A stretch of 62,183 nt of DNA, filler included, from Choristocarpus tenellus KU-1152 (lineage: Eukaryota > Protista > Phaeophyceae): NCBI GenBank assembly GCA_964200185.2. It is 11 parts of 11 records of this genome, joined end to end, with 100 filler letters (N's around TTAATTAATTAA, not from the genome) between each part and the next. Parts side by side here need not be neighbours in the genome. Positions count along the whole stretch, not along the records: positions 7,475 to 17,696 come from CAXNAD020003062.1; 10 more parts are not named here. The stretch is one strand, 5' to 3'. A program made the translations under genes and the position numbers. Each line of letters opens with the position of its first letter. Position 1 is the stretch's first letter. Shown here piece after piece: positions 1-62,183 of the stretch. The notes beneath the pieces were generated by a model. It made no database searches, was not told where the DNA came from, and saw only the letters and a list, made by a program, of their open reading frames with translations.

Positions 1-172
1 GGGGGAGGGGGGGTGGCGGCTGTCCATTCGGGGGCCCACTTTTTCATGTCGCGATTTTTGGGTGAATTTGGTTGCATACATCAAATGTATAATGCAAGTG
101 CACTTCTCCTGATCAGGGCCTGAATGGACACCCTGGTGTAGAACCTCCCTCCCCCAAGAGATACTTTGAGTC
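1..172 (+). mobile_element. MITE family A (5' truncated by window edge)
   Basis: Family A body, ending in AGATACTTTGAGTC. Confidence 0.85.
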
Positions 173-206
173 GTAATTCAACTACACATCCTCTCCGAAC
201 ATCTGC

Positions 207-1738
207 CTAGAGCTTTTTGCATGTAGGGGCTAGGTTCCCCACCATTTTCTCCAGAATATCTATTCTCCTCCTGGCAGCAGTTACTTCCTCATGTCTCTTC
301 TTGTCTTTCTCCCGCCTATCCCATTTCTTTTCCCTGGCCTTCAGACCCAGTCCGTTTTCCAGGGTGGATCCATTGATGTATGCCTGAGAGCAATACCTTC
401 CACGAGAGGTGCTAAGGGAAGTGTGAGATTGAACAAGGAGAGAGCTCTCATCACGTGATAACCCAGCTTGTGATGTGGCAGAGTCCAATGTCACATCTAC
501 CTGACTATGATTGACAAACATCATGGTCACTCTGTGTTCCCTTTGGGACCTGGGTTCAGGAGGAAGTTTTGGAGTTGTGTGAGCTCTGAACCACCTGTCA
601 CTTGAACTTATACTGGTAGAGCATTCTTCGGCAAGGATGCTGTGTCCGTATTCTGTGTCCATGTGATTCTCTCTCTCCATGATTGGATCGCTAGTGTCAC
701 TTCCTACTACTGGAAAATTATAAGCCATGGTCGGTGCCCCTCCCATGCGGTTTGAGATGTGCCCAATATCGAAAGACTGAATAGCTAGCAAGGCATCCTC
801 GAGGTCATCCAATGGCAGCGGCTTAGTCAGGGACCTTGCATTCAGGGTGTTCCTCATTCTTCCTACAAAAGCTGCTGCCTGAGTATCCGCAGTGTGTTAA
901 CCGACACATGGGCAATGTTCCTTACATATTTATTTGAGAAAATAGGACTCAAGAATAGGTATGTGGAAGACGGTGAGGCTTAGAACAATGTGTGTGGCGG
1001 ACTGTTTTAAGATTTGGGGAAAGGTCTGATCACTTAAGGGGCTAGGTCTCTCTAACCTCTCCAGAATAGCTATCGCTCAAGATGAAAATTCTATACATTG
1101 ACGAGGAGAGTCGATATTGTTCGCCTGAGTTTAATTTACTCCTTTACCTTTAGAACCACCAGCAATCCAGCAACGTGGAGTGCTGATTTACGATCAGTTG
1201 GCCGGGCTTGTATTACACAATGTTGGAGTCCGGTGAACCTTGAGGCAATCATCTCTTCAACTCGCATGTTCGTCTTGCTGCCCATGGGTGGTTCTCCGAG
1301 CCTTGTATTGGTACCAGCTGCATTAGGGGGCCCTACCCCGGAACAACGCATTATTTGCAGTGCGAGGATACTGTTTGGGAGTCCGCTGTTGTTGTCAACA
1401 CCACCTTCCTCATCCTGACGTTTTGTAGAATTTTTAACTCCAATATTCACATCTGGTGTTGTCATTCTTCCCGATATTGTGCTCAACCTCTCTGTCTGGT
1501 CTTGTGCTGAGTGGGGATGATCCATGTATCTGTTTCGCTTCATTGACATCACGCCACGAGATGTTGGTCGCCCTCCCCCTCGACCATGCACGAATACACC
1601 TTTTGTAGAAGAGGTGACTGGAGAATGATCATAGCTGGGTTCCACCACTGGTGTCACAAGCCACGGTAGTTCCTGCAGTTCCGACCTCCGCCCAAGCCGA
1701 GAGTGGGGGAGGGATTCCTCCACCCTGGGGCTACCCAA
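207..1738 (-). other. Two long intronless ORFs (216 and 200 aa) of unknown origin, possibly a decayed retroelement ORF1/gag-like region or large exons
   Basis: Unusually long ORFs for this intron-rich DNA, S/T-rich, with a terminal charged coiled-coil-like stretch. No recognisable domain. Confidence 0.3.
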
Positions 1739-3467
1739 GGTAAACTGAGACGATGTGGAGACACAGAAAGTTGAGGGCTAGTATGGGAAAATGGTAATTG
1801 TTTAATTCTGGTCTTTCCACTTTTCTAAGAATCTTTTCCCTCGTGAGCAATTTGCTTTGGGATTTTGAAGATGACAAAGAGGCTGGGACGCACTAGACTA
1901 GATATGTTGCGAGGTATACACAGTACCTTCCTCCGAGACTCTGTCCTTCGGTGTCCACGCCTTGCTTGGTGCCGTTTGTATTGAATGAAAGGTGACTCGT
2001 CCTGCCACAAAGAACATTTAGGGTGTGGTTATGCCCTAATTGGAAAGCGTAGGGGATACACTTTTTTCATACGAACACGACTCACAAGCGTCTCCAGCAA
2101 CCTTAACCTCTTGATGGCATCAGCTGGAATCACCACACTAACTTCTTTGTAACCCATAATTAGCCGTTGGGATAGCCCATGCTTGGCAAAGCTGACGAAG
2201 TGGTCAATCGACCTATCTATGAAAGGATAAGATATTTTGACCTCTACCCACAACCTTGTTTATGGAACTCATCATACTTCACAACGAATATCCTGTGTGA
2301 AAAAGTGAAACCGTGAAGCAAGAAACGACATCCAAACAAGTACATGTACTCAACCTTGAGTTGGTGTAGGGTTCTGGCAGGGTCCTTTTAGTAAATTGTT
2401 CTTCTGTAATTTCCTTGGGGCTATAAGACCCATGTGGTTCACGTAATATATTTGAGTTGGGATGCAAAGGTAGAGAAGAAAGTGTTAGAGTATACATTTC
2501 ACCATAATTCAGGATAAGAGGAAAGGGATGAGGCGGTGAGTGACAGAAATCAGCCTGGGGACAACATGGACGCCTAAACCTATGGATCGCGGTTCAACGA
2601 GTAGGTGCCTCCGATCCTGAAACAGCGCTCCTAAGATTCACTACCACTCCGGGCGCAGATTTTGGAGAACGTTCTAGGATAATTCGCTAGCCTACAGGTC
2701 AATCATGAATACCCAAGCAGAAAATCTTGTATTAGCGCTCCAAAATAGCGAGAAGGAGTGCATGGAAGCCGCTGGCACCGCCTTAATGTTGCAAGTGAGT
2801 TCATAAGGGCTGACGTGGAAAATATTGGAGGGAATTTACGCAAGGGTAAAAGGTTTTTGACTGCCGTGTCTCCTGTCCCTTAGTTGGGGCAGTCCTTCAA
2901 CATAGTGGAAGAATCGTACTCATACCCAGCCCTAACCCTACACAACTTCTCTGTCACCACATCTCCGTATCCTCTATTACCTGGTGAGTAGGAGCTCACA
3001 GAATTCGCGGCAGAAGGAGGGGTTGAAGCGAGGGAGGCGTTAGGTAGGGCAGGGGTATGTTTGGCAGTAGTTGAGATAGCATTGGAGGCGGTCAACCTGG
3101 GGGATACAATCATTCAGGAAGCATTCCTTAAGGCGGTTCTTGTGAGTAATATATGAAGCATATCAACAACTCCTAGACGTGAGGGTCCCAGAAACTTTCA
3201 GACCCGTTTTTTCCCAAGTAATAAAAAGTATGCCACCATCCAAAGGAATTCACCTATCGCCTCAGAGCCCTCGTTGACCTGAGATAGCACTATTTTTAGG
3301 GCAGGAAAAGTTAAACCATATATCAAATTACAGGTTCAAAGTAGGTGGGCTAGATCACTGACCGTCAAATTTGTCGTGGGAAAAGAATAGTTCATTTCCC
3401 AAGGCAATTTCACACCAATCATGCTGGGGTCTTTTCTGGATGTCTGCACAAATTCGACAGCACAAGC

Positions 3468-3717
3468 GACCCAAAGCATTTAAGAGAGTAGGAATTGTTT
3501 GTCTGTTCGGAGTTTGGCTTCCCACGGTTTTTTTATGCCCTTTTGGGTTTTCTGTTTGAACACAGTTACCTAAAATTCATACGAATATGAAAGGTATGTT
3601 CGGAACAAGGGTGTTGACACTTGCTAACAAACACGACAACCAAAATTACATCAAGATCGCAACATTGGATTTATGACCTCGAATGGATGTGGCCCTATCC
3701 TCTTAAGTGCTTTGACT
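3468..3717. mobile_element. MITE family B, old degenerate copy
   Basis: Colinear with 61584-61844 (TTGGCTTCCCA, TTGACACTTGCTAACAAACACG, ACATCAAGATCG), with decayed termini CAAAGCATTTAAGAG / CTCTTAAGTGCTTTG. Confidence 0.65.
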
Positions 3718-4436
3718 AGCTTACAAAGGGAATCTGTTAGGTGTTTCTGCAAATAGGTTTCCTATGGTTCCATTGATGAAGTTTCTTCAGGACAAACTGG
3801 ACATTGGTGACACTGCAATGTGTGGGCACCCTATCCCATAGGAAACAATCTACAGGTCAACACATGATAATAATAGTCGGCTCTGGAGGCTTGACAATGT
3901 ATCTGCCCTGGCCTGGCTGTTGCCTGCGGTTGATTCACACCTACACAAAGGGCTCTATCTCATTTTTACACTATTATTACTCTGATGTTGCTTTTACTCG
4001 TTCATCAATGCAGGGGATCCTAGTCAGAACACTTTGGATTCAGGTTAGAGGCTGAATACATTGCATGAAAACGGAAATTGTACAAATCTTGGTGCAAAAG
4101 AGGTTTTGATGGTCAATTCAGGGTATTTATCCAATATGCTAGCCATGTATCTTTTAAATTCAGTGAAGAACTTAGTATGTTTATACAAGTTTGGTCTGAC
4201 TTGTTTTTAGCCAAAAACAGCCTAAATTCTCCAGTCATTTTTAAGCTCTTATAAATGCCACCAACTAGATAAACACCAACTAGACAAAATACCACGAGAG
4301 AATCCTGAGACTCTACTTGTAACAGAATCCTCTAGATGTTTGGTGTCAATCTTACATAGTGACCTTCCAGCAGATAGCATATCTGAATTTTTTCTGCACA
4401 CTATGAACACTGTGTACTTGTGGTGATTCACTTCAG

Positions 4437-4873
4437 GAGATAAGTTCAGGGGTCAAAACCAACAGGATTGGAATGGTTGAGGCGAACGTGGCAGCTGTTG
4501 TTGTACAAACCATGTGGACTTTCTCAAGGTGAGGCAAGGATTTAATGGGCAAAACTAGTTTTGCACTCTTCCACATGTATTGCATATCATTCTCTACTTA
4601 AGGTCTTGGAGAAGACATAACTATTTTAGCTCCAACATGCTTATTGGGATGCATGGACTATCTGTGATGCAGGGAGAGAGAGAGACCTACCTCAACCTTT
4701 GGCAGCCCCCGTCATAATTTCATATATGTTCTATTTTTTGAGAGAAAATAATAAAGCTAGGGACGAGGAAATGGCTCAGCAAAATTTCTGTGATATTGTC
4801 AATTTAGGTTGGACACATGGAAGGGGTTCAGACTTTCATCCTGTCAAACTCATCCTGTCTCCTCAACGACGCC

Positions 4874-4912
<39 letters not shown>

Positions 4913-7189
4913 TGTGTATAAATCTGTGCAACTGGAAGTGATGAGGAGATTGCAAGGCTGGGTTGTCTGACGATCGGCATCCTTTCTCGAGATTTTATAC
5001 ATTTCAGAGTGGGGTCAAGTGGGGAAGAGACATGTTACGTTGGGGCCAATGATGTCCTAGGCAAGGCAGGGGCCTGTGAGGTTGTGATGCAGGCAATGTC
5101 TATGCACAGGTACACATTTCAGCGCATGTGGCCATCATACCAGGTTGACTGGGATTTGGGACAGCTGGGGACTGAGAGACTGATGTCCTTACTCCTGAGA
5201 GAGAATGGACTAGCAATTGTTCAGTTCTTGATTTAAGTATTCCTCCCTCATTACAACTTGATTTCACAGTGCCCACCTAGCTTCAATAACATCGCAGCAA
5301 GTCTCACAAGCTCAATATGCTAAAACTCTTGACTCTGAAAAACAGGTCTAACCGCACAGTGCAGCATGCAGGGTGTCAATCCATAGTGAACCTCACCTAT
5401 CGATGCCCAACCAATTCTGAGAGGTTGACAAAAGCTGGCTGCTGCCCAATGTTACTATCCATCACTTCTTGCTTTTGCCCTGGCGAAGACATAGGAAGCC
5501 AGGTGCATAAAGCAACGTTTGATGCGTGTGAAAAACGTGTTCTTTCCGTCCCTCTTGCCCTCTCCTACCGACAAAAAATACACTCTAAATCACAAAACGG
5601 TTGGTACATCCTCTTCACAAAGGGTCTGGAAATTGCCTAGCATGGGGTACATGGTGCACACATCAGGTTGCACTCCCCAATCGACACACTTGAGGCTGGT
5701 GATCATGTCAACAATAAAAGATGGTGCTGATTCTGCAAACACTCTACATTCTTACATCACCCATACAAAATAATCCAAGCCTCTATCTACATATATCTAC
5801 ATATCAAATATACATAGTTAAGTCAACTAGTGCCTATAAAAATACCTCTGAAGCAATGTCTACTGTCTCATCGCACTTGCACTTACCTAGACAGCATGCA
5901 GTATAGCACACTACCCACTCTGCTTTATCCTATCCTCATATTTCCTTCTCCTACTTGTCCCTGTCCTATCATCCCTCAGGAATTAGTACTCTGGGCAATA
6001 GCCAATCTTGCCTGCAACAACTCAGCTGCTGCTGCGTTGGTCCAGGCTGGAGGCGGTGAAGTAGTCGCTGGCTTCATTTGCACAGCTACATCCGCAGTCC
6101 AAAAATCTGGAGGAGATGTTAAGGCTCTATGCCTAGTTCTTGGTCCAGCCCTAACAGCTCTTGAGAACGTACTGATCGGAGAAGGGGTGGAGGAGTGTTG
6201 TGGGGGTACTTATATGAGCAGTTGCCAGGCCATTGTGAACGTCATGAACACCATGGTAGAGGTTGGGCAGAAGATCGAGTTGGAAGGGAGGATGGATGCA
6301 CAAGATTGTGCAAGGATATTCAAGGTTGCGTGAGTTTGTACATAGGGTGGCACAACAATTGATGGGATACAGGGAATCCAGTTGTCACTATGGCTTGCAT
6401 GATTTTCAAGGGGATTACATTGGAGTACATGTGCTGGTTTGCCTTCTACCCCAAATTACTTTCATTTTTACTAAATTCAATGCTTCCTTTGCTGTTGAGG
6501 AATTTGCTGCTATTGTCACAACAGTGTTCAAAAATGCAATAACCCTAACCCTCAAATTGATCGTGTCTATGGAGTCGCAAGACACTCACAGATCCTGGTG
6601 CATTTACTTGTATGGCACAGTTGTTCAACAGCCCTCAGTATTGGGGAATTAGGAGAAAATTGGGAGATACTGGGCAAAGGAGGAGCTTGTGAGGCCGCTG
6701 TGAGAGGTTTCCAGCTCTTCCTGGATATGCCCCAGTCAGTTGTGGAGGTTAGGGTTAGGGATAGGATTAGGGTACAGTATGTTCTTAACCTGTTCAAGAC
6801 GATAGTGCAAACTTTTCTCTTGGAGATATATGGAGATAAGACAACTTTTTTTTTACTTGTCTATCTGTTCCAGTACTAGGGACAATAAAAATGAAACATT
6901 GCTGGAGAATGCACCATGGATCAAGCTAGATAATAGCTACACCCCCCGCCCCCTCATTTTCCCTTGGGAATCCGGTTTTGTGCTTTAGCTTCAGCTTCCC
7001 CTTCCCCCTCCCCCCTCTCCCTCTCTTCAACTGTATCTCTTCCTAACAACTTGTCAGGGAGCAATACTTGTGACCAATCTTGCATTTGAAAGTGATACCA
7101 ATCGAGATCGACTAGAGGAGGCATCTGTAGGTGATGCATTGGTAATGGCACTGCACCGGTTCAGCAGAGATGCCATCACCACAGAGCAG
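4437..7189 (+). CDS. Armadillo/ARM-repeat protein, partial (6 internal exons, 3' end lost at contig break)
   Basis: Phase-consistent GT-AG exons 4437-4528, 4939-5109, 5346-5502, 5980-6324, 6592-6747, 7058-7189. Translation has recurring ARM-like units: LGKAGACEVVMQAM, VQHAGCQSIVNL, LWAIANLA..AAALVQAGGGEVV, LGKGGACEAAV, LVTNLAFESDTNRDRL. Confidence 0.8.
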
Positions 7190-7215
7190 GTGAGATTCAT
7201 AACAGCACCAATCCT

Positions 7216-7374
7216 GGCTTAAAGTATCTGGGAGGGGGTAGCGGCTGTCGATTTGTGGTCAATTTTTTCATGTCGCGTTTTTTGGGCAATTTGGTTGCAT
7301 ACATTGGATGGATAATGTAAATGCACTTTTCCTGATTTTGGTCAAATGGACACCCTGGTGTAGATCCCCCCTCC
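7216..7374 (+). mobile_element. MITE family A (runs into gap)
   Basis: GGCTTAAAGTATCTGGG terminus plus family A body. Confidence 0.85.
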
Positions 7375-7474
7375 NNNNNNNNNNNNNNNNNNNNNNNNNN
7401 NNNNNNNNNNNNNNNNNNTTAATTAATTAANNNNNNNNNNNNNNNNNNNNNNNNNNNNNNNNNNNNNNNNNNNN
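7375..7474. other. Artificial contig linker N44-TTAATTAATTAA-N44 (first of 10)
   Basis: The same 100-nt linker, with stops in all six frames, recurs at 17697, 23215, 30631, 35419, 38322, 41082, 49772, 53365 and 56668. Confidence 0.97.
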
Positions 7475-7553
7475 CAATTCAAACCAAAAACGTGAAAATC
7501 GAAAAAAGGGTGAAACACGGATGCCGGCACCCCCCCCCCAGATACTTTGACCC
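7475..7553 (-). mobile_element. MITE family C end
   Basis: Reverse-complement match to 17531-17600, ending AGATACTTTGACCC. Confidence 0.75.
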
Positions 7554-7622
7554 TTTTCCTGATTTTGACCCAAATGGACCCCCTGGTCTAGACCTACCCA
7601 CCCCTCCCAGATACTTTGGGTC
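7554..7622 (+). mobile_element. MITE family A, right half
   Basis: TTTTCCTGATTTTGACCCAAATGGAC...CCCAGATACTTTGGGTC directly abutting the family C terminus. Confidence 0.8.
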
Positions 7623-7739
7623 TGGCCTGAGATGTACCTGGGTTTATTAGGATGCAAAAAGATATATGTATATATATTAATTCTTTTATTGTGGATGAGA
7701 GATATTTATGTTTGGCAAAGAAGAATACAATATGTAAGC

Positions 7740-8400
7740 GTTTGTTATCAGCTAGGGGTCAGGGCATAAGAGCCCTCATGGGTGATATTCTGCGGTTTGC
7801 TTAATGCTATATCCCTATCTTCAATTGCTTGGGTGATTAATCAAGTATGTTTTGGTTCTTCCAAATCTCAACCCAGAACTACTTTTACTAATAGCTTCTA
7901 AGAATAGGTCAGAAAGTAATCGGGTTTTGGTGAGAAGTGAACTACATGACAAGTGTCCCGGAACGCTGGTTAGGTATCCTTGCAAACCCCTTCTGAAACA
8001 GGCCTAAAATCGCAAATCTTTCAATGCTACTGCTCTGATGAGTTGTCTTCTGGAGTTTGTCAAAGGACTTTGTCTACTCTAGACAGAATTAGAAGAACTA
8101 TTTGAGTGTAGTCTAGTCTCAGGACGATCTTGCAAGAAAAAGTCGTGGTGGTGACCCTGTCGGTTCTGGGAACAGCAGCTGTTGTGGAGGATAATTTTGA
8201 AATCCAGGGGGGTACTGTTCCCTAAGACAGACAGTCAACATGCTCAATCACCCTCCTTGAAGTGAAGTGTTGAAGTAGACATAGGACTATCTCAGTGATG
8301 GCAAGATATAAACGATTGACAATCTAGTCGAACACCATTGCAGTACCAATCTAGGAAATATTCATCAACAGTCCAGGACAAGAGGGATCTGGGTCGTTCT
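7740..8400 (-). pseudogene. Possible decayed 3' end of a non-LTR retrotransposon ORF2
   Basis: Interrupted minus-strand translation includes CCSQNRQGHHHDFF followed by FWVEIWKNQN, resembling the C/H region and WxxIWxxRN motif at LINE ORF2 ends, then an AT-rich tail. Weak. Confidence 0.3.
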
Positions 8401-11400
8401 CCTCTTCAAGACCAGTGTGGATAGCATGTAGGTACAGTGGGTCAACAAGGTATAGAACGTATTGCAGCTCACAGCAGAAAATAGTAAAAGAACTGAGCAT
8501 TGGGCAGGACTGTATTCACAACCAAAACGACGATTGGCACACCACCCCACCCCTACAAGCTCACCATATGCTTACCAACATCTACAAGTCAACTTTTCCT
8601 TCGACCTCTATGGAACCCGTCAACTGTATAGTATAGTATATATAAACTGTATAACTAAGTCTACATTATGTACCTCAAGGACAGTCACTGTTGTAGCACA
8701 TCACCACCATTACAAGAAAAAAATCCTCAGAGTCAAGATGACCCTCCAGGTTCACGAGGTTAAGCTTTTTTCACTCAAAATCTGGATAGCCAGGGCTGCA
8801 AAAGGTGCCAGTGTGTGTCAGGTATTACATTCCTGCAACCAACCTCTTTGTTTTTTGCTTCAAGCATTCCATCGCGAACACGGAGCAGGCGAGGGATCTC
8901 TTCCTTGGTGAGTATCCGTGTGTAACCTGCTTCTCTGCGCTTTTCTTTTCGGAACCTTTTGAGTTTCCGACGTCCACTCTTGCTGGAACTATTTTTGCTC
9001 GCCTGGCTCGAGTTTGGGATTGTGCTGACCCTCGAGTCTGGGAGTTGTTTGCATGTTTGTAGAGGGTGAGGTTCGCCTTCTAGCAATGGTGGATGATTCT
9101 TTCGATAAGAAGCCAAACAAATAGGCCTTCATAACCTGTATCGCAGCTATCTTGCTTTGCTCTACCGTTGTTGTAATTTTGAAAGTTGTTTGAGTCTAAC
9201 GTGTCTCTACATCACCTAGAGGTTCGCCTCTATATTTGTCTGACCTCATCTCAGCTAGTATGAGTACTTACTCAAACCTTGGTAGCATCCCATCACGTAT
9301 GACACAGTGGATGGCATTACTCGTCAGTACAAGTATCGTCAGTACGTTCTTAAAAATTGTCAGGGATGGTCGTCTGCTATTGTTGAAGATGGTGGTAACC
9401 TCTGTGTGACCTTTTACATCTCCCAAAGTGTACTATAATACATCGTACAACCACAAGACATCGTGGTTCGCTTACAGGAAGCGGGGATGAGGTGCGACAT
9501 AGAAGAAGCTCGTGATTTGGATGGATATTCTGTTTAGCATTGATCTAACACACAGAATCGATATCCTCCCTAATAACGCTCAATTAGAGGCGCAAAGTGT
9601 TATCTCCAGGCCAGTGAAGTGATAGCCCACCTCTGCTGAAAATACTCGCACAGCTGCCCTCGGAATCAGACAAAGAAGCCCTGCGGGAACAGGGACTGAC
9701 TAATACATTCTCGCCGTAGTCTCCCTCTTTGCTGAATTCCTCCTCCTCCCCACCATGTTCCTGAGTGCTCTGCTCCCTAGAACTATCCAGGACTTCTTCC
9801 ACCCTTCTCCCACACTCTTGACCACTTTCCTTTCCGTCCTTACTCTCGCTGTCATGGACGCTGCCAACACCTTGGCCATTATCAACAACCCCATCGACAC
9901 CTACGCCAAGGGCTCCTATGTTTCGATTCCTTTTGCTTATCATCTCGTATTTTTCTCCAGTCCGGCCTTTAAGTGGTGGTGGTCATGTGCTTGATGTTGA
10001 ACACTATCAACAAATAGCACGAAATTGGTAACTGCTAACCGACGCCTCCTCGATATCAATTTTTGCGCAACTACAACGAGACTAAACCTGAACTGTTGTG
10101 GAAGGAACTGAATCTCAAGGGCAGTGTCCTACCAGCCAAACTTGTCACAAGTGGGCAAAAAATAATAGAAATGTCTTTCGCAACGAGGCGTTCCATGGCC
10201 TTGTTGCGACGGATGATCGAGACTCAGAAACGCTCTGTTCACGGCACAGGTGATAGGAAGCGTCCATTGCCATTTGCTAAAGGGTAGGATGAGGACTGAA
10301 ATTGGAGGGAGGGGTTTTAAATCGCCCTCATTTGTGGTCACATAGAGTATTGCATGCCTTTTTTCCCTGTCGGTAGCTTACTCCCGTTCGGTTTGTTTCA
10401 CAAGAGAGCATCTTGGCAATTAAAATGGGTTGGAAGAAGTCTAGGCAATTTGGGTGGGAGAGTCCACAGCATACGTGGCGTCCCGCAGATGTCCTAATCC
10501 CCGTAATTCATCATTTCGGGTGATCTATATAGCTCTCCTACCGGCAAGATTATTGTTGGTGACTCGCGACTGTTGGGGGTTGTGCAATGTGTTGACCTCA
10601 TTGTCGAATTGCCACCAATCCTCCCCGCGGCTCGAGGTGGCGAGAACACGAGCGGTTCACTCGCACATTAGATAAGAAATCAATGCAGTTGTGGTGCAGT
10701 GGAAAAGCGACGTGTGTGTGAGGGTGTCGATTCTACGGCTAAGATCCCCGAGTTGTTTCTTTATACTGTAATAGTATTCAGGGGAACTTGCTGTGTGGTT
10801 AATTGGTTTGTTTCTACCTATATGCATACCTTGATAGTGGTAAATTCGTGAATGAGCAATCCGTGTTCCTTCCACAACTCTCTCGCCATATATGACAAAC
10901 CAAAGTGGTAGGGTGATTGATCTCTCACTGTCGTACAGGAAACGTGTGTCTTCACCGCCATATCGCCTTTGGCTTACTCCCCCTCCCTTCTCTGTTGGCG
11001 CCGCTATCAGTAACGACGGCCACTTTGTCTTGCTTATCTTTTTTCTTATTATGTAATTGCATTATTGGACTAAAAGTTGAACAATACGTTCTTTCAACTG
11101 ACTTCCTTTACCTGACTTCACCACTTGTGTACAACTACTTGTGCGCCAGTGCCTAACCCTAACCCTAACCCTAACCCTAACTATAGGGCCCTTTTGGGGG
11201 TTGGGCTGCCGATTAATTTTGGACATCCTGTTTAGTTATACTGTGTCACAAGCTAACCTTAACCCTAACCCTAAACCAACACACACAATCATTTCACTGG
11301 CATGTTGTGCCTCTATTCCACGCCATGACACCCTGCTGTTGACCCCCTTTCAATATTGCTCGTAATCTGTATTTTTGTATTGCTGGCAAATCGGATGGAT

Positions 11401-11450
11401 GGATGGATGGATGGATGCACCAATGAATTGCTCTGTGAATGTCTGAGCAG

Positions 11451-14400
11451 CTCCAAAGGTATCATCGGCTGGTTCGGTCAATGTACTCAAGGGTAAGACA
11501 AGTATTTTTCTTGTCACCAACTGTTAACAATTTCTAGCATTACTGGCCTCACTCAATTTATTGTAGAGAAAAACCCCACTCCATCTTCAGCAGTAACAGT
11601 AGATGTAGCATGTCATCCAACTCTTTCCTGACTAGAATTATTCCAACTCCTTTCTGGGTGCTACCTTTCATCTAATTGTTACCATGGCCGTTACTATTCT
11701 TATTATTATTTTTTTCATTTTTACAAGCACTGTAGGAGTACATCTATTTTTGATAATCACCATGGTGATGCGATCCAACTCTTACATGGCCACAACCTAC
11801 AGCAAGCACAATTTCACACATGTGACGTAGTTCTAGTACTAACCCTAACCCTAACCCAAGATTTGTGCATTGGGTATTTACTAGTACTATTAACAGTACC
11901 TAGTATGATTTCGAATTGATACACTTGTATCTACAGGAAGTTTATATGTCACATCAACACTCAATACATACCTGTTTCCCTATGGTGATTGTGCTCTTGA
12001 TGCCTGATGCTGATGTGTCATCATGGTGCTGATGCTATTTTTGCTATAAAACCAATGTGTCATCATGGTTCCACCTGCTCTTGTGATCTTTTTTGAGGCC
12101 AGCGGATGAGGGTAAATTGGCAACCAAGGTCTACCATGGTGTTAACATGCTAGTATTGGCAGGAGTACCTGTGGCGATAACAACGAGCCCATCTATGATC
12201 ACTAAACCTTTGGATGTGTTGCTGGGTCTGGCTATTCCCATTCATGCACACATTGGAATGAACTACAGTGAGTGTTGGTTTGAACCTGAATTATAGTAAC
12301 AATTTCATAGCCTGGTTGTTGACACGTTTGGACTTGTAGTCATAGTACTAACCTTCAAATGTATAATACATGAAAATACTAAGACTTTTTGAGTCGTCGC
12401 CAACCACTGTGTTGCCCTTAGCCTGGTTTGATTCGCCTCTAGTACGCTGTGTTTCCTTACATTGTCTCAAACTTGAGGCACACGCCAGGTTCCGAATCAG
12501 CTATGATGAACATGAGGTCCAGCATGTTTTAGAAGCAGGACGTGTCAGTTATCGTGTGCTCAGAACTACCTGATTGTGTTGGTTACACTTGAATGAAGAA
12601 ATGCAACTTATCATGGTGACCGGCCACCTAAAGCTTTCTTGAGTTATGTTGACAGTTGAAGGTGTACCCTGTGCTGGGACCGGTCATTTTTATGTGTGTG
12701 TGAGAAGTGCTTTGAAGCATGGTAACTTTTTTTTTTAATAGTTGATATTAATCGCAAGGTTACATTCAATATATTGAAATAGTGTACTTTTTTTTTTATA
12801 GTTGATATTAATCGCAAGGTTACATTCAATATATTGAAATAGTGTACCTTTTTTTAAATAGTTGATATTAATCGCAAGGTTACATTCAGTATATTGAAAT
12901 AGTGTACCTTTTTTTTTATAGTTGATATTAATCGCAAGGTTACATTCAGTATATTGAAATAGTGTAACTTTTTTTTGGTAGTTGATATTAATCGCAAGGT
13001 TACATTCAGTATATTGAAATAGTGTACCTTTTTCACCAATATGTACAGTGCCGGTTTTCCTAAGATCATGCAAATAACTGTTGGGGTTCATTCACTCACA
13101 TCCTATCCCTAACCCCTCAAGTTGTGAACTCTATCCAGACAAGTATAGGTTTGAAGCTGATACGATTTACTGATACCAACTATTGTGCATCATTCTGAGA
13201 GTTCCATGCATACAATTTTTGATGTCGCACTGAGAGTATTTTTGGGAATATTTTTGTTTTTTTTAGGATGTCATAATCATCTTCAACTGCGACTTCAACT
13301 TCAACTTACCAATGGTGTAGCTGTACAATAGTATTTGTTATCTGTATCTCTTGTCAATTCCTTTTTTGGAAGCACTGACCCAGTGGCACAAAGTTCTATT
13401 TTACTTTGTGATTGTTTTGTTAATTTTATCACTTCATTGTGTGACTAATCAATGGCGGGCTGTAACCCTATTTATATAGTAGTATCTCCAATTGCACTTT
13501 GCTCTGTCTGAGTCCCCAAGCAAGCTCCATTAGTACAACCTCCCTTCCATGTTGCAGAACCTTTTATGTTTTCTTTGACTTCTTTTGTTCTTTGTATGTA
13601 TATATATTTCCACTTTTAGTTAAACTAGACACTGGTGTTATTTTTGATTGCAACAGTTATCACTGACTATGTGCCAAGATCAGGTCGGGGTATGGCAAGG
13701 GGAGGCATGCTTGCTGCTACTGTGCTGGCCACCCTTGGCCTTCTCAAGGTGATGTTACAGTATCCATATACAGTGGCATTGGTGATCGTTTTATGGGGAG
13801 TAATAATGAGATAGCAAGGTGTATTGTGTTCCATCACGCACCCCTATTTATGTGTATGTGCATTTGTGAATGGCTATTCAACCTCCCAGGACACTATATG
13901 TCAATATGGACTACCAGGTAAGGGTAAGTTGTGGTAGGTGTGGTCCACGGCCATCGCCACAACTTGTGTGGTTTGATGGACGTTGGTACTGCTAAATTCT
14001 GGTTGATGGGTTTGTTCATTATGTTTCAATACCAGTAACTACCACTACAGTATTGATATTACCATACCTATTGGAGTGAGGTCAGGGTTAGGGTTTGGGC
14101 TAGATTTGGTGAGCGCTTGATGGCTTATCAGAGATAATTAATTAGTTGGCTGGTTAAGGGTTACGGCTAGCGTGTTTGGGGTTAGGGTTAGGTGTGTCAA
14201 TTGAGTTGAACTGGATTGTCTGTTGCTGAGCAAGCTTGATTTTGGTGAGTAGTGTCTTGAGGACCTTAAGTAAAAAGCAATGACTACTTTGTACTTGAGT
14301 AATGGTTCCTGGGAGATTGCTGATAGGTGGTGGTGTTGTTGTTGTTGTGAGGGGAGGAGGATGATGGTCACACTTTGACTATGGTGTCATCAAGAAAGGT

Positions 14401-15774
14401 AACTTGGCATCATCACTGGTTGGACAACTGGCAAGAAGTACGTTGGTCATTGTGCTTACCATGATTGTGGTGATACAAGTGAGATACTCCAACACAATAC
14501 CAAGGAGGTTCAAGAAATGGCCCATTGATGAATGAACACAGCTGTCTCTCTTCAGCACTATTATTTTATTATTTTTCATGTTCATAGGATCTACAATAAC
14601 TGTACTTTTAGAGTTATGGGGAGTGCCTGGAGCAATATTTGTTAGAGGTACAGTGTAAGTAGCGTTCACAGTGTGATGTAGCTACTGGAACAACTTAGGG
14701 TTAGGGTTACTAACCCTAACCCTGGAGCAATATTTATTAGAGGTACAGTGTAAGTAGCGTTCACAGTGTGATGTAGCTACTGAAACAACTTGAGTCTTCT
14801 TCGTGCTTTGAAGTGGTAGGACTCTGGTAGGACTCTGGTACATTGTTATCACTGGTGCTTGGTAGGTCCACTTCTTTCATCTTTTTTTTTTAGGGTTAGG
14901 GTTAAGATCGATTATAATCAATTTTCTGTTCTTGATACCGTTCGTTGTGTTGCTTTAGTTGCCTTATGACAAACTCCCAGCGCCTTTGAATTTGGATGTG
15001 AGGAGTGGTTTAACAGCGCATTATTCTGATTTTTTTTACTGGTGTGTTTTGGGATATTTGTATATTTGCAAGCTATTAATTGGAGTATGATATCTTAGTG
15101 GGGATGAGTTGGCAGGGATGCAAAAGGAATTTTTACATGTGCGTTTTTTCATTAATATTATTTAGTGAGGGTACCATGTTGTATTTAGCATTATTATTAT
15201 TATTTAGCACCTTTGAACCTTTTTTATTTGCACCAGATAAGGAATAGGGTTAGGGTTAGGGTTAGTTCATGCCCACACTCCATCAGACTTATATAGTTGA
15301 GGGTAAGCGAGATACATTTATGTCAAGTGTCCATGACCTGTCTTCAAAGTGATCCGATTTTGGCAGTTATATGATCCTTACTAACCCAAACCCTAACTCT
15401 TTCCTTTAGGCTCTAGAAGTTGAGGCATTTACTTTGCTACACGGATGTGATAATGTTGAAGTAAAAGGTCTCTGTTATTAGGGTTAGGGTTATTTGGGAG
15501 TACAGACTGTCACCAGCAGTCCACAAGTGGAGCTATTGATTCCTATTGGGTTATCATCCCACTTCATTTTTTTGAAGCATGTAGAGAGGTGATAGGTCTG
15601 TTCTGACATAACCTCTCTCTACTCTTTTCCACATGCAATATGTATCGATGCTTTTGTACCCACTATCTGCAGCTAAATATTGAAGGAGCAGGTTTGACGG
15701 AAACTCTCAAGGCGACTTGGAGACAGCCCACAGCAGAGACTTCAGAGGAAAGAGAAGGGGGCAAAACCACATAA
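11451..15774 (+). CDS. SDH4: Succinate dehydrogenase cytochrome b small subunit (CybS/SDH4); first exon(s) not located
   Basis: Exons 11451-11492, 12103-12267, 13657-13748, 15673-15774 splice in phase. Product: ...ADEGKLATKVYHGVN...PLDVLLGLAIPIHAHIGMNYIITDYVPRSGRG...TLGLLKLNIEGAGLTETLKATW...*. The HxHxGxxxIIxDY motif and three hydrophobic helices are typical of CybS. Confidence 0.9.
12722..13032. repeat. 60-bp minisatellite, about 5 copies, in SDH4 intron
   Basis: Exact 60-nt period: T-tract-TAGTTGATATTAATCGCAAGGTTACATTCARTATATTGAAATAGTGTA. Confidence 0.95.
14626..14791. repeat. 71-bp direct duplication flanking head-to-head telomeric repeats
   Basis: Copies 14626-14696 and 14721-14791 (2 mismatches) separated by AGGGTTAGGGTTACTAACCCTAAC. 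Confidence 0.95.
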
Positions 15775-17530
15775 GAATAATTATAGTGTTGGTCAGTAAT
15801 ATTTGGGTAAGGGTTGGGTTGTCTAAAAAAGAGCGTGAGGTTGTTTTTATGCAACTTGATGGCTCTAATATTTACACTGATTTGGATGAGGTGATATTGA
15901 TGGTGTTGTCTGTCTGTTGATATGAAATTGTGAACATTTGTCCAAGAATGCACTTTACTTTAAACTCATAACATGATCAGGAATGAAAGAGTCCATCAGT
16001 GGGCAATTGCCAACCCTGGCTGACTTGGCAATGACTTGTGACAGAGTGTTGTAAGGGCGCTAAAGGAAGGGAAGGAAACATGTAGAGCAAACTTTGTTCT
16101 AACTTAGATGAGTTTGACATTTTCTGGTGGGTTAGGGTTAGGTCAATGAGAAATCTGCGCAGGGTCTCCATCAGCTCCTCCAGGAGGAGGTTGGTGTTGA
16201 CAGGAGGGGAGGAACTATTCAAAGCGTAGGCAGCTGTTGGGCTTAGCTTTCCGTTGCTGTCTATGACCTCGTTTTGTATTTTGTTTTTTGAAAGCAGTGA
16301 TCTAACTGGTTACAGTCCCACATTAGTTAAACAATCAACAGAAAGTATCTTGTCACAGAACTGATTTATGGATGCAAGGCATATGCAGTAATCATGGTTG
16401 TGAAGACATCTACAATATCCTCCAACACATCCACATTACTTTGTATCATTGAGTATCACATACAACCATACTATCAGTTAGTCTTAGCTATGTATGTTGT
16501 GGCGATTCACCATTGTTGCCATCAATTCGCAACTTAATTGTACACACTCAAGTACAATAACGCATACACAGTATAATTTGAATTGATGGTATAGAGTAGT
16601 GAATGACCACAACATACAAACCATCCATCGAGGGCACTTTCTCGTGCTAAGGTGGTTTGACCAAGTCTATGACGTCTTGTATTATTAGTCATTCTTAGAG
16701 TATATTTTGTGCTTGTCCTCACCTTATTCTGGGGACTGTGGTAACAGGCACTACACACTGTACTTGTTCTCATCTTTCCTACAAGCTAGGCTGCCTTTGC
16801 TGTACGACCAAGTGCAATGCTACAAGTTATAGAGATACTATTCATAGCACAGCATACATACGCAATCAATAATAGTTCAAACAATGACCCGCCCATGTAT
16901 TTATTTGTGTAAGTTTTGTTCAGCTCCTCCTCTCCTTCTCACGCTGCCTCCTTCAAAAAAAAAATGCAGTATTCATTTTGGTGGTGTGCCATTCTGCAAT
17001 AATTTAGACTTGTACCTGTTTCCCACATTTTTTTGAGGCATAAATACTACCAACTATTCTGGAGTAGTGTATGACTTTATATTGCAGCAGCACTACATAG
17101 TATGATGCAGGTGTACAATTTGAAGTGCTTGACATGTCAACTTTGTCGTGTTGAAACCATTTTTCTCTGGCAGCAATCTAGAGATGAATGGATTCAAGCT
17201 AGATCACTCACACTCCATTACAAGAGAGTTCTCTGACCTTTCACCACTGAGTTCCGAGAACACTCTCTCTTTCTACTTTACCTTTGACTGGCCAAATACA
17301 TTATTCATTGGATAGGTCTGGCACTGGAATATTTCTAAATGGAGAAAAGTTATGTGGTGTATCCAGTCACAGGGTTTAGATGTATGTACTCGGTAGTGCT
17401 TGGAAGTTTTGCATTTAAATCCAGTTTTCTATATTTTGCGATTCAATTATATTCCTCACGGATGAAATTCTAAGCTTGACTTCAAAGCATTCATGTCTAT
17501 TTGAAAAAATTGAATACAATTTAGAAAATT

Positions 17531-17696
17531 GGGTCAAAGTATCTGGGGGGGGGGAGTGTCGACGTCCGTTTTTCACCCTTTTTTCGATTTTCACTTTGGA
17601 ATGAAATGTCAGCAAAAAAAGAGTTGCTTGACCGAAACGGACGCTCCGTCACAACCCCCCTCCCCCCCCCCCCCCCGCCTCTTTTTCCCCAAATTT
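17531..17696 (+). mobile_element. MITE family C (right end degenerate or at gap)
   Basis: GGGTCAAAGTATCT(G)n terminus, internal inverted GTCCGTTT/AAACGGAC, C-run near the end. Confidence 0.7.
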
Positions 17697-17819
17697 NNNN
17701 NNNNNNNNNNNNNNNNNNNNNNNNNNNNNNNNNNNNNNNNTTAATTAATTAANNNNNNNNNNNNNNNNNNNNNNNNNNNNNNNNNNNNNNNNNNNNCGAG
17801 AGAATACTAAGAAGGGTTT

Positions 17820-18017
17820 GGGGGGGGGGGGGGGGGTGGGGGTCTGTCCATTTGGGGACCATTTTTCCATGTCGCAATTATTAGGTGATTTGGTTTCATA
17901 TTTTGGATGGATAATGTAAGTGCATTTCTCCTGGTCAGGGCCCAAATTGGCACCCTGGTGTAGACCCCCTCCCACCCTGGTGTAGACCCCCCCCCCCCCC
18001 CCCAGATACTTTGAGAC
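17820..18017 (+). mobile_element. MITE family A with internal duplication of CACCCTGGTGTAGACCCC
   Basis: Family A body, ending AGATACTTTGAGAC. Confidence 0.85.
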
Positions 18018-18554
18018 ATGCTTCAATATACCACCGCTGGACATGGTATGACATGACTTCCACTGATAGAACAGTCTTCACAGGTTCATACTGCTAACTA
18101 ATGCCATGCTACATTAGAGAAATCCCACTAAAAGTCCCACAAATAATATACCTTCCATGGCACATGATTTCTCAGTACCAGCTACAAAAAAGTCTTCCAT
18201 CTCAATTCATTTTCAAATTCTACCTTCAAAACGCCTTCAAGATTACATGTATATATATAGACATTGTTGTAAGATTATCAAACCCTACATCACTCTCAAC
18301 TCCAAAAAAAAAAACCAAAAAAACCTTCCACATCACAAATCCCTTCTTTTATTTATATATTTTTATGTACGTACTTTCAACAAAAAAACTCTCACGCTCT
18401 AAATTGTTGCCAAAAATAAACTATACTATACTAAATATATAAACTAAACTAAACTAAACTATATACTATACTATATATATAAACTGTTCTTATATAAACA
18501 CGCCTTCCAAAAATATGCCATCCTCCACTTCCAACCAATTCAAGAAGACCAAAC

Positions 18555-18751
18555 CTGTAAGTGGTTCCCAAGTCTATCCCAATGCAGGGGCCATCTATCT
18601 TCCCCTCCCCAGGCTTGTTTCCCCCTGTCCCTCCCGATGACCCCCCACCCCTCAAGCACAGACACCCACGCAACGACGCCTGCCAAGGGTCTGAAGCTCC
18701 CTCTCCACTCCTTCCATTGTGGGTTGTACCATGGGGTTGAAAGAGCCGGGG
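18555..18751 (-). CDS. HSP70: Hsp70-family chaperone, exon with end of N-terminal extension and start of ATPase domain
   Basis: Exon (CAG acceptor 18752-18754, GT donor 18553-18554) encodes ...CLCLRGGGSSGGTGGNKPGEGKIDGPCIGIDLGTTY. IGIDLGTTY is the Hsp70 signature 1. Downstream exons lie beyond the contig break. Confidence 0.85.
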
Positions 18752-18758
18752 CTGGTAG

Positions 18759-19180
18759 AGCACAGTGGACATAGTACACCCAAAGAGTTAATTAAAAGGT
18801 TTTAACAAGTATAGCACAGTGAACATAGTACACCCAAAGAGTTAATTAAAAGGGTTTAACAAGTATAGCACAGTGAACATAGTACACCCAAAGAGTTAAT
18901 TAAAAGGTTTTAACAAGTATAGTCAGCATAGTACACCCAAAGAGTTAGTTAAAAGGTTTCAACAAGTGTAGTCAGCATAGTACGCCTAAAGAGTTAAAAG
19001 GTTTAACAAGTATAGTGAAGATAGTACACCCAAAGAGTTAAAAGTTTGAACTAGCACAGTAAACATAGCACTGGTCAGAAGGTTTTAATAAGTATAGTCC
19101 GCGCAATACACCCCAAAAGTTAAAAGGTCGAACAAGCACAGGAAACATAGTACGCCCAAAGAGTTAAAAGGTTGAACAAG
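18759..19180. repeat. Minisatellite of about 45-54 bp, roughly 9 diverging copies, in Hsp70 intron
   Basis: Unit ATAGTACACCCAAAGAGTTA(ATTA)AAAGGTTTTAACAAGTATAGCACAGTGAAC. Confidence 0.9.
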
Positions 19181-19554
19181 ACCATCAAAGGGGAGGGGGA
19201 CACTGTATATATATATTATATACATGTGCATATGTGTGTACATTCATGATGTATGTAAACACTATTGTTAGTAGTATTTTCTGAGGGCACTGTGTATGTA
19301 TGTGGTACATAATAACATTGTATATATTACAACTTGGGAAATCTTTATGATGCATGTTAACAAAATCCTCATTCCTGCTTTCTAGAACTGGGACTAAGAA
19401 CCCAACACAATTGAACTAACCCTAACCCTAACCCAACACAATCGAACTCCGCCCCAACACTAACCCTAACCTAAGGCTAGAGACACTGCATCAAACCCAA
19501 CACCCCATTAATCTATGTGTGCACACGTATCTAAAAATACGTACATATTAATGC

Positions 19555-19845
19555 TTGTATGTATATATATACATATATACATATACATACACACATATAT
19601 ACATATATACATATACATACACACATATATACATATATACATACACACATATATACATATATACATATATACATATACATACACACATATATGGGTTAGG
19701 GTTAGGGTACATACACATATATACATATATGGGTTAGGGTTAGGGTACATATATACATATATATGGGTTAGGGTTAGGGTACATACACATATATACATAT
19801 ATACACATATATGGGTTAGGGTTAGGGTACATACACATATATAAA
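19555..19845. repeat. Compound (TA/CA)n microsatellite with four embedded GGGTTAGGGTTAGGGT blocks
   Basis: Direct reading. Confidence 0.9.
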
Positions 19846-19974
19846 CATGTCCGTTTATTTATGTGCCAGTCTGAGTACATATATGTGAATGTACAAGCAC
19901 ATGCATGATTCTACCAAGCCCTTCACCCCCCATCCCCCACCCCTCACTCTCACAATGGCAAAAAAGAAGAAATT

Positions 19975-20040
19975 TCTAACCCTAACCCTAACCCTAACCC
20001 TAACCCTAACCCTAACCCTAACCCCAAACTTGACCCTAAC
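19975..20040 (-). repeat. Interstitial telomeric tract (CCCTAA)n, about 8 perfect units plus degenerate tail
   Basis: Direct reading. Confidence 0.95.
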
Positions 20041-20089
20041 ATCAACCTTGGCAACAGACAAGATACAGTCATTTTCAAAAAAGACCATA

Positions 20090-20170
20090 GCATTGATTTA
20101 AACATTACCATCATTGATTTAAACACTACTATTATTGATTTAAACATTACCATCATTGATTTAAACATTG
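20090..20170. repeat. 21-bp tandem repeat, about 4 copies
   Basis: ATTGATTTAAACATTACCATC-type units. Confidence 0.85.
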
Positions 20171-21099
20171 CTATCCAAAAAAACTCGTTTACAATTAAAT
20201 CAACAAAAATATAAATATACATACACATGTATACATATATATGTGTATGTGTATGTACGAATCTAAATTCTCCAACCTCTCTTCAAACATAGATACATAG
20301 TACACACACACATACATATACACATACATATACACATACATACATACCAAATCTGCCTCTATATTATTCCATAAATCTGTCAATCTGAGTACAAACCACC
20401 AACGCAGGCAACATTCTCAAATACAGCAGTCTTCCAGTAACTCAGCAGGAGTTTACATTTACCCTCCATGAGTATCAAATTCCATGCTACGCAGTGTGTA
20501 CCTCCATACATCCCATGCGGAGGCATTGCAGTACCACGCTAACCCTAACCCTACTGAAATAGAAATAATATTTTGTTTGCCAAACTGTCGAGACTCTGTG
20601 CGCGTGAAACTGTCAGGTGTAAAACAGAGGTTCCCATAAACACACACGCCAAGTGAGGCGCGGACGATATCTGTCACTGCTGTCATTTATTTTTTTTTAA
20701 ATCGGTGAGACAAGACACCGTTGTCGTAAAAAAACAAAAACAAAAATCAGCCTTACAACAGCAAAAGGGTTAGGGTTAGGGATAAAAGGGATTGTCAAGG
20801 CGGTAGGCACAATAACTGTTCCGTAGAAACACAAAAAAATTGAAGCCAATGCAAAAGGAGTGCGTTGTCTAGGGTTAGGGCGGAATGTGGAGCGTGAAAT
20901 GTGGAATAAGGGTCGAGTCAAAACTCTTGAAAGAAAAGGACACGAGCGCTAGTGCTCTCACACCGTCCACCTCCCTCTTGAACCCGATTACCAACAAACA
21001 CATTGGCGGGCGGGGAGGGACGACATACACACCGTGGGAGGGGTCGTACCGCTACAGGGCGAGAGATCTTTTCCACTTTTCTTAATTGTTTGCTGCAAC

Positions 21100-21185
21100 G
21101 GTTAGGGTTAGGGTTAGGGTTAGGGTTAGGGTTAGCACATCTGTAGAGGTTAGGGTTAGCACATCTGTAGAGGTTAGGGTTAGGG
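21100..21185 (+). repeat. (TTAGGG)n tract interrupted by two copies of CACATCTGTAGA
   Basis: Direct reading. Confidence 0.9.
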
Positions 21186-23314
21186 CCAGCCCGAGGAGTA
21201 GAGAGTTTCGTGGTAGAAGCACTTCCGATTGGCTGATTGTTGAACTGTGGTTGGTGTGTTTCGCTTCTCAATATTGTCGTCTTTGTCTGTCTCCCCACCA
21301 GTAGAGATTACATCGGAGCGGATCACTTGAACGAGGCATGAGTCTCAATTTTTGACAATTTTTGACAATTCTTGACAATTTTTGACGCTCTCCTTCCCCC
21401 ACCGTGATCGGAGAACAAGACAGGGCTGCTGCAGTAGACATCGAGCATACTGCGCCTGATATTGACAAGACTGATTTAGAGACCAACTACACTTGCCCCT
21501 TTCATTTTCTTGTTTAGGGAAGACTCACTTGCAAAGAAAGGGACGAGAGGCCTACCAAGTGATACTGCTTCTCTACGCTCAGATCCAAGCGGTATACCAT
21601 CTAAGAGTAGTCGTAAGCATCTTCCTCATCCAGAACTAGCCTCACTTCAAGGTTTCAAGGTTTTCTGGAATCATAACTAGTACACGATTCAAAAGACAAC
21701 CAGCACAATCAATAACTGTTCGAAAGGCTTCAGGGGAAAGGTGGATAACTGATGCACGGTGGCTGTAGATCATCCTACCGTCGCAAAGAAAGGCATCATA
21801 CTATGAAGTTGGAATGATTCAGCACTCAGGTGGCAATAGCATTGCAAGAAGGACATCACTGTTTATAGTTTTAATTGGAAACTAGTTACAGTTATCTTGG
21901 CCCGTCTAGTGTCTTGTTTGAATGGACTACACCGGTCAACAGCATAATACTATCAAGCTTCAAATGTACTCCACCAAGTTACAGCATTACAAGCGTGCCT
22001 GCTGCATACAGGGTGAGTACGAAAATAATACACAGTTCAAATATCATTTTGGGGCTTGAGATGGTTGACGGCTGTAGAATATCAACAGTGGCATTGTGGT
22101 CGTCTCATATGAGGATATTTTGCCCTCCACCGTCAAAGACATCCCTCAAGTGTGCTGCCACTAGTACGTTTCTCTCAAGGGTAGTGCACACCAAGAAAAA
22201 ATGTTGTCCACAAGCTTCGAGACTTGCTCACAAATTTTCCAACTAAACAGAATGGATAAGAGCAAAGTATTGATGGCATCACTGAGCTGCTGCCCTTGAG
22301 GAGGGCAAGCTGGCCATGTAATAGAGGTCACATGCAATAGAAAAACCTAACAAACAAGATCTAGTTAGGCATAGGTAGTCTTTGTGGCCCCTCTTCTGTC
22401 ACACACCACCTACTTCATTGGAATGTGTACATCATACTCCAATCGCACCTTACGAGCCCACAGACTGTTCGCCTTGATAGCATCGGCCCACGAGCTTATC
22501 CCCCCAGCGGACGAGGTTGAATGAGCAAGCGAACATTTTATGTTGGTGTTGTAAACAACTGTTGCAGCTACTAATGCCAAGGGTGAAGATAGCCTCATGA
22601 CCTCTCCTGTTGAGGGCTGGCAGTGCAGCCCTCAGATCCCAAGTTTCCTTGGCTTGCTCTGCCACTTGGCAAGGGTGAGCGCGGTAAGGAAGGCCACACA
22701 GATACCTCTCGGTAATCTGACGCGTCAGCTACGTCCTTCTTGTCCAAGGTTGTGTGTCTCAGGATTTGCCTTTACTTGCAAAGGTTAATAGGTAGGTGTT
22801 GTGGTAGTTCTTGGAGTAAAGCATGTGGAAGGACGAACGGCAATATCTCTGGCCACGTGGAGGTATACTGTAGATGGCCCACTTTAAGGCATGGATACTT
22901 TTATATTTCTCCTTATAGATAGTTTACTTTCTAGACTATTTTATATTATTATGCCCTCTGACATTTTGGAGATGTGTCAGTGGGAAAACCAATGATTCTA
23001 CCATATCGTATACACTATCTCTTTATATATAGTCATAGATTACTTTCTACACTATCGCTTACACTACCTCTTTATAGATACATCACCTTCTGGACCATAA
23101 TTTATTATGCCCTCTCACACATTTTCCAGATAACAGCCAATTTGTTTTGCTCACGAATTCTGGATTATTATTATTATTTGCTCATTCCTAATTTGCTATT
23201 CCTCTATCCTCTATNNNNNNNNNNNNNNNNNNNNNNNNNNNNNNNNNNNNNNNNNNNNTTAATTAATTAANNNNNNNNNNNNNNNNNNNNNNNNNNNNNN
23301 NNNNNNNNNNNNNN

Positions 23315-23368
23315 CCCAAATGGACACCCTGGTGTAGACTCCCCCCCCCCTCCCAGATACTTTGGGCC
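23315..23368 (+). mobile_element. MITE family A right end
   Basis: CCCAAATGGACACCCTGGTGTAGAC...AGATACTTTGGGCC at contig start. Confidence 0.8.
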
Positions 23369-24517
23369 TGGTGCTAAAAATATCGAAACTATATGATAAT
23401 TTTTTTCCAACGGTGTCCAAAGATCAATCGACGTTTAGGTAACAAACTTAACCAATATAACTGTCGTAATTCATAACGCCAACAGGAAATGACTTGCACT
23501 TGAAGCAGGACATCTAGCAGTTACTCATGTCCTGGAGGCACCGCAGGGTTAACACATTAGGCAGGTTGACGGTAAAGTCAAGACCCACAGTACTGCACAA
23601 TGCTCCAGTTTGTTGCGGTCATAACTTGCGACTTGAGAAAGATGATGTGAGGCAACACCTTCCATGAGAATTTCCAACACACAGGTTGCACTGTATCGGG
23701 AAGGCAGGGGTCCCAGATTTCTGACAGCTTCTTCCCCCCACACACACACCTTCAACTTACGGGAGCTTGAACACTCAGTAGCGTGGTGTGGTGTGGGCGT
23801 AATTTTAGCCATGTTCCCATGATATCATAGAAGTTGGGGGCCATGGTCTCTAATTTTTATCTAAAAACAGAGTTATTGAGCTCTATATCAACACTCATGC
23901 ACCTACTAAATTGAAGTAAAGTACATGCAGTAGCAGTACTGTCGATTTGTGCCCCTGGTATCCTTGAGTGCTACTTCAATCCAAAGGGCATGTGAAGTTC
24001 ATGGAAAGAGACGGTTGGACTTGAGTCAATCCTCATCTTGAGAATACTACTACAAACCATGTGGCCATTTTTTCCCACTGTTTATACGGAATATTGAGTC
24101 AAAACAATACACTGTTGGTGACAAACCAGCTTCAAAGTCATATATAGATAACTACCACACTTTGAAGTAATACTACTAGCAGCAACTAAGTAAGGGAAGG
24201 TGAAAATACTGAGACTCGTAGCTTTGCTACTTAGTTACACACTCAGGTCTACCGGTTGGAAGTCCTCCAAATTGTAAACAATGCTCCAAATCACTGTGTC
24301 CACACCATGGTAGCAAATGGATTTAACAGTCAGGAATAAACAGCTTAGATTAACGGTTGGGGGGTACGTCAGAGGATGAAGAATGTACAAGACATGTGCA
24401 CCAAGAGGGAAGATCCAATTGAGACCGGCAAGGGGCATAAGTCGTCCCACTTGACTCTCTGTAGTTAACCACAGTTCTACATCCCTAGGAAAGCTCCTTT
24501 TTCCTAGAGGTACACAC

Positions 24518-25347
24518 CTGACCTGTTGCTCTGCACTTGGGGCACGAGTGGGGCTTATCCATAAGGTATTTGATGCCATTGCAAAGGCCGCATGTTTTGA
24601 AAGTCAGTCCGAGGAAGCCTGTTTGACCACCCTAACCGAAGCAGATGAGGGACAATTTAATTGCAAGGGTTTTCAGGCGAAGGCGAGAACTTCACAATGT
24701 GGGACAAAGGAATAAAGAGAGGGAATGTTAAAACCAGTCATATATTCTTCATTAATGTAATGCCACAAATGATCATCGGTCACCTTGAGCGTCTAACAAG
24801 AAAATCTGTGCCGCACAATGACAAGGATCTCTAGGTCGAGGCACAAATCTTGTATTATAAGCAAGTGTCCTGCAGCGAATGAATGCCCCTTTATTTCAAG
24901 TCAGTTGGTGCCAGCAGAGGGGTCTAAAAGAATAGTTCCTGGGTGCCAGGATAAAAAGAAAAAGAGATAGGAGGCCGTATCCCGTCTACGATTGGACGTT
25001 GTAAGTGACATTCAAAACTCCAAGAGCGAAAAACTAGGTTTGAAGCCTCGCTACTTCACAAGAGACTCATAAGGTCGGCATAAGGGTTCGATGTAATGTC
25101 TCCAAACAATTTTCAACCAAATAAGAGCAACGGCTGTCCTGAGCAGTAAGTGAAATCTCTTTGGCTCGCAATGTACCTTTCCATTGCACGATGGACATCC
25201 TGTTGGTGGGCGCTGCAAGTAGCACCTACCCTGGCAGAGACGACAAGTCTTTCCTCCCCAGCCGAGCGTTTTATCTACTTTCCCTTTGCCATCGCACACA
25301 GGGCATCGATACATTTGGGCAGTCCCACGGACAGGTGTATCCCCCAT
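24518..25347 (-). CDS. Protein with repeated CxxCxG (DnaJ-type) zinc-finger motifs, 5' part
   Basis: Exon 25177-25347: MGDTPVRGTAQMYRCPVCDGKGKVDKTLGWGGKTCRLCQGRCYLQRPPTGCPSCNGK. Exon 24631 to 24523 or 24518: GGQTGFLGLTFKTCGLCNGIKYLMDKPHSCPKCRATG. They join in phase 0. A possible further exon lies near 23660-23750. Confidence 0.75.
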
Positions 25348-26098
25348 CGTGCTACAATCTATAAATAGGTATGCTCTGACCTTATTAACACTCAAACAGG
25401 AAAATTGAAAACGTGAAAAACGCCTCCCAGGATATACACTATATATTTAGGTTACAACATCAACCAAACTCAAACCCAGATTCAAGGAACAAAAGATGTA
25501 TACTCAGTTAGGTGGACTCACAGGTGATATTGAGTCGGCATCACGCTCCCGACATGGATGGGCAAATGCACGCCGACAATCTAAGGTAGAAAGTTAAGGC
25601 GTTCTTGGCCAGTTTATTCTCTTTGCAACGGTTTGAACACTACCAAGTTCACATCCTTCTACACTTCCTCACGTGCAATGATTCCTGGCTTACTTCTTGG
25701 ATCCTTTCCCTCCTTTTTCATCCTTCCCAGCTTAATATTTACCCCACTGATCAGTTCTTGGGTATGGTTATTTATGAAGCATACCCAGGCACCCTCATAA
25801 CATTTGTTGGATCTTTGTTCGTGTTGCCTGTTTGCACTCAATTCCCGAGGCACAAAGACTGTCCAATGTGTTCTTCTAGAACCTCTATCGCCTCTCCTCA
25901 GTTCTTTTCCTATTTTTTTCCTTGTTTCGAATGCAATGCTCTCCTCCAAAGACCCCTCAGGGTGGACACGAAACCTTCATTGGGACTAGACGTATTCCGT
26001 GGTGCTGCGCCCTCTGCAAGGCTTCATTGACCACGTCGCCCTCGCACATTCCTCATCTGACCTGATCTCTAGTACTCTCTTCCTTTCCTTGATATCAG

Positions 26099-29000
26099 AG
26101 ATATGGGCAATGGAGAAGGCGATATGTGCCATTGGCTGTATCGGCTATCGCCATGCTAACTCTTGGCACATGGGCATACTTTAGTGTGAGGTTTTTGTTT
26201 GTCACCCCCCAGTCCAAGCCTCCCGCTACTTCTACCGCTGAATACTACGAGAAGACTGGAGATGAGCCCCATGATCCCTCTTCTCCATCCCCAAAGAAGG
26301 GTCCTAAGGTAAACCAAGAGATTGCTTGCAATCCTCTTGCCACAGCATTCGCTTAGTCCCTCTCAAGATTGACTTTGCACCTGTGTCTTGTGATTTCTTC
26401 GTGCACAGCTTGAGTAATTGTAGATGTTAAGCTTCGGACAGGGGTTAAATCAAGTGATAATGCACTTTGCTGAATCCAGATGGTCAAATGTGGATGGTTT
26501 CTCTTGCTTCTCCTGGACTCACTTCATTCTGCGACCATGGAATAGCATGATGTGAGGTCATTAGACGGAAGCAATCGCCTCTTTTTCTGGCCCATCACAT
26601 TGTAATTCATTGGTATGCTTGAGCAGAGTGGCATGCATGACTCACCCAATCATGAACCCAATTGGGGACTTCGATAACTGTTTACAGCTTTATGGTCGCT
26701 CAGCATTTGTTATATAGCCGTAACACCCATATCCCAAGGGACGCGATCGCATTTGAAGCACCCAAGGTAGGCACAATTCCCAGCCCTCGGCACACCCAAT
26801 GCCCTGTGAAGTTGGTATGTTGTTTCTTCTGCGCATACAGGAAGATCTATTGTTAAATACACCTTGCACGCCTTTGACAGGATCCCAAGGCAGGACCAGA
26901 AGAGGGAGTTCGGCCTGAAGGGTTAGCAGAGCAACAAGAGAAAGCTGAAGAGGGGGAAGAGCAAGTAGGGGGTGAGGAAGGAGAGCATTTGCCTCAAAGA
27001 CTGCCACCGGCATTAGTTGGAGGTGGAGATGGGAATGAACAAAGGGTGGGGGGGGAGGGGCATACGGGAGGCTTCGTGAGGGAGATGGCAAATGAGGATC
27101 AGATCCCACGAAGTTTGTTGAGGGAGCTGTTTGAGCTGGGACAACAAAACCCAGGAGAACTTGCTAGGAAACTGGAAGAGGAGGACCCTCTTGGGGTGAG
27201 TGAGAGGTGTGAGGAGCTTCCTTTGGATGTTCTTCTGTGTGTGTGTGTGTGTTCTGTATATCCTATTCAGGAATTTTGTGGTGCTTCAAAGAGGTTTGAA
27301 TTTGTTGGCTGCTGATTAGAAGATGTGTCGTTGATGGTATCGGGGAGAGGAGAGGAGTGAAATGCGGTTTTGTGGTTGGTTGGCTAATTGTTGTGTGTGT
27401 CCCTTTGTGGGTTAGGAGTATATATTAGTACTACTTGTAAGCATGTAGTAGTTGTACACCAAGTAGGAGGGCACATATCAAAGTGTAGGTTTAGTTCATT
27501 GTCTGCAAGATGCTGTCACACATGCAAGGAAACATGTTCCCACAACTGTGTGATTGTAGTTTCAATGAGACATAGTAAATCACAGGCATTTATTTAGTTT
27601 TGGTGCTATCTCTATCACTGCGATCATGAGTAATCTGTTACCTTTCTAGGGCTGGATGTGGATACCTTGCTCGTGCCTAGCACATACTGTTTTACCAGGC
27701 ATGGCGTGATGAAGGTCAAGCATCATTTTTGAAATTATGCACACAAACAGATTGAGCTCCTTATCGATAACAATGTATCGATAAACAGAGTTTACCCTTG
27801 GCAAATTCATTCAACCATCAACTAATCTTGTCATAGTTTTGAAGGGATCACTCTTGTCCTCCTACCTTGAGGACAAGGCGTGAGCACTCACAAATAGTAG
27901 TAATCCACTTACCTACATCCAGGCTGGAACGCCTGCCATAATGTATGTGCAGTGGGGTACGAGAAGCGTGTTGTCATGCTGAAGCATACCTCTCTACAAC
28001 AATTTTTTTTTAAATACACCACGCAATAGAATAAATAGATCAAAATTTTCTCCCAGCAATTTTGGCAATGCAACGTTTTTTGTTTTTGTTTTTTTTGGGG
28101 GGGGCTGGTGTTTCGTTGGCTTTCGATACCTGATACACCGATAATGTTTTACCCATTAGATCTGAGTTGACTTTATCCTGTTTGTGGGTGCGAAGTACAT
28201 TGAGTTAGGGGTAGGGGTAGGGTTAGCATCACCAGGTTGTGACCTTGACGCTGGATGGGTTGTTTCTAATGAAAGAGGTCTCCTTGGTGGTGGAGGAAGG
28301 GACTACTGTACTGTTGCAACAAGAGTGGACAGTAGTGCAATGTGTTGAAGGAGATGCATGTGAGGTGGTTGTTCTCACTCCGTTAGCCATTGAACATGTT
28401 GATTAGATTTGTACCTTCTAGACCAACCACAACGATGGATGTCTGCACACATGACCTGCCTGGTTCAGGGTTGGTTGTACTGCGTGTGTGTGCGCGCGCT
28501 TCACTTCACTTCACTTTACTTCTGATATTGTAAATATCATTTCGTGTTGTGTACTGGTCATGATATTGTCGTGGGTTTGGATTTGAATTGGAAGGCCCGA
28601 CGCATTTCAGACTGTAAAGGAATACTGTGCCGTACGTTATAGTTGCAACAGCTGGCAACTACCACTCTTTGGACAACCCTGTTTGTAGTAATTACAATGA
28701 TCTTCCTAATCAAGGGTAGGGGATTGGTGGGGGTTTTTGGTCATGCGAAAATATCTGCTGCCCCTATTCATCTACACCCCGACAAGCCCCGGATTCAACT
28801 TTTGTGCATAGATTCACTCACCTCATAGCGGCCCTGTCGTTTCCACTTGATCACCCAACTTCATACCCAAATCTGTTTACTCTCAGATCATGGCATGGGC
28901 CCTTTCCTATTTGCCTTCTCCTATTTTCCCTCTCCACTCCTTCCCCCACCTCAACCACCTGTGCTTTCTGCTGCCTGTCTCTGCGAAATGGTTCATGCAC

Positions 29001-29177
29001 GAAGGTGGGTATGGATGACCCGCAGGAGTTTGTATGCCCTGCTGAGGCGTACCGATTTTCTGAGCCAGACTTACGTAACAGGACAAAGGAGGCTGTCTTT
29101 AAGAAGGGTGGGGGGTTTATCTATTATCAACACCTTCGGAAGGCGGGGGGTACAGGATTCTGCGACACTGCAAGAAG
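26099..29177 (+). CDS. Type II membrane (Golgi-type) sulfotransferase-like protein, 5' part
   Basis: Exon 26099-26308 has a basic stretch plus TM helix (RRRYVPLAVSAIAMLTLGTWAYFSV). Exon 26881-27195 is an acidic stem. Exon 29005-29177 has FIYYQHLRKAGGTGFC, matching the 5'-PAPS-binding loop HxxKxGGT. All joins are in phase. Start exon uncertain. Confidence 0.8.
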
Positions 29178-30545
29178 GTATACCTTTTGCGAGGGTCTGG
29201 GGTACAGATTTTTTCTCAACTGCATGCAGTGTTAGGTTTAGGGTCAGGATGGTGATTATTGTAAGCATAGGTGCTATGAGAGCTGCATGCTCTTTCCCCC
29301 CCCCCTCCCCGTCAGTAAATGGTGTTGCCAACTCCTGAAATACTCAAAGCTTTCACCGAAATTCTAATCTCCCATCTCCCTAAAGACAAACCTGGCATTG
29401 AGTGAAGTGTCTGGCATCCAAACTTGTACCTAAAAAAAGTAACAGATTTATCCTTTTTGGCTTTGAATGGAAACAGAACAGTCAAGTTTGAAAAAAAAAA
29501 CCTTGCATGATAGGCTGTCCAGAAATATATATGTCTGAGCGCACTGAGCTGAGGTTTGGGTGGTACTACTATACGGTAAAATAAAAATATTTGTATTTAT
29601 ATATAAATATATATATATGTACTCCATACTCAGTGTACGATATGATTATTTAGTTAGGTATAGGACTATAAATAGGAATATTGAGAGGAAGAGAAGGGGG
29701 ACACAGGGGGAGGCAGAGGGGCATTTTTGGTCTGTGTGCATGCAGTATTTGAGAGAGAGAGAGAGAGAGAGCGTATTATTGTGACTGATGAGTGATAGTA
29801 ATGTCGCTACCTCTTTCGCCAGTTGGAAAAACTTTTTTTTGATATTAATATTGAAAATGGTAACGTTTGTGTAAAAAAAAAAAATCTTGTTCCGTGTCGT
29901 GAGTACCGAATTATTTTATTGGTAGAAAAGGAGATGCTTTTTTTTAATTGCTGGGCAGCAAAAATAGCCCTCGTAATATATGTATATATATATGCCTAAA
30001 AATAGAGTGGTGAGGTTCTCCACCTTCAAAACCTGGGAAGAGAGTTGGATACACAACGTGGGTGGAGGAGGAGTTGCTGCACTTGATGTATATACTTCTT
30101 TTTTTTAATCACATACTTTTCTTTTTTTTCAGTATTGCCTTCCAGTGTTGTTGTGTAGGTGCTTGCTGCAGGTGGGGCGGGAATGAAGGAGGAGAGAGTT
30201 AGGGTTAGGGTTAGAAAGGGATTGTGTTTCTGTCTGTTGATAAATAAATAAAAAGAATTGCAATTCTTTCATTTTTTTCTCGAGGTTGCAGTGGAGGTGG
30301 AGGTCATGCCCTCCATGGTGGTCCTGTAGTGTACCGGCTCTTTTCATTGTCATGTTGCTGTGTCTTGGGCTCCGGAGTATGGCCTCCTTGAATATTAGAT
30401 TCAGGAGAAGCAAAAAAGTGGGGCGTGCATGCAATTGAAAGGCTGGCTCTCCGGGCTTAATCAGGAACATGGATTCAGTACAAACACTCTGTAGTACAGC
30501 ACACATGTATATGTATATATATATATGGCTCTCGTCTCCTCCCCC

Positions 30546-30630
30546 CCACACCCACACCCACACCCACACCCACACCCACACCCACACCCACACCCACACC
30601 CACACCCACACCCACACCCACACCCACACC
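30546..30630. repeat. (CACACC)n microsatellite at contig end
   Basis: About 14 units running into Ns. Confidence 0.95.
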
Positions 30631-31020
30631 NNNNNNNNNNNNNNNNNNNNNNNNNNNNNNNNNNNNNNNNNNNNTTAATTAATTAANNNNNNNNNNNNNN
30701 NNNNNNNNNNNNNNNNNNNNNNNNNNNNNNTTTTTTTATGTGGCCCCATCTTACCAGTTTTCTTTTTCTTTCTCGCCGCCTAATCTGTTCCCTTTTCCTT
30801 TTTTCTTTTTTTTTTTTTCTAGTTGGTGGGTCCACAGACTGCCTCCTCGCTCCCTCTACCTACCTACCTCTTCATGCCAAGTGCCTTAAAATTTGATTGA
30901 TGATTACTGACAGAAAAGTGGGGCTGTTCCGAGGTCGAGCATGTTTTGACGCAAGGACCACTCGTCAATTAAGGTACAGGTAGCAGTACTTCACAAAAGG
31001 GGTACGGCAAAGCAGGAGTG

Positions 31021-31081
31021 GAGTACCATCCCACAAGTACGAGTACCATCCCACAAGTACGAGTACCATCCCACAAGTACG
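31021..31081. repeat. 20-bp tandem repeat x3 in a GTAC-rich region
   Basis: GAGTACCATCCCACAAGTAC x3. Confidence 0.9.
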
Positions 31082-34000
31082 GGTTCATTTTTGCAATACT
31101 CTTATGCAGTACAGTGGTTCCATTGCCGTGGAGTAAATATCGTAGGTGCCATGTAGGAACCACATTTACTGCGCAGTAGTACAGCAGTACCAGCATTGTA
31201 GGTACCGTGTAGGAAATATGGGTACAAGTAGTGGGGCAGTGTCATGCAGAAAGAAGAACCGTACAGTTTGACAGTGATACCAGAGGTACCAGAGATAAGA
31301 GTGTCATGCAGAGAGTACAACACAGTGTTCAGTAGCAACAGTGTCACACAGAGAGTACAACGCAGTGCAAGGTAGTACAACACTAGTACTTGTACCATAC
31401 AAGAGATACAACCAACGTTCAGGACTACTAAAAGTACCAGTAGCAGTACCATCCAGAAAGTTCAAGCGCTGTAGAGTAGTACTAGCACCGTGCTGTAAGT
31501 ACGAGCACCAATTCAGGAGTACAACAGTTCTAACCCTAACCCTAACCCTAACCTTGCGAGGACAGGTGAGTAGTGCTAACGCCATGCAGGAGAGCACAAG
31601 CACCTTAAAGTTATATAACCAATGGGAACCGCATTACGTAGGCCGGTACGTAGTATTTTCCAGGCGTTTCACTCTGTCGTTGAGTATATATGCCAGCGCA
31701 CGTCACGTGGTACCTCCCTACTCTTGCTTCCTAGAGGACCCTCCTATTTTCAAAATAGTGGAAGGGTTAGGGATAGGCAAGGGTTCTAGTCAAAGCGCCG
31801 AGGACTCTTGGAAAGGGTTAGGGTTTTGAGCCATGTTGTCGTATCCTGCCAATGGTTACAACTGCACCAGATGAAGTCTATTGTGTACACTGCAGAGGGG
31901 CTGGAGAAGGCTTCGAAAGGTAGAAGAAAAAAAAAATACAATCAGAAAAGAAAAAAAAAAAGGTCGAAACCCCTCTCTGCCCTTTTGGTGGTTATTTATA
32001 TTCACTACACTCCAAAAAAACCCAAGAAAATCCGTTACATAGTATGGATCAAAATGTGGTATTTCAAAGTGCGTTCTTTTGAATTTTAGGCACATGTAGT
32101 AGTTCTTGCCAAAGAACGACGTCTTAGACCACATTATTTTTTTGGAAGGAAACACCGAGGTTTTCAGAGCATTGTACGCACATATATTTCAGGTCCACTC
32201 AACCTAGTCAAGGACAAAACTCCCCAAGGCATCCCTCGTCTCCCAGCAACCAACCCCCTGGGCGGTTCCATCCCCCACACATGAACCAACTCCTGGTTCA
32301 ATACTAGTCAAGCGCCTGGGCGCTTATCAGAGAGGTAAAGGACAGAGAATCCTTCAGAGAAGTGAGGCAGTTGTAACTGTCCCAAACAATTCCGAATGTA
32401 TTTTTAAAAGAAAATGCTTGTCCCTTCCAAAGGCATCAAAGTTCATTAGTCTCACCCTGCCTCATTCGGGTAGATAATGATAGTTTTCACAGGTAGGCGA
32501 TACATTCCATATCATGAATACATCGCATTTTAATACGGATGTATCAAAGACGTCAAAGAAACCACCACGAACGTTATTACAAGCATGTAAAACAAAAGTG
32601 GTAGCACTGCTTTACCTGTTGAGTGTGAGTCATTAACTCTAGGATTAGCATGAGGGTTAGGATGAGGTTATCATGAACGGAAATATTTGGATCTTGAACC
32701 CAAACACTCCAGAGGCTTGAAATCTCCGAGGGCAATCTTGCACAATATGCCGAACGGATAAGATTGACACAAATAGAGGATATCAAGAATCTCCCCTGAC
32801 ATGACTGCACCTTAGGTTAACTGTAATGAGCAAGAAACGGATGGCAGCAGCATAACGTTCACATCTACGGGAAATGTTCACATCGTTCGTACCGTTTGCT
32901 TTCCTGGTTGGATGGTTGATAAATCAAGCTGAGTTCTTTGGGACCCAATGGAGAAGGTAACATGCCCTCGATACAAATGGAAGCACACCCAATGGTTCAG
33001 GATGACCACCAACAAAACCAATTGTGGTGCAGATGGCATAGTCCGCAAAGCGACTGAACACACGCCCCTGAGCTAATCCCAAAAGAGAAAAGCAGGAACC
33101 ATAAGGACATCAGCCATTGTTTCTTCAGCGTCCCCCGTGTAAGCCCTGCAATTTGGATACTGTTACGTGGATCATCTTTCAAGAGTCGTCATTTTAACTT
33201 ATGGCTATCCTTGACCCACAAGATCTCCACCCGAGACATCGTCAGGGCACCCTTTAAGTTCGCTCTCCATCCCATAGGGGGTGAGAATCGTCATTGGATC
33301 TCCCTCAAGTCATGCATTGGGCTAGCCTTCGATATAAATTGGTCATGTACCTTTTCTTTTCGACGCCCCAATTTTCGACGCCAGATCATCCCTCCTATAT
33401 CTCACCCTGCTAAGGTCCATCCAACCCATACTAAATATATAATCAGAGAAGATTTGAGGCCGCAAATCATTGGCCTTGGTGACCAACCCCATTATTTATC
33501 TTGCCACCGAGACCATCTCATGTGACTGCAGTCATCTCTCACCGTGCAAGGAAACGATAATTCTTGAGGGTAGGTTGTGCGCAGCGGTAGACATCGTCCT
33601 CAACTGAGCCGAAGCGGAATGGGGGCACCACCAGCTCCCGACGGTAGAGTCTCGTGGTCAACATCCCTACGACACTCAAATCGACATTGTTGTGTTGGAC
33701 AATTTTGAAATGGAAATAGACTTAATCGGGTATAGCTACTCCACTTGTACATACAGACAGGAACGGGTATAGGGTTTAGGGAGTATATTAACCAGGATAG
33801 TATACCTCCAAGTATTTGTTTTGGTCCTCCAAAAGAGTGGGTTATATATTTATAGTAAGGGACAGACAGGTTTCCTTTTTAGGATCTCTCAAATCATCTG
33901 TATAATGCGTGTAGTCATATGTATTTGCGCGCGTCGCCTCTTGCAATTGAGGGCAGTCAAGGTGATGTGCTGTTGGTCAGACACATACATGACCACCTCG

Positions 34001-34304
34001 CATAAATTGTGAATTCAAACAGGAAAGGCTAGGATTGCGTTTACTGTTCTGACTGTTCGCAACCAATCACAGTAGTAGTGGAGATGGATCAACATTCTAC
34101 ACTAACACTGTCAACGTATGCCTACCATGCCTCAGCCCCATCTTTCACTTCCTGAACCTCAACTCTGACCTTTCTCATCACCTGACGCAGAATCAGGTTC
34201 CATAACATCTAAAATGTCAAATAATAATTGTAGGCTTTAGTTGCCCCAACGAGAAAGTAAGGATGTTGCAAATGGTTCAACCACTTCCTCACCAAAGGTG
34301 CTCC

Positions 34305-34484
34305 GGCTCAAAGTATCTGGAGGGGGGCGGCCGCTGTCCATTTGGGGTCATTTTTTTCATATCGCGATTTTTTGGGTGATTTGGTTGCATACGTCGGATG
34401 GACAATGTAAATGCACTTTTCCTGATTTGGGCCAAACAGACACCCTGGTGTAGCCCCCTCCCCCCCCCCCAGATACTTTGGGTC
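34305..34484 (+). mobile_element. MITE family A, complete (180 bp)
   Basis: Termini GGCTCAAAGTATCTGG / CCAGATACTTTGGGTC, flanked by TCC/TCC. Confidence 0.9.
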
Positions 34485-34694
34485 TCCCGCCTTTGGAGAA
34501 CAGGACTACACACACTTACTTCACTGTTGGGGAATAGTAACTTGCCCAAGAAGCCCCTCTTCGAAAACCTGTTATATTGGAAAGAGGTCCCTATAATCCA
34601 AACAGCCCGAGTAACCCCTCCTCTCTAGCGCCCACTACTCTCCAAATCAAACCCTTCTAATGCATCTGAGACTCATTTCGAGTGAATTGCAGCT

Positions 34695-34874
34695 GACCCA
34701 AAGTATCTGGGTGGGTGGGTGAGGTCTACACCAGAGTGTCCATTTGGACCAAAACCAGGAAAAGTGCACTTTCATTATATCCATCCAATGTATGGAACCA
34801 AATCACCCAAAAATCGCGATATGAAAAATTGGTCCCAAAAGGACAGCCGCCACCCCCCCCAGATACTTTGAGCC
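34695..34874 (-). mobile_element. MITE family A, complete, inverted
   Basis: Termini GACCCAAAGTATCTGG / CCAGATACTTTGAGCC, flanked by CAGCT/CAGCT. Confidence 0.9.
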
Positions 34875-35341
34875 CAGCTTTTATTACCTCACCTTCCCTC
34901 TTTTTTAATTTCAATGGGAGTCAATCGCTTCTTGGCCAAGTTTGTCCCTGCCCATATCCTCCCTGAATGTAATGCAAATTCTTTGGGCTCTACCTCTGGA
35001 ATACACAATTTTCTTCATGTTTCCCTTCAAGTCCCTCCATTGCTTCTTTCTTCCTTACTAGTCTCCTCAACTTGCTACCATCTCCCTTCCATTGCGCCAT
35101 CAATGCATTCCGTTGTGACGGAAACATCCTGACCTTCTAAGAGTACCTTCATGGATCTCCAGTCCACCCTTCTTACCGTACACCTTCGTGTGCCCACTAA
35201 CATCCCTTCCCTTCGTTGATCCGCCTTTCCCGTTTGAACAGTACTTCCACAGTCCTATAATAGAGTCTCGTGATCAACATCCCTATGATACCCAAATCAA
35301 CATAGCAAGAACAGTACGTGATGTTCGTAAGTATGAGTGCT

Positions 35342-35418
35342 GGCTCAAAGTATCTGAGCCAAAGTATCTTAGAGGGTAGAGCCGCGTCCATTTGGGGTTC
35401 AAAATCCAATGTTCCGAT
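35342..35418 (+). mobile_element. Family B MITE inserted in the terminal repeat of a family A MITE
   Basis: GGCTCAAAGTATCT is followed immediately by GAGCCAAAGTATCTTAGAGGGTAGAGCCGCGTCCATTTGGGG, then the gap. Confidence 0.75.
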
Positions 35419-37587
35419 NNNNNNNNNNNNNNNNNNNNNNNNNNNNNNNNNNNNNNNNNNNNTTAATTAATTAANNNNNNNNNNNNNNNNNNNNNNNNNN
35501 NNNNNNNNNNNNNNNNNNGGCATGAGAGTGGGTTTTTGGTCTTCGTTTTGTCCGTTTTTTTTTTTTATTGAATACGTTTTTTTTTTTAGGTTGAGGGTTA
35601 TGGTAGGGTTGTGATCTCCATGACCTCCATGACAGTACATATTCTGCATATCCCCCATCTTGTGTACACAAGTAGGACTTGAGTGCCTATGAAATACCCT
35701 CTGAATGACCTCTTAGAAAGACCCGCATAACATCTGGTGAACCACCAAGTGTTGTAGGTATGATGTATCTTTATGTAGATCATGCTATTTGCCTTGAAGC
35801 ATGCAATATTTGTTTAGACGTTGAGGTTTTTATCTCATAAATTTGTCTCTGTCCACCAATGTACTTGCCCAATGACACAGTTGAGTCTTTTTGAGGTTGG
35901 TAAGGTAGGTGTGACTTTCAGTGCCTTATGCACTCCAACACAATAGAAATTTGGTGAACCAATACGTGATAGTTTTTTCTCTGTGATGATACCATTGCGT
36001 TGCAATTGGCTGGAAGAGTAACAATAAAAAAGCGATGTCTGGGTAGGACGCTCTAATTACTTCACAAGTGACAGGTTTGATTGGTTTAAGGAACTATAAC
36101 AGCCTCGCGCGCTTTGGATGAACTCTGACATACTGACCTTTGATATGTGTGATTGTCAATCTTCTCCCTGTCTGTGATCACACTGCATTGACCACTTTGC
36201 TGACTGGTCCCTGGCTGATGTAACAACTTATTTCCATGCACCAATTGGGGTGTTGCATGTGTCACCTGACTCAACTCTTCTCCGAATGTCAGAACTCTGC
36301 TCCTAATGAGTCATTGAATGGGCATGCCAACCAGCCCCATCATGCGCCAACTCAGTTTGACACGTCAGATCCACCACATGAATACTATCCGATGGTACCT
36401 CCTTAATGCACCTGGAGCGCTTCTCACTTGTTGGATAAGGACCACACCATCTGGAGTAAGTGTGCAAGAATGTGGAGATGTGGGTGGGTTGACTGCACCC
36501 CACATGCAACTCCTGAGGTTACTTGGAGCAGGAGTTGCTGATTCAATTTTTTTTTCCCAAGGTTGCTCAGTTGGATGTTGAAAATCGGTTTTTATGTTTC
36601 CCTATACTTTGGCGCAATTGCGCAATTTAGCTTTGTATGCTCTACGTAGGTGTTGACGAGGAGATAGTTTAGGCTGGTTGTGGCTTGTTGCAACCCACCT
36701 GGTTGTTTGAATGTAGTTGAAAGTACTGTGAAGACAACAGGTTTCTGCCCTGTGTCAGGCTATTGTTTGCTCGGGTGTAACAGTTGCAGCCCTCACCTGC
36801 AATGATTGAGTGATGTCAAGATTGAGGATGCAGGAAAGGGGTCTGGTGCTGACTAACATACCCCATTGGTTAGATGTTGATTTTATGACATACCGTGGTT
36901 GGCTCATTCATCTTCACGCCATCAATTTGGACAGTCAAAGCTCGATCTGCATGGTAGGTGTTGTACAAGGGACATGACTTGTTCAAGTGAGGTTCGGTGT
37001 TCATATTGTCCCTCTTAGTATCATGTTGCCTATCCCTCAGTGTTTGCATTACCTCAACTGTGATAGTCAAGAAGTAGTGAAGATGGCCTTGCGTATGCAA
37101 CTTGCTGCATGGGGCTTTTGTGGGGGGTTTGTGTGACTTTTTTTTGTAGCAGTCGAGTTTTTTTAAGCCATTAGTTGCTCCAAGACTCAGGAGTGCACCT
37201 ACAGAACTCATTTTTTTCAGATTTAAAAAAAAATGAAGACAGCATTATTGTTGCTGTCTGTTGCGTTTTGTGTACTTTGCCCCCCCTGCAATCGACTACT
37301 CCTTGCATAGACACTGTACACACTTGGGCAGTCACATCACATGTCATATATACCCGTCGTGTGTGGAGATGTTTGATTTGCTTGACGACTGTTATTATAG
37401 AGCTCAGGTGAACAAGGCAGCTACCTGGGCAGACCCCCCACATAGGCTAAGTGCTCGTGTTGTACAGGAATATGCAGTAGTTCCAGCTGGTCACATTGTA
37501 CACCATACATTTAAGTTTTTATTTTCCTCTTCACTCACAAATTTTCAAGTCTCAAGTGCGACCACCTTCCAGCCCAGTTCTTCTGAC

Positions 37588-37623
<36 letters not shown>

Positions 37624-38980
37624 GTTCTACATAAATGGAGATTGGGGTGTGGTCTTCATCATATATCATGTATGCTGTGTGTGTACAAATGCATCTGTGG
37701 AAAAACAAAAGTATCTAAGCTTTGCTGTATGTGGCGTACTCCTTCAGAGCTCATTGAAAGGGGAGCATTGCCTCTTCTTAATGTTGATCAATATTGTTAC
37801 ACAAACAAGAGAATTTTCAAGACTTTTTTTTTTCACTTGAAAGGAAGTGGATCGATGAGACTCAGCTCGGAAACATTGAGTTGATGCAGTCTGGATGCAT
37901 TGAATATTGTTGTGATTATTTTCTTCTGCTTTGCATTTTTTTTTCTGTTGGTGCATACTTGCCGTTGTTACTCTACATTATGTTGGCACTTGATTTGGTC
38001 AACCCCTACAGATGAACCCATTATTTGGTATGTGGAAAAAAAATCGGTGGGGTGATTGGGATCGCTCATTTTCTATCCTGTTTCTGTCAATATCTTTTAC
38101 CACATGTGAACGATATATCAGGCTCATGCATACAATTCTGACGATCGATTTGGGTGAGTTAGATGGACCTCCTGTCACTCCTCCTACTACAGTTGGTAGG
38201 GACTTCTCTCAAGAACTAATTGTATTGAACATGTTGCATCTGGAAGTCGTTTGGGTCAAAGGTTCTGGGGGGGGGGGTGACGGCGGTATGTGTGTGCAAA
38301 ATAGGACAATAGTGAGGTGTANNNNNNNNNNNNNNNNNNNNNNNNNNNNNNNNNNNNNNNNNNNNTTAATTAATTAANNNNNNNNNNNNNNNNNNNNNNN
38401 NNNNNNNNNNNNNNNNNNNNNCCCCCACGCCCTGGCTGGTGAGGGGCCCTTGCCCGATGCAATTTTTCGGAGGCGTGTGCACACACGGATGACGCACGGG
38501 ATAAACTGAATATATAGATACATAGATTTTCTTAATATCGCGTAATCAGGTTTTTAAAAATTGTCATCAATTGGACGTAGCCGGTTTTACAAATCCTGTG
38601 AAGGTGAAGGTGATAGATACCCTTTCGAACAAAAAGAAAATCGGTGAGAGTGATTGGACCGGACCGCTATGAGAAACTCAACAACAGATCAAAGATTTCA
38701 TTAAAAGCAAAAAAACAAACAAACAAGGCACGAAATGGAATCAATATCAAGGACAGAACATATGACATGACCCGACATGAAATGATGGGATACCGAGAGT
38801 GTAGTCAACATTTTACGCACAGAAGGCTCCCCCTCCTTCACTCCCACGCAGGGGGGGGGGGGGTAACAAATCAAATCAAGTCGTCCCTGTTGACGCCTCA
38901 GAATTTGACATAAGATCCTTCCAGCAAGTTGTGTGTGCGCGCCATTACTATCATCACAAAAAAAGGAGACATGAAATAAC

Positions 38981-39130
38981 CTTGAGAACGCTTTCCAGTT
39001 TCCGCCAGCGTGCCTGTCCCTGAGCCTTTCGCGGGTGAGGGAGCCGTTCTTGTACACCAGCATAACAAACCATGAACGTGGATTGCAGGGGTGGTACATG
39101 GTATTTCCTTCCAGGCAAGCAAATAGTGTC

Positions 39131-39183
<53 letters not shown>

Positions 39184-39721
39184 TCAGGGGGGGGGGTGAG
39201 GGTTGGTGGCAATTATTTGTATTAGTAGTTAGCATGAGATTTCTGCTCAAGGCACCAACAATCATTTGATGAAATGCAAATCATTTTGAAGTAAATGGAC
39301 AGTCACATTTCTGTTTTCTCATTTTTTCACATCTGGTAATATAGAATGAGTACCTTAATCCGTACCTTAATCTGTCCCTCAACTGACTGCACCATTCCAC
39401 AATTAGTTGAAAGAAGCCCATGCAAAAATATTCTGAAATTTACGGCTAGAAACAAAAAAATGCGTCTCATTGACCAACACCCCTCTCTCTATCTCACTCA
39501 CCGATGGTGGCAGGGTTGGGCTGGGTAGTCACTCCCAGTAGAGTATCCGAAGTGCCCAGGCTCACCATCACTGTTCCACTCTGGGAGTCAGTTACACCCA
39601 TGCCTGCCAGGGAGTTGCAGTTGTCGCCGCTACCTGCCACAACCGGGCAATCTCTCCTGAAGCCAAACCTGACAAAGTTGGCCACACCAGTGGGTGTATG
39701 GATGCATGGGGAAAAGAAGGG

Positions 39722-39756
<35 letters not shown>

Positions 39757-40642
39757 GGTGGTGCTATTACTGTGTTAGTGGTAAGGTATTTCATAGTTTG
39801 AGTTTCATAGTTTGAGGTTTCAGCAAATGATGCTACATGCTTTATTATTATTTTTTAGGATCGCGACGATAACGATCAAGTAGAAGCATGTTGTAATAGT
39901 TGTACCAGGCACAAGCACAAGAAAATGCACCTCCAGTGGTACGTCAAGCTAAAATACCGCGGTCTTATTAAAAAAAAAACTATTTCAACCTTGTCCCCCC
40001 TCCTCAATCCTAAAACAGACAAGCTATATACTAACTAGTTAAATGCAATGTAGAGTTAACGTGGAAGTGCCAATGAATGCCCTGATACAAAATACCTCTA
40101 CATCAACAAGAGTAAGAACATGAGTACTAAAAATGCCAAGTTTTTCGTTTTAGATAAAACAGTGTAGGAGGGGGGGGAGGGGGGGAAAGGGATTTCAAAA
40201 CAGTTACAACTACTGCAGATTTCATCTTCCTTTTTGAAGCTTCAATTTTGAGACAAGACTGCACAATATAGCCAGCTCCGACGCACATACTCTTTAAAAT
40301 ATACTCGGATAGGTGAGCAGAATGCCTCGCACTCCTGGGAATTCCACACAGATTACCTAAGCCACGCATGGATCCATGCATAGAGAGAAGGGAAGGGTGG
40401 GAGGGGAGGTGAAAGTTCTTTCTTGAAGTAAGGGCCATACTAAAAGGCCACTGGAAAATGACCACCTGCCTGATTATCCCTGCCCTCACAACAAGCAACA
40501 TTAAGCAACTCACCTCTCACACAGGTAGTCATTGATCTCCCCAACGCTAACATGGGAGTCCACAATCCCCTCATCACCCCCCAGTCTCTCCAAGAGGCCA
40601 GGTGCCGTGGCCTCTAGGGCCTCTCTCACCCACCTCTTTTCC
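38981..40642 (-). CDS. XYLB: Xylulose kinase (FGGY family), three internal exons
   Basis: Exons 40514-40642, 39502-39668, 38981-39107 splice in phase: ...ALEATAPGLLERLG...YLCERFGFRRDCPVVAGSGDNCNSLAGMG...VSLGTSDTLLG...MLVYKNGSLTRERLRD. GDN, SLGTSDT and YKNGSLTRE are typical of eukaryotic xylulokinases. Confidence 0.9.
39133..39180. repeat. (GT)n microsatellite just upstream of a XYLB acceptor site
   Basis: About 24 units. Confidence 0.95.
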
Positions 40643-40970
40643 CTGTGTGTGTTGAATACCACAATTAATAACTGAGATAAGAAGTTGAATACCACATTTT
40701 AATTTTAACTTTCACGTAGTGAAGAGAGACAGTCCTCACAGTCCTCACAGTCCTCACAATCATCACCACATTATACCACATTATACCATGCAGCCATTTC
40801 GTGTGCAGAGATAGGGACTTGCATAGACGGATGGATGTGGAGCAGCAGCTACAGGCAGTTACAAAGGGGGCTGGAGGAGGAGTGTACGGCAACATGCTTC
40901 AGGATACCATGGTGGGCAGAAGCCTTCAAACCGGTCCCCATATCAATGAATCTGACTCTCGGTGGTTGTG

Positions 40971-40974
<4 letters not shown>

Positions 40975-41039
<65 letters not shown>
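40975..41039. repeat. Poly-C tract of about 65 nt
   Basis: Homopolymer near contig end; length may be unreliable. Confidence 0.85.
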
Positions 41040-43825
41040 TTTCTTTCTTGTTCTTCTTTACTCACTACACCCAAATATACANNNNNNNNNNNNNNNNNNN
41101 NNNNNNNNNNNNNNNNNNNNNNNNNTTAATTAATTAANNNNNNNNNNNNNNNNNNNNNNNNNNNNNNNNNNNNNNNNNNNNCCCCCCATTTCCACTATAA
41201 CTTACGAGTAAAATGAACAGTTGGTATGGTACCCCCACAAGACTGGTGCATGAGGACATTTGATCTAACCCTCACAGCCATTCTACACAGCAAAGGTTAT
41301 GATTTCATTACCACATGTTTATCGAAATCTAAATTAAATGAACGGCAAAAGAAGGGGGAAAAACCTTACTCAACAAGGATAATGGTTCGTTGTATGCACT
41401 TTGTGCTCCCTTGCTGTGTCTCCAACGTCTCCCACTGTCGGAGGCGAACACACTGTAACTGTGCCTTTGTTCAGAAAATATCAATCAAATCACAAAGGAG
41501 TAGGATAATCCATGGATCCCCTGTTGAAATATGAATGAGGAAAAGATTGTTTACATAATAAGGATCCTATTCATGTTTGAGTGAGAATATTCACGATCAA
41601 TAAAGAACATATTTATAGTAATGATACACACCCATATTTTGGTTCTCTTTATTGGAGTACTATGCAGCAGTCAGCCAACTTTCCTCACCCTGACACCACA
41701 CAACAAGAAATCGAACAAAGTGAGCCAAGCATTGGATGCATGCGTGGGGGATGGACAATTTTTTTTCAAGCAACACTGTCAATCCAAAACAGGTTGAATT
41801 CACAGCTACCCAATATCAAACACAACTGTTAAATATCCCTCCTCTCCCCAACTGTAATTTGTCATTACCAAAGACAATCCAGCTGCAACACAGTACAGCA
41901 AAATCACCAAAGCTTCCAAGTACTAACGACTCTAACAACAGGCTTGAAACAGAAATAAATCAGGTAGATTCACGTACCCTTGTTGCCCACCATGGACATA
42001 AGGACTCCTGATGGATATAATGACCCATCCACTGAAGACTGCCTTGTCTGTGCACTTGGCGTCTGGGCATACAAATCCCCTTCTCGTTGCTGCACCCCCC
42101 CAATGCCCCCAACGCCACCTCCATTGCCCCCACCCACCCCCACTCCTGGTCCACCTCCACCTCCGAGGCCTTGTCCTTGCCCCTGCCCCTGCCCCCCCCC
42201 TGGCATTCCCAGGCCCCCTGTCGTTCCTCGAAGAGTGCTGAAGGCTGTTGGCTATACCAGGAAGAAGCAACACAAAAGGCAGTCATGAAGGAAACGAAAG
42301 AAACTCCACCATGAGAACGGTAATGTATCCATGTCATACAACACATAGCAATATCGACCATCACGTACTGGAGTGGAAAGTCCCCAAAGACAGCATAGCA
42401 CACAAAAAATTTACAGATGAAATCGGCTACAAACCTTAAAACATATCAAACAAGTACAATATATCTTTGGACGAACTCGATTGGGTAATAACGGTATGGT
42501 AAAAGGTCCTACCCCTGTCGTGGATTGAATCAAATCACAAGCACGACGAGGGAGCTGCACTTTGAAGGTTAAAATGTACCAATGAGCACATAAAACAGAT
42601 GTGGATTTGTTCATAGGATGGCTTAAGTAGCCCTGTATTCACATAACCGATGAACAAAACCTGAAAAAAAGTCTCACAAGTAATACACGGCATTTCGAAG
42701 CCCAACGATGGGTTTCGAGGCGGAATAACCAGCCCAGTCGAACATGTTGCCAACAGAACATCAGAAGCTATAAAATGGAGAAAACCACATATACAGGACC
42801 AGAGGATGAAGAAAATACCCAGGTCTTCGTGTGAGTCCAAAAAGGATTAGGCCGCCTTGAAACTCCTTTTCTCCCTACTCACACTCATCGTTGCGCATTG
42901 AATGCATCGCTGATTGTCACAACTGGGGGCACAGGCGTTTCCTCCCTCTCCTTACCATCTGATTTCCTTGCAGAAGGCCCATACCGGCCCTCCCACCCAT
43001 TCCGTGTACTCCGAAACCCCCTCCAAAGCCCCCAGCCCCACCGTAACCTGAAGCATCATTCATTGGCAGTCCCTAATGAAGATCGTGAGAGAAGAAACGT
43101 ACTGCACGGTTTTTACTCAGGGCGTATAGATCGGATGACATCTCCAATCAACAGGAGGCATTTTTTGGAAATGTAACATCATAGTTGGGGGACAACGAAC
43201 GACTCTAATCCCATACATATTGAACAGCCTGTTTGCCTGGGGTAGCCGTCTCTCGGGCGGACAAACAGGGACAAAGCATAATCCTATGAGAAAACAGCAG
43301 CATACGAAGGGAGCATGGAGTAAGGTGAATGAGGGATACTGATTCGCGAGATCCCTTGGAGTTGTGTTCAGTCGCATCCCTTCCCTCTCACGATACAGGG
43401 TTGATAGGAGATGTCTCACCACTAAAAATCCACCTACAACAGCAAATATTCTTATAGTTACGTGCGATCCACCCAGCTCCCCCGCAAGACCTCCTCCACC
43501 CCTCCGGGGCTCTAGCAACTTGTTAAGCACATGTGACCAACTACAAGGGGACCTCCAAGTAAAAACATTTTTTTTTCTTATTTCCGTTATCACGCCTTCC
43601 AAGACAGCGATGTCCCTTCCTCTTCACCTGTCCACCCTCCCTTACGCCTTTCGTTGTGTCGCCACCTTGGGCACCGATATTGGTGTCGCACACAGCGAGC
43701 ATATTATCAACTAATTTTTCAAATCTCGCCAGTGTCTATTCTGAACGGCGAATTGCTTGATCTGGAGCCTTCCCTCCTACCAGCCTTGTATCACTTCTCT
43801 ACTGTCAATATCACATCGACGAACC

Positions 43826-45763
43826 ATGGTGAGTGAATGCTTGTGCAAAAGGTGGATTTTGGTGTTTTTCATTATTGCTGAGAAGGGAGTTAGACACGCC
43901 TTAAAGATGATTGTGCTAGTCGTATGCACACGGTATCTCGGGTTGATTAAAGCTCGTATGCCAGGGTAGCTAGCACTTTGGGATCTTTATCCAATGAGTG
44001 CAAGGCGAGGAACGTTTGACTTTCCTATGAGGCTCATGCTATACTCGAATAGAAAAATATCTCTATCGTGTGAGTGCACACGCTCACCCCTTGACCTGAT
44101 CTCATGCTACCAATGATACACTCCCCTAGTCGATGTCACGCAGCAGCAAGATGCTGCAATATGTGAACTACCGGATGCGGGTGACCATTCTGGATAGCCG
44201 CGTGCTCGTGGGAACGCTGATGGCGTTTGATCGCCACATGAACCTGGTAAGTTGCGCTTCTGCTCTTTCGCGAAAATGAGTGTGTGTTGCCTCATTGTCG
44301 TTCCACATGTGGTACAATACATTCTCCAACAGGGCAGTCATCTTCCCCACCAGCCAAATAGCTTTTGAAAGCATGTTCTATTTTAAATGAAGTTTGAGAA
44401 CTCCAATACAGGGTTCATTGTTCCGAATCGCGTATCTTTTGCCACCACTGTACCACCTTGCACTGCCCCTGTGCGGCGTGGCGCTTGGATCCTTTGCTGT
44501 GAAGTTTATTGCATACGCCATAAATGTCTTCAGATACTTATTCTATTAATTTCTTCATAAGAACTAATCAAAATCGGTATGGTTGTGCCTTTGTCGAGCG
44601 TCTTCATCCTCGACCCCACTACGAAACTCCTATCGGTCACTGTCCCACCCTAGCTTTCTTCCAACACCTTTCCGTATATTCCCTGCAACTGTCATACTCC
44701 CTTCCACCTCCATCTTCCCCCCTGTCAAAAGGTCCTGGGTGATTGCGAGGAATATCGCAGATTCAAGCCTAAGAAGGGCCAGCAAAAAGCAGGGGTGCAC
44801 GAAGAGAGGGAAGAGAAGCGAGTGCTTGGCCTGGTGCTGCTAAGGGGAGAGAATGTGCTCTCCCTCACAGTTGAGGGCCCTCCTCCAGCAGAAGACAAGG
44901 GCAAGGCCACCCCTGGTGGTCCCGGGGCAGGCAGGGCCGCAGGACGTGGCGTCCCGGCCGCTCCTGTTACTGGAGCTGCCAGAGGGCTGGCTGGGCCAGT
45001 ACGAGGCATCGGTGGGCCGGTGGCATCCATGATGCAGCCTCAAGCCGGTGGGTTTTGTGTGGTTCATGAAGTGGTTTGTGTTAAAATTTGGGGTTAGTGC
45101 AGTCTTCATCAAGGAAATTTCTTTCTGACATGCACATGCACCCACAGGTCGAATCAGCAGCAGTGTATGAAGATTTTTGTATTGCATATAGCTCAAGCAA
45201 TTAGAACTCCAACCATGTGAACACCTTTCTCAAAGTAGTTCTACTTTCTAGGTCTTATTTCTATTTTTTGTGCATCACCTTAAACATTATTAATTTTTGT
45301 TGCCCTGAGAGTGGAGTTACTGTTTTCCTTGTGCAACTCTTACTGTAGTATTTTGTTAAATATATATTTTTTCCGTACTTGACAAATGCATATATTTCAC
45401 TACTTCGTCGCTTCAATTCTTCTCACCCCATTGCCCCCCCTCCAACCTGTTCATATTTCCTATTTTGCAGTGGCAGCATCTGCACAGGCCCAGGCCTACG
45501 GCCGTGGGGGACCTTTGGCAGGTCGGGGTCCTCCTGGGATGCCTCCAGGGGGGAGAGGGATGCCACCTATGGGCTACGGGCCTCCCCCTGGTGCCATGGG
45601 CATGCCTCGTGGGCCAATGGGCTACCCCCCCCAAGGGATGCCAGGCATGCCTCCTCAGGGAATGGGTAGGGGTGTACCCCCACCAGGGGGTAATGGCCCT
45701 CCCCCAATGGGTTTCCAACCCCGGCCTGGTATGCCAAGTATGCCGCCACCACGATCTGGTTAG
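43826..45763 (+). CDS. SNRPB: Small nuclear ribonucleoprotein SmB/B' (complete, 242 aa)
   Basis: Exons 43826-43828 (ATG only), 44130-44246, 44732-45047, 45471-45763. Product: [50 protein letters not shown]...[26 protein letters not shown], then GRAAGRG and a PPGM-rich tail. Confidence 0.96.
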
Positions 45764-48700
45764 TGGAGAATAGTGCTTGATTGGAGGTGGAGGGAGGGGG
45801 TGACATCTAAGGTTTTGTAGTTGTGGGGAAGGATAGAAGTATGGCGGTGTGCTGGGTCTGCTGTACTATTTGTCATGGTGGGCAATCTTAGCATTGTCAG
45901 GTGGGATTAGTGAGGATATTTGAGTTACTATTGATTCTCTTTGTCTTCAAACAGTTGAGGCTGGGTGGTGCATTGTTTCAGAAGGAGGGAAGGAAGACTA
46001 TGCATTTGCTGTATCCCTGGGCGAAGGGGGCCAGGGAATTGCGGTTGGAGGGGGAGGGTGATGTTTGGGTGGGTAAAGTTTGGAGGGGGAGGAAGTGTAT
46101 GACGCTGAAGTGTACACAAAGGGCTTTTCATTTCAAGTCAAGTTCACCTCCCAATTAGGGCATGCTGGGGGGAGGATGGGGGTGGAGATTATGGAGGGGA
46201 GCTTTGTGTAGTATGGAGTTGGGGAGCACTTTGGACGTGTTCAGAGGTGGTAGGTAGAGGGCCGGGCCACAGGGGTCAAGTTGAACAGTTGGCCTTGAAA
46301 TTAATATTTGACATTCAAACCCTTTGCATTTGGGTTGGTGCTCTGTGCAGCAGGTGTCGACTGCGCTCATTCACCACAAGAAGGGTGTTTTGGAAATACA
46401 GTGATAACAACGTAATCAGAGATCCGTGTTTCCGATCTCTGTGGGCTCCAAACGAGTTTTTTTTAGACCTTTGGGTGGCACTACCTTTCTAGTCCAGTCA
46501 TAGGAATGGACTCTCCTTTGCTACTGCACTGCATTGTTTTGTAAAATTGTTAATCATTGAAATAGTACTTTCACTGGCTTGAGTCGTGTCAAGATTTAGA
46601 GGGCAGGGATGGTGTGGAGGGACAATGCACCCTCTTGACTTGTGATGGGGTCATGCTGGCATTTGAGTGATTTAAATTATTTTTTGCCGTCATCTCCTCA
46701 CTCCTTGACCTTTTTTTTTATTATTAGTCCTACTGATGTTGAAACATACTACTAGTATTACCAAAGTTTGTTCCTAAAAAAATACCAAAGACATCAATTA
46801 TTCTTACGATGAATGTCGGCATGTCTCCAGCTTGTATCAGTATATTGCATGGGGAAGTGATCTGATCTTGGTGTTATGAGTGCTTAGATCCAGAGTTGCA
46901 GTGTAATGTTGCACAACTTGAACAGAGTATCACTCAAGAGGACTGGTAACTTAGGAAAAACATTTCAAAGTCCAAAACCCAGCTTTTGGAAGGGTATGCA
47001 TTGTATGTATACACATCCTATATTGAGTAGTCAGCAATCACATGTCCTAGAGGGGATTAGGTTTTAGCCAAGTTAGAATTGTTAAGGGCTTCAACCTAAT
47101 GCCTGACCCCTGGGCAGAAAGGCATTACAAGAAGAGATTATATAGTGTAATGATACTACTTGAGGACTGGAGTGTTGATAATATGCAGAGATTCAAAATG
47201 CTGCAAACGTCCAGAAAAATGTAAGAACTGAGAGTCAGTATAATAATTTAAAGTTTTTTTGGAGGAGGACTGACCACTGTTACCTTTTCCTTTCTCTTAC
47301 TATATTATGCTCGCTTTTCTCGGATTTCCTTTTTTTTATTATGTACTTCGTGTTTGTGTATTTTGTATGAATCAACCTTGCTCATTTACTTCTCCTTTCT
47401 TACTCCATTATATATATATTATATATATAGAGAGAGAGAGAATATGTGCATAATCCATATTTTGTTTGCATAATTAATTGTAACATGCGTTGAACTGGTC
47501 TAATGTTTGCGAATAATCCACGATCACTATAGGCGAAAACTTGTCAACCCCTTGTCAACGTAAATCGAAGACAGATTTCATTGCGTTGTTCCAATAATTT
47601 TAAATTTTGATTATGATGATGACCTTTGATTGATGGTCCTACATAATAAGATTTTTATATTTTTGGTCAGGAACTTACCCATGTACCTATTGTGGTAGTC
47701 CACTCACATTCAATTATGGGGATGCCAAATTACGGAGATGCCAAGGTTCGAACCCTGGTCAAGACATGATTTTCATCACAAGAAATTTGACTTTTATGGA
47801 CCACGTGACAAGTGTATTGGAGAGGTACACCAGCTTCGCCTGTACCTTACTCTCTCGTGCTAAATCGCAAAAAGGGACGCGGAAGATCTGAATCGTGATG
47901 GCGAAGATTCGTCAGGGGTAGAGGGAGTACGACCAAATTCGAGGGAGGAGGTTGTTGGACCCAACAGAGGAGAAAAAAACAATGCACTTATGAGGCAGTG
48001 CAATTTTGTGTAGTGAAAATGATGGTCAGTAGTTAGTATCACAAGAAGTGCAGTGCACAGTGGCTCTAACGATGGGTTTGGATAGTCCCCAGACTAAAGT
48101 TACTCTCTATAATGATCAACAATAATGGTTAAGATCTGATGCGTAAAAAAGGATGTAAGTTTTGAATCCCTCCACGTCACTTCTGTTTGCACAAAATCTG
48201 GGGGATAAGGTGCTCGGCTACAAGGTTACCCTACCTGCAGACAGAGTAGTTAGATCTTTGCCCTTGCTTCTATATTGTCCAAGATTTACAGCTTGGGCAC
48301 AAGCCTGTCTGCGAGATCTGCTTACACAAAATCTGTAGGTACACTCCATACTACTTGTGTACTGCATTGCTTCCTCGAAATATCAGTATTTTTGTTAGAA
48401 GATGTGAGCTTAATATACTACCCCTAATAATGTTATTTAAAAATGATATATTGCAAATCTTGCGTCCTCCACCAAATAATATTGCACTGTCATTTTTTGG
48501 GGGTGTGATACACGATGTGATACACATGTTTAATGACATTGTTGTAAGTTGTACAGACTCTGCTGTTGTTATTGTGTTTGTTGCATTCTCTGCATTGTAC
48601 TAATGTTGCTTCTTTGTTTCCCCCATGCTAACATCTAGTAGTGGTCACATGAAAATCCATCATCCATCCATTCGTGACATTTGCAGTTGATATGTCTAAT

Positions 48701-49288
48701 GTGTGGATTTTTGTATGTTGCTACAAATGTCTTTAGGTCCCTACAATCAAGAGCAGCTTTCGTTTTTTGAATTGTGCAAAATCGGATACAGATCTGCTGT
48801 AAGGGATCTTTTGACCCTAGTAGTTTTATCTTCAACATTTTCTTCAAGATGGAAAGTTTCAGTCGCCTTGGCACACCGGCGGAAAAACAATATCTGGATG
48901 AGGTGGTGACCCATGTTGTGAGTGGTAGAGGAGCAGAGGGTTCCAGTAGAAAGGGAGCAGTGAAGAAACGTCAGAGTAAGAATGTGTGAGTTAATGCTCA
49001 ACTAGCTATCTCCAGACGTGTTACTATGTGATTTGAACTTGAGAATCCAGGTTGATGGGGTAGGAGAGGCATGATGACTGATTCATGGGATGTTTCCCTT
49101 ACTTAATGTTCGTGTCCATAGTGTCTGTCTAAGGGTCTTGTTTCTCCTACATGATAATCTCTGCAACAAGTCTGCCTACTATGTCGGCATAATATACAAG
49201 TCAGCCTTGTATACTACTTGCACATCTGTTTTTTCTTCTTCAAATAAAATATACAATTAAACCGAGCAGTTTTAAGCATACAAGATAG

Positions 49289-49356
49289 TCTCGGGGAAGT
49301 GGTTATCCCCCCAGTCTTTGAAACTGGTATTCCGAATTCGAGTCTCGGCATGAGAA
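49289..49356 (+). pseudogene. tRNA-Gln(TTG) pseudogene copy
   Basis: Same sequence as 49593-49664 but lacking 4 nt in the 5' acceptor strand and with an altered T stem. Confidence 0.75.
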
Positions 49357-49478
49357 TATTTTTTCAGATTCTTCTTCTCAGGATTGTTCCTCTCCTTTGT
49401 TTCGCCTTATTTACCCCTTCCATGAAGTTGACATGAGAGGGCTGACACCATGCTGTACGTATCAGGTGAATGTAGCAG

Positions 49479-49527
49479 TCTCGTGTGGGGAAACGGTTAT
49501 CCCTCCAGTCTTTGAAACTGGTATTCC
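49479..49527 (+). pseudogene. 3'-truncated tRNA-Gln(TTG) copy
   Basis: Matches the tRNA through the anticodon arm, then jumps to downstream spacer sequence, so the T arm and 3' acceptor strand are deleted. Confidence 0.75.
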
Positions 49528-49592
49528 TTTACCCTATACACTTGACATGTGAGGATCCAAGTCGTGCTGTATGTATCAGGTGAATGTAACAG

Positions 49593-49664
49593 TCTCGTGT
49601 GGGGAAATGGTTATCCCCCCAGTCTTTGAAACTGGTATTCTGAGTTCGAGTCTCGGCATGAGAA
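49593..49664 (+). tRNA. trnQ-UUG: tRNA-Gln (anticodon TTG)
   Basis: 72-nt cloverleaf: acceptor TCTCGTG/CATGAGA, D stem GGGA/TCCC, anticodon stem CCAGT/ACTGG with loop CT-TTG-AA, T stem CTGAG/CTCGG with loop TTCGAGT, discriminator A. A T6 Pol III terminator follows 2 nt later. Confidence 0.85.
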
Positions 49665-50817
49665 TATTTTTTCAGATTCTTCTTCTCAGGATTGTTCCTC
49701 TCCTTTGTTTCGCCTTATTTACCCCTTCCATGAAGTTGACATGAGAGGGCTGACACCATGCTGTACGTATCNNNNNNNNNNNNNNNNNNNNNNNNNNNNN
49801 NNNNNNNNNNNNNNNTTAATTAATTAANNNNNNNNNNNNNNNNNNNNNNNNNNNNNNNNNNNNNNNNNNNNTCGTGTGAGGCTTCACACCTTCTTATCTT
49901 CACTACTAACAAATAGCATTACCTCCCAAGGTAATTTGCACATTTTTACCGAATAATGTGTTTATTCTCTCTGAGATATCATTACAAAGTAGTGTGTCCA
50001 GCAGTTGGATAAAAGCTAACAAAGTAGAGTACCCAAAGAAACGATTCAACTGCAGTAGGGTCTCTTCCGAGCCGGCGGTACCTTTTTTCCTCGCCCACAA
50101 ACTCCGTGCACTTCACATACGTTTCGATACTAGTCATATATATATAGTATTTGACCTCATGCCGTTACTCACCATCAAACTTTTTATTACAACTCTACCT
50201 ATTCTATAACCAATCGATAGTATGATCTCTCTCTTTTTTTAGTCTGACTACTACCCTGCCTTCTACTAGAGCAGCGTACAGCAGTGGTCATCACACCGGA
50301 TAAGGGGTTGATGCCCTTACTCCGTTCCTTTATTATTCAATGTACTGAAATCAGAGGCTAAATACGCATGGTCAAATAAGGAGGTGAACGAGGAGGATCA
50401 GTATTTTTTTTGTTCACCATTTCATACAATCTGCACACAAAAGAATGTGTTTGCTTTTTTGTCAAAGAGCAGACATATCCTTACCACGTGTATGCATTTA
50501 CTGGGAGGAATTGAGGTTGGAAAGCATCTTCATTTACTACTATGTATATTGCAATATACTTATTAGTATACTAGTGGTTACTTCCCTCCCACAAAGTTGT
50601 AGTAGACCCATGTTACGCCCCATTTTCTGATATGACCACCATTGGAAGGAAAGGGGACGGGAGACAGGCCTGGTCATCGCAGAAGGAGTGACTAGTTCTT
50701 GTGCAACAATGTTTGTCAATAACCCTTGCTCTCTTCGTCAGAAAGGAAGAAGCCCTTCTCTTCTATACTGGTAAGAAAATAGGACAATGTGTGTGCTGGA
50801 CCAGGCGTTGTGACCCA

Positions 50818-52503
50818 TCAGGCACGAGTTGTGAGCTGCAGCATGTCGGGGTCCACACTCTCATACTCCTGCCTACAGACAGGGCAAACATGTACCTCAA
50901 GTATATTGAAGTCCTCGAATGCACTGAGGCACTGCAAGCAAGGAGGAAATATTTACATTGAGAGGAATATATCAGAGAATGCGATGTAGTGTGTGAATTT
51001 AAGGGATCAGCAGCATATGTATGTTACAACTGCAGCAAGAGCAGGGAACACCACTACAAGCATGATAAAATGTATGTAGTGTTGTGAATCACAACAGCTC
51101 AATCGGTTTCAATTAAATTATTTGGAACAACCAAACAACCAAACTGAAAGGGTTTGGTCAATCGTTTTTTCATACATCATATGTGAGTCAAAGTATCTTA
51201 GAGGGTAGAGCCGCGTCCATTTGGGNNNNNNNNNNCGGACACACCTTTCATAACGTATACATTTTACTTACTCCGAAACATTTTGGAGTCGGAAAATGTC
51301 ATAAAAACCCCCCATGGGAAGCCAAGCCCCGCAAATGTATACATTTTACCTACTCCCAAAAATTTGGAGTTGGAAAATATCATTAAAAAATCCCATGGGA
51401 AGCCAAGCCCCACAAATGGACAAACAAGGAAAAATTCGTACCCTCTAAGATAGTTTCACTCATGTGCGACTGAACGTCTCAGAAGTCACCGTACTACACA
51501 ACATAGTGCATTGATGATCACAGGGTGTAAGTCACTACACACACGTCTCACTACACACATATATCGCTTTGGATCTGCTCCAATCAAGCTGGGACGTTTT
51601 TTGCCTCATGTGCAGACAGTTCAATTGAAATAATGCAGACATTTGATGGCACAAAAGCATTTTGTAGGAATGATTTGGGGAGTATCATCAAAAAAACATT
51701 CATGTGGGGAAAGGGTGAAGAGTGTAAAAGGTGTACCTTGCATTTCAACTGAACAAACCTTCGACCCCCCACTGTGCTCATATTATATTGGATCAGCCAA
51801 GAACAACTCACCGCAGCATGGAACATGTGACTGCAGCTGAGCAGTACTAGGCCACGCCCCACTCTCCACCCTGTCTTCCTCAAACCTACCTCTCCAGGAC
51901 AGGAAGGACTACCTGTGTTCCCCGTCCTTGTCCTCCCACCACCAACTTGCTCGCCCTGTCTGAGTGAGGCCTCCCTGGTCAAGGTCATATGACACATACA
52001 TATCGGGCACTCTTCTTCCCTTCTCTTTGCCGCACTGCACAAGATCTCTTCCCATTTCTTTCCACACACCCCCTCTCTTTCTACTCTCAACCTTGCCACA
52101 GAACCAGAATCAAACCTGGTCGCAGCTTGTACTGACTGAGGTTCTGTCTCTGCCTCTGTTGCAGCCCCTCCTTCTGCCTCCAGTCCAAATACTTTTCGAC
52201 TATAGGCCAACCCACGATCGAGCTCATTGAATAGTCTGTCAATGGAGTCCTCCTGCTGCTCCATGGCCTCAGCAAGGCGACTGGCATGGTCAGCAGCCTC
52301 TGCAGCAAGGAACTGGGCACGCCTGGCATGGTTAACCCCTGACCTCATTTTAGTCCATTCCACTGATGAATCCCCAATATTGAGGTCATTTTGTGGCAAT
52401 CTGTAGTGACTCCGCAAGAGGCGGCGAAATAAGGACCGGGCTGCTACGCCACGGGCTAGGCTCTGGAGCCGCCGTGCACACGTGTGACGCCAAGCGATAG
52501 CAC
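50818..52503 (-). CDS. RNF32: IQ-motif + RING-H2 finger protein, RNF32-like, last two exons
   Basis: Exon 51812-52503 has an IQ-like ARRLQSLARGVAAR and ECPICMC...LLSCSHMFHAA. It splices in phase 0 to exon 50818-50931 (CLSAFEDFNILEVHVCPVCRQEY...*), completing a C3H2C3 RING with the RNF32-like SCSHxFH/CLxAFE pattern. Confidence 0.82.
51185..51461. mobile_element. MITE family B with internal tandem duplication, in RING gene intron
   Basis: TIRs GAGTCAAAGTATCTTAGAGGGTA / TACCCTCTAAGATAGTTTCACTC, flanked by ATGT/ATGT. Contains a 10-N gap. Confidence 0.9.
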
Positions 52504-53342
52504 CTACATGAAACATATTGATGGACAGAGGACAGGCATTGCTGGGAGCCTGCAGTACATAAATCTGGATTCAACTTTAATCTCGAGGCAATTGTGGACA
52601 TAGTTCAAGATTTGGTCAGAAAGAAGAAGAGGTGTCAAATACTTCTTCTTAGGTGCAGGGACCTTTGAAGCTCACACCCACAAAGCTTGCTACTTCCTCC
52701 TCCTCCTTCCTTCTACCCCCACTATCCCAGAAGTAGATACAAAATAAGTACGGATCAGCCTTTTGCCACAGTGGCAGAACCATGCACTCTTTGCATGCAC
52801 TCCTCGATCTGGAATGTGTGTTACAGCAAACTCCAGAACTCACCTCCACAGGATGTGCAACTCAAATTCAATGACCTTAAAATGATGCTATGGGGACGTT
52901 GCCCATGGTATAACAGTTTCTTGTGTGTCAGACAGTCTTCTCTCGACACTCTATTCAGCGCATAGCTAAATGCTTGACTAAATGTTTTGTTCAAGACAAA
53001 AATACTGTTTTAAAAAGGTGTAATGGATGCTGACCAAAAGCCCTTTTATTATTTTCATCATCCGCCCGGTTTTCTGTAGTCTATAATCTAAAAGACATCT
53101 GCAAACTGCTGTATATACATGCTCCAATCATAAACCTTTATTCTGCAACTTCTTAGGAACTTTGACAGTTTTTTCTGTAAGGTTACGTATGCATTACAAA
53201 TCTTACTCTGCATCTTCTAAGGAATCAGCATTTATCCTGTAATGCTATCTATGTGATACTAATCTTGTGTACTGCTCGTGTTTGCTAGAACACGAGAAGA
53301 AATGCTAGCGCTATTCGCCTGTAGCACGTGTTTTGCGCTACT

Positions 53343-53364
53343 GGGTCAAAGTATCTGGGGGGGG
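53343..53364 (+). mobile_element. MITE terminus (family C- or A-type) at contig end
   Basis: GGGTCAAAGTATCT(G)n running into Ns. Confidence 0.7.
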
Positions 53365-53566
53365 NNNNNNNNNNNNNNNNNNNNNNNNNNNNNNNNNNNN
53401 NNNNNNNNTTAATTAATTAANNNNNNNNNNNNNNNNNNNNNNNNNNNNNNNNNNNNNNNNNNNNCCCTCCCCTCCCCTCCCCTCCCCTCCCCCGTACACA
53501 AACCCAATCCTTTCCTTTTTTTTTCTTTCCTTCCTGCCTGACCTCTTACTTTGTTTATTTTGGTAG

Positions 53567-54489
53567 AATTATTTTGGTCTGGACAAGTTTCTTCCTTGGT
53601 TCAACTTTGTGGGGGATTTTGGCAACATCGAAAAGCACTCCCGTATCCTCCTTGAAAAAGTTGGTATTTGGGAAGAGTTTGGTGCGTCAGGTTGGGGTCC
53701 AAACGGTACGAGCTCCTTATTTCAGAGGTAAGATGTGCTTAGAAGAGACAGCACTTGACAATAGTGATCAACATTATTTGTAGTTGCTTTTGGGATTTTG
53801 TCGGAATAGGAACATCGGTAATGTGCATGTGTGTGGTGTTTGTTATGAAGAGAGTAAGTGGATCAAGTGTATTTTTTAATTGGATAAACTCGGTTGTTGT
53901 TTTTTGCGAGTTTTTTTTGTGAGTTTTTTTTTTTAAATGAGCAATTGCAGTGAGTGTGTATTTTTCTTTTTTCTTTTGAGTTATGTAAATGGTGTAATGG
54001 GATATATATATATGTATATATATATATATTAATATGTGTGTGTACAAATTTCTATATGGTAGGTTGTCCACATGTACTTCTACTGGAAGTGATGGATCGA
54101 CAACTGGGTGGGAAAGAGTGGAGAGAGATCTATCTCACTGACATAGGTGGAACATGTTGATAATAATAAATTAGTCTGCACACTTTTAAAACCATCATTA
54201 TGTCACCCATCCTGCAGTTCATCTAAAAGGTCACACTTCCACGCAGGTGTATACATGTGCTATAAACTCAAACACAATTCATTTCGATTTGCTCTCCTGA
54301 TTCATTCTTATGCCAACAATTCATTCAATCAGGTCCACGGTGCAAAATCATAAGACAGGGAGCCATGATATCCAATTTCTGTACTACCCTCCCAAGCTCC
54401 TGGAGATGACTAAGGTGGCCTACCAAATGGATTATGATATGCTCGACAGGTTGGGCTGGGGGGATGACACTCAACCCACTGCTGGCTAA
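53567..54489 (+). CDS. Carbohydrate sulfotransferase (Sulfotransfer_2-like), last two exons
   Basis: Exon 53567-53727 (FNFVGDFGNIEKHSRILLEKVGIWEEFGASGWG) joins in phase 2 to exon 54333-54489 (...HKTGS...YYPPKLLEMTKVAYQMDYDML...*). FVG.F.N and the terminal YxxDY match this family. The ORF track misses it. Confidence 0.75.
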
Positions 54490-54580
54490 GGCCACTCATG
54501 CTGTTGTAGATAAATAGCAAGCATGAGTAGATGGGGTTGGTGAGGAGATACCAGACTTGAGCACCGCCAATGGTACAACT

Positions 54581-54838
54581 GGTGCAGAGTATCTTAGAGA
54601 GTAGAGCCGTGTCCATTTGGGGGCCAAAATCCAATTTTGCGATTTTGATGTAATTTTGGCTATTGTGTTTGTTAGGAGGTGTCAATATCCCTGTTCCGGA
54701 CACACCTTCTCATAATGAATACATTTTACCTACTACATAATATTTTGGAGTGGGAAAAAGTCATAATAACCCTAAGGGAAGCCAAGCCCCAAATGGACAA
54801 ACAGGGCAAAACTCGAATCCTCTAGGATACTTTCACTC
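54581..54838. mobile_element. MITE family B
   Basis: About 258 bp, AGTATCTTAGAG...CTCTAGGATACTTTCACTC, flanked by ACT/ACT. Confidence 0.85.
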
Positions 54839-56421
54839 ACTATCAGCACTTGGTGTTGTTAGCTGGTTTACCTGTGGTTGTCATTGACACCAAGGTTGAT
54901 GTAGTATACTAGAGGATATTTGGGCTGTGCGGGTGCATACTATTGATGGAAATGTTGCTTTTCATATCATGTCCACCACATTGATCCCTGAAACATAAAG
55001 TAAATCTTGTACAGATTAAGATGGAAGTTACATATATTTTTGTAGGATAATTGGAAGAGCTGTTGTGATATGCGTGTGTGAGGTTCACAAACATGTGACT
55101 CCACTCTCTAGCAGTGGGGACTCTGTGAAGATTTCACTATTGTCAACAATTGTATTTGGGTGTCGAACAATGTGGCACAAAAGGTTTCCCACGGTTGCCT
55201 TAGAAGCACCTGTCTGTTCTTTCGACTCACCTTTCGCCTTGAATTTCGTTTATGGAGATGTGTTTTTTGGGGGGGGAGGTGTTGGCCACCTTCCTCTTCC
55301 AAGGTTTATGTTGGGGGGGGGGGTTACTTTTTGTGTTGAGTGAAGGGCTGTGCCACTGTGTAGAAGGTTAGGTTACTCACTCCTTCTATTGCTTATTCAA
55401 TTATGAACTTGAATGTTTTGGATACTGGTGTTCGGTGATGTTTTAAACTATTTGTTTTTTTGTGTAGAAGATTTCAAAGGGATGGGGGGGCTGTCGAATT
55501 CAGTTAATCGTTTTCTTTTCATTGTCTCCAATATTGCTGCATGGGAGTATGGACTTGTGTGTAGGGTGGATGGATTGATGGGGTGGCTTGTTAGATACTG
55601 TTTACACCTATGAATTCACATGGCGGTTATTGCAAGCAGTCAACACCAGTACCCCTGTGTTGTCAAGCACTTTGGGAGAACCGCTGTCATTTTCTGGTGT
55701 TGCATGAAAGGGTACGCACCAACTTTGATCGTAATGCTTAACAACCAAACCTGGCAATGTTGGAGTTTCACCAACTAAAATCCTGTTGCATCCATAGCTT
55801 CACAGTACTCGCAAGCAACCTTATCAATTCAGTCTTTTGTCCCTAATGGATGATGGACCAGGCCTTAAGGCCCTGATGATAAGAGTTTGTGCCCTGACCA
55901 TCGATGAGGCACCTATATTCCTGAAGTGGTGGGGGCATTGCCCTGAAGACTGTATCCGTGGACGATTCCTCCTCTTCTGCAGAGGGTTCCGGTGCCTGAA
56001 AGGAGGGGTCAGAGTCCAAATCCCTTAGTCATGTCCCCTTGAACTTCCCGCCTAGGAGTAGACATTTGCATAATCACTGATCGTTCCCCCCCTTCAAAAG
56101 AACTTTCTAGTGTGCTTACAGGTTTGATGTAAGGTATGTATCTGCACATAGGTAGGAGTGTAGTTAGTTAGGAGGTTGAAGGAACATACTAGCTCAGAAA
56201 CAGCCAATCCAGACACCATCCCCACCTTCACAATCACTGCCATCATCCTGGGCAGACACACTCAGGTTTTTGGAGGAACTGTCTGCATCATCTGTTGAAA
56301 TATTCCACACTACTGGACCTGCAGTTATGTGCCTTGATCGAGGACAATAAGTGGCTTGGTGTAAATATATATTATTAATGTTACAAGGGGCTTGTGGTCT
56401 CAATTCCATTGACTGAACTCA

Positions 56422-56590
56422 GACTCAGTATCTGGTGGGGGGTGGGGGCAGCTGTCCATTTGGGGTAATTTTTTCATGTGGAGTTTTTTGGGCGTTTTGG
56501 TTGCATACGTCGGATGGATAATGTAAATCCACTTTTTTTCCTGATTGTGACCAAAATGGACACCCTGGTGTAGACCCCCCCCCCCCCCCA
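56422..56590 (+). mobile_element. MITE family A, degenerate termini
   Basis: Family A body with right terminus missing. Confidence 0.8.
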
Positions 56591-56767
56591 CCTAATTTTG
56601 GTCTCCTAGGGTGAAACAAGAGGAGAATAACATTTGGGGAGTGCAACGACCACAAGGATAAATAAAANNNNNNNNNNNNNNNNNNNNNNNNNNNNNNNNN
56701 NNNNNNNNNNNTTAATTAATTAANNNNNNNNNNNNNNNNNNNNNNNNNNNNNNNNNNNNNNNNNNNN

Positions 56768-56796
56768 CCGCCACCCCCTCCCAGATACTTTGAGCC
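56768..56796 (-). mobile_element. MITE family A terminus at contig start
   Basis: CCGCCACCCCCTCCCAGATACTTTGAGCC. Confidence 0.75.
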
Positions 56797-57052
56797 AGGT
56801 GATGGAGAACAAGAGAGTGAAACGGAGACTTGAAACGCCATTTTCGGACGGCGAAGAAAATCCCTATTGCGGAATGTAGCACAGAAATAGTCTGCTGCAA
56901 CTAGGTAGCCTGGAGAATATACATGTTCAAATATCCTTTTCTTTGGTGGCCCATTTGAGTCATATGAGAGTGTGAGCTTTCAAAATCTCCTTTTTTTGTC
57001 CTGTATGTACACAGGTTGCACTGTGATAACTCCTACATATCTAAGTTTTATT

Positions 57053-57233
57053 GGCTCAAAGTATCTGGGGAGGAGGGGGCGTGGCGGCTGTCCATTTGGG
57101 GCCAATGTTTCATGTCGCAATTTTTGTGTGATTTGGTTGCATTCGTCGGATGGATAATGTAAGTGCACTTTTCCTGGTTATGGTCCAAACGGACACCCTA
57201 GTGTAGACCCTCCCCTCCCGGATACTCTGGGTC
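57053..57233 (+). mobile_element. MITE family A, complete
   Basis: GGCTCAAAGTATCTGGG...CCGGATACTCTGGGTC. Confidence 0.9.
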
Positions 57234-57755
57234 GTTGGTCTCATACAATAGCTTGGCGGTTATACATGGATTGTATATTCTACTGAACGAATGCACTGGT
57301 TCAGACCTGGACATATAGCAAGATCAACAGAAATGTATGTCTCTACCCTCCTCTCCGTCAGTCAAGCAAAAACAAAAAAAGCCCGGAGAACCTGGGTCAT
57401 TGTGGGAAGTCTTCTTTGAGGCCAGGCATGTACTTGCTGTACACACAAGATTCGAGAGAGGAGACGGAGCAACTAGGGGCGGGATGGCTGAAACCCAATA
57501 CGTGGGAAAATTAAGGCATTCACGGGGCAGTGCCTGTGCTCAGGGTTAGGGTTAGGGTTAGGGGTAGTTACGTTGCAACAGCTAGTTCGTAGATCATGAG
57601 AAGAAGTGCAGTGTGCAGTCAGTGCCTCTGACCACGGGTCAGGCCTAGGTAGGATCAAGGTAGCGGTTTATTGTCTCTCGTGTTAAAGTGAGACAATGAC
57701 AGACAGGAATAGTAGCAATAGAAAAAGATTGATATTCAGTCAGAAAATGCAACGA

Positions 57756-58014
57756 GAGTGAAAGTATCTTAGAGGTTACGAGTTTTTCCCTGTTTGTCCA
57801 TTTGGGGCTTGGCCTCCCACGGATTTTCAATGACATTTTACCTATTCCAAAATGTTTCGGAGTAGGTATAATGTGTATGTTATGAAAAGGTGTGTCCAGA
57901 ACAAGGATATTGACATTTCCAAAAAAACATGATAGCCAAAACTACATCAAAATTGCAACATTGGGTTTTGGCCCCCAAATGGACGCGACTATACCCTCTA
58001 AGATACTTTGACTC
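57756..58014. mobile_element. MITE family B
   Basis: GAGTGAAAGTATCTTAGAGG...CCTCTAAGATACTTTGACTC, flanks ACGA/AAGA. Confidence 0.9.
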
Positions 58015-58698
58015 AAGAGTGGAGCGGAGCTTTTCTTACTGTACAAGGACAACCTTTTGGGGGGGGATGGAGATTTAGAGCTGTTTGTGTTTTGCGGTTG
58101 CTCTCTTTGATGTGCAGGTATAGGGACCCCCCCCAAAAAAAAAAATCCAAAAAAATGTCCCTGACTGACTGACTGTCTGACTGGATGTATGTAGTGTCAT
58201 CATGCCCTAGATTGCACGATGTCAAGGAGTGTGATCTCTCGAAAATTTCTGTAGGTGAAAAATTCTGACGAACATAAAAACATGTACTTTCGTTTTTTCC
58301 TCCAAACTCTTCAAATATGTACATGATGGAAAGTAGAGGGGAGCGGTATGATAATACACTCCCTTGTGATGTAGAAGGGAAGGGGGGGGAGGGGCAGCAC
58401 ACGGTACTGTTTTCAGATATTTACTGCTTCACATCTAGTGATAGCTTTCGACATCTTCAAAATAATTAGCTTGGGAGTATCAATTCTGGACACCGATCAG
58501 TTCTGTCTGCCTTGTGTACTGACCATTAATAGCACAGAATGCATAAAAAAATATCGTTTTTTTATATGTCATAGATAAACGGACACCGCTAAATGTCCAG
58601 TATATTTTTTGTTTTCCTAGTTTGTCGTTTGTTCCACATGTACATAACACTCTACATTTTTTTATTGCCTGAGAACCTACCCTGCACAGGATATGGGC

Positions 58699-59433
58699 TT
58701 AAATTGCCATAGAGCTTATCCAAAGTAGTATCAGAGCTCCACAAGATAGCACTCCTATGATATGTACAGCAAGAAGGCGGAAGCCCCCACCCACCTGAGA
58801 ACTGCAGCCAACTGAGAATGACGGAAGGGCCCTATCAAGCATCCCCTTCAAGGTGCTTGAGGGTTCGGCTGTTTGAGCTGCTACATTGTGAAGGAGGCGG
58901 AAAAACCACAATTTGCTTTTGTCTCTCAATGGTTCACTGCTCAGCCCTCCCTCCCTCTGGCTCCCACCTTGAGTCTCGTCTTGGTCACGACTGTGGCTAT
59001 CGCAGCTGCCCCCTTCCTTTCCTTTGGCTCCTCCGGTTCCTTGGGTCACACCCCTGATTTGCCCTGTGGTAGTGTTGCTGCCAGCTTCGCATGTGCCTCC
59101 TTCTAAGGACATACCCTCGCCCCCACTTTTTCTCGTCATTCCACCTGAGTCATTGTTCTTGCTCCTGTATTCGTCACTGATCTGATCCGAAGAAACTATC
59201 AGCTGATCAGAGTAGGCGTCATTGGTGATCTTTTGTTTTGCCTTTGCATCTTGACCCTTGGCCCTTGCACTTCTTGGTACAATAGGACCAAGCACAAGAA
59301 ATTCGTCTGGGGATACATCAACCCTTAACAGGTCTGGCTTGCCCACCCCACACTCTTGCCACCCGACAATTGCCCCACGGATGTTGTGGGACGACCTGAA
59401 GGAAGACTGGGAGGGCCTGTCGTAGAAATAAAT
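58699..59433 (-). CDS. Terminal exon of an unknown protein with a C-terminal hydrophobic anchor
   Basis: 245-codon open stretch after a CAG acceptor (59434-59436), with a low-complexity G/S-rich middle, ending in LLAVHIIGVLSCGALILLWISSMAI*. Confidence 0.6.
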   Translation of the reverse strand: MYFYDRPSQSSFRSSHNIRGAIVGWQECGVGKPDLLRVDVSPDEFLVLGPIVPRSARAKGQDAKAKQKITNDAYSDQLIVSSDQISDEYRSKNNDSGGMTRKSGGEGMSLEGGTCEAGSNTTTGQIRGVTQGTGGAKGKEGGSCDSHSRDQDETQGGSQREGGLSSEPLRDKSKLWFFRLLHNVAAQTAEPSSTLKGMLDRALPSFSVGCSSQVGGGFRLLAVHIIGVLSCGALILLWISSMAI

Positions 59434-60051
59434 CTGTGATTGCTCGAAAGACAAAAGCGGGAACAAACTCACATTTTTTGAGATGTAGTGAATGATGAGA
59501 GGGTTGAGGGGGTAAGGAGTGTGTTTGGGCAAGCAACGGGACTTCCTGTTGGCTAAATGTGAGATGTAGGCAACTAGCTAATGCACAACATAGTCGCACA
59601 CTATGTAACTGTAGAACTGTATTAATAGTGGTATGCGCAAAATAAAGATCAAGGTTTTCATAATATGATGTTGGCGTTTACGCTGATTTTGCTTCCACAC
59701 TTAGTTGTGTGATTTGAGCCCACTATAGGCTCACTCTCGATAAAATATTCAAGCTATACATGTGTAATCCGCAAGACTTCTGAGGGGAGACTCCTTGCAG
59801 AGGTAGACCGACTGTGGTTACAGTGTCTATATGTGAAGGATACCCTTTTTGATGTCCCATACCCCTCACTCCTGTTGTCATAATGACTCTGTGTACAGAC
59901 GTAGGGATCAGTAGGAGCTACGTTTTTGCTGACAGTGGACTAGGCAACAAGGATAACAATAATAGCTTCCTAGTTTTTTTGTTTATTTGCTCAGAGACAT
60001 GGCATCAGAGACGTTGGAGTCCAAAACAGCACTTGTAGTGAGAAAAGATTT

Positions 60052-60247
60052 GACCCGAAGTATCTGGAGGGGGGGGAAGGGGGTCTACACCAGGGTGTCC
60101 ATTTGGGTCAAATCAGGAAAAGTGCACTAGTACATTATTATTATTATATTATCCATCCGACGTATGCTACCAAATCTCCAAAAAATCGCGACATGAAAAA
60201 GTTGACCTCAAATGGGCAACTGCCACCCCCCCCAGATACTTTGAGCC
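60052..60247 (-). mobile_element. MITE family A, complete, inverted
   Basis: GACCCGAAGTATCTGG...CCAGATACTTTGAGCC, with a small internal ATT expansion. Confidence 0.9.
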
Positions 60248-60699
60248 TTACCTGACCACGTTTAGCATTGGAACTACTAAATGACAAGAATTTCAGCAAG
60301 GTTTAGCTTCACCAGGATACCATCAATGTGGGGACATCTCTCACGATAGTGGCGGAGGAAATTTTTGCATGGAGTGTCAGGTTTGCATATTAAAATACTT
60401 CGAAGTAAGCGTTTTTGGTGCTGTAGACTATATATCTAAAAGTGGCAAGCATCACAGGTTTTTTTTTATGTTCATACAACTCAATAGTTGATGAGCACTA
60501 CTTCGAAGAGAGTTTGAAGTACTTGAGCCACTAACGTAGTGTGTTCACTTATCATGACAGTAGGCAGAGGGCTGGAGCTGCAAAGTGGCATGGTAGTGAG
60601 TGGCATGATGGCAAGTGAACTTATCATGCATGTCCTTGGAGTGCACAGGCATGCTCCTTTGTTGATACGCATACTTCATAAGAACAACCTCTTGACTGG

Positions 60700-61300
60700 G
60701 CATCACCAGTCATCACCAGTATACTTCTACTTGCGATGCACTTATGGTTAATGCATAACAACGAAGGATCCGTACAGATATTGTCATCGTGTCAAAAACC
60801 AAATGTACGGAATGAGGTGGTGCCTACAGTTATGGCTAGGCTTCTAAGCAGGTAACCTGTTCCCATGAAGAACTTGGAAAATCATGGTTTTCATTGTAAA
60901 GAGCTACCAAAGTCTGTGCATGAGGTCCTGTTGTCATGAAACAATAGGTGTAATCCGATATTCTCTGCTTGCATCGTAAAGCAATACTCTGCATGCTGTA
61001 CCACTGATACTTCGCTGTTCGCAATAGAAGAAAGGTATCCTTTGTGCATATTTTTTTTACATTTTATACTTGATACAAGATGGATCTCTCATGAGACGAG
61101 GAAACTGGAGGCAATGCAGATTGGGTTACCAAGAAATCTACTGATGGGGCCACTGCACACTTTGCCAACAAAAAGAAAAGTATTTGGACATGGCAATGAA
61201 CCTTAGCCTGATCCTAGCGAGGATGTTAGCGTTGTGGTGATTCTCAGCAGCAGCGCTTGCCATGGAGAAGCGTAAGCTTGTGTATCGATCAATGTTCAAC
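60700..61300 (+). pseudogene. Decayed DDD transposase remnant, Sola2-like
   Basis: Ordered motifs across frameshifts and stops: MKNLENHGFHCKELPKSVH (60865-60921, cf. DFxENY...QSxH), TDGATAHFANK (61140-61172, cf. SDGxxxQFKN), W*FSAA..HG (61235-61266, cf. WxFFAxxHGK). Recognised by eye from recalled consensus. Confidence 0.5.
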
Positions 61301-61583
61301 AGAAAAGGGTTCAGAGGGCACAAACTGCAATGCAAATCCTGAAGGCATGGAAAGTGGCGCCTACATTTTTTGTAGGTGCTATCCGTACCATGAAGACAAT
61401 ATCTACAACTCAATTTGGGTGCTCTACTTAGTCTATACGTCTGAGTGCAATGTTACTACTTTATACTTATACCGCATTCAATGGCCATAGAATGTACTAG
61501 TAGCTTCAACACCGAAAAACCAGCTCCAAAGCACGAAGATTTTTCATTTCCTCTGCTCTTTACAAATCGTACAAGAAACGACT

Positions 61584-61844
61584 GAGTGGAAGTATCTTAG
61601 AGGGTATGAGTTTTGCCTTGCTTGTCCATTTGGGGCTTGGCTTCCCATGGGGTTCTTTTATGATATTTTCCTACTCCAAAATGTTTATGAGTAGGTAAAA
61701 TGTATGCATTATGAAATGGTGTGTCCGGAACATGGATATTGACACTTCCTAACAAACACGATGGTCAGAATTTCATCAAAATCGAAATATTGGGTTTTGG
61801 CCCCCAAAATGGATTCGGCTCTACCCTCTAAGATACTTTAGCTC
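61584..61844. mobile_element. MITE family B
   Basis: GAGTGGAAGTATCTTAGAGGGTA...TACCCTCTAAGATACTTTAGCTC, flanked by ACT/ACT. Confidence 0.9.
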
Positions 61845-62183
61845 ACTGATCTCTGCTGTGAACGACCTAATTCCCCCTGCCTCAAAACGCAAGTCTGCTA
61901 TAATCACGCTGGCAGTCTACAGTCCATCATCCCTCTGTAATTTGTGGGTTTGATTAGATTGTAGCATCAACAGTCCTCCCATTTCGATCTTACTTCAACT
62001 GCCAGTCTGGGAGACATGTGAGAAAATGACAATTGGGTTCCACAGTCTACAAAATTAATTATGACAGAAACTTTCGCCCTCTCAGGCTCACAATTTCAAC
62101 ACAATTAGAGTCACTTGCATTTGTAAATAGCCCTCTTCCCCCACACCCCCCTTCTCCCCGTTTGTCTGCAAGACTTGAACACT

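Follow-up and report, generated by a model that had tools for sequence, protein, structure and literature searches.

Head-to-head telomere repeats between 71-nt direct repeats in an intron of the brown alga Choristocarpus tenellus: a candidate scar of a chromosome break extended at both ends and rejoined

INTRODUCTION

At the fusion-type site of human 2q13, head-to-head telomeric arrays join two different chromosome ends and are flanked by subtelomeric DNA. In L1-type twin priming, which is a form of target-primed reverse transcription, both staggered 3' ends of a cut target are extended by reverse transcriptase. The rotifer R9 element, with its long duplications, is cited in PMC8557442. In mammals, short interstitial telomeric sequences have been described as TTAGGG repeats inserted at double-strand breaks in primates, rodents, and the horse (Nergadze/Giulotto; PMC7215372, PMC2246262), and direct duplication was detected at 3 of 66 horse loci and attributed to staggered breaks (PMC7215372). 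Among 1,229 tracts in Caenorhabditis elegans, none is head-to-head (PMC6800518; PMC9071541). In tumors, two-sided telomere insertions make up 2% of insertions; these are somatic, are defined within 10 kb, and have been linked to ALT and to extrachromosomal telomeric DNA (10.1101/157560).

Choristocarpus tenellus is an early-branching brown alga that was sequenced in the Phaeoexplorer project (10.1101/2024.02.19.579948). The window (the whole stretch of DNA that was analyzed, 62,183 nt) contains an intron in which telomere-like repeats in head-to-head orientation lie between two copies of a 71-nt sequence, and similar sites are found elsewhere in the genome. Like the mammalian inserts, these are short TTAGGG runs at unique internal sites, with break bases that are in register with the repeat, flank changes typical of end joining, and an occasional direct duplication. 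In contrast to the mammalian inserts, which are one-sided and in a single orientation, the ends in C. tenellus each carry a G-strand run, which produces a head-to-head palindrome; the duplications reach 73 nt and accompany this two-sided form; and the host, a brown alga, has a 164-Mb genome in which a two-repeat 12-mer is matched roughly 20,000 times. The resemblance to human 2q13 lies in the head-to-head G-strand arrays produced by the joining of two repeat-bearing ends. However, unlike the flanks of fusion-type sites, both flanks at the C. tenellus locus are the same unique 71 nt in one intron, and therefore the two ends would have come from one local break. Humans have one head-to-head fusion site, compared with ~80 head-to-head sites in C. 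tenellus.

The tumor insertions (10.1101/157560) also have opposed telomeric repeats across the breakpoint and microhomology at most junctions, but the C. tenellus sites are germ line, compact (17 to 68 nt), and bounded by exact target duplications. As in twin priming, the two products are oriented toward each other, and the sequence between the nicks ends up as a target duplication of variable length. The C. tenellus scar differs in having no element-encoded sequence, poly(A), or endonuclease site, and the template would be telomerase RNA. In a partial search of the literature, we found no earlier compact two-sided inserts with direct target duplications and no interstitial telomeric repeats in brown algae.

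RESULTS

Structure of the locus. The two direct copies of the 71-nt sequence are at positions 14626 to 14696 and 14721 to 14791 (both + strand), as determined by reading of the sequence and with a repeat finder. They are identical at 69 of 71 positions, and both differences are G/A (14641/14736 and 14688/14783). The 24 nt that separate them consist of a 13-nt G-strand arm (14697 to 14709, + strand; two repeats and one base), which would be an addition to the top-strand 3' end, followed by an 11-nt C-strand arm on the top strand (14710 to 14720, - strand), which would have been added as G strand at the 3' end of the bottom strand. If the insert is extended by the first three bases of copy 2, it forms a perfect 13-nt palindrome about the C at 14710. 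This base can be read either as a one-base center or as part of the C-strand arm, and in the latter case ...TTA meets CTAA... in a blunt join. In-register bases are present on both sides: 2 nt on the left, where the last two bases of copy 1 (TT, 14695 to 14696) continue into the G-strand repeats, and 3 nt on the right, where copy 2 starts in CCT (bottom strand, AGG) and so continues the C-strand arm. At this locus, telomeric repeats are absent outside the two copies. The 71-mer is found at these two positions only in the 164-Mb assembly (E values of 1.7e-29 and 8.8e-27), and so the pair is not a chance match. A sequence-only reading of the window had described head-to-head telomere repeats between 71-bp direct repeats, with 2 to 3 nt of homology to the telomere repeat on each side (TT on the top strand and AGG on the bottom strand); the first of these is correct to the base, and the register is as it proposed.

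Two other small structures lie downstream. An 11-nt unit is present in 2.5 perfect repeats at 14814 to 14840, 23 nt beyond copy 2, and is a second small duplication near the scar. An inverted pair at 15238 to 15266 and 15380 to 15408 (29 nt, 83% complementary, with 113 nt between the arms) has telomere-like arms bordered on the outside by 7 to 8 nontelomeric bases. The pair occurs only once in the genome and is therefore not a member of a repeat family; possible origins are a head-to-head scar that captured filler and an inverted duplication of local sequence.

Support for the junction in public runs. A 109-nt unitig (14658 to 14766) crosses copy 1, the insert, and copy 2 with zero differences in all three public runs that hold the locus, and its depth is that of its flanks. 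The 46-nt stretch that is common to both copies forms its own unitig, at ~2x the flanking depth in runs X2 and X3. Thus, the junction given by the sequence-only reading is present in the unitigs of three runs, although these are contigs rather than raw or long reads, and the runs belong to one study that possibly includes the source data of the assembly; we regard them as support for the junction, short of independent proof. All three runs carry the insert: none of their contigs skips it, an empty allele with a single 71-nt copy was not observed, and the assembly contains no paralogue of the 71-mer. Several apparent joints (14099 to 15473, 14103 to 14690, 14908 to 16129, and 14910 to 15478) were considered as deletion alleles and rejected because they rest on ~20 nt of telomere-like repeat from other loci, and small indels at 14708 to 14709 were rejected for the same reason. 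The assembly comprises 164 Mb in 27,310 contigs. Its largest contig (G000:C1; L054:1486-3414) is plastid DNA, with a dnaK that is identical to the C. tenellus plastid protein.

The host intron. A spliced contig in run X3 joins 13748 to 15673 with GT..AG ends, and therefore the site is within a 1,924-nt intron (13749 to 15672, + strand, splice sites read), the last intron of a CybS/SDH4-like gene. The intron is spliced out normally despite the insert. The exon upstream (13657 to 13748, + strand) encodes a membrane-anchor segment (..ITDY..), and the last exon (15673 to 16230, + strand) is coding to the stop codon at 15772 to 15774, ends in a typical small-subunit tail, and continues as the 3' untranslated region. 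An earlier exon lies in an open frame at 12093 to 12296 (+ strand), and its nearest protein-atlas clusters are all PF05328 CybS: the three matches shown are CybS clusters (0.87 to 0.89), and the ten best family-bearing matches share a family or clan. Single exons, searched apart and unjoined, gave no Pfam or PDB match, the pieces being too short. Based on these comparisons, in which the protein-atlas matches are a lead only, the host gene is likely CybS/SDH4, the predicted small membrane subunit of succinate dehydrogenase. The earlier placement of the site in an SDH4 intron is thus borne out for the intron by the X3 spliced contig, while the SDH4 label is likely but not proven. No Rfam RNA family was detected in 13300 to 16300, which means that the 71-mer does not correspond to any known intronic RNA gene. 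A minisatellite (60-nt period, 5.1 copies, 95% matches) is present at 12729 to 13033, in the intron before this one.

Telomere-like runs are abundant in the genome. The two-repeat 12-mer has 19,790 exact matches in the 164-Mb genome, compared with 57 for a control (~350-fold), and for three repeats the values are 6,354 and 6. The 10.2-kb piece that contains the intron has 18 near-matches to the two-repeat 12-mer, versus 0.07 expected. Besides the arms of the palindrome, nine further runs of 12 to 30 nt are present in this piece, which is ~10 times the genome average: 11152 to 11181, 11260 to 11274, 11839 to 11857, 14084 to 14095, 14179 to 14192, 14890 to 14904, 15245 to 15265, 15478 to 15492, and 16129 to 16142. 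Three of these precede the gene and have CCCTAA on the + strand; the other six lie within the transcribed part of the SDH4-like gene and have TTAGGG as the sense strand, a pattern that may reflect a strand bias relative to transcription.

We examined 197 repeat blocks in the window and 88 kb of fetched loci. They are mostly perfect, with a median run of 15 nt, and their flanks have no conserved sequence apart from one repeat-family pair. The commonest end of the G-strand runs is ...TTA (72/197) and the commonest start is TTA (63/197). The preferred end may reflect the boundary of the telomerase template, but joins with a TA overlap inflate the value of 72/197.

Head-to-head polarity and target duplications. 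When the genome was searched for 8-nt arms with 0 to 8 nt between them, there were 89 G-then-C (head-to-head) matches but only 4 C-then-G (tail-to-tail) matches, and with 12-nt arms there were 21 and 1. In total, there are ~80 head-to-head sites, which are compact (17 to 68 nt). Random juxtaposition of runs, or fold-back copying of an existing run, would produce both orientations alike; only a process that adds the G strand to 3' ends predicts the asymmetry that we observe.

For 51 fetched head-to-head sites, 300 nt from each side were aligned with each other. Exactly abutting direct duplications of 10 to 73 nt are present at 13 of the 51. Eight are long and lie within a few bases of the block (~73, 71, 71, 69, 53, 53, 45, and ~40 nt, one of the 71-nt duplications being that in the SDH4 intron), and five are shorter (10 to 16 nt). 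At an alignment score of ≥24, 8 of 51 head-to-head sites were detected, compared with 40 of 2,604 random places (1.5%; Fisher P = 2e-6), and at a score of ≥10, 13 of 51 were detected, compared with 65 of 2,604 (2.5%; Fisher P = 9e-10). The random places with abutting repeats of the long class are mostly inside minisatellites. Among isolated single-orientation runs, which were sampled within the 88 kb of fetched loci and hence near head-to-head sites, 5 of 110 were flagged, but four proved to be head-to-head sites in which one arm is short; with these set aside, the count is 1 of 106 (P = 1.5e-6). The difference between 13/51 and 1/106 indicates that long duplications accompany two-sided addition. 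The head-to-head block between direct repeats that the earlier reading described at one locus is therefore recurrent, with 13 of 51 sites having abutting duplications; the staggered form is nonetheless the minority, since 38 of 51 sites have no duplication.

Identity between duplicates ranges from 100% (L005, L011, L026, and L037) down to ~84% (L015), which indicates that the events are spread over time. Two loci have more than one block. L005:1400-1720 (G000:C260 near 10900) has three copies of a 65- to 71-nt unit with two head-to-head blocks between them, and L049:540-700 (G000:C6063 near 2880) has two copies of a 65- to 71-nt unit with two head-to-head blocks. The two blocks within L005 differ in arm lengths and center, as do the two within L049. 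These loci may represent repeated events at one place, and later tandem duplication of unit plus block may have contributed.

Junctions and centers. The duplications give the ancestral sequence on each side, and this allowed the true ends to be placed at 13 sites. At the left junction, 10 of these 13 have at least 2 in-register bases, for which the chance expectation is 6%. At the right junction, 10 of 13 have at least 1 (chance, 25%) and 6 of 13 have at least 2 (chance, 6%). In L037 and L032, the cut falls in an older telomere-like run, which is a preferred primer. The centers were compared at 50 sites. Thirteen read GGGTTAACCC, which has the 2-nt TA overlap that two ...TTA-3' tails pairing by TA would give, and the remainder are joins at other repeat phases or have 1 to 8 nt of filler. 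Such varied centers are typical of end joining and are incompatible with insertion of a fixed element. Apart from one repeat-family pair, the head-to-head sites have flanks that are unrelated to each other. At L033:559-626 (G000:C1183 near 12480), the G arm of the head-to-head block consists of variant repeats in which TTTAGG is mixed with TTAGGG; these could result from telomerase stutter or from copying of a degenerate array.

Derived state of blocks at other sites. The L008 block lies inside a copy of an ~238-bp repeat family, and it is absent from all 10 of the other copies that were aligned, which have a short stretch at the equivalent position (ACATGGG in several). This makes the block an insertion, which was accompanied by loss of 5 nt and left no duplication. 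Pairwise comparison of L008 with L046 was ambiguous, and this was cleared once the whole ~238-bp family was aligned. At L011:1404-1500 (G000:C2206 near 9919), a head-to-head scar lies in a decayed tRNA-Cys(GCA)-like sequence, and the scar's 53-nt duplication begins within the T-arm. The T-arm is found on both sides of the block, but it is present once in intact tRNA-Cys genes (L069 to L071). Based on these comparisons, the block in L008 and the duplication in L011 are derived. A genome search found no paralogue of L026 and hence no empty site there, and the same was true of the inverted pair at 15238/15380. The ~238-bp family itself (L008:205-470, L046, and L058 to L067) has 5,486 candidate copies and a miniature-inverted-repeat-like structure, with terminal inverted repeats of about GAGCCAAAGTATCTTAGAGGGTA whose core is telomere-like. 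Two of the copies have ends that have been altered to perfect telomeric repeats.

DISCUSSION

What can be observed directly at the SDH4 intron locus is the product and its polarity: G-strand repeats followed by C-strand repeats, with a target copy on each side. The sequence-only reading took this to be the result of a break that was extended at both ends and religated, and that interpretation is supported by the polarity, the duplications, the register of the junctions, the varied centers, and the derived state at other sites. We consider it probable (at roughly 70%) that the scar records a germ line chromosome break at which telomere repeats were added to both ends before these were rejoined.

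The proposed course of events is as follows. The two strands would have been cut 71 nt apart, and the 3' ends, ...CAACTT on the top strand and ...CTCCAGG on the bottom strand, would have paired by 2 to 3 nt with the telomerase template, after which about two TTAGGG repeats would have been added to each end. The single-stranded stretches would then have been filled in, either by C-strand synthesis primed on the new repeats or by the tails copying each other after pairing at their termini, and the two very short, unprotected neo-telomeres would have been joined by end joining. The 71 nt would now be on both sides because both overhangs were made double stranded before joining. The same process would have occurred many times in this genome, with cut offsets of 0 to ~73 nt and priming on 1 to 3 nt.

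A geometry with 3' overhangs is the favored one, since long duplications accompany two-sided additions and hardly ever one-sided ones. Filled-in 5' overhangs would place duplications beside one-sided runs as well, and those are rare. If the 3' tails are complementary, reannealing and flap removal could erase an addition made on one side only. We infer that the extending enzyme was telomerase, a leaning that comes from the short and pure arms and from the preferred ...TTA end.

The same break and rejoining could have taken place with a different source of repeats, if the 3' ends annealed by microhomology to telomeric DNA, either at a chromosome end or extrachromosomal, and were extended by a polymerase (telomere capture, template switching, or polymerase-theta-type synthesis). 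In-register bases at the junctions are expected equally from this route, microhomology in cancer genomes has been read as end joining or microhomology-mediated insertion (10.1101/157560), and the variant repeats in the L033 G arm could derive from a degenerate array. However, the very short, mostly perfect arms (median, 15 nt) fit a few cycles of telomerase, and the repeats come without accompanying subtelomeric sequence. The frequency with which G-strand runs end in ...TTA also suggests a template boundary, although joins by TA overlap inflate that figure. On balance, we find copying from telomeric DNA unlikely.

It is improbable that the locus arose by two separate events, that is, by a 71-nt tandem duplication followed by a break with telomeric uptake at the boundary between the copies or by a palindrome followed by slippage of its flank. 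Tandem repeats are common, with 1.5% of random places lying between abutting repeats, and the units and blocks at L005 and L049 form short arrays. Nevertheless, the first order of events requires a break exactly at a copy boundary at 13 independent sites. The second predicts the order copy-block-copy-block rather than the copy-block-copy observed at this locus, which has no telomeric repeats outside, and the blocks within each of the two arrays are unlike each other in arm lengths and center. The link between duplication and two-sided blocks (13/51 versus 1/106) is also left without an explanation.

The duplications could instead be those of a small mobile element whose core is palindromic and telomere-like, or of the joined ends of an inverted-repeat element that has been internally deleted. 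The high-copy ~238-bp family has terminal inverted repeats with a telomere-like core, and telomere-like arms also occur in the window as an inverted pair separated by 113 nt. However, a transposase gives duplications of a fixed length and not of 10 to 73 nt, arm lengths and centers are unlike at nearly every site, there is no conserved sequence bordering the 197 repeat blocks, the 71-mer and the inverted pair are each unique in the genome, and the ends of the ~238-bp family read TTAGAGGGTA rather than perfect repeats. We consider a mobile element very improbable. Least probable of all is an artifact in which a short-read assembler folded or misjoined reads at a telomere-like repeat: the assembly is indeed fragmented (27,310 contigs) and contigs of other telomere-like sites partly align on the palindrome, but the 109-nt unitig has unique sequence on each side and flank-level depth in three runs, the shared 46-mer is at the double depth that two copies require, and the same architecture occurs with different flanks at many loci.

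Two further candidates were discarded. The ends of a single transposon family were rejected as the source of the repeats on the basis of the heterogeneous centers and the flanks without conserved sequence, and a role of the palindrome as a selected binding motif was set aside, as it accounts for neither the duplications nor the variable centers.

If the scars are the product of a break extended at both ends and rejoined, they are best filed as a recurrent new form of telomerase-mediated break repair in the C. tenellus genome. More tentatively, it is possible that telomerase routinely acts on internal 3' ends in this species, with pairs of nicks 10 to 73 nt apart undergoing a retroelement-like twin priming in which both ends are extended, filled in, and joined, and that this is the source of most of the thousands of short runs in the genome. 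If true, the duplication-flanked head-to-head scars would provide a natural archive of how the ends at spontaneous breaks are structured, and neo-telomeres of two to seven repeats would not be protected from fusion.

Telomeric insertion at break sites has been documented mainly in mammals, and nearly always in one-sided form, whereas C. tenellus offers dozens of compact two-sided scars. Because the target duplications fix the positions of both 3' ends, a scar shows the spacing of the cuts, the number of priming bases, and the joining of neo-telomeres. For annotation, this means that a telomere-like palindrome or a short repeat in an intron of a brown alga would be read as a repair scar and not as a chromosome end or fusion point. 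It also makes several questions testable from sequence: how freely telomerase acts at internal breaks outside animals and yeast, how short a telomere seed fails to cap an end, and how some genomes came to have a heavy load of interstitial telomere-like repeats.
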